The notes: generated by a model not told the origin, from the letters alone. Shown: positions 1 through 64,000, counted from the first letter of the stretch. The stretch: 64,000 bases of DNA from an uncultured delta proteobacterium (GCA_963792965.1 CAWBYW010000006.1:1-64000); one strand, 5' to 3'. Translations and numbers: made by a program.

Positions 1-62
1 CCCATGTACGCATAGTTGCAAATCATTCGGTCAGCCGGAAGATAGAGCGGCGGTTTCATGGG

Positions 63-573
63 TCAAAGGAGGTTGCGCCGAGTGACTTTGGCGCGCACTT
101 GCGCCGAGTTGGCAATGCCTTGCCAGGCCGAGGCGACATAGAACTGGAGCAATAAGGTCATTACCGCGTTGTTCTGGCTATTGGTCAGGCATTGCCGGCA
201 AAGTCTTGCATCGTGAAGATCGTGTCATTGGTGACGGCGCTGGCGATGATGGTCGCATTGGTGCTCTGAAGAGGAACTCGCCGGACAGTCGCGGTCGCCA
301 GGTCGTGAAATAGCAAATGTATTGCGCGGTGTTGGTGGAGGTGTAGATGCGCAGCGCGTTGCCCGCCTGGACATTAGTGGGACCAGCGGCGGTGAAAGCG
401 CTGAGCGAACCGGTGCCGACCTGGAGGGAATTGGCGCAGCGCACTTCTTCGATGAGCCCGCCAAGGGTCTGCCGTTCATACTGGGCGTTAAGCAGCTTGG
501 GTTGGATGAGCTGTTGAAACCGCAAGCCGGCCAGGTGGCAAGCCAGGATCCCCACGATGACCAGGCTGAGCAG
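63..573 (-). CDS. 5'-truncated pilin/pseudopilin-like (PilW-like) protein fragment, frameshifted, apparently foreign
   Basis: Manual translation across two indels gives [19 protein letters not shown]...[12 protein letters not shown]...[35 protein letters not shown]...KVTRRNLL-stop. It begins in a hydrophobic helix typical of prepilin-like N-termini and has no start codon. Confidence 0.45.
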
Positions 574-892
574 ACGCCGTCACCCTCCGGTAGAAACAGG
601 AGCGATGCCCGGTATGACAGGCCGCACCACCCACCTGCTCGACTTTGATGAGAACGGCATCTTCATCGCAGTCGACGCGGATCTCCTTGACGATCTGGAC
701 GTGTCCGGAGGTCTCGCCCTTCTTCCAGAGAGTGTTTCGTGAGCGGGAAAAGAAAACCACTTCCCCTTCCCGTAGGGTTCGCTCCCAGGACTCGGCATTC
801 ATGAAGCCTAACATCAGCACTTCTTGCGTCTGATAGTCCTGGATCACGGCGGGGATCAGCCCGCCGAGTTTCTCGAACCTGAGCGATATCAT
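488..892 (-). CDS. hisI: phosphoribosyl-AMP cyclohydrolase, C-terminus aberrant after ~575
   Basis: [33 protein letters not shown] and [12 protein letters not shown] motifs. Confidence 0.9.
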
Positions 893-962
893 ACGGTCGT
901 CCTCTCGAGGAGTCGTTTACGAGGAGTCGGCATATCCCGGGTCGTTTGGGCTCGCCAAGAGC

Positions 963-3102
963 CTAATATTTTGTCGACCCGAGCTCGATAGAAGGAATCG
1001 TCCCCAGGCCCGACAAGCTAACACTCAGGTAAAAGCCGATTTCGTTGGGCTGATTCGTGTTGGGATCACGGTCATTGAAGACGGTAAGGTCCAGCCCCCA
1101 GCACTGGCGGTGATAGCCGACCCGACAGCTGAGATATCGGAAGTCATCCTGGTCAAAGGAGTATCGAGCCCCGACCGAGAAGTCTATCGACTTATTCACA
1201 GCGACCGTCACCGATCCGAAGAGGTGTTCATAGGGCGTGGGGAAGATAACGTCCGATTCGACGACATAGCCGATCGTGAGGGCGTCCCCCCGCTTGTCGG
1301 TAAAGCTCATGTCCGTGCTCAGATACAAGAACCGGTCTCAGCTCATGGTCATACCTTCCCCTGCCCTGCACCGAAACATAGGACATCGGGTAGAACCTCA
1401 CGTCGAAATAGCTGATTAAGTGAGGGTCCTTGACCTGGTATCCAAGCCAGGGGATATCCGGCTCAAAATCGATTCCCGTGCCGATCTCGGCATAGAGGAG
1501 TTCATCGACCGTGCCCCGTCCCTCAGTGGTTCTCCTCTCACCGAGGATCCGGTTGACCAGCGCGACATAAAGGAGGCTCCCGCTTCGAACATGGTCCTTG
1601 GAGTCGAAGTCCGGATAATCCTGTTCACCGAGGGGAGGTGAGTACCAGTATCCGACGACCGGCTTCATGATATGTTTGATCGACGAGTAGGTGTCGGAGC
1701 CGCTCTTATAGGTCTTGGCCAGATACGTGGAGAGCTCAACGCCGGCCGTGTAGGTCGCCCGGTCCGTCTCCGAGGGGAAGTTTTTATCGCCGTCAAGCCA
1801 CCACCAGCTCAGGTCGCCCTCCACCCATGGGGTCAGTGAAAAATATCCGTTGGTGAAGTTCGCCGCGAGGCGGGGGTTCAGATCGAGCCTGACACCTTCA
1901 ACTCCCTCATCGCGGACGAATTTGGTTACCGATGGGCTCATCTCGAATGACACTGGGGTGCCGAAGAGAGGCAGGGGTCGGACATAATAGGTAAAGCGCG
2001 GCAATCGTTGCAGGGTGAGGTCATCATTGACCCCCGAAAGATCGTCGAACCAGCTCGCGTCCAGGAGCGCGGCCGACCGGTACCACTCCTTGAGGAAAGA
2101 CACCCGAGATTCAAGGTAGCTGTTGGTCTGTATATTGATGTCATCGGAGAAGTCATCGAGGAAGGAATTGTCACTGACCATGTTAACGTCGACAAGGGCC
2201 TGGATATTCCCGGGGAGAGTCTGTCTGTGATAGACGTCGAGACTCCACCGGAAGCCCCGCTCGCTCTTGGTCCCGTCGGCGTTGGTGATCCCGCTGTCGT
2301 CTATGAAGTTGTAGCTCATCTCGCCCCGCAGGTCATTTTTCAGAGCGTAGCGGTATTCAAGGCCTCCCATCACCCCCCGATCGGTCATGACGTCCGCCGT
2401 GAAGGTGGCATCCATGCTCCGGTTTATCGCCCAGAAGAACGAGTCCCGGAATCGAAAACCCTTCTTATCGGACGCCCCGATCAGCGGAAAGAGGAGCCCC
2501 GACTGACGTTTCGTCCTAACCGGGAAGATCCCATAGGGGATATAAATGATCGGAAAGTTTTTGACCCAAAACGCGCCACCCCGGAGTTTGGCCCATCCGT
2601 TTAGCGTCACCTCCGACTCCTTGCCGGTTAACTTCCAATCGGGGACCTCACCGTCGCACGAAGTGATGCTCGCCTCGCGAACACGGTACGTGTTTTCGCC
2701 GAGCTTCTCAAGCTCGTCACCGGTGACGTAGAAGTGCTTATCGGCGTAAAAGATCATCCCTTTGTAGACAATGCCCGTCTGGGTATCGATATTGAGTTTG
2801 AAGCGATCAGCCTTGATTTCGTCGGTGCCGTTGAAGAAGTAGACATGGCCGTCGGCTTCGGCCTCTTTTGTGGCCCCGTTCATGCTGATACGGTCGGCCT
2901 TGAGCACCATGTTGCCCCGCGTAATCTCGACGTTGCCCTCGGCGGTATAGATCTTGTTTTCCCGGTCGTACGAGAGCATGTCGGCCGATAGCATGATGGG
3001 GATCTTCGTGTCTCCGAAATCCGTCGTGTTAAACTGTGCGAGAGCGGGGACCGCCGTGAGGAGCACAACGAAAAATGGTATGAGCGCTTTTATTGTCTTC
3101 AT
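963..3102 (-). CDS. lptD: LPS-assembly protein LptD (frameshift near 1330)
   Basis: Signal peptide, OstA-like N-domain (AEGNVEITRG, LKADRI), ITSCD, RQSGLLFP and C-terminal YHRQCWG; ORFs 1228..3102 and 963..1328 join. Confidence 0.9.
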
Positions 3103-3401
3103 GAGTCAATCCGAAAGAATTTTTTAATGATATTATTTTTAACAAAAATCTTTCGCTTTTTCAAGCATAATATTAAACTTCATAGAAATAGAGTCCCACC
3201 CTGAAAATGAGTCACCGAGTCCGAAAGTGTTTGACTGACACCTCGGGGCGGGCTACAATCGGACGAAATGGATGCTTTGAAGCGTAACGACGCCGACAAG
3301 CGGCCAAACACATCCCATCCCGGCACGGAATGGATCGCGGCCTGCCCACGCCGCTTTACTGATTTCCTGTTCCATTTTCCCCTAATCTCGGAGAAATCCT
3401 C

Positions 3402-4142
3402 ATGACCCCAAACCCCCGAGAAAATTCCGAGGCGACCGAGGCCGCGGGCCGAAAGGAATTCTACACGCGGTCTCTCCACTACTTCCTGCTGATGATGGAA
3501 AAGGAGCCGGTTAACGTCCCGGCATGGGGGCACTGCGGCCTCATGCTCTACGAGCTCGGGAGGTTCGATGAGGGTCTCTCCTATTTCCAGAAAATCGTCG
3601 ATTACGAGCCGCACAATGCTGTGGCATGGGACGCGATCGGGTTCATCAAGATGGAGCGGGGTGATTTTGCCGGCGCCGTCGCGGCTTTCCTTCAGGTGCT
3701 CGAGCTTTCACCGAAGCGCAGCGACGTGGCCGCAGACCTCGCGCTCTGCCTGTTCAATATCGGAGACTACGCCGCGGCTCGTGAAGCGCTGGAGAGGCGA
3801 GTCGGAGAAAAGATGGGGACAAGGGAGCACTATTTGATGTGGCGGATCGGCGAGGCGACGGGTAACGATCCGGTCGCCCATCTTGAGCGCGCCCTGACCA
3901 CCTATCGCCCCCCCGAGGGACCCGTCAGGGAGGGCATCTACGCGACGCTCAACGCCATCCGGGGGGTGATCTTTTCACGATTCGGAAAAGCCCGGGAAGC
4001 GCGCGAGTCGCTCATCGAAGCGGGCAATCGTGCCGCCCTCACGGACCCGGACCGGATGATCCTCTCGGCGGTCGACCTGATCTTTAAGATTCGGGGAGAA
4101 TTCATCAGGGAGGTAAAGGAGCTTTCATCCGGTATACGTTGA
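3402..4142 (+). CDS. tetratricopeptide repeat protein
   Basis: TPR-like repeats (AWGHCGLMLYELGRFDEG, AWDAIGFIKMERGDFAGA). Confidence 0.7.
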   Translation: MTPNPRENSEATEAAGRKEFYTRSLHYFLLMMEKEPVNVPAWGHCGLMLYELGRFDEGLSYFQKIVDYEPHNAVAWDAIGFIKMERGDFAGAVAAFLQVLELSPKRSDVAADLALCLFNIGDYAAAREALERRVGEKMGTREHYLMWRIGEATGNDPVAHLERALTTYRPPEGPVREGIYATLNAIRGVIFSRFGKAREARESLIEAGNRAALTDPDRMILSAVDLIFKIRGEFIREVKELSSGIR

Positions 4143-4221
4143 AACGGGATAAGCCGAAAAAAAGCATCGCCCCGAGGATCCTCGTCCCAAGGGCGATCCG
4201 GCTTTCTGTCGGGCGGTAATC

Positions 4222-4500
4222 CTACTTCTTCCCTTCCCCCTTCCCCTTCCACAGCTCCCAATACCGACAACCGACGAGAGTATCGCCGTCGCCTCATACG
4301 GAAGGAAAATCTTCGTGGCCTGGCCCTCGGACATCCTGCCAGTGTCTCCAGGTCGCGGATGGCGATGAGGTCCTTTGTCGGGTTGCCCTGGTGGATCGCC
4401 CCGTAGACCGCCTGAATCGGCTCTCCCTCGCCCTGGGCCACGGCGATTAGTCTATACTTCTCGGCTTCGGCAACGCACTTTATCGCCTCGGTCGCGTCCT
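4222..4500 (-). pseudogene. C-terminal remnant of an SPFH/band-7 (QmcA/paraslipin-like) protein
   Basis: Across two indels reads EAIKCVAEAEKYRLIAVAQGEGEPIQAVYGAIHQGNPTKDLIAIRDLETLA-MSEGQATKIFLPYEATAILSSVVGIG-LWKGK. There is no room upstream for the N-terminal SPFH domain. Confidence 0.6.
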
Positions 4501-4580
4501 CCGGCGGCGGCGCGGCTTCGGTCGTTCCGGCTCGAACGTCCCTCTTCGATACGACAGGATTAAGAGGATGAAGAAATTCC

Positions 4581-4635
4581 TTGACAGGATGTCGGAAAGT
4601 AGGTATAATCTGATTATTCTGAATATTCTGAATAT
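4581..4635 (+). promoter_or_regulatory. consensus sigma70 promoter followed by three tandem 9-bp repeats (candidate operator)
   Basis: TTGACA(4581)-17 bp-TATAAT(4604), then TCTGATTAT TCTGAATAT TCTGAATAT at 4609-4635. Confidence 0.8.
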
Positions 4636-4657
4636 GTCGACAAGAAGGAATAGTGAA

Positions 4658-4948
4658 ATGACGAAGAAAGACATGACAAAAAGCGACAGCACAGAGAAGG
4701 GAGCGTGTGGAGTGAGCGGCGTCGCCTCGTGCTGCAAGATCCAGTCGATTGTTACGGTAGACGAGCGGGGACAGATGGTGCTGCCCAAGGATATCCGTGA
4801 TCAGGCCGAGATTCGTCCCGGCGACAAGCTGGCCGTTGTCAGCATGGAAAAGGACGGGAAGATTTGCTGCATCGCCCTCATGAAGATCGAAAGCTTCACA
4901 GACACGGTAAAAGGCGTGCTCGGCCCCGTCATGAAAGACATACTTTAA
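4658..4948 (+). CDS. AbrB/MazE-fold DNA-binding protein with Cys pairs (HgcC-like)
   Basis: SCCKIQSIVTVDERGQMVLPKDIRDQAEIRPGDKL (AbrB motif) and KICCI; ATG 4658 follows an AAGAAGGA RBS. Confidence 0.8.
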   Translation: MTKKDMTKSDSTEKGACGVSGVASCCKIQSIVTVDERGQMVLPKDIRDQAEIRPGDKLAVVSMEKDGKICCIALMKIESFTDTVKGVLGPVMKDIL

Positions 4949-5100
4949 GCCCCGGTCCGGCCCTTTCGATGAGTCGGGTGAGTATGGGCCGTCGCATATT
5001 CGGCTGTGCTATTTTCCCCCTCAGGCATGAGGCAAAGAAACCGTTTCCGTCTCGGAGTCCGGACGGTCGGTACCTGAAAGTTTCCATTCGGGAGGAGTTA

Positions 5101-5890
5101 ATGGATAGGCATAAAGCATATTTCGTACTTGGGCTTACCGATCTCGTGGGCTGGGGTTCACTCCTGGCCTTCCTCGTGTTCCTTTTCGTGGGCTCTTTGC
5201 ACCTGGTGAACCTGGGTTTGGACCGGAGCGGAGTCTTATGGTTTGATACCGGCGCTTTCCCTACTGTTCTTCGTCCAGCATAGCGCCATGATCCGGAGGC
5301 CTTCCCGCCGATGGCTGACGCGGTTCGTTCCGGAAGTCTATAGCGGCGCCCTGTATACGATCGTTTCGGGCGTCATTCTACTGACAGTTGTTGTCTTGTG
5401 GCAGGGGTCGGGTGTGACCATCGTCTCGTTTGACGGATTGGGACGGTGGTTGTTGCGTGCCGTCTCTCTGGCGGCGCTGGTCGGATTCGTCTGGGGCATC
5501 AGGTCGTTGAAATTCTTCGACCCCTTCGGCCTCAGGCCGATCCTCAACCGTCTGCGGGGCAAGACTCCGAGGCCGCTACCTCTTGTCGCCGGGGGGCCGT
5601 ATCGCTGGGTGCGCCATCCGCTCTATCTGTTCATGCTGCTGATGATTTGGGCAAGCCCCGATCTGACGGCCGACAGGCTGCTGTTCAATATCTTCTGGAC
5701 GCTCTGGGTTGTGGTGGGCACACTCTTGGAGGAGCGCGATCTGATCACGGAATTCGGCGACACCTACCGGGAATACCGGCGGAAGGTGCCCATGCTGATT
5801 CCCGGCCTCGTCTGGCCGAAGAGGGCGCCGAAAGACGGCAAGACTCTCCCGCATTCTGTTGTGCGTACGGAGCCACCGGCGACGTTGTAA
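5101..5890 (+). CDS. membrane methyltransferase, MddA/nurim/ICMT family (frameshift near 5250)
   Basis: Multiple TM helices, LFFVQHSAMIR, GPYRWVRHPLY and EERDLITEFGDTYREYRRKVPMLIP. Confidence 0.75.
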
Positions 5891-5939
5891 GGAGCCGGTG
5901 CTCGTTTTGAAGATACTATAAAGAAAAGTGAGGTAAAAG

Positions 5940-6793
5940 ATGGAACATGAAGAGATTAAGAAGGCCGTAAGGGAGCGGTATGGGAATATCGCGGCAACGG
6001 GAACGAGCTGCGGCTGCTCGCCCCAGCCCACGGTGCAGTCGTGCTGCGGCCCGGAGACGAGCGCCGACACCTTCTCAAAAAAGATCGGCTATACCGCCGA
6101 TGACCTCTCCGCGGTCCCGGACGGCGCCAATATGGGGCTCGGCTGCGGGAACCCCGTGGCGCTGGCCTCCCTGAAAGAGGGCGAGGTCGTTCTTGACCTC
6201 GGCTCGGGCGGCGGGTCTGGACTGCTTTCTGGCGGCACAAAAAGTCGGCGCGAAGGGCCGCGTCATCGGGGTCGATATGACCGCCGAGATGCTGGATAAG
6301 GCACGCAGGAACGCGAAAAGTGGAGGGTTTGAAAACGTCGAGTTCCGCCTCGGCGAGATCGAAAACCTTCCCACCGCCGATAATTCGCGTGGACGCGATC
6401 ATCTCAAACTGCGTCATCAACCTCTCGACGGATAAGGGGCGCGTCTTTCGTGAGGCCTTTCGTGTCTTGAAGCCGGGCGGCAGGCTCATGATCTCGGACA
6501 TGGTGACCCTGAAGGAGCTCCCAAAGGAGATCATGGAATCGGTCTCGGCCTATGCCGCCTGCATCGCCGGGGCGCTTAAAAAAGACGACTACCTCGCCTC
6601 GATCAGCGCGGCCGGATTTTCCGACGTGAGCGTGGTTGGCGAGACGTTTGTCACCGCCGATCTCTTTTCCGGGGATTCCGAGCTTAAACCGGTCATCGAG
6701 AGCGTAAAAAAGAAATACGCCCATCTCGATGACGGGAGCCCCTTCGTGTCGAGCATCAAGGTCTCGGCGATAAAACCGGATGGGGCCGCCTAA
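5940..6793 (+). CDS. arsM: arsenite S-adenosylmethionine methyltransferase (frameshifts near 6215 and 6388)
   Basis: [48 protein letters not shown] and AACIAGA. Confidence 0.9.
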
Positions 6794-7084
6794 GGCGAAA
6801 CCCGCCGCGGTCTTGGCTTAGCGCCGGGTATCTCTTGAGACGCCGTGGTTTCGTGAATCGGGCGGCTGGACGGCCGCCCTATTCATTTTTACCCTCCGCC
6901 GGTTCCGACCATAAAGTCGAGACCGGTGGCGAATTTGTGCCACGGCGGGGCACCCGCTCGTCGATAACAGATGCTTTCTATCAAATAATTACACCTAAGA
7001 CAAAGATACCTATTTACAAAGAAGTGTCTATAGTATATAAATGTCCGATATACATGATACTTTTTTATGGGGCCCCTTCTCACC

Positions 7085-7672
7085 ATGCGGTTTAACTTCG
7101 ACAAGAAAGAGATGATCATGAAGATCGTCTATTTCGGACCGAGCCTCGGCGGCAAGACGACTTCCCTGCGCGCCATCTACTCCCAGCTCGCCCCGGATGT
7201 TAAGGGCCAATTCATGTCCATTAACACGAAAGATGACCGCACCCTCTTTTTCGACTTCTTCGATTTGGCCACAAATACGAAGGTCGCCGGGGGCAGCCTC
7301 AAAGTTCGGTATGAGCTTTTCACCGTCCCCGGGCAGGTCACCTACGGCGAGACGAGACGACTTGTCATGAAGGGGGCCGACGGCGTTGTCTTTGTGGCCG
7401 ACTCCCAAAAGGCCAAAATGCCTGAGAATATCGAATCCCTCAGAGATCTCCACAATATCCTTGCCTTCTACGGCAAAGACCCGGAGAATTTTCCGACGGT
7501 CATCCAGTACAACAAAAGGGACCTCCCCGAAGTCGCGCCGGTCGAAGAGCTGCGCGCCACCCTCAACAAGCGGGGCCTCCCCGACTTTTCCACCGTCGCG
7601 CTGACGGGCAAAAACGTTATGACGGCCCTTGAGGCGATCTCCGCCGAGTGTATCAAGGCGACGAGGCATTAA
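7085..7672 (+). CDS. mglA: MglA-family small Ras-like GTPase
   Basis: KIVYFGPSLGGKTT, DRTLFFD, TVPGQV, GADGVVFVADSQ and QYNKRDL. Confidence 0.8.
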   Translation: MRFNFDKKEMIMKIVYFGPSLGGKTTSLRAIYSQLAPDVKGQFMSINTKDDRTLFFDFFDLATNTKVAGGSLKVRYELFTVPGQVTYGETRRLVMKGADGVVFVADSQKAKMPENIESLRDLHNILAFYGKDPENFPTVIQYNKRDLPEVAPVEELRATLNKRGLPDFSTVALTGKNVMTALEAISAECIKATRH

Positions 7673-7917
7673 GTCCTTCTATCGGACTTTTCCCCTGCGC
7701 ATTTTTCAGACCCCGCCGATTGACAACCCGCAAGACTCTATAAAGGTCCCTACCTTGTTGGACCCATCGAAAGGACGCACCGACTCCTGTCCCCCGTGAC
7801 CCTCCCACGCTCATCAGCTCAAACCGCCCGAAAATGCTTGATAAATAGTCTCTTTTAAGGGATGATTACAACAGCTTTCGTCTCTTGCATATATGCGGTC
7901 AAGAGAGAGGTTCACCG

Positions 7918-9138
7918 ATGAACTCGATCGAAAGGGTCAAGGCTGCCCTGCATTTCGGGGGACCCGACAGGGTCCCGGTCTATCGGGCGGGGCTCGGAGA
8001 CGTGCTGCCGCTGGTGATGCTCCCCCCCAAGAGGTGGCGGCCGGGACACGCCGAGGATGAAGAGGGCCTCTTTCCTTATATCGGCGACGAGCAGTTCGTG
8101 AGACTCGGGCTCTGGAAATGGCAGAAGCCCGCGTGGGCGAAAGCGCCCGAATACCGGAAGTGGATGACGCTGTCCCGCCGGGAGATCGACGAGTGGGGAG
8201 TGACCTGGAAACGGGACGGAAAGATCGCCACCATCGGCCATCCGGAAAAGCCGGCGCTTTCCGACTGGGAGTCGTACGGCCGGTATCTCGGCCGCTATAA
8301 TCCCGACCCGACGGACGCCGACCGCTACCGGCTCTTCGTCAGGATCGCCCGTATCTTCGGACGGAATCGGTATCGGATGGGAATCCTCGGCGATCTCGGG
8401 CCTTTCAGCGAGGCAGCAAATATCCGTGGGTTTAATAACTTCCTGATCGATCATCGAAAAAACCCGGAGCAGTTGAGAAAGCTCCTCTCACACCTGACGG
8501 ATTTTTACCTCAAGGCGATGGATATGTGGGTCGCGTGTGGAGCACGCCCCCACGGCTTTATCCTCTATGACGATCTGGCCGACCAGCACCGGCCGTTCAT
8601 GAGCCCGGCGCTCTTTGCGGAATTCTACGAGCCCGTCTTTCGAACGCTGATCGACGCGGCCCACTCCATGGGCTGCGAGATGCACCTGCATTGCTGTGGT
8701 AAGATGGACGCGCTGATCCCCATCTTCATCGGATGGGGCCTGGACGCGCTCGAGCTCGACTCCCCGCGCATGACCGGGTACGCGGACCTTGCCCTGTTTC
8801 GCGGCAGGATCATGATGTGGGGGTGCGTCAATATCCAGACGATCTACCCGCGAGGGACCGCCGAGGAGTGCCGTCGGGAGGTCTGGCATATGGTTAGAAA
8901 CCTCGGGACCGAGAGGGGCGGCTTCGGCGCCTACCTGTACCCACAACCAAATCATATCGGCGTGCCGAAGCAAAACATCAGGGCATTCGAGAGAGGCCTC
9001 AAAGAGTACGGCGTATACAGGGATATCCCGGCATCGTGGTGGGACGATCCCGTCACCGAGCGCTGGGAAGACGACCTGGTGCCCCCGCTCCCGCGCTCCG
9101 AGCCCGTAGAGAGGCGCTTCTCGCTCCCGCGAAAGTGA
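7918..9138 (+). CDS. uroporphyrinogen decarboxylase family (MtaA/CmuA-like) protein
   Basis: MNSIERVKAAL, DEWGV, YDDLADQ..FMSP, HLHCCGK and WGCVNIQ. Confidence 0.8.
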   Translation: MNSIERVKAALHFGGPDRVPVYRAGLGDVLPLVMLPPKRWRPGHAEDEEGLFPYIGDEQFVRLGLWKWQKPAWAKAPEYRKWMTLSRREIDEWGVTWKRDGKIATIGHPEKPALSDWESYGRYLGRYNPDPTDADRYRLFVRIARIFGRNRYRMGILGDLGPFSEAANIRGFNNFLIDHRKNPEQLRKLLSHLTDFYLKAMDMWVACGARPHGFILYDDLADQHRPFMSPALFAEFYEPVFRTLIDAAHSMGCEMHLHCCGKMDALIPIFIGWGLDALELDSPRMTGYADLALFRGRIMMWGCVNIQTIYPRGTAEECRREVWHMVRNLGTERGGFGAYLYPQPNHIGVPKQNIRAFERGLKEYGVYRDIPASWWDDPVTERWEDDLVPPLPRSEPVERRFSLPRK

Positions 9139-9341
9139 GGTGTGTCGGGAGAAGAGGATTAAACGGGTAGGGTGGAGTGGTCGTTATTTTTTGTCCGTCG
9201 ATGGGAAAATTTTTCCACCTTTTCACTCATGGCCAAGAGACCGACTCGTCGCGGATCTCGAATGACACGCGGACGGAAAACGTAAGGAGGATTAGGTCCT
9301 TCACCACGTTAGGTTTCTTTTCTACATAACTAAGCGCACCT

Positions 9342-9989
9342 ATGCAAGAGGCGGATATGAACGAGCTTCAGGGAATCACCCATCTCGGGTTTCGGATTGT
9401 TTTGGATTCGCTTCAGGAGAATATCGGCAAGAACGGGAAGAACGCGATCCTGAACTACACCAAGCTCGAAAAGTACATCAAGAGCCCTCCCGATTACGAC
9501 ACGGAACAACGGATATCCACACAGGAATACCAGCGATTGTGGAGCGGGGTCCGGGTCATCCTTGGTAACAAGGGGTATAACTCGATCGTCTATCGGACGG
9601 GATTGACGCTGATCGACGATGCGCGGGACCGTAACCCTGCCTACAAGGCCCTGATCGAGAGCCCGCAGGACCCGGTTGAAAAGCTCGTGACCTTCCTGTC
9701 CGCTTATCTCTACGCGATCGGGATGAAACCCGAGGAATCGATGGAGCACGCGCCGGATAAAAAGACGGTGGTCGTCCACCGGCCCCAGTGCAACGAGTGC
9801 TTCGAGATCTGCAAGAACACGGAGATAACGGGGGAAATCACAAAACCCGGATGCGCATTCATCGTCGGGGCTTTCACGCGCCTCGCGAACATGCGCCAGG
9901 ACCTGCTGCTCTCTACCGTCCAGGAAACCCGATGCAAGCTCATGGGGGCCCCGGAGTGCACGTTCAAGATTACGTATGAGGTTGTTTAA
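9342..9989 (+). CDS. stand-alone V4R-domain protein
   Basis: IGKNGKNAILNY N-terminal part and V4R Cys pattern PGCAFIVG..VQETRCKLMGAPECTF. Confidence 0.75.
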   Translation: MQEADMNELQGITHLGFRIVLDSLQENIGKNGKNAILNYTKLEKYIKSPPDYDTEQRISTQEYQRLWSGVRVILGNKGYNSIVYRTGLTLIDDARDRNPAYKALIESPQDPVEKLVTFLSAYLYAIGMKPEESMEHAPDKKTVVVHRPQCNECFEICKNTEITGEITKPGCAFIVGAFTRLANMRQDLLLSTVQETRCKLMGAPECTFKITYEVV

Positions 9990-10207
9990 GGGAAGGATAG
10001 GACTCGGGGGCTCACACGGGTGCGACGTCCCTTCAGGCTGTCGCGCGTGTTTTCTCTTTACTGGGCCTCGTCAAGGTCCCGTAGTGGGTTTTCGATAAGT
10101 GTAAAGGGGGGCTTGCCGTTGGGGTCAGGGGGTATCATCGACGGCGGAGGCGTCGCTCGGGATGAAGGATACATCTCACCTTTCCCGTCGTGACCGACGA
10201 TCCGGCC

Positions 10208-11299
10208 TCAGACGGAATCTTTGGGCCTGTATTTTATCCTGATGTTTTGGCTATTCCTCGTGTCGTCGCCCTCGGTTGCCCTTCCCCATTTGATTTCCTG
10301 ACCTGACGCCGCGTTCTTGAGCATGCTTTCGGCCAGTTCCCGAATAAGCGAGATAATATTCTTCACTCGCTCATCGACGGTCGCCATGGAGGTACGTGCG
10401 TCGAGCAGAGCGTCGCCGTTCTTTATCAGCTGGGTCATCAGGATATCTTTGATCTTGGCGATCTCGCCGATGACGGGAAGAGCGCTCAAATCGGAGCTTC
10501 CCTCGAGGGCCTCTTCTGCCCGCGCCGATCCGCCCTGCCCCCCCTTTAAACCCGCGCCGACAAGGCCGTTTACCGTTTCCTGAAGGACGGCGATAGCGGC
10601 CAGGATCGACTGGGCGTCGGCTGGGTCGAGCGAGCCCGCCCGTTCGCCCGTTCCCTTACCGGCGGTAGTCAAGCGCCCGCCGCCTTCCACGGCCTCTGCC
10701 ACGATGTCTTGTGGGCTCTTGCCGTGTAGTAATGCCAGTGCCGGCAGCAGCCTCCCCCCGATCTCGGCCAGCTGCGCGACCGCACCGGATACCTCCGTGA
10801 GCCCGCCCCCCGTCGGCGCACGCTCGGTCATCTTATTTACCTGCTCGGTGAAACTCGCCAAAGACGCCGCCGCGCCGATGAAGTCATTGCTCGAAAGTTT
10901 GTCGGTGATTTCCTTAAAGATCTGTATCATTGGCTGTATGTCATTCGGACTATAGGACTCTTCATTCCATTCCTTTTTACCGGGATAATATGGATCGAGT
11001 TGCGATTTTCTATATGCTTCTGCGATTTCATTTAGTTTTTCAAGAAATGTCTCACCGCCTTGAGCAAGTTGTTCAGTAAATTTCTGAAAGAAGGTTTGAG
11101 GGTCGGGAAATCTTCTTTCCTTATACTCATCGCCCATTTGCACTTTCAGGTTTTCCAGAATATTCTTAACAGCTTGATAAGTCTCTTCTATCTCCCTATC
11201 AGTAACTGAAGAGAGAACTTTGATCTGTGCCACAAGTGCATTTACTATCAAGCCAACAAGAAATGCCGTGATTACCGGATCCATTTCGATCATCTCCAT
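10208..11299 (-). CDS. hypothetical helical protein with a hydrophobic N-terminus
   Basis: 363-aa ORF with no recognisable motif; the 5' third is markedly AT-rich. Confidence 0.6.
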   Translation of the reverse strand: MEMIEMDPVITAFLVGLIVNALVAQIKVLSSVTDREIEETYQAVKNILENLKVQMGDEYKERRFPDPQTFFQKFTEQLAQGGETFLEKLNEIAEAYRKSQLDPYYPGKKEWNEESYSPNDIQPMIQIFKEITDKLSSNDFIGAAASLASFTEQVNKMTERAPTGGGLTEVSGAVAQLAEIGGRLLPALALLHGKSPQDIVAEAVEGGGRLTTAGKGTGERAGSLDPADAQSILAAIAVLQETVNGLVGAGLKGGQGGSARAEEALEGSSDLSALPVIGEIAKIKDILMTQLIKNGDALLDARTSMATVDERVKNIISLIRELAESMLKNAASGQEIKWGRATEGDDTRNSQNIRIKYRPKDSV

Positions 11300-11437
11300 T
11301 GGAATAGGTTAGTCGCGGATACTTGGCGCAGACGCTCTACGATACGTCTATTGTCTCGGAGACGAATATATCAAAATGGAATAACTAGTATGAAATATAT
11401 GCTTTGAAGTTCTAAGAAGTGTGTCGGTAGAGCAGAC

Positions 11438-11980
11438 TTATTTCTTCTTCATCAGGTGCTGGAGTATTTGACAGTCGTAATAGCTGCCAAGTTCGCAGGC
11501 TCTCCTTCGATCCCTTATTATTGGCTCGATTCCGTATTTATCTTTGTGGTCAGCATAGAGATTTGCCCTCTCGGAATAGTAGAACGTGTTTTCGGGTAGA
11601 ATCTCAATGGCCTTATCAAGATCCTTTATCGCCTTTTCCGTTTGTTTCAGTTCTTCATAAGTCATTCCTCTCCAATAGTACGCTCCTGCAATATCCTGCC
11701 TCAACTCTATAGTCCTGTTAAAATCGGCGAGAGCCTTTTCGAATTCTGCGAGTTCAAAATTTACCCGTCCCCGATGAAACAGGAGTTTTGTGTCGTTCGG
11801 GTTTATCGTAACCGCCTTGTCGAAACAGTCCAACGCCTTGCCATATAGATTTTGATTAAAATAGGTCAGCCCCTGTTGAAACCAGAAGTCGGCCTCATCC
11901 GCCGGAGAAACCGCCGCTGAGACAAGACAGAGCGTCAGCATTAATCCCGTCACTACGGAAATTATCATAGTTCGTTTCAT
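11438..11980 (-). CDS. exported TPR protein
   Basis: Signal peptide, three to four TPRs and C-terminal RRACELGSYYDC. Confidence 0.8.
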   Translation of the reverse strand: MKRTMIISVVTGLMLTLCLVSAAVSPADEADFWFQQGLTYFNQNLYGKALDCFDKAVTINPNDTKLLFHRGRVNFELAEFEKALADFNRTIELRQDIAGAYYWRGMTYEELKQTEKAIKDLDKAIEILPENTFYYSERANLYADHKDKYGIEPIIRDRRRACELGSYYDCQILQHLMKKK

Positions 11981-12137
11981 CGTTTTCTCCAATAACTTAC
12001 CATGTTACTAAAAGAAGTACACGCTCAGGGTGGACAGTTAGATTTCAGTCTCTATGAACTAATAATGTACCCGCTTTTCGACTCCGTTTTGGGAGGGTCG
12101 GGAGAAATATTATCGTATATTAATATCAATGATGAAC

Positions 12138-12166
12138 AGTATATACAATCGCCTCGTTCATGTCAA
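12138..12166 (-). promoter_or_regulatory. sigma70-type promoter for the TPR gene
   Basis: Minus strand TTGACA-17 bp-TATACT. Confidence 0.6.
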
Positions 12167-12247
12167 GCAAATACCATGAGGAAAATTTATTATTATAATC
12201 GGTATGTGTCTTCTTAGAGAGAGGCAGGCACTCGCGCCCGCATTCAT

Positions 12248-12784
12248 TTATTGCGGGCTATATCGCTTCTTGAGCCAGCGCTCAAACCGCGCCGCCAGTG
12301 CATGGGCAAGGGGGACGCTTATCGTGATGACAATGAGGGCCACCACCGCCCAGACGATCGCCCCGCTCCGGGAGAAGCCGGTGCGGGCATAGACGGTAAA
12401 GAGCGCCCAGATGCAGTAGGGGACCGCAAGGATGCTCGTGATGACGACCGGTACGTAGCGCCTGACGACGATAAACTGGCCGATATGCACCAGGAGGTGC
12501 ACAAAGAAGCCGATTAGGAGGCCCGCCCAGAGGGCGTAGAGCCCGAGCTGTACCGAGATGAGAGTGACGGTGGAAACGAGTAAGAACATCGCGAGCACCG
12601 CAAGGGCGAACGCGGACGTGGAGAGTCCCTTAAAGTGCGGAAGTATCCGGGCCGCCAGCCGCGGGAATCGGCGTGTCATGAACGCGGCGTTCTTGTTTAC
12701 CCACGGCTTCATCATAATGATTTCCTCGAAGTCGTGGATCATAAACACGATCGGCAAGAGCCACATGATGGTTTCGGTTTTCAT
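12248..12784 (-). CDS. HXXEE-domain membrane protein
   Basis: WLLPIVFMIHDFEEII and HLLVHIGQ..RRYVPVVITS. Confidence 0.85.
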   Translation of the reverse strand: MKTETIMWLLPIVFMIHDFEEIIMMKPWVNKNAAFMTRRFPRLAARILPHFKGLSTSAFALAVLAMFLLVSTVTLISVQLGLYALWAGLLIGFFVHLLVHIGQFIVVRRYVPVVITSILAVPYCIWALFTVYARTGFSRSGAIVWAVVALIVITISVPLAHALAARFERWLKKRYSPQ

Positions 12785-12850
12785 CGACGCGGTGCCTCCT
12801 CAGGTTTTAATATTATATCATAATCTTAGTCTTTTGCGGGCCCGACCCGC

Positions 12851-14558
12851 TCATCGTTTCGTTGTCGAGCTCTCCGCCTGCTCGTCGCGCCGCGCCATCT
12901 CCTCTTCCCTCAGCGCTTTCCTCAACACCTTTCCGATCATGCTCTTGGGAAGCTCCGGCCGAAACTCAATGATCTTGGGGACCTTGTAGGCGGCGAGGTT
13001 CTTCCTGCAGAACGCGGTGATCTCCTCGGCCGTCGCCGTCTCGCCCTCCTTGAGCACGATGAAGGCCTTGACCGTCTCGCCGCGGTACGGGTCGGGGATG
13101 CCCACCGCCACGGCGTCCTTCACCTTCGGGTGACCGTAGAGCACCTCGTCGATCTCCCTCGGGTAGATGTTGTAGCCCCGGCGATGATCATGTCCTTCTT
13201 GCGGTCCACGATATAGAAGAACCCTTCCTCGTCCATCACCCCGATGTCGCCGGTATAGAGCCAGCCGTCCTTGAGCACCCCGGCCGTCTCCTCGGGTTTA
13301 TTCCAGTAGCCGGAGCGTCACCTGGGGTCCCTTGATGAGAATCTCGCCGGGCTGTCCCGTTGCTACCGGCGACACGCCGTCCTCGATATCGACGAGCTTC
13401 GAGTCGGTATTGGGGATCGGAAAGCCGACGCTGCCGGCCTTTCTCCTGCCGAAGAACGAATTGGCGTGAGACACCGGGGCCGCCTCCGAAAGACCGTATC
13501 CCTCGATGATACGTCCCGCCCGTGAACCGCTCGAACTCGTTCATCACCGAGACGGGCAGCGCGGAGGCCCCCGAAAAGCACCCTTTGATGGAGGAGATGT
13601 CGTGCTTATTCAGCTGGGGGTGGTTGACGATCCCCACGTACATCGTCGGCACGGCGCTGAAATAGGTCGGTTTCAGCTTGGGGATCGCCTTAAGCAGCAT
13701 ATCGACGTCAAAGCGGGGGATGAGCTGGATCTGGGCGGCCTGATAGATCGGCATGACCGTGCACATCGTCAGACCGTAGATGTGAAACGCGGGGATGACC
13801 GAGATGTGCCGCTCCTGTCCCTCGACGGCGTTGACGAAGTAGCTACCGATCTGCACCGTGCATGCCACGATGTTCCGGTGCGTGAGCATGACCCCCTTGG
13901 GCGTGCCGGTGGTGCCGCCGGTGTACTGGAGCAGCGCGAGGTCCGTGTGGACGGCTCCCTCCGGTCCCGTCTCGGGGAGGTTTTGTCTGATGATCTCTTT
14001 GAACCACGTCACGCGCGCGTCCGGAGCGACGGTCACCCACATCCCCTGCCGCCGTGCGGCGATCGGGTAGAAGAGCGCCTTGAGCGGCGGCAGGTAGTCG
14101 CGGATAGAGGTGACGATCACGCGCTTCAGCCCGACCTTATCCATGATGCCCTTCACCCGCTTTTCCCAGAGGATATCCAGTGTCACGAGGGTCTCGGCCC
14201 CCGAGTCATTGAACTGGTAGGTCAGCTCCCGCTCGACATAGAGTGGATTGAAACCGACCGCCACGGCGCCGATCCGGAAGCATGCGTAAAACGAGATGAC
14301 CGACTGGGGGCAGTTGGGCAGCATGATCGCCACGCGGTCGCCCTTTTTGACGCCCATTTTCGAGAGTCCCGCGGCCATCCGGTCGACCTGGTCCTTCAGC
14401 TCGCTGTAGGAAAGGACATGACCCATAAAGTAGGTCGCGGGGTTTTTCGGGTATTTCGCCTGGGAGCGTGCGAGTATGGAGTAGATCGTGATCTCGGGGA
14501 TCTCCATCGTGGGGGTGACCCCCTGATCGTAATACTTGTGCCAGATCCGCTCTTCCAC
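12851..14558 (-). CDS. fadD: long-chain fatty acid--CoA ligase (several indels between 13180 and 13510)
   Basis: [16 protein letters not shown]-binding motif, [11 protein letters not shown] and [15 protein letters not shown]. Confidence 0.85.
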
Positions 14559-14682
14559 ACCGACCTCTCAAAAAACGTTGCCAAATAAGAAAAGACTCTC
14601 AACCGCCCCGGACGCTTCTCTTGGCGTCTAGTTTCTTATGATAACATACGTTTCCTGACGGCTACACGGATGATCAGTGAAA

Positions 14683-14712
14683 ATTATATAAGGGGAAAAG
14701 AATCGATGTCAA
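14683..14712 (-). promoter_or_regulatory. sigma70-type promoter for fadD
   Basis: Minus strand TTGACA-18 bp-TATAAT. Confidence 0.55.
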
Positions 14713-14739
14713 GGGGGGATTGGCATGAGGGGTGCCCCA

Positions 14740-16730
14740 TCATCGGGAGCTCGATGCCGCCGAATACCTCCCGATCGCCCGCATGGTGAGCCTGGCCTCG
14801 ATGAGGATCTTGTTTTCCCCCTGGCCGCCCCAGTGCTCGTCCCAGTCGCCCGTCATCCTGGCCTCGAAACCGGGACCCTTCTCGATCTCCTCCCGCACCA
14901 GCGCGGAGAGCTCTTCCATCGCCGCGGCGCGAGCCTCGGGGAGCTTGGCAAAGGTCTTGCGGTCGGTGGGGGTAAAGAGCACGAACCCCCCATCCCCAAA
15001 GGCCCGGATCACCGCCTCCCGGGTCGCCGAGACGACTCCTGAGACCGCCCCGACGGCACCGGCGACCGCGGCGTCCTGGGGAACAACACACCGGGCACCG
15101 AGCCTCTCGGCGACGGGCGTCACGAAAAGGCCCACCGGAGCACCGACGCCCACGATCGTGTCCTTGAGCTTTATGTCGAGATCGACACCCCGGCCGTCTT
15201 TCTTCGTACGGAGCCATTCGGAGATCGGGGCCGACAGTATCCCGAAGTCTGAAAGTCCGTGGCTGCCCTCAGCCCCGAGGGAGGAACCGATAATCTCGAA
15301 GAAAAGCCGCTCCTCTATCGCCGAAAATACTCGCCGGGCAAAGAGGTCGGCAGCTACCCCCACGAACCGCGCCGCCGCCTCCAGCCCGAGGGCCGAGGCG
15401 TCGACGTCCCCAATGGACGAGAGCCCTACCGCGTTGAAAACGTCGGTAGGGGTAAGCGCGGCGCGTATGACGGCCCCCATTCCCATGAGCCGGTCGAGGG
15501 CGCGCTCGAGGTGAAGTCTTTCCCGCGCGTCCGTTACCTCCGCCTCGCAAAGGGGAGCCCGCCGGATCCTGTCGTAGACGCCCCGCACGTCGTCTGTTAC
15601 CGTGTCGGGGAGGGGCGCCGAGACGAAGTAAAAATCGGTAGGACGGAGCCGCCCCTGCCCCGCGACGGCACGGCCCCGCAGGGAAAGACTCTCAACGATC
15701 GAGGGGTATTGGTGGGCAAGCCTCCCGACGGGCAACACCCGCTCCGGCCCGACGGTGACCGATCCCGCATCGAGGTAGTCGATGAGGCTGTCCCCCCCAG
15801 TCCCGTCGTGCGGATATCCACCGCATCAACAAACGTCCGGTACTCCCCCACCCGGGCTCCGCGGGCCGAAAGACGGGGCACCCCATCCGTCAAGACGGCG
15901 ATATCGGTGGTCGTGCCGCCAACGTCGACGACCACGGTATCGGCCCCGTCACCGGTGGGCGCCAGCGTCCGCGCGCCGACGATCGAGGCGGCCGGTCCCG
16001 ACATGATCGTCTCCACGGGGCGGGAGCGCGCGGTCTCCTCGTTCATGAGCGATCCGTCGCCCCGCACCACCATGAGGGGAGCACCTATCGCAAGCTGGGC
16101 CAGGGCCTGCGTGACCGCGTCCAGGAGCTGATTGATGAGGGGGATGAGGCCGGCATTGAGCGCCGCGGTGACGGCCCTGACCTCGGCGTCGAGGTCCATC
16201 GAAAGGCGGTGACCCAGCACGACGGGCTTATCCGTCATCTTGGTGATGATCGCCTCGACCCGATCCTCATGCCTCGGGTTTCTCACGGAGAAGTACGAGG
16301 CACAGGCGTAGGCCTCCACCGTCTTATCCGAGGCCTCGATGAACTCTCTGACCGCCCGCTCATCGAGAGGACAGGCCTCATCACCGCGCACGGTATGCCC
16401 TCCGGCCACCCTCCTCAATCGTACGGCAGGGATCGGGACGGAGAGGTCCCTCTCATAGCCGACGATGACCAGGCCGACCGGGCGGTTTTTCCCCTCGACA
16501 AGGGCGTTGGTGGCAAGCGTCGTGGAAAGCCCGACAAGACCGATCAAATCCGGCCGGGAAATCCCCAGCCCCTCGATGGAGGCGACGATCCCGTGGATCA
16601 GCATTCCGTGGGTGGTGGGGGCCTTGGATCTCGCGACGATCCGTCTCTTTTCGGGGTCAAAAAGGACGGAATCGGTAAATGTGCCGCCGGTGTCGATCCC
16701 CAACAGGAGCGGGGTGCCGCGTTGCTTCAC
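14740..16730 (-). CDS. hydantoinase/oxoprolinase-family (ASKHA ATPase fold) protein, frameshifted near 15750-15800
   Basis: LGIDTGGTFTD, RAVTAALNA, RPVETIMSGPAAS, DVGGTTTD and AGAVGA; GTG start overlaps the upstream stop (GTGA). Confidence 0.8.
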
Positions 16731-17422
16731 GCAAGCACCCCCATGACCTCGAACATATTCCTTCCGGGGCAGTCTTTCCTGCTGCAGAGCCGACACGGCG
16801 TTGAGGTAAAGATTCGTTCCTTCGGCCCGAACCCGAGCACCCCCGAGACGCTCTTCTTGGGAATCATCAGGCAGCTATCGGAGAGCGCGATCCCTATTGA
16901 CTCGGGTTTGATGAGATCGAAGAGGACCCGCTGCTCGGTGAGGTCCCACTTGCACTGGCCCGGGCCGAAGGGGGCCGTGACGGCGTAGCCCCTCGGCCGC
17001 GCCTCGGTGTCGTAGAGCCTGCCGACAAATGAGACGGACGCGTTGGCAAGGATCAACGAGCCAACCGTATCCAGGAGAACCGATGAGAGGACGTCCCCCT
17101 CGGAGCCCAGCCTCCTGGACTCGGCGTCGAGCTCATCCCCGAGGGTGGCCGCGTAGGCTGCGGCAAGCTCGGAGCCGGCCAGCACCGTGTGGAGGATCTT
17201 CCCGGTGAAGGTTCCGCCGCCGAGTTTAATCTTTCCACCCTGTTCGTCAGCGACCTCATAGACCTCGTAGACCGCCCGAGGCCGGCTAAGCGCGCGGCCG
17301 CGATCAATCATCTTCTGGGCCGCATCAACAAGCCTCTTCGGGGCGGGGCGTTTTTCCGTGTAGCCCGAGAGCTTCAGGAGCGCCTCAAGGTTGATCTCTA
17401 CGGGAAGATCGGTGACAATCAT
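16727..17422 (-). CDS. stand-alone B12-dependent methionine synthase activation-domain-like protein
   Basis: AAYAATLG, PFGPG..W.L.EQ..LF, IGIALSDSCLMIPKKSVSG and C-terminal CRLCSRKDC. Confidence 0.8.
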   Translation of the reverse strand: MIVTDLPVEINLEALLKLSGYTEKRPAPKRLVDAAQKMIDRGRALSRPRAVYEVYEVADEQGGKIKLGGGTFTGKILHTVLAGSELAAAYAATLGDELDAESRRLGSEGDVLSSVLLDTVGSLILANASVSFVGRLYDTEARPRGYAVTAPFGPGQCKWDLTEQRVLFDLIKPESIGIALSDSCLMIPKKSVSGVLGFGPKERIFTSTPCRLCSRKDCPGRNMFEVMGVLA

Positions 17423-17691
17423 ATGAGAGCCTCCCCCGGGTGACAATCGATGTTAAATGAAAAGGCGGTAAACCCGCCCGCTTGCGTTATCTCAAGAGTT
17501 ATTATACCAGAACGGGTCCGATAATAAAACCGGGTAATTTGTCGGCGCTGCAACGTGTCAAAAGAGACTGTCTCAGGCAAAAGAGACGCTTCGATCGGAT
17601 CCCACTCTCGACCCTTTTCGGAGCTACTGCGACGTTTACCTCGACCGCAGCGAGCTGTCGTCAAATCTCGAATAAAGGCCCTTCCTCAGGT

Positions 17692-18421
17692 TCAGAAATG
17701 ATACTGCGGATTATCCGGGTCGAAGTCCGCGTCGGTAAGGCCGACGTTTGTCTTGATATTATAGTACTTGAAGGACTCGATGAGGGCACCGTCCTTGTCC
17801 CAGGACGCAAAAGACGCGGGCAGGAACGTTCTTGCATCCAGCGTAATATCCGTCCGGGCGGCGTAGCTGCTATGTTCGATCCTGAGCCGGATCACCTTCC
17901 CGCCGGCGCCGGACTCCTCCCCGAGATAGGTCGCCACAAGCTTACAGCCGGGTTTATTCCCTTCGCATTCAAGTATCGAAATCATGCGTGAGACAACCGA
18001 GGGCAGCCCCGCTTCCTTGATGGTATGACGGGTCTCCTTTTTCGCCAGCACATTATCCGGCGATATCCGCGCCGTCAGCGTCCCCAGGAGGGCGTGGCTC
18101 ACGATCATCTTGTCGCTGTTTTTCCCCTCGACGTAGATGATCTCCCTCCCCTTATGGCTCCCCGAAATCACCTTACTGTATATTGACAATGGCCGCCTCC
18201 ACTTGACGAGGGATGTCTCCGGAGGGAATAGAGTTCCGGTCACCCGCTCCTGCTTCTCAAGCGTTAGCGTGTAGTCGGAAAGGGCCTCGGCGCTGCTCTG
18301 CGCGCCTCTTCAGGACCGAGAGAACGCGCGCATAATCGTCGGCAAGGAGCCTGCTCGGCAGCAGGAGAAACGAGATAATGAAAAGGGCCGCGGTGATACG
18401 CCGTCCCATTGAGTTTACCAT
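17692..18421 (-). CDS. exported DUF1571/LolA-like protein (frameshifted near 18260-18310)
   Basis: Signal peptide, KWRRPLSIY, GREIIYVEGKN, RHTIKEAG and YYNIKTNVGLTDADFDPDNPQYHF. Confidence 0.7.
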
Positions 18422-18535
18422 CGTGATCCTCATAGACATCGATGAGTATTTATTTTAGCATCGTCCGCCGGTTCTTACAACCCATATTATTTTATCAATA
18501 GATTTGCGGCAATGCCGCTTTTGCGGTAAAATAGC

Positions 18536-18562
18536 GAAGGATTCTCTCGACTACCCTGTTAA
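18536..18562 (+). promoter_or_regulatory. putative ECF sigma promoter, copy 1
   Basis: GAAGGATT-14 bp-GTTAA; the same motif and spacing recur at 19164. Confidence 0.6.
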
Positions 18563-18572
18563 ACTAATTAAT

Positions 18573-19151
18573 GTGAAAAAGCCGGCCTTACAAGAAACTG
18601 AGAAAGACCACTCCGCGATGGAGGCCGCCTCCCGGGGAGAGCGGTGGGCTTTTGAGTACCTCGTCGGTAAGTACCAGGGGGCATTGATCAACTATTTCCT
18701 GAGGTACACCGGCAATATAGAATCCGCCAAGGAGCTCTCCCAAGAGGTCTTCATCAGGCTCTACACGGCGCGGCAGCGCTATCGGCCCGATACCAAATTT
18801 ACGACCTACCTTTTTACCATTGCTCATAACCTCCTCATCAATGAGGTCTTTGTAAAGAAGAGGGCCGAGTCCGGCGCCGACCCCGATCCCATTATCGATA
18901 CCGCAGCTTCTCCGACCGAGGGGCCGGAAAAGTCTCTGATCACCAAAGAGGAAAAGAAGAGAGTCGACGATGCATTGGGGCATCTCAACCCGCGCGAGCG
19001 CTCAGCGCTCATCATGAAATATACCGAAGGAATGAGCTACGCCGAGATCGCCGCGGCGATCGGGTCGAGCGTCCCGGCGGTTGAGTCGCTCTTGAGCCGC
19101 GCAAAAGAAAAGATGAGAAAGACGCTGTCTCGACAGACGAAGGAAGAGTGA
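18573..19151 (+). CDS. ECF RNA polymerase sigma factor
   Basis: AFEYLVGKY, AKELSQEVFIRLY, FTTYLFTIAHN and GMSYAEIA..VESLLSRAK; the start is uncertain (GTG 18573). Confidence 0.9.
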   Translation: MKKPALQETEKDHSAMEAASRGERWAFEYLVGKYQGALINYFLRYTGNIESAKELSQEVFIRLYTARQRYRPDTKFTTYLFTIAHNLLINEVFVKKRAESGADPDPIIDTAASPTEGPEKSLITKEEKKRVDDALGHLNPRERSALIMKYTEGMSYAEIAAAIGSSVPAVESLLSRAKEKMRKTLSRQTKEE

Positions 19152-19163
19152 TGCCGAAACATC

Positions 19164-19190
19164 GAAGGATTTCTTACACAGATCGGTTAA
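19164..19190 (+). promoter_or_regulatory. putative ECF sigma promoter, copy 2
   Basis: GAAGGATT-14 bp-GTTAA upstream of the anti-sigma gene. Confidence 0.6.
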
Positions 19191-19333
19191 TAGTAACAGA
19201 TGAGGGCCGGAAGCTTTCCCCGACACGGATAGACGCCAAGCCGACCAAGATGGGAAGCGGCAAGTTTCCTAAAGGCGAGTAAAATCCGGCTTTCCGGGAA
19301 ACCGACAGGTTTCCGACACGAAGGACGTGAGAG

Positions 19334-19804
19334 ATGTTTTTCAACACACACAGCAAATCCAGGATGAGACGGCTGATGTCGGCCTATCTCGACGGCGAGC
19401 TCGAAGGGGAGAGAGAATATCGGTTTCTCTCCCACCTCGAGACCTGCCCGAGGTGCCGGGATGAAATGGCCGCACAGAAGGAGTTGAGGGCTCTCCTCGG
19501 CGACGCTTTGCGGAAGATCGAGGTCCCCGACATACGCCGTGACGTGCTCTCGGCGCTCGACCGCCAAAAGGAAAAACGGTCCGGTGTCTTCTCCCGGCTT
19601 TTCGCGCCGTCCCTGAGGCCCGCCCTCGCGTATGCTGCGGCCGCCGCCTTCGGCATAGCCGTCGGTGTCCTGATCTGGAATACCGTAAGCCCTGCGACAA
19701 CGGCCGCATCCGATCCGCTCCCGGTTACCTACCTTTCGGAAAAGCCGCCGTATTCGCTCGTCACGCTTTATTTCGGAAGTACCAGCGAGGAAGCCAATGA
19801 GTAG
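19334..19804 (+). CDS. zinc-binding (zf-HC2) transmembrane anti-sigma factor
   Basis: LMSAYLDGEL, HLETCPRC and one TM helix. Confidence 0.85.
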   Translation: MFFNTHSKSRMRRLMSAYLDGELEGEREYRFLSHLETCPRCRDEMAAQKELRALLGDALRKIEVPDIRRDVLSALDRQKEKRSGVFSRLFAPSLRPALAYAAAAAFGIAVGVLIWNTVSPATTAASDPLPVTYLSEKPPYSLVTLYFGSTSEEANE

Positions 19805-20300
19805 AAGAGCACTGATGATCGTCCTTATCATCTCGATCGGGTTAAACGTAGGACTTCTCGGGGCCCTCGTCATTGATGCGCTCAGGGAAGGCCATCACCG
19901 GTTTGAGGGGGTACCACCCTTTCCGGGGTGGATCGAGAAGATGCAAGGCCTGAGTCCCGCGCAAAGGGAAGAGATCGGCACCATCATGAGCAACAACGCC
20001 GGCTCGGTCGAAAAACTCAGGTCGGAGATAACACAGAAACGCGGAGAGCTTTCCCGCTTAATCACCGCGCCTGAGCCCGACCTCGCGGCCATAGATCAGA
20101 AGATCAACGAGATCTCCGATCTCCATACCCAAATGGAGAAGCTGATCGTCTCGGAAGTCATTGCCATCAGAGGAGTCCTTACCCCGGAGCAGCGGCAGAT
20201 TCTTTTCGAGCACATGTCGCGCTTCATCGCGCCCCCCCCGCCGCCACCCGAGGGCGGCGGCATGATGAAAGGGAGGGAGGGGCATTGGTGGAGATGGTGA
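19797..20300 (+). CDS. periplasmic heavy-metal sensor / Spy-CpxP family protein
   Basis: ISIGLNVG anchor and LSPAQ/LTPEQR (LTXXQ) motifs. Confidence 0.8.
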   Translation: MSRRALMIVLIISIGLNVGLLGALVIDALREGHHRFEGVPPFPGWIEKMQGLSPAQREEIGTIMSNNAGSVEKLRSEITQKRGELSRLITAPEPDLAAIDQKINEISDLHTQMEKLIVSEVIAIRGVLTPEQRQILFEHMSRFIAPPPPPPEGGGMMKGREGHWWRW

Positions 20301-20396
20301 CCTCCGGATAGATAGGACGGACAGGCATACTTATGCAGAGAATTTCGACATGTCGACGCGTGAAGTAACACAAAAAGAGAAAGAAGGAGAAAAGAA

Positions 20397-20924
20397 ATGA
20401 AGAGATACATGTTCGGGCTTGCGGCTCTGGCCGCAGTGCTCATCATCGCGGGCGTCGCCCTGGCGGCGAATCGAAAGGACGATAAGCCGGGATTTATCGG
20501 GTACGCCGACAAGCTCAATCTGACCACGGAGCAAAAGGGTAAGCTCATCGATCTCCAGGAGAAGTACGTCACGGATAAAGAGAAGATCAGAGACGAGATC
20601 GTGAAGAACGTATTCGATATGAAGAGGCTCTATCTTGCCCCGACTCCGGACGTCAAGGCGATCGACAAGGTCCAGGATCAGATCAAGGATCTCCGCGGCA
20701 AGAACCGTGACCTCTCCAGGAGTTTCCGGGACAGCGCGCGGGCGCTATTGACCCCCGACCAGCTCAAGGCCGCTCCATATGCCTTCATGGGTCACCGTGA
20801 TGGTTTCGGTATGGGCCCTGGTTTCGGCCGCTGTTTCGGCGGCGACAGGGCGAGAGGCGACTGGGGCCACGGTTGGCGTCATGAGCGTGGTCATCACAGA
20901 TGGCACTTCCTCGGCATCTGGTAG
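20397..20924 (+). CDS. Spy/CpxP/ZraP family periplasmic protein with a Gly/His-rich tail
   Basis: Signal peptide, LNLTTEQ, LTPDQL and tail GHGWRHERGHHRWH. Confidence 0.8.
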   Translation: MKRYMFGLAALAAVLIIAGVALAANRKDDKPGFIGYADKLNLTTEQKGKLIDLQEKYVTDKEKIRDEIVKNVFDMKRLYLAPTPDVKAIDKVQDQIKDLRGKNRDLSRSFRDSARALLTPDQLKAAPYAFMGHRDGFGMGPGFGRCFGGDRARGDWGHGWRHERGHHRWHFLGIW

Positions 20925-20942
20925 ACGCACCCAACACACACG

Positions 20943-20970
20943 AAAAAGGCCGGTTTAACCGGCCTTTTTT
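20943..20970. terminator. bidirectional intrinsic terminator
   Basis: AAAAAAGGCCGGTTTAACCGGCCTTTTTT between convergent genes. Confidence 0.85.
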
Positions 20971-21023
20971 ATTAGTACCCGCATAGGGGTGGTTTTCAGC
21001 TTCCCGTTAGAAACAGCCGCCTC

Positions 21024-22619
21024 CTAAAAGTTCTTCTTGGCGTATTCCTCGGCGAGCTTCACGTACTCCATCAGCTGGTCCGGCGCGGCCGCCAGCGTGC
21101 CGTCGACAATCGTGGCCATCGGGATCTGTCCGGGTTTGAGCATAGGCCTGGTGTACGGAGCGTAGCCGAGCTCGTGCACGCCGGTGCTCCCTCGGCACGG
21201 CGATGGGGAGGAGAGGTGCGGAGTGGACCGAGCGTATTTCTCGAAGAGCCCCGGCCAGTGGGCCGGTCCCCCCATCTGGGTGAGCGGAGCGATCCCGAGC
21301 AGCGCATCGTACCACCCCTCACCCGCGATGAGGAGGTCCGGAAACGCGGCCTTGAGCTCGGCCTTGATCACCTTGTAGCCCTCATAGATCGGGTAATAGG
21401 GGTCGTTTGTCCAGGTGTCGTCGGTGTCGAGGAAGACGCCGTCAAACCCGAACTCACGGATCAACCCGGAAAGCGACTCCAGGAGCCTCTCCTGCCACGC
21501 CGGGGCTCCCGGGTTGAGCCAGATCTGCCACCCCGGGTCGTACGAGCGATCCCCGCTCCAGTCGGGCTTATTGCCCAAGAAGACCGTCCCGCTCGCATCA
21601 TGGAGGAGCGATATCGGGCCGTACTCCGGGAAATCGGGGTGCTCCCGGTTCGTGCAGTTGGCCCCGAACATCGGCATTATCCTGGCCCCAAGAGAGCGCG
21701 CGCCCTCGACCAGCCGCTTGAAGCCCTCCGGTCCCCCGAGCCGGGGATCGGGCCGGTAGTCCCCGTATTGCCAGTAGTACCGTCCCTCCCATCCCGGGAG
21801 GTAGGCCAGTATCTGATCGCCCGGCATCCGGTCGGCAAACCACTTGACGACGGTGAGCATCTCCTTGTAGGTGTTGAAGACGTATCCCGAAAAATGCATC
21901 CCGTGGATGGAGAGGACGAGGCTGATCTTACGCGCCCAGTCGGGGACGTCCGGGCGCGACTCAAATGGTGAGAAGCCATAGGTCGTGGCAACCCAGTCAA
22001 GCAGGCGCGCGGCCTCCTTCTTGGGGTCTTTGACCCTCGTCATCTCCCAGGGCGCCGTGGCGATCGCGGTGGAGAAGCGCGTCCCGGGGGCTTCGTAGAT
22101 CAGCTCCACGTCGACGACGTCGCCGCGCGGGATGAAGGAGAAGCGCTTGGGGGTCACCTCGTCGTCCCACGCCGAGAAGGCGATCGGCTCGCCGCCTCCC
22201 TCGAGGAAGACGATGGGCATCTTGAGCATGAAGATGTTCCAGTGGGGATAGTCGAAGGTCATGCCGTCGGCAAGGATCGGGAAATCGGCCGAGTGGTCGC
22301 TCGTGACGGTCGTTCCCTTGAGGCCCCGCACGATTACCTTCACGGCCCTGAGCTTCTCCCGGTGGGCCGCATCGACCTTGAACTTGAGCCCCTTTTCGTC
22401 CCGCTCCACCATCAGCATCGCCCCCCCTTCCGACTTTTCCGTCCCCCCGGCCCAGGTCAGGCCCCGGGCGGTGAGGATGGCGCGCTCCCCCTCAACCTTG
22501 AGCTCGCTTCGCTCCGGATCAACCCCATAGACGTTTTCGTGGGTGAATATTTCAACGGAAAACTCGGTGCCGAAGATCGTATAGACCGGGTGTCTCGGAT
22601 CATAACTAAGCCGCTGCAT
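21024..22619 (-). CDS. putative glycoside-hydrolase-like TIM-barrel protein (DUF6259-like)
   Basis: GW....W.Y.DY.PDPRLGGPEGFKRLV..A..LG and FGFDGVFLD; no signal peptide. Confidence 0.55.
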   Translation of the reverse strand: MQRLSYDPRHPVYTIFGTEFSVEIFTHENVYGVDPERSELKVEGERAILTARGLTWAGGTEKSEGGAMLMVERDEKGLKFKVDAAHREKLRAVKVIVRGLKGTTVTSDHSADFPILADGMTFDYPHWNIFMLKMPIVFLEGGGEPIAFSAWDDEVTPKRFSFIPRGDVVDVELIYEAPGTRFSTAIATAPWEMTRVKDPKKEAARLLDWVATTYGFSPFESRPDVPDWARKISLVLSIHGMHFSGYVFNTYKEMLTVVKWFADRMPGDQILAYLPGWEGRYYWQYGDYRPDPRLGGPEGFKRLVEGARSLGARIMPMFGANCTNREHPDFPEYGPISLLHDASGTVFLGNKPDWSGDRSYDPGWQIWLNPGAPAWQERLLESLSGLIREFGFDGVFLDTDDTWTNDPYYPIYEGYKVIKAELKAAFPDLLIAGEGWYDALLGIAPLTQMGGPAHWPGLFEKYARSTPHLSSPSPCRGSTGVHELGYAPYTRPMLKPGQIPMATIVDGTLAAAPDQLMEYVKLAEEYAKKNF

Positions 22620-22709
22620 AATAACTCCTCATTACGTCACGGTAAAGTCGTCGGGCCCGTCCCAAAATGAAGTCGCTTCGATGACGCTCCCATTATACCA
22701 GATTCTGGA

Positions 22710-23843
22710 CTATTTGTTCTCTTTGCGGTACGGCTCCTTCAGATATTTTTCGGCCATTTCCATGCCCGCCCCCTTGATCCCCGTGTCGACCGCCTTATGA
22801 TATCGCTTTATCGCCTCCCCGCGCCTGCCTAAAAGGTCCTCGATCATCCCCAGCCGTGCGAGCGCCAGTGGCCTTACCCAGTCGTAGTTCTTGTCGGTGA
22901 CGACGAGCGCCTGCTCAAACTCCGCCGAGGCCTCGTCAAGCCGTCCCTTGTCCATGAGGATCTTGCCCATGAGGTGATGATAGCGGGGGCACGATCGCTC
23001 CGTCGAAATAGGGCGCCCGGGCATCCATCTTCCTTTTCAGAGCCGCGGCAACGGCGAGCGCCCCCTCAAAATCCCCCGCCTCGGAGAGCGCGTAGGCGTA
23101 CGGAAAATATATCTCGGGGTTGTTGGGGTAGCTCTCGATAAGCTCCTTGCCGCAGGCGATTGCCCCACGATAGTCGTGCTCGATGTTGGCAAAGATCACC
23201 AGGAGCGCCATCCGGGCGCTTGCCCTCGTGTATATGCCGTCGGAGGCCGCTTTCTCAATATCACTGAGCCCCTCTTCCCTGTCGCCGGGGATATCCAGGA
23301 CCGACAGGATCGCCCGTGCGTAGGCAGGAAGCTCGCTCATCCCGTACGAAATCAGCCCGACGCCGTACAGCACGTCGGGATCGTTGGGCGAGATCCGTGA
23401 GGCCTCATCGAGATATTTCTTTGCCGCAAGGGCCGCCCGTGATGCTTTTAGGTAGTCCTTCTGCTCGAGAAAGAGTTGTGAGCGGAGTGAATAGGCCGTG
23501 GCAAGCAACAGCTTCACCCTCCCCTCATCCTCTCCCCATTCTTTCTCTCCGGCAAGCCCGATACCCTTTGTGAGGAGCCCATCGATCAGCGCCGGTCGAT
23601 CCCTTTCATCCCTTCCCGTGGCGGGTAAGACATGAGGGCCATCGCCCGATACACGTAAGGGGCGGGATTTTCCGGCTCACTCTGTTCGATGGCGGCAAAG
23701 GCCTTTTCGCCGCCCGATATGTCCGCGTTGAAGATCAGGTCGATCCCTTTGAGTATCTCCGACCTAAGCCGCGCGTCCTCGGCGCGGGCGGTGGACACGG
23801 CACAGACCATGATGATGCAACAAATGACGGCCCGACTTCTCAT
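22710..23843 (-). CDS. exported TPR protein (two frameshifts)
   Basis: ORFs 23586..23843, 22936..23517 and 22710..23024 join; signal peptide and TPR helices. Confidence 0.7.
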
Positions 23844-23844
23844 T

Positions 23845-24585
23845 TCACGTGCCGATCCAAAAAATAAAGAGATACTTCAGGCCGATGATGAACTTCAGCG
23901 TCATCGCCCAGGCCAGACCGCGCGTTACAAAGAGCCAACCCAGGATAATATTTCCGATGAAGGACAACAATAGATGCGTTATGAAGAGATAGTTCAGCCC
24001 GAACGGTATCCCGATGAACTCGAAATATTTGACCGTGAAGAGGGAGGCGACGGCGGACATCAGGACAACCCCTGCGCCCTTGTTCTTCGTGAGCCCCACC
24101 CCGATCGTGACGAGCCCGAGCCGCAGGATCGTCTCATCGGCCAGCGCTCCCTTGAAAGGAAGGCTGATAAGATAGACGATGCCTTTTGGAAAGGAGATTG
24201 GGCTTATCGCAACAAAGAAACGGTCAAAGATGAGGTACGAAGCCGCCACGAGAAGAAGCCCGGCCACGACCAGGATCGGGAGAGCCTTGAGAAGGCCTTT
24301 CACCTCTCCGAAACCGGGCAGTTCAAACCGCCGGGAGAACGAAAACCCGATGAGCGACGAGAGAAAAAGGAGGACCGATAAAAGCACGAGCTCAAGCGCC
24401 AGAAATGTTAACGGGTCATGGCCCACACGGGGCCCGGCCGACGGGACCACGAAGACAAGATAATAAAAGTAGGGAACGATGGAGATCACCCCGAGCGCCG
24501 ACAGCACGATGGATCCGGTCAGCACTCTTCCCATATCCGCATTGCCCGTCATGGAGGCCGTGACTTTCTTCCACACATCGTTCAT
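23845..24585 (-). CDS. multi-pass membrane protein with weak CPBP/Abi-like similarity
   Basis: Seven to eight hydrophobic segments; DETILRLG resembles a degenerate EExxxR motif. Confidence 0.6.
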   Translation of the reverse strand: MNDVWKKVTASMTGNADMGRVLTGSIVLSALGVISIVPYFYYLVFVVPSAGPRVGHDPLTFLALELVLLSVLLFLSSLIGFSFSRRFELPGFGEVKGLLKALPILVVAGLLLVAASYLIFDRFFVAISPISFPKGIVYLISLPFKGALADETILRLGLVTIGVGLTKNKGAGVVLMSAVASLFTVKYFEFIGIPFGLNYLFITHLLLSFIGNIILGWLFVTRGLAWAMTLKFIIGLKYLFIFWIGT

Positions 24586-24762
24586 GTCTTTTTCCCGGAG
24601 CCTCGCCGCGCCGTCAATCAAGGATTTGCCGCAGGTCCCGCGCAGCCTATCCCTGTCGCAAAAGGGTGTCGTTCGTTCAACTTTGTTTTTCAGGATAACA
24701 AAAAGGAGTGAATTCGTCAAGGTCGGATAATCGATATCCCGCAGCGGAGCCGGTCGGGCCGT

Positions 24763-26430
24763 CTATTTGTGGGCTGGCTCCGTCATGATACGTTGATAAC
24801 GCGCATAGAGCTTCTCCTTGTCCAGCGAAAGATCGATGAAATCCCACGGGAAGAGCTCATCTCTGTCACGCTCCCTCAGGACGTAAAAATCGGGGTTGAT
24901 CGGCGTCCGTCGCATGGCGGCGCCCCAGTCTTCGTTGTTTAGGGCCGCGTGCTCGAGGATATCGGCAACCCGCCGGTCTCCCCGCGCCAGGAGCGCCTGG
25001 ATATACGACCACTTCGGCGGCTCAAAGACGACGGTGATCCCGCCCGTTTTTCTCAGCTCGGACTGCACCTTTTTGATCTTTTCCGAGAGGCTCTTTCTTT
25101 CCTCCATCCCCATCCACATGAGGGGGGTATGGGGCTTGGGGACAAGCGGGGTAAGGGAAACCGTGACCCTCCCCGACGCGGCGCCGCCTTTCGTTGCGGC
25201 GATTACGGTATGCCGCGCCCTCCTGGAGAAATCGGCGATCGCCGCCACGTCTTCGTGGGTCTCGCCGGGTATCCCCACCAGGAAATAGAGGCGGAGGTTA
25301 ACGATCCCGGAGGCCGCCGCCCGCTCGATGAGGGAGAAAATCTCCTCGTCGGTCATCATTTTTCCGAGCGCCATTCTCAGTTGCTCGGTCCCCGCTTCCG
25401 GCGCGATGGTCAGCGTCCTGACCTTGAGATCCGAAAGCAGGGTGATCCCCGCGTCGGTGAGGAGCTCGGTCCTGATGGACGGCAGGCCCACCGCGCCCCC
25501 TTTCTCCCTGATCCTCTCCAGGATCCGGATGAGGCCGGGGTGGCTGGATACCGCGGGACCGATCAGCCCCACCGTATCGGTCAGCTCCATCCCCCGCTCC
25601 ATGTCCGAGAGGATGTCCTCGACCGGCCTCATCCTGACGGGTGAGTAGACCGACGAAGCCACGCAGAAGGCGCAGGCAAACGGACAGCCACGTTCGAGCT
25701 CCACCAGCAGCATGTCGGCAAACTCGGTATCGGCGCTCACGATCGGTGAGCAGAGGGACAACCCCGAGAGATCCGTTCTCTTTCGAAGGACCACCCGATC
25801 GGGCTTCCCCTTGACGTTCCGAAAAGACGCGAGCCTTCCCCGGTCATCGTACCGGTCCACGAAGTGGGCCGGCACATAGACGCCGGCGATATCGGAGAGC
25901 GCGTCAAGCACCTTTTCCCGGTCTTCTCGGCCGACCGAATGTTCGGTGAGAAGGCCCAGGATTTCGGGCGCCAGCCCCTCCCCCTCCCCGAGGGCGAAGA
26001 AGTCGACAAACGGCGAGAGCGTCTCGGGGTTGATCTGGACGGCCACCCCCCCCGCCCCGATGAGGGGATAGCGCATGTCCCTCATCGTGCGGCGCAACGG
26101 GATCTTTGAGATATCCAGTATCTTGAGGACATTGAGGAAGTCATTCTCGAAGGATATGGAAAACAGGAGGAGGGAAAACTCTCTCAGGGGTCGCGCGGAC
26201 TCAAGCGTGAGAACGGATTTTCCGGCTTTCTCCAGGGAAATCTGATGTTCGGGCTCGGGGAGAAAGGCGCGCTCGATGAGGATACCCGGAGTGTCGGCCG
26301 CTTCCCGAAAGACCGAGAGGAAGCCGAGGTTGCTCATCCCCACCCGATATATGTTGGGATAGATCAGGGCCGAGAGATGTCCGCCGCTCCGCGGGCCGCC
26401 GCCCTTTCTCGTGTGCACGCAGCTCGACAA
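24763..26430 (-). CDS. B12-binding-type radical SAM protein
   Basis: YPNIYRVGMSNLG, ERAFLP, RGCPFACAFC, TIAPEAG and PKPHTP. Confidence 0.85.
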   Translation of the reverse strand: MSSCVHTRKGGGPRSGGHLSALIYPNIYRVGMSNLGFLSVFREAADTPGILIERAFLPEPEHQISLEKAGKSVLTLESARPLREFSLLLFSISFENDFLNVLKILDISKIPLRRTMRDMRYPLIGAGGVAVQINPETLSPFVDFFALGEGEGLAPEILGLLTEHSVGREDREKVLDALSDIAGVYVPAHFVDRYDDRGRLASFRNVKGKPDRVVLRKRTDLSGLSLCSPIVSADTEFADMLLVELERGCPFACAFCVASSVYSPVRMRPVEDILSDMERGMELTDTVGLIGPAVSSHPGLIRILERIREKGGAVGLPSIRTELLTDAGITLLSDLKVRTLTIAPEAGTEQLRMALGKMMTDEEIFSLIERAAASGIVNLRLYFLVGIPGETHEDVAAIADFSRRARHTVIAATKGGAASGRVTVSLTPLVPKPHTPLMWMGMEERKSLSEKIKKVQSELRKTGGITVVFEPPKWSYIQALLARGDRRVADILEHAALNNEDWGAAMRRTPINPDFYVLRERDRDELFPWDFIDLSLDKEKLYARYQRIMTEPAHK

Positions 26431-26483
26431 GATGCTGTTCGTACGAAAGGGCCCGTCTTCTCACCCACCCCCCTCAATCATGA

Positions 26484-27649
26484 TCAATCGGCCTTCTTCC
26501 TCAGGAAGGTGGGGATGTCGTACTCGGAATCCTCTCCGTCGACACTGAGGTTTTTCCGTGTTACCTTATCGATGGCGATGCTGTCGCGCTCCTTACGGAT
26601 GAAGGTCGGCATATCGAGATCGCTCTTCGTCTGTCCGATCACCGCCGCGGGACCGATCTTGATGAGCTCCCGGGCAAGCGAATCGTCGGCCTTCGAAAAT
26701 CCGGTGGCGATCACCGTGACCATCAGCTCGTCCTTCAGCTGGCTATCGATTACGGCGCCGAAGATGATGTGGGCGTCATGATGGACCTCGCTCTGAATGT
26801 GGGTCATGGCCCCCTCGACGTCTTCCAGCGTAAGGCTCTCGCCGCCGGTCAGGTTGACAAGCACCCCTCGTGCGCCGCTGATGGAGAGCTCCTCCAACAG
26901 TGGACTCGTGACCGCCCTTTTTGCCGCCTCGACGCCTTTGTTTTTTCCATCGGCGCGGCCCGTGCCCATGATGGCCATCCCGGTCTCCTCCATGACCGTC
27001 CGGACGTCGGAAAAATCGAGGTTGATGAGCCCCCGAACGGTGATGAGGTCCGAAATACCTTTGACGGCAAAGTAGAGGATCTCGTCGGCCTTCTTAAATG
27101 CGGTAAAAGCGTCACGTCCCTGCCGGAGACCTCCAAGAGCTTCTGGTTGGGGACGCACAACAGGGTATCGACGTGTTTTGCCAGCTCAATGATCCCGGTT
27201 TCGGCCTGCTCCATCCGCTTCTTGTTCTCAAAGGCAAAGGGTTTGGTCACCACCGCCACCGAGAGCGCCCCGATCTCCTTGGCCACCTCGGCGCAGATGG
27301 GCGCCCCGCCCGTCCCGGTGCCGCCCCCCATCCCCGCCGTGATGAAGACCATATGCGCGCCGGACAGCATGTCCCTGATCTTGTCCCTGTCCTCTTCCGC
27401 GGCCCGTCTGCCGACGTCGGGGTTGGAGCCTGCGCCGAGCCCCTTGGTGAGCTTTACGCCGAGCTGGAGCTTCAGGGGGGCCTTCGAGGCCGTGAGGGCC
27501 TGGGCATCGGTGTTGGCGCAGATAAAGTCGACCCCCACCAAGCCCATCTCGATCATGTTGTCCACGGCGTTGCCGCCGCCCCCGCCGACGCCGATGACCT
27601 TGATCTTCGCGCCGCCAAGATTATTCTCGACAAACTCGAACATATCCAT
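26484..27649 (-). CDS. ftsZ: cell division protein FtsZ (frameshift near 27105)
   Basis: [32 protein letters not shown] and C-terminal DIPTFLRK. Confidence 0.97.
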
Positions 27650-27666
27650 GATCAAGCCCTCCGGGA

Positions 27667-28894
27667 TTAAAAGTAATCCTTTATAATCTCTTTGAATCGA
27701 TCGGTTACCTTATTGAACATGTTCCTCTCGCCCACCTTGAAGCGAGTCTGGGCACCGTTCCTGAACCCGTAGAGAACCAGTCCCACGCCGGTGGCGTACA
27801 TCGGGTTATTGACCACGTCCACCAGTCCGCCGATCCCCGTGGGATATCCGATCCTCACCGGCATGTTAAATATCTGCTCGGCCATCTCGCCCATGCCCTC
27901 CAGAAGCGACGACCCACCCGTCAAGACGACCCCCGATGCCAGGACGTCGACGTATCCCGCCCGTGTGATGTCCCGATGGACAAGCGACAGGATCTCTTCC
28001 ACGCGCGGCTCGATGATCTCGGCCAGGATCTGCCGCGAGACGACCCTCGGTTTTCTCCCTCCCACCGACGGCACCTCGATCGTCTCATCCTTGTCCACGA
28101 GGGACGCCAGCGCGCATCCGCTCTTTCTTCTTTATCCGCTCCGCATCGATCACGGGAGTCCGCAGCCCCACGGCGATGTCGTTGGTCAGGTGGTCGCCGC
28201 CCAGCGCCAGCACCGTCGTGTGCTTGATGCTCCCCTGCGAGAAAACGGCCACGTCGGTTGTCCCTCCGCCGATGTCCATGATGATCACGCCGAGCTCCTT
28301 TTCATCCTCGGAGAGCACCGCGTCGGCCGAGGCAAGCTGCTCAAGGACGATGGTGGAGACATCGAGGCCCGTCCGGTTGACGCAGCGGATGATGTTCTGG
28401 GCGCTCGTCACCGCTCCGGTGACGATATGCACCTTGGCCTCAAGCCTCACCCCGCTCATCCCGATCGGCTCCTGGATGCCGTCCTGCTCATCGACGATAA
28501 ACTCCTGGGGGAGGATGTGAATAACCTCCCGGTCAACCGGAATGGCTATGGCCCGCGCCGCATCGATGACCCGCTTTACGTCGCTGTCCGTCACCTCGCG
28601 GTTCTTTACCGCAATGATGCCGTGGCTGTTGAATCCCTTGATATGGCCGCCGGCGATCCCCACGTAAACCGATTTGATCTCGAGGCCCGCCATAAGCTCC
28701 GCCTCGCTGATGGCCTTTCTGATGGAGGAAACCGTGCTCTCGATGTTAATGACCACCCCCTTCCTCAGGCCCCTCGAGGGCGTGGAGCCGATGCCGATGA
28801 TCTCGACCTCACCGTCCACCTGTTCGCCCACGATGGCGCATATCTTGGTGGTCCCAATGTCGAGTCCGACAAAGACATTGTTCGTTGATGTCAT
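27667..28894 (-). CDS. ftsA: cell division protein FtsA (frameshift near 28125)
   Basis: [17 protein letters not shown] and [11 protein letters not shown]. Confidence 0.97.
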
Positions 28895-28924
28895 CGTTTC
28901 TCACCTCCTAACCAGTGAGGTACC

Positions 28925-29731
28925 CTACATCGTCGGTGTCCCGTTCTTGACAATAATGCGTCCCTCGATGTTCAGGTAGATATATTGGATCGGGCCCCTC
29001 TTTTGGGCGTCGGGGAGCACCGCGATCAGCTCTTGGATCTTTTTCTCGAAGGGGGGCCGCCCGAAGCAGAGCCGAATTCCCTCCCGGGTAAAAGCCGTGT
29101 ACCCGATCGCGTCTTTAAGCTCCACGGAGCTGACGCACCCGCCCGATACGATGCCGTGCTTATAGAGCGATAGAACGAGCGCAGCTCCATCGGCAAACTC
29201 CCGCTTCGTCTTCATCCCGAAGAAAACCGGATAGGCGGAAACGTCCGCGTCGATCCGGAAAAGCTCGCCGTCGGGGTCTACGAATCGGTACCCCTCGTCG
29301 GTGACCACCACGCCCACGGGCGTATGCTCGATGACCGTGACGACCAGCCGACTGGGAAGCCGGCGCTGCACCCGGGCATCCTTAACCCAGTCGATCGATT
29401 TTACCCGGTTCCGTACAGCAGTGAGGTCCGTCTCGAAGATGGGGCTGCCGGCCTGAAACCCGACAGCTTCGTCGATCTCTCGCGCATCGGCGTTTTTCAC
29501 CCCAATCACGTCCACCCCGCTCAATTTAAAATACGGTGACCCCGATATCGCGTTATGAACGAGGGGAAGCGCCCACGAAACGCCATAGATGACGCACCCC
29601 ATACACGCCAGGAGAAAGAGACCCATAAAGACGGAGGTTACCTTTCGGCTCCCTTCGGCTTTTACAGGCGGCCCCTTGAGGTTTTCCCGAACGTAGCCGG
29701 ACGGCCCGATGTCTTTGAGGTCCCTTGTCAC
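28925..29731 (-). CDS. ftsQ: cell division protein FtsQ/DivIB
   Basis: Single TM helix, POTRA (WVKDARVQRRLPSRLVVTVIEH) and position in the dcw cluster. Confidence 0.85.
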   Translation of the reverse strand: MTRDLKDIGPSGYVRENLKGPPVKAEGSRKVTSVFMGLFLLACMGCVIYGVSWALPLVHNAISGSPYFKLSGVDVIGVKNADAREIDEAVGFQAGSPIFETDLTAVRNRVKSIDWVKDARVQRRLPSRLVVTVIEHTPVGVVVTDEGYRFVDPDGELFRIDADVSAYPVFFGMKTKREFADGAALVLSLYKHGIVSGGCVSSVELKDAIGYTAFTREGIRLCFGRPPFEKKIQELIAVLPDAQKRGPIQYIYLNIEGRIIVKNGTPTM

Positions 29732-30621
29732 AGATCCTCCCCGATGACTTTTATCTCGAGCTGGAGGTCGATTCCCTTCCTTTGCCTGACCTCTCCCTTA
29801 ATCTGCTCGATGAGTGAAAGGACGTCTGAGGCGCACGCCCCGCCCCGGTTCACAATGAAGTTGGCGTGCAGGGACGACACCTGGGCCGCGCCGAAGGCCC
29901 GTCCCTTGAGCCCCGCCTCGTCGATGAGTCTGCCCGCCGGCCCTTCCGGGGGGTTCTTGAAGACCGACCCCGCGGAAGGGAGCGCGAGGGGCTGTCGCTC
30001 CTTTCGCCAGGACAGCCGCTCTGAGATCACGCGGGAGATCTCGTCTTCATCGCCCCTCGCCAGAGAAAGGAGTGCGCCGAGAATAATCTCGCTTTTCTCG
30101 AGCCCGCACATGCGATACGCGAAGTTCAGCTCCTGCGCCTGCTTTTCGTACACCTCTCGGTTTTCGCCCATGAGGGTCACGGACCGGACGACGCCCCCCA
30201 TCTCCGAGCCGTGTGCCCCCGCGTTCATCATAATCGCGCCCCCGACGCTTCCGGGAATGCCGGAAAGGTTTTCGAGGCCCGAAAGCGACCATCGCGCGCA
30301 CTGCCTGATCAATGCCATGAGGGTGCCGCCCGCCTCGGCGAACACCATGTCCGCTTCCTTCTTTTCGATCTTCTTCATACCGCCCATCAGGATCGCGCAG
30401 CCCCTGATTCCGCCGTCGCGGACCAACACGTTCGTCCCCATCCCGAGGATAACCACGGGGATATCCCGGCGCCCAACGGCCTCGAGCGCGGCCTTGAGGT
30501 CATCGATGTCGACGGGTTCAACGACGATGTCGGCCGGGCCTCCGATTCTAAAGGACGTATGTCGCGCCATCGGCTCATCACACAATACCCTTCCCCTGAT
30601 CTTCTCCTCAAGCCTTCGCAT
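29728..30621 (-). CDS. murB: UDP-N-acetylmuramate dehydrogenase
   Basis: HTSFRIGGPAD, GIPGSVGGAIMMNAGA, SAGSVFKNP and HANFIVN. Confidence 0.95.
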   Translation of the reverse strand: MRRLEEKIRGRVLCDEPMARHTSFRIGGPADIVVEPVDIDDLKAALEAVGRRDIPVVILGMGTNVLVRDGGIRGCAILMGGMKKIEKKEADMVFAEAGGTLMALIRQCARWSLSGLENLSGIPGSVGGAIMMNAGAHGSEMGGVVRSVTLMGENREVYEKQAQELNFAYRMCGLEKSEIILGALLSLARGDEDEISRVISERLSWRKERQPLALPSAGSVFKNPPEGPAGRLIDEAGLKGRAFGAAQVSSLHANFIVNRGGACASDVLSLIEQIKGEVRQRKGIDLQLEIKVIGEDL

Positions 30622-32014
30622 CCTTTTCCTTGAGCAGTCCGAGGAACTCCTCTCCCACGCGGTAGATATCGCCGGCGCCCAGCGTGATGACCATATCGCC
30701 GGGCCGGACGATTTTCATCAGGCGTGCGGGGATATCTTCCTTCTTCGACACAAAATAGCGCTCGCGCATGCCGCGCTTGCCGATCTCCTCGAAGAGCCCT
30801 TCCGCGTCCACGCCCGGAATCGGGTCCTCGGAGGCCGGGTAGATCTCGGTCATAACCAGGACGTCGGCCGCGAAAAAAGCCGTCAGGAAGCCCGCGAAGA
30901 GGTCGCGCGTCCTCGTATAGCGGTGCGGCTGGAAGACCGCCACGATCCGTCCCTCCCAGAAGTTCTTGGCAGCCGCAAGGGTCGCCGTGATCTCCGTCGG
31001 GTGGTGGCCGTAGTCGTCCACCACCGTAACACCCGCGGCCTTTCCCTTGATCTGGAAGCGCCGGTGCGGCCCCACGAACCGGGAAAGCGCGTCGGCGACG
31101 GTCTCAAAGTCGAGGCCGACTTCCATCCCCACGGCCAGCGCCGCCAGCGAGTTGAGGACGTTATGGGAGCCGGGTATCGGGAGCCTGATCTCACCCCACG
31201 TCTCGCCCCGGTAGCCGACCGTAAAGACCGACTCAAGCCCGCGTAAACCTCAGCCCCGTGGCGGTGAAATCGGCCTGCGGCGAGAAGCCATAGGTGACGT
31301 GTCTCCGCTTCAGGTCGGGTATGACGGCCTGGACGTTTTCGTGATCGAGGCAGAGCACGATGAGCCCGTAGAACGGCACCTTGTTGGCGAACGCGACGAA
31401 GGCCTCCTTGATCTGGTCGAGGTCCCGATAGTAGTCCAGGTGCTCTTCTTCGATGTTCGTGACGACGGCGATGGTGGGGGTCAAAAGAGAAACGAGCCGT
31501 CGCTCTCGTCGGCCTCGGCCACCAGGAATTGCCCCTCCCCGAGCCGGGCGTTGGAGCCGATGTAGTCGAGCTTACCCCCGATGACCATCGTCGGGTCGAG
31601 GTTTCCCACCCCCATGATCGTCGAGATCATGGACGTGGTGGTGGTCTTGCCGTGCGTGCCGGCCACCGCCACGCCGTACTTCATCCGCATCAGCTCCGCC
31701 AGCATCTCCGCGCGCGGGATGACGGGGATGTTGCGCCTGACCGCCTCCAGGACCTCGGGGTTATCCTTTCTCACCGCCGTGGAGACGACCACGACGTCGG
31801 CCTCGCCGAGGTTTTTTTCCGAGTGGCCGTAGTTGATCGTCGCGCCCAGCGACTTGAGCCTCTCGGTGATCTCGCTCTTCCTGATATCCGAGCCAGATAC
31901 CTCGTAGCCCCGGTTGAGGAGAACCTCCGCGATCCCGCTCATCCCGATGCCCCCGATGGCGATGAAATGAACCTTGTGAAACCCCCGATATGCCGTGCGC
32001 TGGTTCTTGATCAT
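30608..32014 (-). CDS. murC: UDP-N-acetylmuramate--L-alanine ligase (frameshifted)
   Basis: [38 protein letters not shown] and FQPHRYTRT. Confidence 0.95.
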
Positions 32015-33089
32015 GATGCCTTGTTTCCTACGTCTATAATCCATTCCGCTATCCGGCGCGCCGCATCGGGCCTTCCCATGGCCCTGGCCCGCTTTCCCAT
32101 CTCGAAGAGCCTGGTCCGATCCCCGTACGCCCGCCCGATCAATTGAGCCAGTCGCTCTCCCGAGAGCTCCTCCTGGCGGATCATCTCGGCCGCCCCCGCG
32201 TCGACGAGGTACCCGGCGTTCGTCGCCTGGTGGTCGTCAACCGCAAAGGGATAAGGCACGAGGAGCGAGGGGCGTCCGGCGGCGGCAAGCTCCGAGACCG
32301 TCATCGCGCCCGATCGGGCGATAACCCAGTGCGCCCTCCCGTAGAGACGCTCCATGTCGTCGCGAAACTCGAAGACCTCCCCCCTGACGCCCGACTCGTC
32401 GTACGCCTTCTTTACCCACGGATAGTCATGCCGGCCGGTCAAGTGGATAAAGGAGACCTCCTTCTTAATGTCCCCGAGGTGAGGCAGCGCGTCCCTGACC
32501 AGACCGTTGAGGGGTCTGGCGCCCTGGCTCCCGCCGAAGATCAGTATCGTAAAGGGACCCGTCACCGCCTCGGCGGGGGACGGCAAAGAGGGCCTCCCGC
32601 ACGGGATTGCCGACAAATAGCCCGATATCCTTCGGGAAGTCGCCCAAAGCCCCCGGCAGACCCACAAAAGCCCGCTTCACGAATCTCCCGAGGAGCCGGT
32701 TGGTGAAGCCGGCGACGGAATTCTGCTCGACGACGCCCGTCCTGATGCCGAAGAGTGCCGCCGCAAAGACCACCGGGCCCGACGCGTACCCGCCGACGCC
32801 CAACACCACGTCGGGCCTGATCGCCGCAAGCTTTGCCAGAGCGCTCATCCCGGAGACGGGAAGTATCGCCACCGCCGAGGCCTTCGGAGACCAGCCCGCT
32901 CCTGCGGAACTTGCCCACCGGGATGAACCTCACGTCGACCCCCATCTTCGGCAGCACGTCGGCCTCGATCCCGTCCCTCGTGCCGATAAAGGTGACCTCC
33001 CGTCCGCGCTCCTTCATGAGCAGCTCGTAGACCGCCGTCCCCGAAAAAAGATGTCCGCCGGTGCCTCCTCCCGCGATGACTACTCTCAC
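32011..33089 (-). CDS. murG: lipid I N-acetylglucosamine transferase (frameshifted)
   Basis: [28 protein letters not shown] and [10 protein letters not shown]. Confidence 0.95.
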
Positions 33090-34186
33090 CCGTCTTCCCC
33101 CTGCGATGAGATATTCAGGAGAACTCCGACGGCCGCCATGCTCGTCAGGAGGGACGACCCGCCGTAGCTGATGAACGGGAGTGTCATCCCCTTCGTGGGG
33201 AGAAGCCCCGTTACCACACCAACGTTGAGGATTACCTCTATCGTAATCAGCGCGGTGATCCCGACGGCCAGATAGGTCCCGAAAAGATCGGGGGCGCCTC
33301 GGGCGATTTTGATCCCCCGGGCGCAGACCAGGACATACGCGAGGATAACCGCCACCGCGACGATAAACCCGAGCTCCTCGCCGATGACGGCGAAGATGAA
33401 GTCGGAATAGGCAAACGGGAGATAAAAGAGCTTCTGGGTCCCCTCCCCGAGCCCGGTCCCCATGATCCCCCCGGAGCCGAAGGCTAAAAACGACTGGATG
33501 ATCTGATAGCCCGAGTTGCCGGGGTCGGTCCACGGATTGAGGAAGGCCATGATCCTCTTGAGCTGATAGGGGGAATGGATGATCGAGATATAGACGAGCG
33601 GCACCGCAGCCACGGCCGTCGCGGCAAGATAGTAAAAGCGCGTCCCGGCCACGAACATCATAATGATGACGATGAGGCCGATCGTGACCGACGTGCCGAA
33701 ATCGGGCTCGAGCATCGTGAGCGCCACCACGATCGACAGCAGTACGATATGCGGGACAAACCCCACGGTAAAGGTCTTTATCTTCTCATATTTCTTCGTG
33801 AGCGAATAGGCCAGATAGATGACAAGGGTGAGCTTGATGAGCTCTCCCGGCTGGAACCTGAAGCCGAAGAAGCTGATCCACCTCCGGGCGCCGTTCACCT
33901 CTTTCCCGATGCCGGGGATGAGCACGAGCACCAAGAGGAAGAGGGTGACGAGGAATATCGGATAGACATAGGTCTTCAGGAGGCGGTAGTCGGTCCTCAT
34001 CATCGCCGCCATGACGCCCAGCCCGAGGAGCCCCCAGAGGAGCTGCCGCTTGAGGAAATAGTACGCGTCTCCCTTGTCGGAGTAGGCCACGATGGAGCTG
34101 GCCGAAAAGACCATCATGACGCCGAATACGACCAGCAACAGCACGGCGATAATGAGCACCTTATCGTATTCGAACTTATTTCCCAT
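33086..34186 (-). CDS. ftsW: peptidoglycan polymerase FtsW
   Basis: VNGARRWI, FQPGELIK, EPDFGT, GYQIIQS and LPFISYGGSS. Confidence 0.95.
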   Translation of the reverse strand: MGNKFEYDKVLIIAVLLLVVFGVMMVFSASSIVAYSDKGDAYYFLKRQLLWGLLGLGVMAAMMRTDYRLLKTYVYPIFLVTLFLLVLVLIPGIGKEVNGARRWISFFGFRFQPGELIKLTLVIYLAYSLTKKYEKIKTFTVGFVPHIVLLSIVVALTMLEPDFGTSVTIGLIVIIMMFVAGTRFYYLAATAVAAVPLVYISIIHSPYQLKRIMAFLNPWTDPGNSGYQIIQSFLAFGSGGIMGTGLGEGTQKLFYLPFAYSDFIFAVIGEELGFIVAVAVILAYVLVCARGIKIARGAPDLFGTYLAVGITALITIEVILNVGVVTGLLPTKGMTLPFISYGGSSLLTSMAAVGVLLNISSQGEDG

Positions 34187-35584
34187 CGCCGAAGTACCTC
34201 TTGGCATGATTGGCGAAGTCGAGTCCCCGTTCCTGGTAGTTCTTATACTGGTCAAAACTCGAGCAGGCCGGGGCCAAAAGCACCACGTCGCCGGGCTCGG
34301 CTCGATCGCCCGCGGCGCGCACGGCCGCCTCCATCGTGCCGGCCACGACGGCCACGACCACGTCGGAAAGCTCCCGCTGGATGATCGGCGCCGCCTCTCC
34401 GATGAGGTAGATACCCTTTGCGCGTCCGGCCAGTGCTTCCCTCAGCGGCTCATAGGAGCCACCCTTGTCGACCCCACCCATGATGACGTGGAGGTTTCCG
34501 TCGAAGCTCTCGATCGATTTGAGGGCTGCCCCCACGTTGGTCGCCTTGGAGTCGTCAAAAAACCGCACGCCCGTGCGTGTCGTCAAGACGTGCTGGAGAC
34601 GGTGTGCGTGCGGGATAAAATCCCGGATGGCGCGAGCCGCGCCCTCCCCCCGCACCCCACGGCGGCGGCCGCCGCCAGCGCAGCCATGATATTCTCGATA
34701 TTATGGACGCCCGTCAGTCTCGAGCCGGCCACGTCATAGCTCTCGCTCCTGCCCTCAATGAGCGAGACGATCTCTTTTCCATTGAAAGAGACCCCGCCGT
34801 GTTCCACCTGCCTTCTGGAAAAGAAGATCTTCCGCGCCAGGATTCCCTTTGTCCGTCCGACGACCAGCTCATCGTCACGATTGAGGACCGCGCTGTCGTC
34901 CCTTGTCTGGTTGACGAAGATCGCGAGCTTTGCCGCGATATACTCCTCATAGCTTCGGTATCGGTCCAGGTGATCCGGTGTGATGTTCAAGAGCACCGAA
35001 ACGCGCGGCCTGAACGTCTCGACGGCTTCGAGCTGAAAACTCGATATCTCGGCAACGACATAGTCCACGGGCCGCGCGGTCCCTCCCACCGCATCCCCGT
35101 TATTCACGAAATCGATCAGCGGCGTTCCGATATTCCCTCCCACGAGGACGTTTTTTCCGCACGCCGTGAGGATATCGCCCAAGAGCGCCGTCGTGGTGGT
35201 CTTCCCGTTGGTGCCGGTCACCGCTACGATCGGCGCCGCGATGAAGCGTGACGCAAGCTCGAGCTCCCCGATAATCCTCACCCCCCGATCGCGGGCCGCC
35301 ACGAGCGGCTCGATAAAGAGAGCCACGCCCGGACTCACCACGATGAGGTCCGAGCCGAGAAACGTCTCGTTCTTATGGATCCCGAGCTCCAACGCGACGC
35401 CGAGATCGCTCAATTGCCTAATGTCGGCCTTTCTGTCGGCGAGTGTCGCCATATCGGTGAGGGTTACGTGCGCCCCACGGGCGGCCAAAAAGCGCGCCGT
35501 TGACAGCCCCGTCCTGGCGCCCCCCACGACGAGAACCCGCGCCCCGGAAAGGATCATCTTTTCCGCGTCCGTATCACGAGCCAT
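34176..35584 (-). CDS. murD: UDP-MurNAc-L-Ala--D-glutamate ligase (frameshift near 34650)
   Basis: VTGTNGKTTTT, EISSFQLE, DDSKATNV and LLAPACSSFDQ. Confidence 0.95.
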
Positions 35585-35588
35585 GCCG

Positions 35589-35951
35589 TCAGACCGCCTC
35601 GATTTCCGTGAGCATCGCGTTATACCGTTCGCTGGTAAGCCTTAACATTACGATCTCGACCCGATAGACCTCGCCCGCTGCGATCCTCGTCGTTTCCCTG
35701 ACGCACCCGACCACGACGAACCCGTCGCGATCCTCAACGCTTGTCCGCCGTGAGGGGTGAAGATCGACCCGCACGAGCGTTCCCTCGGCGAAGTCACGGT
35801 TGGTCTTCAAGACCACCGTCCCATCCGAGGCCTCGATAACGGCGGCCGAGACAAGCGAGTCTCCGAAGCTGGATAAATCAAATTCTTCCAGAAAAACCCG
35901 ATACCCCAACAGACCCATCGCCTTTTCTCTCTGATAGTAGTGATGCGCCAT
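35589..35951 (-). CDS. hypothetical small beta-rich protein (possibly PilZ-like) inside the dcw cluster
   Basis: 120-aa ORF packed between mraY and murD in the same orientation. Confidence 0.55.
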   Translation of the reverse strand: MAHHYYQREKAMGLLGYRVFLEEFDLSSFGDSLVSAAVIEASDGTVVLKTNRDFAEGTLVRVDLHPSRRTSVEDRDGFVVVGCVRETTRIAAGEVYRVEIVMLRLTSERYNAMLTEIEAV

Positions 35952-35963
35952 GAATATGCCTCC

Positions 35964-37040
35964 TTACCGAATTTTTAGGGTGCTCAAGGCCAAGAGCGCT
36001 AATATGATCGAAATAATCCAGAATCGCACAATGATCTTCGGCTCCGGCCAGCCCAGGAGCTCGAAGTGGTGATGAATGGGAGCCATCTTAAAGATCCGCC
36101 GCTTCTTCCATTTGAAAAACCCGACCTGGAAGATGACCGACAGTGTCTCCACGACGAAGAGGCCGCCTACAATGACCAGGAGGAGCTCATGCTTGGTGGC
36201 CACCGCCACCGTCCCGATCCCACCGCCGAGGGAGAGCGCCCCCACATCTCCCATGAAGATCTCGGCGGGATATGAGTTGTACCACAAAAATCCCATGACC
36301 GCGCCGATCATCGCCCCGCAGAAGACCGCCAGCTCTCCCGTCCCGGGGAGATAGGTGATCAGGAGGTAGTTTGCGATCTTCACGTTACCGGTGCAGTAGG
36401 CAAAGACAAGATACGTGATCGCCACCACCGCTACCGGCCCGGCAGCCAGACCGTCCAGCCCGTCGGTTAGGTTGACGGCGTTGGCCGCACCGACGATGAT
36501 GAATATCGCAAACGGGATGTAAAGCCAGCTCAGATGGGGATGGAGGCTCTTGAGAAACGGGACCGAGAGCTCCGTGTTGTAATTCGGGGCAAGATAGAGC
36601 ATCACCCCCACGACAATGCCGACTATCAGCTCCCAGAAGAACTTGTAGCGCCCCGGGAGCCCCTTGGAATCCTTCAGAATCTGTTTTCGCCAGTCATCGA
36701 CGAAACCGATGACCGCAAACGAGATCGTAACGAGAAGCACCAGGATGATGTAGAAGTCGGCGACGTCGGCCCATAACACCGTCGAAAGAGTCATCGCGCC
36801 CACGATCAATACGCCGCCCATCGTCGGAGTGCCGGCCTTCTTGAGGTGGGTGCTTGGTCCGTCGCTGCGGATCGGCTGGCCCACTTGGAGCTCCTTGAGC
36901 TTTCGAATCATCCACGGGCCGAAGACCAGGCAGATGACGAGCGCCGTAAGCGACGCGTAGATCGCCCGAAAAGTGATGTAGCGAAACACGTTCAGATATG
37001 AGTAATAGTTCGAGAGCCACAGCGTCAGGTGATAGATCAT
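35964..37040 (-). CDS. mraY: phospho-N-acetylmuramoyl-pentapeptide transferase
   Basis: [27 protein letters not shown] and MAPIHHHFE. Confidence 0.97.
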
Positions 37041-37052
37041 GCCTTTTCCTTT

Positions 37053-38462
37053 CTATTGGAGCATCGCCTCCGCAATCCGCTCCATCTTCATTCCCCGGGA
37101 ACCCTTGACGAGGATCACGTCCCCCGGCCGAACGATTGCCCTCAGGTCGCTGATGAGCCGGTCGTGCGCCCCGACGGGATAGGTGAAGATCGTCTTTTCA
37201 TTCTGTCCGGACGCCAGCGCACCCCGGCGCACATCGCTCGCATGGTCGCCCAGGACAAAAAGGTAGCGTACGTGCGCGGACGCGGCGGCCTCCCCCACCT
37301 GGGCATGGCCGGTCCGGGAAAAGTCGCCGAGCTCGAGCATTTCCCCGAGGACGGCAATAGACCTGCCCCCATGATTGTTGCTTTCGCGCGCGAGAAACTC
37401 GATGGCCGCTTTTGTCGACACGGGGTTGGCGTTGTAGCTGTCGTTGAGCACACGGGTCCCCGCCGGGCCCTCCTTTATCTCCATTCGCATCTTCACGGCC
37501 GCGGCAGACTCGATCCCCTCCCGGATCCCCGCGGGGCTCACCCCGAGGGCCGCGCCGACGGCGGCTGCCGCCAGGGCGTTCTTCAGGTTGTGAACGCCGG
37601 GGATTTTCAGGTGCGCCCCGGTCGTTTCCGACGGCAGCACGATCGACATGCGCGTGCCGTCCGCACCGAGGTCTTCTATGTCGGTTGCCCGCACGTCCGA
37701 CTTCTCATCCAGCCCGAAGGTGAGCTTTCGTGTCCGCGTCAGGGAGCCGAGTCTCTGCGTATACTCGGCGTCGCCCTCAAACACCGCCACCCCGTCGGGA
37801 GGGAGCAGTGCCAGCAGCCTTCCTTTCTCGCGGATGACCCCATCTAAGCTTCCCACGCCTTCGAGGTGGACGGGCCCGATGTTCGTCACCACGCCGATGT
37901 CGGGACACGCGATCCGGGCAAGCCTCTCGATCTCGCCGGGCACATTCATTCCCATCTCAAGGATGATCACCTCCCGATCTTCCGGCACCGAAAGCAGCAT
38001 CATCGGAAGCCCCACCAGGTTATTGAGGTTACCTTCGGTCTTGGCCGTCCGGTATCGCGTCCGAATGATGGCATAGGCGATCTCCTTGGTCGTCGTCTTG
38101 CCGTTGGAGCCGGTGATCCCCACGACACGCGCCCGGAGCCTCGCCCGGTGAGAACGGGCAAGTTCCCCGAGGGCAAAGAGCGTGTCGGGCACCTTCAGGA
38201 CCGCGACATCCCCGGGCACCCGAATCGGTCTTTTCTCCTGAACGATGACGCCCCCGGCGCCCCGGGCCAGAGCCGCGGCGATAAACTCGTGGCCGTCGAA
38301 CGTGTCGCCGCTCAAGGCCACGAAAAGCTCATCTCGGCCGACGGTTCGGGAATCAGTCGAGACTCCCCGGAAGGTGAGGTCCGGCGCCCCCCCCGACGCC
38401 TTCACGCCGAGAGCCTTCTCGCAGTCCGTAAGTCTTAGTTCTACGCGGGCCGAATCAACCAT
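37053..38462 (-). CDS. murF: UDP-MurNAc-tripeptide--D-Ala-D-Ala ligase
   Basis: ITGSNGKTTTKE, NDSYNANP, LGEMLELG and KGSRGMKME. Confidence 0.95.
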   Translation of the reverse strand: MVDSARVELRLTDCEKALGVKASGGAPDLTFRGVSTDSRTVGRDELFVALSGDTFDGHEFIAAALARGAGGVIVQEKRPIRVPGDVAVLKVPDTLFALGELARSHRARLRARVVGITGSNGKTTTKEIAYAIIRTRYRTAKTEGNLNNLVGLPMMLLSVPEDREVIILEMGMNVPGEIERLARIACPDIGVVTNIGPVHLEGVGSLDGVIREKGRLLALLPPDGVAVFEGDAEYTQRLGSLTRTRKLTFGLDEKSDVRATDIEDLGADGTRMSIVLPSETTGAHLKIPGVHNLKNALAAAAVGAALGVSPAGIREGIESAAAVKMRMEIKEGPAGTRVLNDSYNANPVSTKAAIEFLARESNNHGGRSIAVLGEMLELGDFSRTGHAQVGEAAASAHVRYLFVLGDHASDVRRGALASGQNEKTIFTYPVGAHDRLISDLRAIVRPGDVILVKGSRGMKMERIAEAMLQ

Positions 38463-39972
38463 CGTGTTTTCTTTCTTCCAGGGCGTTTTTCGCCTCGATT
38501 CGGTCATCAAAGGGGTACTTGGTCGTCCCGATGATCTGATAGTCCTCGTGCCCCTTGCCGGCGATCAGGACGATGTCACCCTTCTGCGCCTTCGATACGG
38601 CAAAGCGGATAGCCGCCCTCCTGTCCGGTATTACCGAGTAGACCTTCGAGCCTCCCCCCCACTGAGGGCTGTCGGGCTCGACGCGCCTCGATTCGGTGCC
38701 CTCCAGCCCCCCGAGGATATCCTCGATGATCTTTTGTGGGTCCTCGGTCCGCGGGTTGTCGGAGGTGACGATGACCTTGTGGCTCAGATCGGCCGCCGCC
38801 TTCGCCATGAGCGGCCGCTTTTTCTTGTCCCGGTCTCCGCCGCACCCGAATACGGTGATGACGCGGTTCTTCGCCAGCTGTGCGAGGGTCGACAGGACGT
38901 TCTTAAGTGCGTCGTCGGTGTGGGCGTAGTCGATCAGCACCGTGAAACCGTCGGGCCCCTCGACCGGCTCGAGTCTGCCGGGGACGACGACCTTCCGATT
39001 TATGCCGGCGGCCGCCGTATCGAGGTCGATCCCCATCCCGAGGGCCCCGCCGAGGGCGGCGAGGAGGTTATAGATATTGTGCCGCCCCAGCAGATTTGAT
39101 GAAAACTCGAATTTTCCGAAGGGCGTCACCCCTGTGCCCCGCACTCCCCCGGTATCGGCCGTAAACGAGGTCGCCCGGATGTCGCCACCGTCGCCGAGCG
39201 AATAGGTAAGCACGTCCCCCTTCACCACATTCAGCAGCTTTTCCCCCCAGGGGTCGTCGGCGTTGATGACACAGGTCGTCCTCTTCTTCCGGCCGATCAA
39301 CTCGGTAAAAAAGCGGCTCTTGCTGGCAAAATAATTCTCCATCGTCCCGTGATAGTCGAGGTGGTCCTGCGTCAGGTTCGTGAAGAGCGCCGCGTCAAAC
39401 ATGCAGGAGTCGACGCGCCCCAGATCGAGCGCGTGGGACGATACCTCCATCGCCGCATGGGTCACTCCCGAGCCGACCATTTCGGACAGGAGCCGCACGA
39501 GGTCCAGTGATTCCGGGGTCGTGTGGGGGGGAGCGACCGTCTTTCCCGCGTACCGGTAGTTAATCGTCCCGATGATCCCGGAGGTATTTCCGGCCTCTCG
39601 AAAGATCTCCTCCATGATGTAGCAGATCGTGGTCTTGCCGTTGGTGCCGGTCACACCCATGAGCCTGAGCTTCATCGAAGGGGAGCCGAAGAATGTGTCG
39701 GCAAGCATTGAGAGGGCCGCCCGGGAGTCTTTCACCCTCACGACCGCGGCCCTCGAGAGGGGCGTCTCGTCCTGTACCACGACGGCCGCCGCACCCCGGG
39801 AAAGCGCCTGCCCCACGAATCGGTGGCCATCGGTAACCAGCCCCTTTACCGCAACGAAGAGGGAGTCCGGCGTCACCTCGCGCGAATCATAGAATATATC
39901 GGCGATATCCACGCCCAGGTCTCCGCCGGCGGCGATCACGGGGATATCGGCTATGAGTTCTTTCAGTATCAT
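38455..39972 (-). CDS. murE: UDP-MurNAc-dipeptide--meso-DAP ligase
   Basis: VTGTNGKTT, MEVSSHAL, DYAHTDDAL, DNPR (DAP-type) and AGKGHE. Confidence 0.95.
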   Translation of the reverse strand: MILKELIADIPVIAAGGDLGVDIADIFYDSREVTPDSLFVAVKGLVTDGHRFVGQALSRGAAAVVVQDETPLSRAAVVRVKDSRAALSMLADTFFGSPSMKLRLMGVTGTNGKTTICYIMEEIFREAGNTSGIIGTINYRYAGKTVAPPHTTPESLDLVRLLSEMVGSGVTHAAMEVSSHALDLGRVDSCMFDAALFTNLTQDHLDYHGTMENYFASKSRFFTELIGRKKRTTCVINADDPWGEKLLNVVKGDVLTYSLGDGGDIRATSFTADTGGVRGTGVTPFGKFEFSSNLLGRHNIYNLLAALGGALGMGIDLDTAAAGINRKVVVPGRLEPVEGPDGFTVLIDYAHTDDALKNVLSTLAQLAKNRVITVFGCGGDRDKKKRPLMAKAAADLSHKVIVTSDNPRTEDPQKIIEDILGGLEGTESRRVEPDSPQWGGGSKVYSVIPDRRAAIRFAVSKAQKGDIVLIAGKGHEDYQIIGTTKYPFDDRIEAKNALEERKHDG

Positions 39973-39974
39973 CG

Positions 39975-41768
39975 CTACATCATCGGCGAAAAGCGCACGA
40001 CGTCCCGCCCGGTGCCGATCTTTGTCGTCGTACGGTAATACCGTTTCTCCGGGAAGAGCCCGAAGCGCTCCATAAGTCCCTCCGCGATCTTCTTGAAGAC
40101 CGGCGCCGCCACGTCGCCCCCGTAGATGCTCGTGTGAGGGTTCTCCAACACCACCAGTATCAACAGCCGCGGGCTTTCGGCGGGGAGAAAGCCCACGAAG
40201 GACGCCGTATAGTCCGTTTCCGAGTAGGTCTTCGTCGCGGGATCGAAGACCTCGGCGGTTCCGGTCTTGCCCGCCACGCGGTAGCCGTCGATCTGGGCGT
40301 GGATCCCCGTCCCCGAATCCACGACCCCCGTCATCATCTCCGTGACGATCCGTGCCGTCTCGGGCTTGATCACCCGCCGCTCGATTTTCGGCGAGGCCTC
40401 GGAGACGACCTTTCCGTCCTCATCCACGATTTTCTTGACCAGGTGGGGCTCCATCAGGAGTCCCCCGTTGGCGATACTGGCCGTGGCCATGATCAGCTGT
40501 ATCGGGGTCACCGAAAACCCCTGGCCGAAGGCCATCGAGGCCAGGTCGACGTCAGTCACCGTGCTGGGCGACTGAATCGACCCCTCTTCTTCACCCGGGA
40601 GTGCGATGCCGGTGGGCTTTCCGAAGCCGAACGCCGAGAGGTAGGTATAAAGTCGATCCTTTCCTAAGAGCATCCCAAGCTTGATCGCCCCGATGTTGCT
40701 CGAATATCGAATAATATCATAAAAAGGGAGAATTGCAAAGTCTCCACCGTGGTCATGGAAGACCGCGTCGTTGAGCCGGTACGTGCCTCCCTCGCAGTTA
40801 AAGGGGTCGCTGCTTTTTGCCAACCCCTCCTCGAGGACCCCCGCGGCCACGAAGATCTTGAACGTCGAGCCCGGCTCGAAATTCAGTGAGATCGCCTTAT
40901 CGTTCCAGCTCTCCTTTTTGTAATCGAGGAACTTATTTGGATCGTAGTCCGGCCGGCTCGCCATCGCGATGATTTCGCCGGAGTTCGGATCCATCGCAAT
41001 GACACATCCACCGTCGGCCTTGTAGTCACGTATGGCCGCGTCGAGCTCCCGCTCAACGATATACTGAGCCATGATGTCGATGGTCAGGATCACATCGTAG
41101 TTCTTGAGCGCCTCCGCCTCAGTCGGATCGACAGAAAATAGGCTGTTCCCCTTCGCGTCCCTGACGGCGATGAAATGGCTGACGCTGCTTTTCAGATACT
41201 GATCAAGCTCATACTCGATGCCCCCCAGCCCTTGGGAGTCGGTCCCCACGAACCCGATGACGTGACACCCGAGCGTACGGTGGGGAAAGAAGCGCTTATC
41301 TTCATTGACAAATCCTATCCCCTCGAGTTTCAGGTCTTCTACGATTTTTGCCGTCCTCGGGGGCACCGTCCGCTTGATCCAGACGAAGTTCTTGTCCGAG
41401 GAGAGCCGCCTGAAGATCTCGGATCGGTCCATCGAGAGGATCGCGGCCAGCACGGCGGCCGTTTTCGCCGGATCGGTAACCTTATAGGGGCACGCGTAGA
41501 TCGAGTCCATCTCGAGGCTTACCGCTAAGTCCTTTCCGGTGACATCGTAGATGTTGCCCCGTTTTGTCGTGTAGGTGGAGATCACCCGGTGCTGCTTCTC
41601 AGCGTAAGAATAGAGCTCATCCCGGTTGATGAGCATGAGCTTGGTGACGCGGATCATCAAGGCGGCAAAGAGGATAAGAACGATGACAAAGACTATCCGT
41701 ATACGGAGGTGAAGCCATACGCGGGCCTCTTTTTTCTGTCGTTCCTTTATCGAAAGGTGTTTGAACAA
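39975..41768 (-). CDS. ftsI: penicillin-binding protein FtsI (PBP3)
   Basis: RGNIYD, EPGSTFK (SxxK), SSN and KTGTA. Confidence 0.93.
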   Translation of the reverse strand: MFKHLSIKERQKKEARVWLHLRIRIVFVIVLILFAALMIRVTKLMLINRDELYSYAEKQHRVISTYTTKRGNIYDVTGKDLAVSLEMDSIYACPYKVTDPAKTAAVLAAILSMDRSEIFRRLSSDKNFVWIKRTVPPRTAKIVEDLKLEGIGFVNEDKRFFPHRTLGCHVIGFVGTDSQGLGGIEYELDQYLKSSVSHFIAVRDAKGNSLFSVDPTEAEALKNYDVILTIDIMAQYIVERELDAAIRDYKADGGCVIAMDPNSGEIIAMASRPDYDPNKFLDYKKESWNDKAISLNFEPGSTFKIFVAAGVLEEGLAKSSDPFNCEGGTYRLNDAVFHDHGGDFAILPFYDIIRYSSNIGAIKLGMLLGKDRLYTYLSAFGFGKPTGIALPGEEEGSIQSPSTVTDVDLASMAFGQGFSVTPIQLIMATASIANGGLLMEPHLVKKIVDEDGKVVSEASPKIERRVIKPETARIVTEMMTGVVDSGTGIHAQIDGYRVAGKTGTAEVFDPATKTYSETDYTASFVGFLPAESPRLLILVVLENPHTSIYGGDVAAPVFKKIAEGLMERFGLFPEKRYYRTTTKIGTGRDVVRFSPMM

Positions 41769-41775
41769 CCCTCCC

Positions 41776-42114
41776 TCACCGTATCGGGATGACAGACGAG
41801 CTATCAGGATATATCAGGCCGAACTTTTCTCTTCCCATCCTCTCAAGGTTTTCCGGAGACGTCACGGTGTCGAGCTGTATGGTGAGCTCCCGGTTTTCCC
41901 GCGCCAGCACCTGTTGTTGCTCCGTAAGGTTTGCGATCTCGTAGTTAAGCGTGACGACCGATACACGCGTCCAGAGATAGAGAAAGAGCGAGAAGGCCAC
42001 AAGGGCAGCGGCCAAGAAGTACGGGACGATCAGCCTGATGAGCTCGATCCTCTTGACCCGATTGACCTCGGCGACCCTGACGGCCTCGCCGTATAAGATC
42101 GCGTTATCCATCAT
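41776..42114 (-). CDS. ftsL: cell division protein FtsL
   Basis: Single TM helix plus coiled coil, located between rsmH and ftsI. Confidence 0.8.
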   Translation of the reverse strand: MMDNAILYGEAVRVAEVNRVKRIELIRLIVPYFLAAALVAFSLFLYLWTRVSVVTLNYEIANLTEQQQVLARENRELTIQLDTVTSPENLERMGREKFGLIYPDSSSVIPIR

Positions 42115-43022
42115 GCGTCCTCTGTGCGGCCCTGAGCTTGGCGCTGCGCGCCCGCGGGTTTCGCCCAGACCTCGTCGCGGCCGGGGATACCGGCTTCTTT
42201 GTCAGGATCGTCAACGGTGGCGGTCCGCCCTGATCTCCCTTTTGAGCGAGCGCCCGAAACTGTAACTTGACGATGCGGTCCTCCAGCGAGTGGAACGAGA
42301 TGATGACGATTGGCCCGCCCGGCCTGAGAAACCGGACGGAGGAGGCGATGAAACGCTCGAGGTTACCCAGCTCGTCGTTAACATAGATCCTCAGCGCCAT
42401 AAAGGTCCGGGTGGCCGGATGGATGCGCCACCTCCCCTTCGGCCCGATCGCCCGGGCGATGACGGACGCGAGCTCCTTAGCGTCATCTATCTTTCCTTTC
42501 TGGCGCGCCCGCACGATGGCCCGCGCCGCCGCGTGCGCCCTTCGCTCCTCGCCGAGCTCGCCGATGATTCGGGCGAGCTCCTTTTCGTCGGCCCGGTTGA
42601 TGATCTCGCCGGCCGATTTCCCCCGATCCGGGTCAAACCGCATATCGAGCGGCCCCCCTTTTTCGATGCGAAAATCCCCGGTCGGCCGACCCGAGCTGAT
42701 GGGAGCCGAGTCCCAGGTCGAGCAGGATTCCATCCAGCTTTTCAAGGCCTGCCCGGCCGAGTATATCCTCTATCTCCGTGTAGTTTTCATGATAGATCTT
42801 CGCGCGGTCCCCGAAGGGGGCGCAGAGCCTACGCGCCGCCTCTACCGCACCTTCATCGAGATCGACCCCAACCACGATTCCGCCGGGGGACGACGCCTCG
42901 AGGATCGCCTCGGCGTGCCCGCCCATCCCCACCGTGCCGTCGAAATAGGCGCCGCCGTCTCTCGGCCCGAGGTACTCGAGGACCTCCCTCACCATGACCG
43001 GCCGATGGGTCGCCTCATCCAT
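42104..43022 (-). CDS. rsmH: 16S rRNA m4C1402 methyltransferase (frameshift near 42670)
   Basis: HRPVMVREV, DGTVGMGGH, PLDMR, HPATRTFMALRI, SFHSLEDR and NPRARSAKLR. Confidence 0.95.
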
Positions 43023-43030
43023 CGGCGGCT

Positions 43031-43462
43031 CTAAATGCCAAGGGTCTGGGCGATATCGCCGAAGGTATCGGAGGTCTTCTTCATCCCTTCCTCCCAGGTA
43101 TCCTTGGCCCATATCTCGATCCTGGTGATCATCCCGGCGAAGACGACGTCTTTGACGAGACCCGCGTGGTTCCTCAGGTACTGGGGGATGAGTATCCTCC
43201 CCTGCTTGTCGACGGGGCACTCCGCGGCAGAGGAGATGAGGAACCGCTGCGTGGCCACGACGTTCTTGTTCATCTGCGGGAGCTCCGCGATCTTCTTTTC
43301 CATCTTGGCCCACTCCTCTTCAGGATAGGCCACCAGGCACCCGTCCCACCGGGAGATGATCAGGGTTTCGGTATAGTTGTCCCGGAGCACCTCCCGGAAT
43401 CGGGAGGGGATGCTGATCCGACCTTTCTGATCGATCACATGTTCGAAGTTACCACGAAACAT
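43031..43462 (-). CDS. mraZ: transcriptional regulator MraZ
   Basis: MFRGNFEHVIDQKGRISIP and DKQGRILIP. Confidence 0.95.
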   Translation of the reverse strand: MFRGNFEHVIDQKGRISIPSRFREVLRDNYTETLIISRWDGCLVAYPEEEWAKMEKKIAELPQMNKNVVATQRFLISSAAECPVDKQGRILIPQYLRNHAGLVKDVVFAGMITRIEIWAKDTWEEGMKKTSDTFGDIAQTLGI

Positions 43463-43571
43463 CGCCCTGCCACTGCTCCTCTGAACGTGTCGTGATCGGT
43501 TACCTCGCCCTCCGCCGGCCGCCTTCACTTACCCGTCGGTGCCCTTCCTCGTCCCCTTTCCCTGCCTCTCA

Positions 43572-43666
43572 TTCCCATCGGACACCGTATTTTCCCGCTC
43601 TCCTCCCCTTTATCCCACTTTATACCACTTTTACCAAAATATAGACCGATTTTCCTCCACTGTCAA
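43572..43666 (-). promoter_or_regulatory. dcw promoter with 10-bp-periodic MraZ-box-like repeats
   Basis: Minus strand TTGACA(43666)-17 bp-TATATT, followed by GTGG/GGG units every 10 bp (AAGTGGTATA AAGTGGGATA AAGGGGAGGA GAGCGGGAAA). Confidence 0.75.
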
Positions 43667-43870
43667 GCAAAATATACATTTTCATTAGATATTCCTTAGA
43701 TTCTGGGACGTAAACTCCGTCCTACGGGCGCGCAACCGCGCTTTCGTCTTCTCTTTTTTCGCACCCCGGCAGAGCCGATGAGACGAAACGACCGACGTGC
43801 CGTTGCCGACGCCCCAGGCCTCACGAAGCTTCGCGAGCCGGGACTCGGCCCGGCCCTAAAACCCGTCCGC

Positions 43871-43892
43871 GGCCCTCCCGGCCGGGAGGGCC
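43871..43892. repeat. perfect 22-bp GC palindrome
   Basis: GGCCCTCCCGGCCGGGAGGGCC in the mraZ/aspS divergent spacer. Confidence 0.6.
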
Positions 43893-43927
43893 GGCGGCGG
43901 CTTGAGGGGCGCCTCCCTACATTTCCA

Positions 43928-43956
43928 TTGACAATGCGGGGGATGTCTGTTAGATT
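43928..43956 (+). promoter_or_regulatory. sigma70-type promoter for aspS
   Basis: TTGACA-17 bp-TAGATT. Confidence 0.6.
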
Positions 43957-43990
43957 TAATAACTTTGGAATCTTACTGAGAATCTCGATT

Positions 43991-45760
43991 ATGTCCGTGC
44001 TCAAGAGAACGCATTACTGCGGAGAAATCAGAAAAGGCGACATCGGCAAGACCGTCACCCTCATGGGGTGGGTCCATAAGCGGCGCGACCACGGCGGCGT
44101 CATCTTCGTGGACCTGCGCGACCGGACGGGGACGGCGCAGGTCGTCTTCAATCCCGACCACGATCAGAAGAGCCACGACGCGGCCCACCGGATCCGGTCA
44201 GAGTTCGTCATCGGCGTCACCGGAAAGGTGATAGCCCGCCCGGAGGGGATGATCAACCCACAGATCCCGACCGGCGAGGTCGAGGTGATGATCGACGAGC
44301 TGATCATCTTCAGCGAGGCCGAGCTTGTCCCCTTCATGATAGACGAATATGTCACCGTGGCCGAAAACCTGAGGCTCAAGTACCGCTACCTCGACCTCAG
44401 GCGGCCGGAGATGCAAAAAAATCTGATCGTGCGCCACCGCGCGGCCATGAGCGTCAGGAACCACCTCTCCGACGAGGGGTTCCTCGATATCGAGACGCCC
44501 TTTCTGACGAAGAGCACGCCGGAGGGCGCGCGCGACTACCTCGTGCCCAGCCGCGTCAACCCCGGCAAGTTCTATGCGCTGCCCCAGTCCCCGCAGATCT
44601 TCAAGCAGATCCTCATGGTCTCGGGCTTTGACCGCTACTTCCAGATCGTCAAGTGCTTCCGGGACGAGGACCTGCGCGCCGACCGCCAGCCCGAGTTCAC
44701 CCAGATCGACATCGAGATGAGCTTCGTCGGCGTGGACGACATCATCACCATGACCGAGAGGCTGTTGCATACGCTCTTGAAGGAGGTCGCCGGCATCGAG
44801 ATAAAGATCCCGTTTCCCCGCATCACCTACAGAGATGCGCGCGACAAATACGGGATCGACAAGCCCGACCTGAGGTTCGATCTCCCGCTCTGTGACGTGA
44901 CCGAGATCCTCGGGCCGTCGGGATTCAAGGTCTTCTCCGAGGCCGTCAAGGACGGCGGGATCGTGAAAGTCCTCCGCGTGCCGGCAAGCGACGCGCTCAC
45001 CCGCAAGGAGCTCGACGACTCGGTGACCTTCGCCCAGGGGCGGGGCGCCAAGGGCCTGGCCTGGGCCCGGATCACGGACAACGGCTGGCAGTCGCCCATC
45101 GCCAAGTTCCTGACCCCCGAAGAGATCGCGGGCGTCGAGAAGAAGACAGGTGCACACGTCAAAGACACCCTCTTTTTCATGGCCGACGAGGCCGACGTCG
45201 TTGACGACGTGCTGGCCAACCTTCGGCTCAGGATGGGCGAGCGCTTCGACCTGATCGACCGGACGGCCTTCAGCTTCGTCTGGGTCGTCGACTTTCCCCT
45301 CTTCGAGTACTCCGCCGACGAAAAGCGTTACGTCTCCAAGCACCACCCGTTCACCTCGCCGATGGACGAGGACCTGCCCCTCATCGAAACCCACCCCGAA
45401 AAGGCCCGCGCGAAGGCCTACGACATCGTGCTCAACGGCAATGAAATCGGCGGGGGGAGCATCAGGATCTTCGACCCCGCGGTGCAGCGGCGCCTCTTTG
45501 CGGCGCTCGGCATCTCGGACGAGGACGCGCAGGAAAAGTTCGGCTTCCTGATCGAGGCCTTAAGCTACGGCGCGCCGCCCCACGGCGGGATCGCGCTGGG
45601 CTTTGACCGGATCGTCATGTTGCTCACCGGGTCCGAGAGCATCCGGGACGTGATCGCCTTCCCCAAGACCCAGAAGGCGACCTGCCTCATGTCCGGGGCG
45701 CCCGACACGGTGGGCAAGAAACAGCTCAAAGAGCTGTGCATGAAGATAGACCTGGGGTAG
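43991..45760 (+). CDS. aspS: aspartate--tRNA ligase (likely non-discriminating Asp/Asn type)
   Basis: RTHYCG, RRDHGG, RPEG, LPQSPQIFKQ, FRDEDLRADRQPEF and GAPPHGG. Confidence 0.97.
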   Translation: MSVLKRTHYCGEIRKGDIGKTVTLMGWVHKRRDHGGVIFVDLRDRTGTAQVVFNPDHDQKSHDAAHRIRSEFVIGVTGKVIARPEGMINPQIPTGEVEVMIDELIIFSEAELVPFMIDEYVTVAENLRLKYRYLDLRRPEMQKNLIVRHRAAMSVRNHLSDEGFLDIETPFLTKSTPEGARDYLVPSRVNPGKFYALPQSPQIFKQILMVSGFDRYFQIVKCFRDEDLRADRQPEFTQIDIEMSFVGVDDIITMTERLLHTLLKEVAGIEIKIPFPRITYRDARDKYGIDKPDLRFDLPLCDVTEILGPSGFKVFSEAVKDGGIVKVLRVPASDALTRKELDDSVTFAQGRGAKGLAWARITDNGWQSPIAKFLTPEEIAGVEKKTGAHVKDTLFFMADEADVVDDVLANLRLRMGERFDLIDRTAFSFVWVVDFPLFEYSADEKRYVSKHHPFTSPMDEDLPLIETHPEKARAKAYDIVLNGNEIGGGSIRIFDPAVQRRLFAALGISDEDAQEKFGFLIEALSYGAPPHGGIALGFDRIVMLLTGSESIRDVIAFPKTQKATCLMSGAPDTVGKKQLKELCMKIDLG

Positions 45761-45768
45761 GCGCATCC

Positions 45769-47027
45769 ATGGGCCAGACGCTGGCGGAAAAGATCCTCTC
45801 ACAGAAGACGGGAACGAACGTCGTCCCCGGCCAGATCGTGCTGGTCGACGTCGACCTCGCGCTTGCGCAGGACGGCACGGGGCCGCTGGCCATCAGGAGC
45901 ATACGCGACCTCTCGCTCGAAAAGCTGCGCATGCCCCGCGCGGCGGTCTTCTTTATCGACCATGCCGCCCCCAGCCCCCGAAAAGAGCTCTCCAACGACC
46001 ACATAACGATCCGCGCGTTCGCCAAAGAGTCCGGCGCCTTCCTCTATGACGTGGGCTCGGGCATCTGCCACCAGCTGATGGCCGAGGACTTCGCCTGCCC
46101 CGGCGACGTGATCATCGGGGCAGACTCCCACACCGTCACGGCCGGGGGGCTTGGCGCGTTCGCCACGGGCATGGGCTCAACCGACGTGGGCGTGGGGATG
46201 GCGACGGGCAAGACCTGGCTCTTGGTCCCCGAGACGCTGCGGGTCGAGGTGACGGGAAAGCTCCCCCTCGGGGTCTACGCCAAGGACCTGATCCTTTCCA
46301 TCATCGGAAAAATCGGGGCCGACGGGGCCACCTACATGGCCCTCGAGTTCGGGGGAGAGACGATCGATAAGATGGAGACGGCCGGAAGGCTGACGCTCTG
46401 CAACATGGCGGTGGAAGCCGGCGCGAAGGTGGGTCTTGTCGCCACCGACGAGACGACGCGGCGGTACCTCGCCGAGTACGGGCGCCAGGCTTGCTTCAAG
46501 GAGATAAAGCCGGACGCCGACGCACGCTATGCGCGCGTGGAGCGCTTTGACGCGGCAAAGCTCGTGCCGACGGTGTCGGCCCCCCATACGGTGGACAATA
46601 CCAGGACGATCGACGAGGTCGGTAGACGTGAAGGTCGATCAGGTCTTCATCGGCACTTGCACCAACGGCCGTCTGGAGGACCTCAGGGTGGCGGCGTCGA
46701 TCCTCAAGGGAAAGAAGAAGGCGCCAAACGTCCGGCTCATCGTCATCCCCGCCTCCCGCAGGATATCTGACCGAGGCCCTTTCGGAGGGCTTGATCTCGA
46801 TATTCGTCGACGCGGGGGCCGCGGTCATGGCCCCCGGGTGCGGGCCGTGCGTCGGCGTCCACGAGGGGATCCTGGGCGACGGCGAGGTCTGCCTCTCCAC
46901 CCAGAACCGCAACTTCACCGGCCGCATGGGAAACCCCAAGTCCTTCATCTACCTGGCCTCCCCGGCCACCGCCGCGGCCTCGGCCATCGAGGGAAAAATC
47001 GCCGATCCGAGGAAGTTCCTGAGGTAA
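45769..47027 (+). CDS. leuC: 3-isopropylmalate dehydratase/homoaconitase large subunit (HacA/DmdA-like; frameshifts near 46620 and 46770)
   Basis: [46 protein letters not shown] and [12 protein letters not shown]. Confidence 0.85.
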
Positions 47028-47171
47028 CGGTTTCCCGCAGATCGTCCCATCTTAGCAAAACCGCCAATCTCCCTTATTCCGAATGACTACATGACTATTT
47101 TTTGTATCGATTTCTTCAAAAATCGGTTAAAATGCTCACATCTATGATTATGTGATGCAGGTAGAAAACCG

Positions 47172-47462
47172 ATGGCGATCGATAGACGAATAATCGAGAA
47201 AAGAGGGGAAATTCTCGCCCTTGCCGCGCGCTACGGGGCGTCCAACGTGCGGATATTCGGATCGGCCGCGCGGGGGCAGGCTGGGTCGAAGAGCGACATC
47301 GATTTTCTGGTCGACCTTGAGCCGGATCGGAGCCTCTTTGACCTCGGGGGATTTCTCATGGAGCTCGAGGAACTCCTCGGAGCTAAGGTGGATATTCTTA
47401 CCGAAAAAGGCCTTCACTGGTATATTCGGGATCGTGTTCTGGCCGAGGCAGTGAGGCTGTGA
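47172..47462 (+). CDS. MNT (minimal nucleotidyltransferase) antitoxin
   Basis: [16 protein letters not shown] (GSx10DxD) and [10 protein letters not shown]. Confidence 0.9.
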
Positions 47463-47797
47463 AGGATTACAGACTCTACCTCATCCATATCGGGGAGTGT
47501 ATCGAGAGAATAGAGTCATACGTCTCAGATGGAAAAGGCGTGTTCCTCAATACGCCGCTCATTCAAGACGGCGTCCTCCACAACCTTCAGACACTTGCCG
47601 AGTCGACAAAAAATCTTCCCGATCATATCAAGGCGTCACACCCCGAAATAGACTGGCGGAGGGTCGTCGGTTTTCGGAACGTCCTGGTGCACGACTATCT
47701 CGGGGTCGATATCGAACGGGTGTGGTTGATCATCGAAAAGGACCTGCCGGGCCTGAAACGAGCCATCGAAGAGATGATCAAGGAGTCTAAGAACTAA
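47459..47797 (+). CDS. HEPN/DUF86 (HepT-like) ribonuclease toxin
   Basis: [20 protein letters not shown] (Rx4HxY); GTGA overlap with the antitoxin gene. Confidence 0.9.
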
Positions 47798-47811
47798 GAA
47801 GACGTATTACT

Positions 47812-47880
47812 TACCTCTCCCCCGCCGCCGCCTCGGCGATAGAGGGAAGGATCGCCGATCCGAGGAAATACCCGAGATAG
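47812..47880 (+). repeat. diverged copy of the leuC 3' end
   Basis: Reads [22 protein letters not shown]-stop versus leu[26 protein letters not shown]-stop. Confidence 0.85.
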
Positions 47881-47976
47881 CCCTTTCCCCCACGAACTCG
47901 TTCTTTATGCCACATTATTTAAGCTCTTGATAGACCACGTGTAAATTCGGGCGACGAATTGCGGTGACAGTCAGGG

Positions 47977-48010
47977 GATTGCTTCGGCCGTTTTACTCTC
48001 TCGCAATGAC
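47977..48010. repeat. half-copy of a REP-like palindromic repeat
   Basis: GATTGCTTCG...CTCGCAATGAC resembles the right arm of the widespread GTCATTGCGAG..GCAATC..GATTGC..CTCGCAATGAC repeats. Confidence 0.4.
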
Positions 48011-48012
48011 GG

Positions 48013-48041
48013 AAAAGAAAAAAGGCGGCAGATCTGCCGCC
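48013..48041 (-). terminator. intrinsic terminator for plsC
   Basis: GGCGGCAGATCTGCCGCC palindrome followed by a T-tract on the minus strand. Confidence 0.7.
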
Positions 48042-48087
48042 CCTATAAAGGATAAGAAGCTAAGCTTTCCTTCTCTTCCTCTCTCTT

Positions 48088-48895
48088 TTACCCCCTCGAG
48101 CCGCCGTGAGCCGTGCCCGACGCTGCGTGGGGAGTGTTTCCCGTGGTGTACTCGTCCAGCCCCCGCTGAATGATGCCCTTTACGTCTTCAATCATACGAT
48201 CGAGCTGGTTCTGCCTGTATTTGAGAACGTTCACCGGCTTGTGGATGACGAGCTTGGCCCTCCCGGGGAAGAGCTTCAGTGTCTTTGCGGCGAGGATCTT
48301 CCTGGTGTCCACCACCGAGATCGGCAGGATCGGGAGTTTCAGCTCCTGGGCCATCTTGAAGGCCCCCTTCTTGAAATCCCCGAGCGCTCCCGTGAGGCTG
48401 CGCGTCCCCTCGACAAAGAAGAGGACCGACGTGCCGTTCTTGATGCGCTCTGCGGCCGCCCGCATCGAGGCGATGGCGGCGTCGATGTTCTTGCGGTCTA
48501 TGACGATAAACTCCCCGCCTTTCTCACAGGCCCAGCCGAAGATCGGGATCTTCCTGAGCTCCTTTTTCATCACCCACCTGATGTCAAGCCCCGACCACCC
48601 GCAGATCACCAGCGGATCGTAGTGGCTCTGGTGGTTCGATACAATGATATAGGACTGCTTCTTGTCGATGTTCTCTTTGCCGAAGACCTTCACCGTGATC
48701 GGCGTCATATAGCTGAGGACCCGCGCGAACCCGACCGCGCAGAACTTCGTGGCCACCCGGGCGTTGAAGACAGGCCCTCAGCGGCATCGCGAGCGACCCG
48801 AAGAAGGCCGTGCACGCCAGCACCGAGGGCGCAAAGACGATATACTTGTACGGCTGATAGATGACGTATAAGACCTTCCTGAAAAATGCTTTCAT
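48088..48895 (-). CDS. plsC: 1-acyl-sn-glycerol-3-phosphate acyltransferase (frameshift near 48770)
   Basis: SNHQSHYD, KKELRKIPIFG, FVEGTRS and FKKGAF. Confidence 0.88.
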
Positions 48896-48985
48896 AAACG
48901 TACCCCGCATATTATTGTTTAATGATACCGCACATCGCCATAAAATACAATAAAATTGCGCCATCCGTCGGCTTTCTGCCCGACG

Positions 48986-49827
48986 CTAACGGCCGGGGGA
49001 CGTCGTGAGCATCATCCCGGCGATCTCTTTGACGATCTTTGAGGCGGCGTGCGCCGTGATCCCGAGCGGGTCGCGCGTGGGGTTCATCTCCACGACGTCG
49101 GCCCCGACGATGGGGGCCGTGATGCCGTGGATGATGGTAAGCGCCTCGCGCGTCGTCAGCCCCCCGCCCTCCGGGTGGGAGACACCCGGCGCGCACCCCG
49201 GGTCCAGGACGTCCAGGTCAAACGACACGTAGAGCGGCCCCGCGAGATCAAGTACCGGGCCCGCCGCGAGATCCTTCATCTCGTGGACCTCGACGCCATA
49301 TCTTTTCGCCTGCTCCCGGAGGTGGCCGGTCATGCTCCTGATACCGACCTGGACGAGTCTGCGCACAAGCCCCTCCTCCATGATCCGGGCGAAGGGACAG
49401 GCGTGGGAGGTGCGGCTGCCCCGGTACTCTTCATAGAGATCGCCGTGGGCGTCACAGTGAAGGATCGTCAGGCCCCCGACACTATCGGCTATCCCCCGGA
49501 CGATGGGCCACGTCACGAAGTGATCCCCCCGAGGAAGATCGGGTGCTTTCCGGCCGACAACACCGCGCGGGCCCCGGAGGCGATCGCCCCGAAATCGTCG
49601 CGTCCGTCAAATACCACGTCGCCCGCGTCCATGAGGTGATCCTGCTGGTTCAGGTCAAGGCCGGTCTCTGTCCAGAGGTTGGATGATCCCGAAAAGAGCG
49701 CGGCACGGATCGCCTGGGGGCCGTGAGCCGCACCACGCATAAAGGATGAGTTCTCGTCGTGGGGAAGGCCGAGCAGGCAAACACGGGCAGAAGGATTTGC
49801 GGAGATATTTTGCGCGTATGATTTCAT
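48986..49827 (-). CDS. speB: agmatinase / ureohydrolase (frameshift near 49525)
   Basis: GLPHDENSSF, GGDH region, DAHGD, SHACPF, DLDVLDP..APG and GADVVEMNP. Confidence 0.85.
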
Positions 49828-49988
49828 GGGATGAAAGACCCGATGGGTTCTCACTATATATCAGATGGGATCGAATTGAGCAAGCGGTAAAAAGCAATAA
49901 AGTAGATCACTCGTGGAGCCCCTCTTACACACGGTTTCGAGCCCTTGCTTCTTCTCTCCGGCGGGCGCACGCAGTCCCGAACGATCTC

Positions 49989-50601
49989 TCATGACTCCGG
50001 CCGGACCTCGTAACGGCAGGTGGCGTCTCCTTTCGCTTTGCACGCGGTCTCAACCGACCTCATCCCACCGATCCCGGCCCACACGATCATGTCGTCCAGA
50101 AATCCGCTCACGATCGCGCAGACCGGCTTTTTGCTCTCGATTTTGAAGCAGTTTGAACAGTCGGGGTTGTCGTAGACGATCACGCCGTTCTCCCTGAAGA
50201 CCTTCCCCCTTCCCGAGATCACGGTATAGAGCTCGACCGCTTTGAAGAGTCGCTCTTCGGGCGGCAGGTCTTTGTAGGCGTCGAAGAGCCCCAGCCCCGT
50301 CGTCTGCTTCGCGATGGCCTTGCCGATCAGCCGGAAAGACCGACTTCGCGCCGGAAACACCGAGCAGATCGTAATAGCTGATGATGATCTTCGTATATTC
50401 ATCGGCGGTATAGTTTTTCTCGTAGTCGTAGCCCGGCTTGTTCTCGATGAGGTACGACATCTTGGCAAAGTTCAAGAGGGCTTTCAGCCCATTGGTCCCG
50501 AGCACCTCTTCGGTCGCGTCCATGACGATCCTGATCACGCCGTTGGCGACCGTCTTTTCCGCGTCGGGCTCCCGGCTGTTGACGTTGACCTTCTCTCCCA
50601 T
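49989..50601 (-). CDS. stand-alone V4R-domain protein (frameshift near 50340)
   Basis: EVLGTNGLKALLN, DCSNC..KPVCAIVSG and VETACKAKGDATCRY. Confidence 0.75.
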
Positions 50602-50829
50602 GGCCCCCTCCCCTATTTGTACATTGTATACAATTATTATATCACGGTAGGCTACTCCACAGACAAAAAAAGCGGGAAGCGCTGCCGTGCGATACGGTCC
50701 GCGTGCCGACCGTCGCGTGCCCATTTACTATAAAAATAGTAGATTTTAATCGCCTGGCCTGATCCTTGTTCGAAAAGCCGCATCTAAAGAAACAGGTAAC
50801 ATTATTAATGAAGAAAGGAGACGACTACC

Positions 50830-51789
50830 ATGGCAAGAACATATCCACACGGGACGGGACCGGTTAAACTGGTCTCGGGTGACTGGCTGGCGAGCCATCT
50901 GAAAGACGAAAAACTCGTAATCCTGGACGTCCAGCCCAATATTCATGACTATATCCTTGAGCATATCCCGGGCGCCATCTACCTCAACGAGGGGCTCTTC
51001 CGCACCTACGAGGGGTTTCTGCCCACCGTCTGGGTGAGGCCCGAGATTCTCAAGTCGGTCCTCGGCAACGCGGGGATCACACGCTCTACCCCGGTGGTTG
51101 TATACACGGGAGTCGGGCAGTTCAAGAAGTGGGGCGACGGCCTGGAGCAGACGATGGTCGCCTATACCCTGGCCCGGTTCGGCGTCAAGACCGTTTACGT
51201 GCTTGACGGCGGGCTGGATCAGTGGAAGAAAGAGGGAAGGCGGCTCTCCCAGGGCTATCCGACCGTAAAGAAGGCGAGGTTCAGACCATCTATCCGGGAG
51301 GATTTCTACGTCACCTACGAGGAGTTCCTGAAGCTCAAAGATCGTAAAGACGTGATGGTGCTGGACGCGCGTCCCATCGCCTTCTACGAAGGACAGGGCC
51401 CGTGGCCCATGCCCGGCCACATTCCCGGGGCGATCAGCCTCCCGTGGGCAAGCCTGATGGACGATACCAATAAGTCGTTGTTGAAGCCCGAAAAGGAAGT
51501 CGCCGAAATTCTCAGACGACACCACGTCACTCCCGATAAGACGATCATCTGCACCTGCGGCACCGGGAGGGAGGCGACCAACGAGTTCCTCCTGCTTGCG
51601 GGCTACCTCGGGTATAAGAAGGTCAAGCTGTATGAGGGGAGCTTTACCGAGTGGGTTCAGATACCCGGAAACAGGACCGTAAAGGGAAGCGATCCGCGAC
51701 GGGAGCCGATACCGGAACAGAGGACGACGAGAGCGGCGGCCAAGGGACGTACGGAGCATGGTACCAGGAAGGTACGGAGAGCCGCGTAG
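50830..51789 (+). CDS. two-domain rhodanese / thiosulfate sulfurtransferase
   Basis: HIPGA twice, LDGG, CTCGTGRE active loop and LYEGSFTEW. Confidence 0.9.
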   Translation: MARTYPHGTGPVKLVSGDWLASHLKDEKLVILDVQPNIHDYILEHIPGAIYLNEGLFRTYEGFLPTVWVRPEILKSVLGNAGITRSTPVVVYTGVGQFKKWGDGLEQTMVAYTLARFGVKTVYVLDGGLDQWKKEGRRLSQGYPTVKKARFRPSIREDFYVTYEEFLKLKDRKDVMVLDARPIAFYEGQGPWPMPGHIPGAISLPWASLMDDTNKSLLKPEKEVAEILRRHHVTPDKTIICTCGTGREATNEFLLLAGYLGYKKVKLYEGSFTEWVQIPGNRTVKGSDPRREPIPEQRTTRAAAKGRTEHGTRKVRRAA

Positions 51790-51955
51790 GCGTAGACGTG
51801 CGCGGCGCGGCGGTCGCGACAGTTACCCCAAAACGACGAAAGCCCCGCCTTCCGGGAGCGCATCAAGATGTGCGGTCCGGCCGGTAGGGCTTTCGCCTCT
51901 GTGGGGAGTTGCCTGGCGTCTGAACCCGAGAAACGGAGTTTTTTCGGGACGAGGC

Positions 51956-52756
51956 TCAGGCTATTTTCTTGCCCGCCAGCGGCGGCGAGGAGCTGAAAGC
52001 CTCGGTGAGGACGATTCTCCCGAACTTTCCGTCAAACGAGTCCACCGTGCCTTTCACCTGGTAGGCGATCGGGTCCATCGTGAGCACCATGACCGCCACG
52101 TGTTGTCCGTTTTTCAAACGAGTCAGATCCGTGTTGTAGCTCGAAACGGAGAACGCCAGTGATTTCCTGTCGATAGGGTAGACCGACATCGCCGGTGAGA
52201 TGAAGGGATACTCCTCCTTTTCCGGCACGTAGGCAATGGCCTTGATGGCCTGCATCTGGTCGTATTTCTTCTTGACGGTCAGCGGGATCTCGACCCCGCC
52301 GTTCTCCTTGAATCGGCGCATCTTCGCCTTAACGGAGACGAGGTCCTTGACAATCCCAAGCTTTCCCACCTGACCCGGCTGGAAACAACGCCTGATGGTG
52401 ACCGATCCGGCCTTCCTGATCTTCGTATACGCGTTGTAGCGGAACATGTCGCTGTAGCAGATCTTATCGAAGTAAGGCCCCTTGTTGACCCAGTCGTCGT
52501 TGAAGTCTCCGATCGTCTGGGCAAACGCAAGACCGAGATTTACGGCCAGCATTCCGACTTTCTTGTTGTGTTTCAGGTTCTCCTGGGTCTTGACCATCAA
52601 AAACTCGCCGAAGATGAGGAAATCCGATTCCGGCTTCCAGGTGTCGATGGAGGCGATAAAGGCGATGTTGGGTTTCCCCTGGCGGTCGACCGTCGCCATG
52701 AATTTGGCGATCATCGGCTCCGAATAGATGTCATACGTTTCTTTCGGCAACGCCAT
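51956..52756 (-). CDS. tandem pyridoxamine-5'-phosphate-oxidase-like (FMN-binding split barrel) protein
   Basis: KFMATVDRQGKPNI..KTQENLKHNKKV and a second repeat ending AYQVKGT. Confidence 0.7.
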   Translation of the reverse strand: MALPKETYDIYSEPMIAKFMATVDRQGKPNIAFIASIDTWKPESDFLIFGEFLMVKTQENLKHNKKVGMLAVNLGLAFAQTIGDFNDDWVNKGPYFDKICYSDMFRYNAYTKIRKAGSVTIRRCFQPGQVGKLGIVKDLVSVKAKMRRFKENGGVEIPLTVKKKYDQMQAIKAIAYVPEKEEYPFISPAMSVYPIDRKSLAFSVSSYNTDLTRLKNGQHVAVMVLTMDPIAYQVKGTVDSFDGKFGRIVLTEAFSSSPPLAGKKIA

Positions 52757-52798
52757 ATAAGTCCTCCCCGTCTATAATCTATAATATAAATAGGTACG

Positions 52799-53728
52799 TT
52801 ATTGCTCAATCCTGGTCGCTCCCGACCAATGGACGTCGGGTACATTTTCTTTCCGGGCTATCGCGGCCAGCCGCTCCATTCGTTCCTTCGGGATCAGCGG
52901 CGCCTTCTCGAGGGCAAACACCTTATCCAGCCGCGTGTACTTGCTTCCGCACAGGTTGTTGAAGGCTAATAGCTCGTAGCGCACCACGGCCGGCATTCGC
53001 TCCTTTATGAAACGCGAAATCGCGCGGATGTTATCCTCGTCGTCGGTATAGCCGGGTATGATCGGCGTGCGCACCCAGATGGGAATAGGCCCCTTCCCGA
53101 AGGCCTCGGCGTTGGCGTGGATATTCTTGGTTCCCATACCGGCGGCTTTCCGGTGTCGTCCGTCGTCCATCACCTTGAGGTCAAAAAGGATCAAATCGGT
53201 ATAGGGCAACATTCGCGCGTAGGCCTTCGGGGCAAACGCCCCACAGGTGTCGATCGCCGTGGCTATCCCTGCTTCCTTACAGAGGCGCAAGAGCTCCGAG
53301 GCGGCCTCCGGCTGCATCGCGGAGTCTCCCCCGCCCAGCGTCACCCCGCCGCCGGAATTACGATAGAAGGCCTCGTCCTTTTTCACTTCGTCAAAGAGCT
53401 GCTCGGGTGTATAGCTTTTCCCGATGACTTCCAGGGCGGCGGCCGGGCACGCGTCTTCGCACTTGCCGCAGGCGGTGCACTTTCCCCGGTCGATCTTTAT
53501 GCCGTCGGGCGTCAGCGTCAGCGCGTCCTCGGGGCAGACCTCGATGCAGTCCTTGGCCCCGATGCAGCGGACGTCGTACCACATCAGCTCGGGTTTCGGT
53601 GATATCCCCTCGGGGTTGTGGCACCACACACACGAGAGGGGACAGCCCTTGAAAAATACCGTCGTCCTGATTCCCGGGCCGTCCTCCGTGGAAAAACGCT
53701 GGATGTTGAAGACTATCGCGTGCGTCAC
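52799..53728 (-). CDS. glycyl-radical enzyme activating enzyme with ferredoxin insert
   Basis: IQRFSTEDGPGIRTTVFFKGCPLSCVWCHNPE, CIGAKDCIEVCP, CTACGKCEDACP and GGGVTLGGGD. Confidence 0.95.
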   Translation of the reverse strand: MTHAIVFNIQRFSTEDGPGIRTTVFFKGCPLSCVWCHNPEGISPKPELMWYDVRCIGAKDCIEVCPEDALTLTPDGIKIDRGKCTACGKCEDACPAAALEVIGKSYTPEQLFDEVKKDEAFYRNSGGGVTLGGGDSAMQPEAASELLRLCKEAGIATAIDTCGAFAPKAYARMLPYTDLILFDLKVMDDGRHRKAAGMGTKNIHANAEAFGKGPIPIWVRTPIIPGYTDDEDNIRAISRFIKERMPAVVRYELLAFNNLCGSKYTRLDKVFALEKAPLIPKERMERLAAIARKENVPDVHWSGATRIEQ

Positions 53729-53734
53729 CGTTCT

Positions 53735-56137
53735 CTACAGCTCCTTGGCGACGCGCGAGATGATCTCGTCCTGGATCTCCCGCCCGATCGAAACGAAATA
53801 GGCGTTGTAGCCGGTGACGCGGACGATCAGGTTCTTATAGTCGTCCGGGTTGGCCTGGGCCTTCTTGAGCGTCTCGGAATCGATCACATTAATCTGCAGG
53901 GCCGTCCCGCCCTTCTCGTTATAGGTCCTCAGAAACGACATCAGCTTATCGGTCCGCTCTTTATCCTTGACCAGAGAGGGCGAGAAACTGATGGTGTGCG
54001 AGTCGCCGTTGGGTGCGGTTTCAAGGCCCAGCTTGCCGACGCTCATGGTGACGGCCGTCGGGCCCTTCGTGTCCGTGCCGTTGACCGGGCAAACGCCGTT
54101 TGAAAGGTACGTGCCGCGCTTGCGCCCGTCAGGGGTGGCCGCGGTCAGGGGGGCGTAAGAGATCCAGTAGTTCCAGGAGAGATAGCCCCCGCGGTATTTA
54201 CGGCCCGTGGCGGGAGAGGTGTATTTTGTCGCCTCGGTGCTCCAGTATTGCGAGACCTCCTTGGCAATGGAGTCCGCATAGTCGTCGTCGTTGCCGTACT
54301 TCGGGGCCTTGTTAATCAGGGTCTGGCGCAGCTTCTCGTGTCCTTCGAAGTTGTCCTTTATCGCGGTCAAGAGCTCGTCCATCGTGATGCGCTTATCGTC
54401 GTAGATGAGTTTCTTTACGGCCACCAGCGAATCGACCGCCGTGGCAAGGGCGATTCCCTCAACGGTGATGTAGTTGTGTTCCGTGCCGCCCTGGTTGACG
54501 TCCTTGCCCTTCTTTTCGCACCCGTCCATCAGGGTGGAGAGATAGACGGTGGGCTGGTATTTCGCGCGGGACTCGTCGGAGATATTATAGACTTCGATCA
54601 GCTGCCTCAGTATTGAGGAGAGCTGTACTTTGAAGGCCGCCATGAATTGGTCGAAGTTCTTGAACTTACGGGGATCGCCCGTCTTGGGGCCCCCGCGCTC
54701 GCCCGTCTTCATGTCTCTGCCGTTGTTGAGGGTAAGCTCTACGGCCTTGGCGATGTTGAGGTTCACGTCGACGGTGCCCGAGCGGTCGTTGCCCTGGAGC
54801 GTGTTTTCCAGACACCCGACCGGGGCGTAGTCCCACAGCTTGTCTTCCGGCAGCCCCTGCCACTTGAGGGCACGCATGGAGTTCTCATCGAAGTTGATGA
54901 GAAACGGAGATCCCTGGGCCTCGATAACGAGCTCCGCGATCCGCCGCAGGAACTTGTCCGGGGTCTTGGCGTGTATGCGGACGTTCGGCTTTGGCTCGAG
55001 CAGGTTCATCTCTTCTATGACGTCCATCATCAGCCAGGTCAGGTCGTTGGAGGCGTCCTCTTTCTTTTCGTTGATGCCGCCCAGCGTGATGAGCTGCCCG
55101 AAGGATGCCGATATCCCCTGGTTTTCTCCGATCCGGCCCTGGAAATCGTAGACGTAGTTGCACTTGACCCAGAAGCAGTCGAGGAGCTCTTTGGCCCAGT
55201 CGCGGGTGAGCTTTTTGGAATCAATGTCCTTCTTGTAGTACGGGAAGAGATACTGGTCGATGCGGCCGGGGGAGAGCCCCGGGCCGGGATACGACTCGTC
55301 CGTCATGACCAGCATATGGGTCATCCAGAGGGACTGGAGCGCCTCGTAGAAAGACCCCGCCGGCTCCCACGGAACCTTTCGGGCGATTCGGGCGATCTCG
55401 ACGAGCTCATCCTTACGCTTCTTGTCCTTTGTCGCCGCAGCTTCTTTCTCGGCGGCCTCGGCGTACCGAAGCGAAAGGATGCGCGGTACCTCGGCGGCGA
55501 TGATCATTGCCTCCAGATAGTCGATCTTCGCCTTATCGCGCGTGCCGGCAATCTCCGCCTTATAATCCGCGATAAGACCCTTGAAACCTTTCTTGAGGAC
55601 CTTGGGATAGTCCGGGATCAGGTGCCCCGGCGCGACGGCGGCGTTTCCGAGGCCCAGGCCGGTGACACGCTTGGCCGCTTTCCACCAGGCGTCGTTGAGT
55701 TTCTGCGCCTTCTTGGCCTCGGCCTTCGTATGGGAGCGTGAAAGCGCGGTGTTGAACTGGCCGCCGACAATCAGCTCGCCCTCGAGGATCTGTACGGGAA
55801 GGTATTTTTCAACGACGATCTTGAGGAATGTCGCCCGCCGTTTGGCCAGGGACATCTCGTAGAATCCCTCGGGGACATCTACCTTCTCGGCACATGCCAA
55901 GAGGCTGTCGGAAAAGCCGGGCAGGAAGGGGTAAACGTCCGGCACCACCCCGAACGTATGGTAAGGAAATACGACATCCCATTCGGTCCCGGTGGTAAGG
56001 GGCATAACCTCATTCTGGAAATAAGGACGCCCGTTGAAATTAAAATACTCGTCCCTGAGCCGTTTTACCCGCCCCGAGAGTTTTTCTGAAGGTGACCAGA
56101 TCTGGTCTTTAGTTACCGCACATGACCCTTGTGCCAT
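53735..56137 (-). CDS. glycyl-radical enzyme of unknown class
   Basis: GRIDQYL, Cys loop PVGCLEN, PKYGNDD, ATPDGR and Gly loop VRVTGYNAYF. Confidence 0.93.
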   Translation of the reverse strand: MAQGSCAVTKDQIWSPSEKLSGRVKRLRDEYFNFNGRPYFQNEVMPLTTGTEWDVVFPYHTFGVVPDVYPFLPGFSDSLLACAEKVDVPEGFYEMSLAKRRATFLKIVVEKYLPVQILEGELIVGGQFNTALSRSHTKAEAKKAQKLNDAWWKAAKRVTGLGLGNAAVAPGHLIPDYPKVLKKGFKGLIADYKAEIAGTRDKAKIDYLEAMIIAAEVPRILSLRYAEAAEKEAAATKDKKRKDELVEIARIARKVPWEPAGSFYEALQSLWMTHMLVMTDESYPGPGLSPGRIDQYLFPYYKKDIDSKKLTRDWAKELLDCFWVKCNYVYDFQGRIGENQGISASFGQLITLGGINEKKEDASNDLTWLMMDVIEEMNLLEPKPNVRIHAKTPDKFLRRIAELVIEAQGSPFLINFDENSMRALKWQGLPEDKLWDYAPVGCLENTLQGNDRSGTVDVNLNIAKAVELTLNNGRDMKTGERGGPKTGDPRKFKNFDQFMAAFKVQLSSILRQLIEVYNISDESRAKYQPTVYLSTLMDGCEKKGKDVNQGGTEHNYITVEGIALATAVDSLVAVKKLIYDDKRITMDELLTAIKDNFEGHEKLRQTLINKAPKYGNDDDYADSIAKEVSQYWSTEATKYTSPATGRKYRGGYLSWNYWISYAPLTAATPDGRKRGTYLSNGVCPVNGTDTKGPTAVTMSVGKLGLETAPNGDSHTISFSPSLVKDKERTDKLMSFLRTYNEKGGTALQINVIDSETLKKAQANPDDYKNLIVRVTGYNAYFVSIGREIQDEIISRVAKEL

Positions 56138-56321
56138 GGCTCCCTCCTCTATCGCGTGGTTTTCCGGATTGTTTAAATTACGACAAATATACTATAGATA
56201 TCATACCTCAAAAGCGCACGATTTGCAACGACATTTTCAGGGCTTATTTCCCTTTTTCATTGTGTTTGTCTATGATAGAATAACGCGCGTTATCTTTCAA
56301 CAGAAAAAGGTTCCCAAACCC

Positions 56322-56867
56322 GTGGAAACGAAAAAAGACTTCAAGAATGTAAGGGTCATGGTGGAAGTGGCGCTTGCCGCGGCGCTGGCCGTGGTGCTCT
56401 CTATGCTCAAGCTCTATACCCTCCCCCAGGGCGGATCGCTGTCGCTGGAGATGATCCCGGTCTTCTACGTGGCGATCAAGCGGGGAGGTACGCTCGGATG
56501 CCTCACGGGCCTCCTGATGGGGTTGGGACAGCTCCTTTTCGGGGCTTACATCGTCCATCCCGTACAGCTGGTCCTGGATTATCCCGTGGCGTTTGCCCTC
56601 CTCGGGGTGGCGGGTTTTATGAGAAGCACCCCGCTGGTCGGCGTCGTCATAGGGTGCACCCTCAGGTTCCTTGCCCATTTTGCCTCCGGAATTATCTTTT
56701 TTGGCCAGTACGCCCCCGAGGGGATGAACGTCTGGGTCTACTCGGCGGTATATAACGCGAGCTACATGCTCCCGGAGACAGCGATCACCCTGGTCGTCAT
56801 CGCGTTGATCCTTACGCGTGAGAAAACGATCGCTCAGGGGAGGAACGCCCCGCCGCCCGCAAAGTGA
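56322..56867 (+). CDS. thiT: ECF transporter S component for thiamine
   Basis: LPQGGSLSLEMIP, HPVQLVLDYPVAF, RFLAHFASG..FFGQYAP and YSAVYNASY. Confidence 0.88.
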   Translation: METKKDFKNVRVMVEVALAAALAVVLSMLKLYTLPQGGSLSLEMIPVFYVAIKRGGTLGCLTGLLMGLGQLLFGAYIVHPVQLVLDYPVAFALLGVAGFMRSTPLVGVVIGCTLRFLAHFASGIIFFGQYAPEGMNVWVYSAVYNASYMLPETAITLVVIALILTREKTIAQGRNAPPPAK

Positions 56868-56985
56868 ACCGGACGAGCACCGGTGCGGCCTCTGCCAAGT
56901 GGGGAGTTTGCCTGTCTATAAAGGGAGCCGGGCGAGGCATAAGCGTCTACCTCGTGTTCCTTCTGCGCTCGCCCGGTCAACGTAG

Positions 56986-57636
56986 GTGGTTATGATCTGC
57001 GTAGTCTTTTCGGGGGGGACATACCGAAACCCTGAATTCTATCGGGACTTTCTGAAAGACGCGGACCTCGTCATCGCGGCCGACAGCGGGGGCGACCTCC
57101 TGTTGTCGCTCGGTACCGTCCCGCACATCCTGATCGGTGACATGGATTCGATCGGACGCACCACGCTTTCCGACTTCAAGAAGAAAGGGGCCGAAATCGT
57201 AGAGCTCTCCCCCGAGAAGGACTTCACCGATACCGAGATGGCCGTCCGCCTCGCGATCGAGCGCGGTGCCCGCGAGATCGTTCTCCTCGGCGCGATCGGG
57301 GGCCGTATCGACCACACGCTTGCCAATCTGTCCCTGTTGATCTTTGCCTCGGGCCGGGGGGTGCGTCTCCGGATGATCGACGAAGATCAGGAGGCATATC
57401 TCCTGACGCCTGCAATCAGGAACCACATTCCGGGTGCCGTTGGCGACACCGTCTCCCTCATATCTTTGGCCGATCGGACGACGGGGACCACGACCCACGA
57501 CCTCAAGTACCCGCTCAGTGCCGCCTCGCTCGCGCTCATGTCCCCACTCGGGGTAAGCAACGAGATATCCGGCCCCGAGCCCTGGGTCGAGTTTGCCGAG
57601 GGGCGGCTGCTTCTCATCAGGGTAAGGAATCCCTAA
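56986..57636 (+). CDS. thiN: thiamine diphosphokinase
   Basis: IAADSG, IGDMDS, EKDFTDTE, GGRIDHTLAN and LKYPL..GVSNE. Confidence 0.92.
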   Translation: MVMICVVFSGGTYRNPEFYRDFLKDADLVIAADSGGDLLLSLGTVPHILIGDMDSIGRTTLSDFKKKGAEIVELSPEKDFTDTEMAVRLAIERGAREIVLLGAIGGRIDHTLANLSLLIFASGRGVRLRMIDEDQEAYLLTPAIRNHIPGAVGDTVSLISLADRTTGTTTHDLKYPLSAASLALMSPLGVSNEISGPEPWVEFAEGRLLLIRVRNP

Positions 57637-57691
57637 GGCGAGTTGCGGAGAGCCTTTCGGTTACTCCGGCCCTATTACTCCAAAATGAGAC

Positions 57692-57711
57692 GGGCGCCGT
57701 ATACGGCGCCC
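57692..57711. terminator. GC palindrome between convergent genes
   Basis: GGGCGCCGTATACGGCGCCC, with no clear U-tract. Confidence 0.4.
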
Positions 57712-57806
57712 CCAAGACTCCCTGTGAGAAAATCAGATGAGTAAACACGGGGCGTCGCGCGTCACGGCCGCGGTCGCAGCGCCGGAGGGAAGATTGTGCG
57801 GCGTCT

Positions 57807-58694
57807 TTACTTACTGGCCTTCTCGATTGCCGCCCGGATGGCCGGCAGGGCCTTTATCGCCGCCTTTTCCCCCTCGTTAATCAGGTAGGTCTTCTTATCA
57901 AAATCGATCAGCCCAACGCCCGAGACGTTCGGTTTGATGACGACGTCGGCGTCCCTGAGCTGGTACTTGCTGATCTCGTTTCCCATGATGTTAAACGTCT
58001 GCATGATCACGTCGATAACGTTGGTCACGTCGTAGTTGGTCATTGACGACGACACATCCACGGCGATAACGACGTCGGCCCCCATGTCACGCGCCACATC
58101 GACCGGGACGTTGTCTACCACCCCACCGTCCACGAGTATCCTTCCCCCGATGACGAGCGGCTTGAAGATTCCCGGAATCGAGGTCGAGGCCCGCACCGCC
58201 GTCGAGATCGATCCGGTCTTGAAGACGACTTTATTTCCGGTATTGAGGTCCGTCGCGACGGCTGCAAAGCGGATCTTGAGATCCTCGATGTTCTTGACGG
58301 TTACACGGCTGTTTAAGAAGCGAACGATGCTCTCCCCCTTGACGACACCCACCAGGAAGTTGGGGAGGGAGAAATCGAAGATATCTTCTTCCCTCATCCC
58401 CCAGGTGGCTCTCTCCAGCTTGTCCGCGTTGCCGTAAAAGGCATACATCGCCCCCGTGAGGCTGCCCGCGCTCGTCCCGACGATAATGTCGATCGGAATC
58501 CTTTCTCTCTCAAGCACCTTGATGACGCCGATGTGTGCAAAACCCCGTGACGCCCCGCCCGACAGCACCAGGCCGATCTTGGGCCTCGGCTTTTGCACCA
58601 CCGGCGCAGGAACCTTATGGGGGCAGCCGAAGAGCGAGAAAGAGACCGCGAGGATCAAAGATGAGACAAGGAACCGATGAAAAGTCCTTCTCAT
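57807..58694 (-). CDS. patatin-like phospholipase, lipoprotein
   Basis: Lipobox LFGC, LSGGASRG, GTSAG and DGG. Confidence 0.9.
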   Translation of the reverse strand: MRRTFHRFLVSSLILAVSFSLFGCPHKVPAPVVQKPRPKIGLVLSGGASRGFAHIGVIKVLERERIPIDIIVGTSAGSLTGAMYAFYGNADKLERATWGMREEDIFDFSLPNFLVGVVKGESIVRFLNSRVTVKNIEDLKIRFAAVATDLNTGNKVVFKTGSISTAVRASTSIPGIFKPLVIGGRILVDGGVVDNVPVDVARDMGADVVIAVDVSSSMTNYDVTNVIDVIMQTFNIMGNEISKYQLRDADVVIKPNVSGVGLIDFDKKTYLINEGEKAAIKALPAIRAAIEKASK

Positions 58695-58773
58695 GAATAG
58701 GCCTCCATGGGAAAGACTATATCACAGATAGGTCCGAAAGTTAAGGACGATCGAAAAAAACCTTGCGAATATC

Positions 58774-59712
58774 ATGCCTTTCATTTATCCTTTCGATATG
58801 GAAGACGATGCGCCGAGCCCTTCATACCGTGCGCTCTTGTCAACGGGGGAGTTGGAGCGACGCGCAGACCTCCTTGAAGAAATTCTCGGGGAGTGCCGCC
58901 TCTGTCCCCGAATGTGCGGGGCCGACCGCGTCGAGGGGAAGGTCGGGACCTGCCGGGCGGGCCCCCTCCCCATGGTCTCGTCGGCCTTTCCCCATTTCGG
59001 GGAGGAGCCGCCGCTCGTCGGGAGCCGCGGGTCCGGCACAATCTTCATGACCCACTGCAACCTCCGCTGTGTCTTCTGTCAGAATGACGACATCAGCCAC
59101 GGCGGGCGGGGAAGTGTCGTGGACGCCGAGGGGCTGGCGCGCTGTATGATCGGACTGCAGAGGCAGGGATGCCACAACATAAACTTCGTAACGCCGACCC
59201 ATTATGTACCCCAGATCGTTCGCGCGCTGGCGAGCGCCGCACGTCAGGGGCTGGAAGTTCCCCTGGTCTACAACACCGGCGGGTATGATTCGATCGAGGT
59301 GATCCGGCTTCTGTCCGGGGTCTTCGATATCTACATGCCCGATTATAAGTTTGCCGACGGCGCGCCGGCCGAAAAATATATGAACGCCCCGGACTACCCG
59401 GAGGTGGTCAGAAGCGTCCTTTCCGAGATGCACCGGCAGGTCGGAGTGCTCAAGACGGACGAACACGGCATCGCCTACCGGGGCCTCCTGATCCGCCACC
59501 TCGTGATGCCCGAACGTCTTTCGGGGACGGAGAAAGCGATGCAGTTTATCGGCGAAACACTCTCGCGCGACTCCTACGTCAACATCATGGACCAGTACCG
59601 GCCCGAGCATCGTGCGCACGACTACCCCGAGCTTGCGCGGCGCGTAACCGCACGCGAGTTCGACGAAGCGGTCCGCTACGCCCGGGCGGCCGGGCTCTCG
59701 CGGGGTTTTTGA
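58774..59712 (+). CDS. PflX-family radical SAM protein
   Basis: CRLCPRMC, HFGEEP, CNLRCVFCQN, NINFVTP, DIYMPD and RHLVMP. Confidence 0.88.
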   Translation: MPFIYPFDMEDDAPSPSYRALLSTGELERRADLLEEILGECRLCPRMCGADRVEGKVGTCRAGPLPMVSSAFPHFGEEPPLVGSRGSGTIFMTHCNLRCVFCQNDDISHGGRGSVVDAEGLARCMIGLQRQGCHNINFVTPTHYVPQIVRALASAARQGLEVPLVYNTGGYDSIEVIRLLSGVFDIYMPDYKFADGAPAEKYMNAPDYPEVVRSVLSEMHRQVGVLKTDEHGIAYRGLLIRHLVMPERLSGTEKAMQFIGETLSRDSYVNIMDQYRPEHRAHDYPELARRVTAREFDEAVRYARAAGLSRGF

Positions 59713-59713
59713 G

Positions 59714-60514
59714 GTGCAGGCCGCCGTGTTGGATCGCCGGATCGAGGATGCGCTCAAAAGGCGTGGGCTTTCGGTGCACGGCTTTTGCCCCACGCATGAC
59801 CTCCTCTTCGGCGACCTGACCGAGGCAGAGCTTCGCCTCTTCTATGACCAGATGAGGCGCTACTCGGTGAGGCTGATCCTGCGCAATATAGTCAAGCGGC
59901 AGGACGGCTTCACGGAGGCAGACCTCGGCGACTTTTCCCGGCCCGACGAGCGACTACGCGTCATCGAAACCCTGGTCGGCATCGGGATTGTCGAGCCGGA
60001 CGGCGGCTCTTTTCGTCTGAAGAAGCGGCCCGTCAGGAGCTTCGGCCCAACGCTTGAGTGGTTCGTTGCGTATATGATGCAGGCCGAGTTCGCCTCCCCC
60101 GCCGCATGGGGTGTCACGCTGGGCCCGAATGGCCCGGGTGGCGACTACGACGTGATTTCCTATTACGAGGACGAGCTGATCTACATCGAGGTCAAGTCCG
60201 CCCCGCCCAAGGGGGTCCAGACCGGTGAGGCGGCGGCCTTTCTCGCGCGGGTCAACACGCTCCTTCCCCGGGCCGCCTTCTTTTTCGTCGACACGGAGCT
60301 GAGGATGCGGGACCGGGTGGTGCTGCTGTTTCATCAGGAGTTTTTGGAGCGCATGAAAGACCCCTATCCTAAGCGCCCCGACCTGAAGAACCTGACGGGG
60401 GAGATATTTCACATCGACCACCGGATATTCATTCTCAACGCCTACCGGGACGTGGCGGCCAATTTCACCGTCTGTCTCAGGGATTTCCTGGCCCGGGGGC
60501 TTTCGGTGCTCTAA
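59714..60514 (+). CDS. hypothetical protein with a PD-(D/E)xK nuclease-like motif
   Basis: GPTLEW..GDYDVI...IYIEVKS; starts immediately after the pflX-like stop. Confidence 0.6.
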   Translation: MQAAVLDRRIEDALKRRGLSVHGFCPTHDLLFGDLTEAELRLFYDQMRRYSVRLILRNIVKRQDGFTEADLGDFSRPDERLRVIETLVGIGIVEPDGGSFRLKKRPVRSFGPTLEWFVAYMMQAEFASPAAWGVTLGPNGPGGDYDVISYYEDELIYIEVKSAPPKGVQTGEAAAFLARVNTLLPRAAFFFVDTELRMRDRVVLLFHQEFLERMKDPYPKRPDLKNLTGEIFHIDHRIFILNAYRDVAANFTVCLRDFLARGLSVL

Positions 60515-60552
60515 GGAGAGACACGTCTTGGAACGATCGTCAACGAATGACA

Positions 60553-60579
60553 CCCCAAGAAAACGTCGTTTTCTTGGGG
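60553..60579. repeat. 27-bp near-perfect palindrome
   Basis: CCCCAAGAAAACG-T-CGTTTTCTTGGGG. Confidence 0.6.
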
Positions 60580-60691
60580 ACACCGTCAAGGCGACCACAT
60601 AAGTCGGCCCGCTGAGAAACACGAACGTCTCGCGGTATACGCGAATGACCTTTCAGGAAGAACAACCATTGGAGACTACGGAGTTATCCTC

Positions 60692-61471
60692 ATGATCGGA
60701 ACAATCGTCAATGTCGTTACCATTGTCGTCGGGTCGCTGGCCGGCCTTTTCTTTTCCCGGTTTTTTACCGATCGTATTCGGATGGTCGTGATGCAGGGAC
60801 TCGCCCTCTCGATCATGCTGATCGGCGTCACCATGGCGATGAAGACGACCAACGTGCTCATCGTCATCGGGAGCATGGTGCTCGGCGGGGCGCTCGGAGA
60901 GGTGCTCAGGATCGAAGAGCGACTCGAGTCGGTGGGTGAGCGGCTAAAAAGGGGTGTGCGGTCGGGTTCGGCCACCTTTGTGACCGGCTTCGTGACGGCA
61001 AGCCTCATATATTGCGTCGGGGCGATGGCCGTCGTGGGGAGCCTCGACGAGGGGATCAGACACGACCCCCATATCCTCTTTGCCAAATCGTTGTTGGACG
61101 GGGTAGCCTCGATCGCCTTTGCATCGACGCTCGGGGTCGGCGTGCTCTTCGCGGCAATCTCGGTCTTCGTTTACCAGGGCGCCCTGACGCTCCTGGCGAT
61201 GTATTTCGGGAGGTTCCTTTCCGGGATGATGATCAGCGAATTGACGGCGGCAGGAGGTCTCTTGATCCTCGGCATCGGCCTCAATATCCTGTTCGCCCAC
61301 GGGGCCGAATCCCCCTCCGACATCCCGGCACCGGCCCCGAAGAGCCGCCCTGCGGGTATGGCGGCCATCGGGTCAGCGCAGCCGGCGCTTTCCATCAAGA
61401 TCGGCAACCTCCTCCCGGCGCTCGTCTTTGCCGTGCTGATCGCATGGCTCGTGGAAATGTTCGGCAAATAA
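60692..61471 (+). CDS. DUF554 family membrane protein
   Basis: MIGTIVNV, GFVTASLIYCVGAM, KSLLDG and IKIGNLLPAL. Confidence 0.9.
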   Translation: MIGTIVNVVTIVVGSLAGLFFSRFFTDRIRMVVMQGLALSIMLIGVTMAMKTTNVLIVIGSMVLGGALGEVLRIEERLESVGERLKRGVRSGSATFVTGFVTASLIYCVGAMAVVGSLDEGIRHDPHILFAKSLLDGVASIAFASTLGVGVLFAAISVFVYQGALTLLAMYFGRFLSGMMISELTAAGGLLILGIGLNILFAHGAESPSDIPAPAPKSRPAGMAAIGSAQPALSIKIGNLLPALVFAVLIAWLVEMFGK

Positions 61472-61534
61472 GTGTGAGGAGGGTCATAGTTTTGTCCGAT
61501 ATCCCGCAGTAAAGAAAAGGGGCTATCAAAATAC

Positions 61535-61563
61535 TTTACAAAACGGAAAGGCTATAGTATTAT
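61535..61563 (+). promoter_or_regulatory. sigma70-type promoter for the repeat-domain array
   Basis: TTTACA-17 bp-TATTAT in an AT-rich leader with an AGGAGG RBS. Confidence 0.5.
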
Positions 61564-61620
61564 TCCACTTTACGGTATTCTATTTATCATAACTATTTAC
61601 AACGGAAATAAGGAGGAAGG

Positions 61621-61965
61621 ATGCGAAACGTAAGGACTCTTCTCATACTACTTGCCGTTGCCCTTACGTTCATGCTGGCGGGCTCCAATGCATCGGCGAT
61701 GAATCAGAGTGGCTATCTTTCCGGCCCCGGGGCATCGTATACTTTCACGGTCGACGCGGGCACGAACAACTACCTCGAAGTCAATTTCAGCTATCCGAAG
61801 GGCTCAGTCAAGTTCTGGGTCGAGGTGGTCGGTTCGGACGGCACGACGGTCCTCGGCAACTTTGACCTCGACAACGGTGAAGTCATCCAGCTCTCCGGCG
61901 GGGGCACCTTCTACCTGACGATCTACTGAAACGCCGGCGCGGGATACTGGTCGGCAACATACTGA
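61621..61965 (+). CDS. secreted repeat-domain protein A (one domain; in-frame TGA at 61927)
   Basis: Signal peptide plus the domain SGYLSGPG..YPKG..FDLDNGEVIQLSGGGTFYLTIY; homology to the paralogs continues in frame past the TGA (NAGAGYWSATY). Confidence 0.8.
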
Positions 61966-61973
61966 GTGCGGAC

Positions 61974-62007
61974 GCGGGAGGAACGACATTCCTCCCGCTT
62001 TGCTTTT
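61974..62007 (+). terminator. intrinsic terminator after gene A
   Basis: GCGGGAGGAA-CGACA-TTCCTCCCGC followed by TTTGCTTTT. Confidence 0.75.
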
Positions 62008-62169
62008 CCCGGGACAGGCTCCGTCCAGTGTGAGACAACCGTGCCTCTTCGTCTCACGAGGTTACCGGCAAAAAGGCTCTTAATCTTATCGCGGACTCTG
62101 AGACGATCGTTTTGATATTTCGATGATCCATCATCCTATACCGTTCTTATTATTCAAAAGGAGGTAACT

Positions 62170-62840
62170 ATGAGAAGATTCAGGGTATCACTGCTCGTTC
62201 TTGCGTCGATGACGCTTCTGGTGCTCTTTGCCGCCAACGCCTTTGCGGTCACCGAGAGCGGCTATCTTTACGGTCCGGGGGCGTCCTATACCTTTACCGT
62301 AAATGCCGGTAGCATCACCTACCTTGAAGTCCCCTTCAATTACCCGAAGGGGGCCGCCGATTTTTGGGTCAAGGTTGTCGGTCAGGACGGCAGGACCGTG
62401 CTGGGCAATTTTGATCTCGACAACGGCGAGGTTATTCAGCTCTCCGGCGGCGGGCACCTTCTACCTGACGATCTACTCCAACAGGGGCGCCGGAAACTGG
62501 TCGGCCACCTATAACGTGTCGGGCGGATCCGCTCCACCGGCCTCCAGAGGAACCTGTAATATCTACGCGAACTCCGCCGCCGGATACCTCGTTGGTCCCG
62601 GCGATTCCTGCAGCTGGTCCATCAACGCAGGATCCAGGAATTACCTGGAAGTGCCTTTCAGCTACCCGAAGGGGTCCGTCAAGTTCTTGGTGGAGGTGAT
62701 CGGGCAGGACGGCCATTCGGTACTGGGCGATTTCGATCTCGACAACGGCGAAGTCATCCAGCTCTCCGGGGGTGGTCTCTCTTACCTGACGATCCGTTCC
62801 AACGCCGGCGCCGGAAACTGGTCCATGTTCGTGGAAATAG
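62170..62840 (+). CDS. secreted repeat-domain protein B (two domains; indels near 62453 and 62825)
   Basis: Signal peptide, two domain copies joined by a GGSAPPASRG linker; corrected end GNWSCSWK-stop. Confidence 0.8.
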
Positions 62841-62869
62841 TTTACGTGATAATTTTATAGGAGTTAGCC

Positions 62870-63615
62870 ATGAAGAAGTTCTCTTTTTTGCTGCTCGTTG
62901 TGGTCCTTATGTTCGGACTTACCTTTTCGGGGTGCAACGCCGTCAACGACATGTTCAACAAGCTCTTCGGAAAGGGACAAGCGCCTGTCGTCGCACCGCA
63001 GACGCCGTCGGTTCCGGGCGGCCCGATCACCGAAAGCGGGTACCTGAACGGTCCCGGCTCGTCGTACACCTTTACCGTAAACGCCGGGAATGTCAACTAC
63101 CTCGAGGTCCCGTTCACCTACCCCAAGGGACAGGTTAAGTTCTGGGTGAAAGTCGTCGGCCAGGACGGCTCCTCTGTGCTCGGGGATTTCGATCTCGACA
63201 ATGGTGAGGTCATCCAGCTTTCGGGCGGCGGCACGTTCTACCTGACGGTCTATTCAAAGATGGGCGCGGGCGAACTGGAGCGCCACCTACAACCTCACGG
63301 GAGGCGGGACGACGACCGGCCCGAAGAACTGCAACGTGCTGGCCAACTCCGCGTCGGGATATCTCACCGGCCCCGGGGATTCTTGCAAATTCACGATCAA
63401 TGCCGGGACCAATAAGTATGGTTGAGGTCCCCTTCACGTATCCCAAGGGCCAGGCAAAGTTCTGGGTCGAGGTGATCGGGCAGGACGGCTATACCGTGCT
63501 CGGCGACTTTGACCTTGACAACGGCGAGGTCATCCAGCTCTCCGGAGGCGGCACGTTCAACCTGTCGATCTATTCCAAGAGCGGCGCGGGAAACTGGTCC
63601 TGCTCCTGGAAATAG
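62870..63615 (+). CDS. repeat-domain lipoprotein C (two domains; indels near 63272 and 63420)
   Basis: Lipobox FSGC, Pro-rich linker, two domain copies and end GNWSCSWK-stop. Confidence 0.8.
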
Positions 63616-63636
63616 CATCTTCAACAAGGAGACGGC

Positions 63637-64000
63637 ATGAAGAAGCTTTTCATGATGGCCCTGCTGGCGGCGGTGATCTTTTCGCTTGTCCTGCCCGCCT
63701 GCAAGCGGCGCCAAGAGACTCCGGCGGCGCCCCCCGCTCCGCAGACCGGCCCCGCGATACCGGCGCCGACGACGCCCGGCTCGCACACCGAGGGCGGCTA
63801 CCTGGCGGGCCCGGGCGCATCCTACACCTTCACGGTGAACGCCGGCAGCAAAAACTACCTTGAGGTACCCTTCACGTATCCCAAGGGGCAGGCCAGCATC
63901 TGGGTAAAGGTCGTGGGCCAGGACGGGAATACGGTGCTGGGGGATTTCGATCTCGACAAGGGTGAGGTGGTCCGGCTCATGGGAGGCGGCACCTTCTACC
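63637..64000 (+). CDS. repeat-domain lipoprotein D (runs off the window end)
   Basis: MKKLFMMALLAAVIFSLVLPAC, Pro-rich linker and GGYLAGPGASYTFTVNAG..FDLDKGEVVRLMGGGTFY. Confidence 0.8.
   Translation, partial: MKKLFMMALLAAVIFSLVLPACKRRQETPAAPPAPQTGPAIPAPTTPGSHTEGGYLAGPGASYTFTVNAGSKNYLEVPFTYPKGQASIWVKVVGQDGNTVLGDFDLDKGEVVRLMGGGTFY

Follow-up and report, generated by a model that had tools for sequence, protein, structure and literature searches.

Glycyl-radical enzymes (GREs) are oxygen-sensitive, and several of them have small accessory proteins, encoded together with the GRE, that bind the catalytic subunit: beta and gamma in BSS, beta, gamma and delta in MASS, and gamma in HPAD. These accessory proteins resemble either HiPIP, with a [4Fe-4S] cluster, or rubredoxin. 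According to sections 4.2 and 4.3 of the review PMC13450708, BSS-beta and MASS-beta form a cover over the substrate channel, and gamma is bound ~30 Å from the active site in HPAD, BSS and MASS; in section 4.2, channel-covering accessory subunits are so far described only for the X-succinate synthases (XSS). Sections 5.6 and 5.7 of the same review treat a CXE loop together with a His as the signature of eliminases and isomerases, and the roles of C433/E435 and H164 in the B12-independent glycerol dehydratase (GD) are given in section 5.6. There are also GREs of unknown function such as PFL2 (section 4.4), and metagenome surveys, among them Dong et al. 2019 (PMC6472368), have assigned divergent GREs of Chloroflexota and Thorarchaeota to fumarate addition.

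In this paper we describe a GRE operon in a stretch of 64,000 nucleotides from an uncultured delta proteobacterium (GCA_963792965.1, CAWBYW010000006.1:1-64000; the window), which had been pointed out in an earlier note made by a model from the sequence alone. We propose that the operon may encode a two-subunit GRE of an uncharacterised, widely transferred clade, and we give this reading a probability of roughly 0.55. The split-barrel protein probably binds to the GRE, and would then be a kind of helper not previously described for the GRE superfamily.

The operon and its surroundings

The three linked minus-strand genes for a GRE, its activase and a split-barrel partner are present as the earlier note had described them (Table 1), with intergenic gaps of 6 bp (GRE/activase) and 42 bp (activase/partner). 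The GRE alpha subunit scores 501.9 bits for PFL-like and 98.6 bits for Gly_radical (cut-off 22.2) in Pfam, and the locus combines the RVxG[FWY] loop, the PFL-like barrel with its catalytic Cys on a finger loop and the cognate CX3CX2C activase of the GRE superfamily. The activase matches TIGR02494 with 328.4 bits against an NCBIfam cut-off of 174 and has its CX3CX2C motif at C29/C33/C36, together with two ferredoxin-type Cys motifs. All motifs quoted earlier for the GRE (PVGCLEN, RVTGYNAYF, NEVMPLTTGTEWD, ESYPGPGLSPGR and GGYLSWNYW) are found in its translation.

Table 1. Features of the operon, in window coordinates
Feature	Position	Strand	Basis
GRE catalytic (alpha) subunit, 800 aa	53735-56137	-	PFL-like and Gly_radical Pfam domains
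Clade-specific N-terminal insertion of the GRE, residues 41-98; predicted partner docking site	55844-56017	-	alignment
Cys loop PVGCLEN (Cys442, Glu444)	54803-54823	-	translation; aligned to GD C433/E435
Gly loop RVTGYNAYF (Gly776)	53795-53821	-	translation
Radical-SAM GRE activating enzyme, 309 aa, GTG start	52799-53728	-	TIGR02494 match
Partner protein of two split barrels, 266 aa; proposed beta subunit	51956-52756	-	PNPOx_N, residues 19-76
RYNAY loop (partner residues 106-110)	52427-52441	-	conservation and predicted interface
Promoter-like hexamers	56200-56300	-	consensus scan; pattern matches only
Terminator-like hairpin 3' of the partner gene	51837-51854	-	consensus scan

The consensus scan for promoter-like signals 5' of the GRE gives two hexamer pairs, TTGAAA-17-TATCAT at 56300-56272 and TTGCAA-17-TATGAT at 56228-56200; separate from these, a GGAGG Shine-Dalgarno sequence can be read just 5' of the ATG at 56137. 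The hairpin is located between the partner stop codon and a convergent rhodanese gene (50830-51789, plus strand). The earlier note had missed a transporter, since a divergent gene for the thiamine transporter ThiT adjoins the operon, followed by a thiamine pyrophosphokinase gene. It was right about the absence of microcompartment and small-subunit genes: no BMC shell protein (PF00936) is found in the whole genome, which is 88.85% complete, and no HiPIP-like subunit among the neighbouring ORFs put through Pfam. Nor does the window's locus contain an alcohol or aldehyde dehydrogenase gene.

Position among the characterised glycyl-radical enzymes

By NCBIfam cut-offs and in our tree, GRE alpha falls outside every characterised cluster tested, and the proposal of a new GRE class holds to that extent. 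Its scores stay below the cut-offs of the equivalog models for HypD (489, cut-off 1100), HpsG (482, 1000), HpfG (432, 1000), CutC (412, 1050), IAD (330, 1100), HPAD (288, 1150) and PFL (TIGR01255; 127, 994), and the subfamily model TIGR01774 is missed as well (536, 678). The same pattern is seen for the other members of its subfamily, A, and for subfamily B. The best match in the PDB is GD (1r8w) with 431 bits, compared with 270 bits for MasD, 230 bits for TutD and at least 1136 bits for family members. Subfamilies A and B form one clade (SH-aLRT 99, stem 1.89) in a quick-search tree with SH-aLRT support only, which sets them against GD, CutC, YbiW, a PflD-like GRE, TdcE and two paralogues; HypD, IslA, PD and decarboxylases are not represented in it. 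Archaeoglobus fulgidus PFL2 (2f3o) and "PflD-like" environmental GREs likewise have no known function and come from anaerobic subsurface organisms. They match GRE alpha with 377-380 bits, PFL2 being no nearer than GD, and we found no literature statement of a split-barrel-type partner for PFL2.

The AF2 model of GRE alpha (pLDDT 83) is a 10-stranded barrel; made from the GRE by itself, it gives low confidence to loops 341-347 and 651-700, which we count in favour of partner binding. In Foldseek the model reaches TM 0.78-0.81 to GD, HypD, CutC and PD, with eliminases at the top and XSS enzymes from rank 46. GD, the closest of the known 1,2-eliminases, shares the 10-stranded barrel, the lone Cys of a CXE loop and an activase gene directly downstream; the identity is 31% in the structure-based alignment and 38.6% by tblastn. 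Cys442 and Glu444 align with C433 and E435 of GD, His172 with His164 and Tyr652 with Tyr640. No exception to C442-L-E444 is found among 34 family members or in subfamily B. Several positions aligned to the GD pocket differ, with P286/G287 and G347 of GRE alpha in place of H281/S282 and Y339 of GD, which we take to be glycerol-pocket residues. GRE alpha also differs from GD by ~43 residues inserted near the N-terminus, by an inserted "YP" in ESYPGPGLSPGR and in the Gly loop, where T and N stand for the A and S of RVAGYSA in reference GREs. Unlike GD-type eliminases, GRE alpha has a gene for a proposed second subunit as companion, in a genome where we find no microcompartment gene. The N-terminal insertion is missing from GD, CutC, YbiW, the PflD-like GRE and a paralogue from the same genome, and no plasmid-borne GRE aligns to query residues below 148.

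Several known classes do not fit. GRE alpha is not a formate lyase of the PFL/TdcE type, as its VGCLEN loop has a single Cys and not an adjacent pair and its TIGR01255 score is far too low. For the C-S lyases (IslA, IseG, HpsG), the sulfonate anchor of HpsG consists of two Arg and one Gln, R183, Q187 and R672 (PMC13450708, section 5.6.3); in the 6lon alignment G651 occupies the R672 position, and V168 and H172 stand at R183 and Q187 when the alignment is extrapolated a few residues beyond its start. An X-succinate synthase is not supported, as TutD and MasD score below GD and no HiPIP-like beta or gamma subunit is encoded among the Pfam-checked neighbours. In the case of CutC, the alignment places an Asp at the position of H172. 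This is Asp216 of CutC, which stands where GD has His164 and functions in trimethylammonium binding.

A conserved partner and its predicted complex with the GRE

A relative is encoded in 567 of 597 candidate stretches from species-representative genomes; the clade is present in at least 567 species genomes, and the hosts include Chloroflexota, Actinomycetota, Desulfobacterota, Bacillota and Thorarchaeota. The split-barrel protein is a dedicated, obligate genomic companion in two GRE subfamilies, in bacteria and Asgard archaea. It is present at 63 of 80 GRE loci overall, invariably downstream of the GRE and in the same orientation. Among the 63 assessable loci, those with at least 2 kb of downstream sequence, 59 have the partner downstream, and the other four genomes each carry one partner gene elsewhere. 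The linkage extends to the second subfamily at ~45% identity and holds in reverse, with a GRE or activase directly upstream in 29 of 30 partner loci. The window's genome has four other GRE loci and a single partner gene. Pairwise distances of GRE and partner are correlated (r = 0.89, 53 loci). A search for longer homologues, which is weak evidence, found no fused form. The earlier note had named two ways in which its reading could fail, a GRE inside a characterised cluster or a partner not conserved beside the orthologues; we found a GRE outside the tested clusters and a conserved partner.

The architecture of two repeats suggested for the partner is confirmed by alignment of its N half to its C half (hhalign probability 98.65%, E 4.9e-16). 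Its AF2 model has a pLDDT of 93.7, and in Foldseek each half matches HupZ, the Swol_0183 FMN-binding protein, an F420 reductase and the Desulfovibrio vulgaris FMN-binding protein, with a probability of 1.00 to HupZ, 3in6, 3f7e and 1axj. For HupZ (5esc, 7kq2), Swol_0183 (3in6) and the D. vulgaris protein, the Foldseek E-values are 2e-7 to 1e-5, and the family profile shows sequence homology of the N half to HupZ (E 3e-7) and Swol_0183 (E 1.7e-6). These three proteins are homodimers of ~120-150 aa, whereas the partner consists of two diverged copies fused. It also departs from the HupZ type in each half: the N half carries the RYNAY loop in a 23-residue insertion that has no C-half counterpart (hhalign), and the C half is without the phosphate-binding-like S/T-K motif. 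RYNAY is nearly invariant in both subfamilies, where the S/T-K motif is conserved too and position 235 stays basic; Asn30 becomes His in subfamily B, and the family has no conserved Cys or His. Since the S/T-K motif is retained in the N half only, there may be a single cofactor or ligand site, and this PNPOx-like motif together with the homology to FMN-binding proteins makes a redox role possible.

A complex of GRE and partner is predicted with ipSAE values of 0.80, 0.78 and 0.80 in three runs, compared with 0.00 for the best of three controls; the partner has a pLDDT of 88 and contact agreement is at least 93%. Of 157 solved complexes 116 attain this mark, and of 215 mismatched pairs only 2 do. 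The inputs were unpaired custom alignments with the GRE cut at residue 732, so that the glycyl radical domain lies outside the prediction. The predicted interface is formed mostly by GRE residues 43-82, within the clade-only insertion, and also touches loops 332-338 and 656-663 flanking the active-site strands, which would bring the partner close to the path that presumably leads to the active site. On the partner side it involves the RYNAY and SPPLPG loops, its most conserved. We therefore predict that the partner is a beta subunit clamping its RYNAY loop and SPPLPG C-terminus onto the alpha insertion. A position comparable to that of BSS-beta and MASS-beta over the substrate channel (PMC13450708, 4.2 and 4.3) is seen in the prediction only. 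Unlike the Fe-S or rubredoxin-like subunits of BSS, MASS and HPAD, the partner is a 266-aa tandem split beta-barrel and goes with an eliminase-type GRE.

The best-placed alternative, the model of the earlier note, takes the partner for a free flavoprotein with FMN, which would reduce or oxidise the GRE product or pass electrons to the [4Fe-4S] cluster of the activase. GRE activases need a low-potential electron donor. The PNPOx_N match (35.9 bits), the profile match to Swol_0183, the Foldseek matches to split barrels binding FMN, F420 and prFMN, and the S/T-K motif and basic residue 235 kept in both subfamilies would all fit such a protein. To our knowledge, however, HupZ, the best sequence match, is not known as a flavoprotein. 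Two features of the partner also speak against this alternative: subfamily B has His in place of Asn30, and no phosphate motif is kept in the C half. A physical GRE subunit fits better because the partner stays directly behind the GRE at four loci with the activase elsewhere, because the partner residues conserved across the two subfamilies, RYNAY and PP foremost, lie in the predicted interface and outside the canonical pocket, and because this interface uses an insertion exclusive to this GRE clade. We consider a free flavoprotein unlikely, at about one chance in five.

Proposed chemistry, substrate and further alternatives

If GRE alpha and the partner act as a two-subunit enzyme, the activase would install a radical on Gly776, from which a thiyl radical on Cys442 would form. 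This may abstract a hydrogen from a hydroxyl-bearing carbon, with Glu444 deprotonating the hydroxyl and His172 assisting the loss of a neighbouring leaving group, so the net chemistry would be of the 1,2-eliminase or isomerase type. By analogy with BSS-beta and MASS-beta, the beta subunit may gate or complete the substrate channel, and its single surviving S/T-K and Lys/Arg pocket may hold a flavin or the anionic end of the substrate. The earlier note had read C-x-E as elimination or decarboxylation. The loop is compatible with both, but it is also found in isomerases, so several reaction classes are possible according to sections 5.4 to 5.7 of PMC13450708.

As substrate we consider a small anionic compound probable, for example a hydroxy-carboxylate. 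Genes that recur around the cassette code for FadR-type GntR regulators, acyl-CoA dehydrogenase (at 11 of 80 loci), enoyl-CoA hydratase, MaoC-like dehydratase and CoA ligases. They hint at a small organic acid, though no neighbour gene is conserved enough among the cassette loci to name it.

It is improbable, more so than a free flavoprotein, that the enzyme is an organic-acid decarboxylase with an HPAD-like CXE, in which the partner takes a solubilising or activating role like HPAD-gamma. In its favour, HPAD, with C503/E505, depends on an accessory subunit to be active (PMC13450708, 4.2 and 5.4), and near the cassette there are CoA-metabolism genes and regulators of a type that usually responds to carboxylates. 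But the IAD and HPAD scores are the lowest among the HypD, HpsG, HpfG, CutC, IAD and HPAD models, AAD appears only 50th in Foldseek, His172 aligns with the dehydratase His of GD, and the partner is predicted to dock beside the active-site loops, not ~30 Å away as the gamma subunits do (section 4.2). A fumarate-adding, hydrocarbon-activating enzyme with the partner as a non-Fe-S analogue of BSS-beta is very improbable: the GREs of Dong et al. 2019 (PMC6472368) come from the same phyla, a likeness at phylum level only, beta-oxidation-type genes lie nearby and section 4.2 of PMC13450708 knows channel-covering subunits only in XSS, but BSS and MASS match more weakly than nearly all other PDB entries hit (230 bits for TutD, 431 for GD) and stand at Foldseek ranks 46-49 with 23-24% identity, no HiPIP-like subunit genes are seen among the neighbours checked, CXE with His is the eliminase/isomerase signature (5.6, 5.7), and the very widespread cassette includes genomes without hydrocarbon-degradation genes near it.

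Within the two-subunit reading, we tentatively raise the further idea, itself unlikely, that a flavin, or else some other redox or anionic cofactor, sits in beta where it meets alpha, directly over the substrate channel. If this were true, no earlier GRE would have had its glycyl/thiyl radical chemistry linked to a flavin subunit of its own. The enzyme could then bring about a net reduction or oxidation, for instance the reductive dehydroxylation of a hydroxy acid; we know of no such net redox reactions for GREs outside the class III ribonucleotide reductases. Such a system would be at work in a large share of subsurface anaerobes, Asgard archaea included.

The operon and its surroundings

Translation of the open reading frames places the glycyl radical enzyme (GRE), its radical-SAM activase and the tandem split-barrel partner in three co-directional minus-strand genes with intergenic gaps of 6 and 42 bp. 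This agrees with an earlier note on this DNA, which had described three linked minus-strand genes and whose quoted motifs are all found in the translations. The operon apparently consists of these three genes, because the gene beyond the partner is a convergent rhodanese gene. The ATG of the GRE is preceded by a GGAGG Shine-Dalgarno sequence and, further 5', by two promoter-like hexamer pairs, all of them pattern matches only. The GRE protein matches the PFL-like (501.9 bits) and Gly_radical (98.6 bits) families, and the activase reaches 328 bits against a TIGR02494 cut-off of 174, with a CX3CX2C motif and two ferredoxin-type motifs.

The minus-strand ORF overlapping the rhodanese gene is probably its shadow, and the one beyond it has no family match in Pfam or NCBIfam. 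An agmatinase gene of the arginase family occurs as two overlapping ORFs, the result of a frameshift or else of faulty assembly. On the other side, a patatin-like phospholipase gene adjoins the thiamine genes and is followed by a radical-SAM gene and a 266-aa ORF without family match; we saw no link between these three genes and the GRE operon. The pair of thiamine genes also adjoins the GRE in the closest relative among the matches listed (L001, Ca. Zymogenus), and further thiamine-type genes lie near other GRE loci, namely ThiN-domain genes in Thorarchaeota, UPF0047 at two loci and TPP enzymes elsewhere. We have set aside a thiamine link to the cassette: such neighbours are confined to a few lineages each and, by a rough estimate of ours, are presumably no more frequent than chance. 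The window has zero Rfam matches, so the 220 bp that separate the GRE from thiT hold no TPP riboswitch.

Features of the window and other GRE loci of the same genome
Feature	Position	Strand	Remarks
Agmatinase, overlapping ORFs	48986-49516 and 49513-49854	minus	N part 113 aa, C part 176 aa
ORF	50050-50724	minus	
ORF	50746-51759	minus	
Rhodanese gene	50830-51789	plus	next gene past partner
Terminator-like hairpin	51854-51837		after partner gene; pattern match only
Partner ORF	51956-52756	minus	266 aa; ORF translation
Activase ORF	52799-53728	minus	309 aa, GTG start; ORF translation
GRE ORF	53735-56137	minus	800 aa; ORF translation
ThiT (Thia_YuaJ) thiamine transporter	56358-56867	plus	divergent from GRE operon
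Thiamine pyrophosphokinase	56986-57636	plus	divergent from GRE operon
Patatin-like phospholipase (RssA-like)	57807-58694	minus	
Radical-SAM protein	58774-59712	plus	
ORF	59714-60514	plus	266 aa
Other GRE loci, same genome	C13:17868-20198; C9:175317-177590; C13:158862-161265; C22:6732-9069		all below NCBIfam cut-offs

Position and distribution of the GRE clade

The suggestion in the earlier note that the GRE falls outside the characterised clusters is upheld by NCBIfam cut-offs, scores against solved structures and a quick tree. The protein stays under every NCBIfam cut-off (HypD 489/1100, HpsG 482/1000, HpfG 432/1000, CutC 412/1050, IAD 330/1100, HPAD 288/1150, PFL 127/994) and also fails the broad TIGR01774 subfamily model (536 against 678). 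Its best solved relative is the B12-independent glycerol dehydratase (GD) of C. butyricum at 431 bits, with an identity of 38.6% by tblastn and 31% in the Foldseek alignment. Family members in public data score at least 1136 bits. In a quick IQ-TREE search of 38 GREs, which has long branches, the clade sits on a stem of length 1.89 (SH-aLRT 99), apart from GD, CutC, YbiW, a PflD-like GRE, TdcE and two paralogues; the comparison with HypD, IslA, PD and the decarboxylases is through HMM and PDB scores only.

The alignment shows several features of the clade's own. The residues before about position 148-165 match no model and no plasmid-borne GRE, because the N-terminal region holds about 43 extra residues (about 41-68 and 84-96) specific to the clade; these are missing in GD, CutC, YbiW, the PflD-like GRE and the paralogue from the same genome. 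There is also a 'YP' insertion in ESYPGPGLSPGR, and the Gly loop reads RVTGYNAYF where reference GREs have RVAGYSA.

When one genome was scanned for each species, at least 597 pattern matches were obtained, at least 567 of which encode a relative. The best 80 loci, with identities of 56-75%, belong to metagenome-assembled genomes of Anaerolineae, Dehalococcoidia, Actinomycetota (Geothermincola, Solincola), Thermodesulfobacteriota, Nitrospirota, Bacillota, Phycisphaerae, Spirochaetes and Thorarchaeota; the closest among the matches listed is a Ca. Zymogenus genome. Gene transfer has spread the clade over at least eight phyla of bacteria as well as the Thorarchaeota. Over 34 members the mean column identity is 73% and PVGCLENTLQG is invariant. 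Public pipelines give these proteins clashing names (hydroxyproline dehydratase, formate C-acetyltransferase, pyruvate formate-lyase, PFL/glycerol dehydratase family).

The split-barrel partner and its tie to the GRE

The partner was found by tblastn in 63 of the best 80 loci, every time downstream of the GRE on the same strand, and 13 of the 17 loci lacking it have less than 2 kb of DNA past the GRE. Where at least 2 kb past the GRE could be assessed, the partner lies downstream of the GRE in 59 of 63 loci and the activase in 56. The four unlinked loci (L018, L024, L049, L076) belong to genomes that each encode exactly one partner orthologue elsewhere (309-329 bits), in one case with an activase just upstream. 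A dedicated partner, as the earlier note had called it, is therefore what these loci show, the exceptions encoding it elsewhere. At four further loci (L034, L043, L044, L080) the partner directly follows the GRE with no activase between. Four more GRE loci, none with a split-barrel partner, are present in the window's genome, whose single partner gene is that of the present operon; one of these other GRE genes is split across two frames, and another has a TAA stop and is broken up into four pieces or more. Across 53 loci, pairwise distances correlate at r = 0.89 for GRE and partner and 0.87 for GRE and activase, values inflated by shared descent. In one genome of the window's own family, locus L119 (G187:C2:563339-564138) matches the partner in two pieces (profile 2-127 and 179-265) and the activase partially, so that the cassette may be decaying there.

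In the reverse direction, the partner profile was run against 401 genomes from the phylum of the window, and 66 of these gave a match at E <= 1e-10: 22 with an orthologue of at least 312 bits, about 25 with a full-length relative at 135-175 bits and the remainder with single-domain proteins of about 140 aa. Of the 30 partner loci listed, 29 follow directly on a GRE and/or an activase gene, and for the last the DNA extends just 113 bp upstream. The weaker-scoring relatives lie behind a sister group of GREs, subfamily B, which shares 44-47% identity with the window GRE (subfamily A) over about 820 residues, keeps the N-terminal insertion, is likewise under every NCBIfam cut-off and branches from within A in the quick IQ-TREE tree. 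The ORF directly upstream of the B-type GRE is a FadR-type GntR regulator in six of eight cases checked, and such a regulator is also present at three subfamily A loci. Of ten subfamily B loci of the same phylum (L121-L130), six are confirmed to have the genes arranged as regulator, GRE, activase and partner; PAS hybrid histidine kinases lie near four of the ten, and at two (L127, L130) a second, unrelated GRE adjoins.

The two PNPOx-like split-barrel repeats proposed in the earlier note are recovered by structure prediction, fold search and profile comparison. Pfam recognises PNPOx_N on residues 19-76 only and NCBIfam has no family for the partner, but its AF2 model, from an alignment of 50 family sequences, has a pLDDT of 93.7. 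With Foldseek, each half (about 125-135 residues) finds HupZ, the FMN-binding proteins Swol_0183 and that of D. vulgaris, F420 reductase and the prFMN maturase PhdC (E-values 2e-7 to 1e-5), and the family profile finds HupZ (3e-7) and Swol_0183 (1.7e-6) by sequence. The profiles of the two halves match each other in hhalign with 98.65% probability (E 4.9e-16), and an RYNAY motif sits in a 23-residue insertion unique to the N half. No Cys or His is conserved in the family, which sets the partner apart from every known GRE small subunit. The protein atlas adds only 'PNPOx family / hypothetical' clusters. Proteins of about 140 aa that match the N half only (45-86 bits, for example in G118, G151, G182 and G270) may be stand-alone ancestors of the tandem form; some have a TAA stop within the match. 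A weak search of longer proteins found no GRE-partner fusions. In the representative library, P0326 (518 aa) joins a PFL-like segment (residues 4-359, profile 267-618) directly to partner positions 111-262, but this single chimera is probably a deletion or gene-calling artefact.

Structure prediction further suggests a physical complex between GRE and partner. With GRE residues 1-732, the glycyl radical domain having been removed for the size limit, ipSAE values were 0.80, 0.78 and 0.80 against 0.00 for the best of three controls, with a partner pLDDT of 88 and contact agreement of at least 93%. Among solved complexes 116 of 157 reach this level and among mismatched pairs 2 of 215, figures that apply only roughly to our own alignments. 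The prediction is unlikely to reproduce a known structure, because PDB sequence and fold searches and a June 2026 review (PMC13450708) showed no solved GRE/split-barrel complex. The predicted interface comprises GRE residues 43-82 (the clade-specific insertion), 332-338, 656-663 and 675, and partner residues 52-53, 103-114 (RYNAY), 158-164, 226-232 and 253-265 (SPPLPG), the latter being those conserved in A and B alike. GRE segments 332-338 and 656-663 lie next to G347 and Y652, aligned to GD Y339 and Y640; loops 341-347 and 651-700 have low confidence when the GRE is modelled alone.

Chemistry and implications

The GRE has catalytic residues of the eliminase type. C442-x-E444 aligns with GD C433/E435 and His172 with GD His164, and Foldseek ranks eliminases on top, with XSS enzymes from rank 46. 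According to the review (PMC13450708), CXE is kept by all 1,2-eliminases and isomerases, its Glu hydrogen-bonding the substrate hydroxyl, and in GD it is His164 that protonates the departing hydroxyl; a C503/E505 pair is present in HPAD as well. The window GRE does not keep the sulfonate anchor found in C-S lyases (HpsG R183, Q187, R672): R672 lines up with G651, and V168/H172 correspond to R183/Q187 by extrapolation past the alignment start. An Asp of CutC is replaced by His. Pocket positions differ between A and B, for example Y652 against Met, which suggests related yet distinct substrates. No neighbour besides GRE, activase and partner is universal among the loci compared. Acyl-CoA dehydrogenase genes lie near 11 of 80 loci (Actinomycetota, Dehalococcoidia) and one B locus, and enoyl-CoA hydratase, MaoC-like dehydratase, ADP-forming and AMP-forming CoA ligases and aldehyde:ferredoxin oxidoreductase also recur. 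Together with the FadR-type regulators, these neighbours point weakly to a small organic acid as substrate.

The same review reports accessory subunits in three GREs only, HPAD, BSS and MASS, all of them iron-containing, HiPIP-like or rubredoxin-like, with roles called enigmatic; the substrate channel is covered by the beta subunit in BSS and in MASS, and flavin appears only for a host monooxygenase (PMC13450708). Our literature search, which covered few subscription journals and no supplements, found no description of the present clade and nothing joining a glycyl radical enzyme with a split barrel; papers with glycyl radical enzyme and pyridoxamine concerned unrelated loci, such as that of LssP, a protein of unknown function in the limonene operon. 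Neither outcome that the earlier note had named as counting against its idea was found: the GRE does not fall within a characterised cluster among those compared, and the partner is conserved with its orthologues. The operon is best read as encoding a GRE of new, two-subunit architecture, with an eliminase-like alpha subunit and a proposed tandem split-barrel beta subunit. The partner is then a fourth kind of GRE accessory protein, structurally unrelated to the HiPIP-like and rubredoxin-like ones, and a matching insertion, predicted to serve in docking, has evolved in the catalytic subunit of an eliminase-like GRE.

Divergent GREs in sediment metagenomes have been read as hydrocarbon-activating enzymes. 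Dong et al. 2019 (PMC6472368) assigned those of Chloroflexi, Actinobacteria and Thorarchaeota, which may include the present clade, to fumarate addition. The system is compact, with three genes, and therefore directly testable by co-expression. The clade is large, with at least 567 species genomes and a sister subfamily, and its reaction, once identified, would correct carbon-cycle inferences drawn from hydrocarbon-activation readings and would add a new GRE architecture, possibly with new chemistry.
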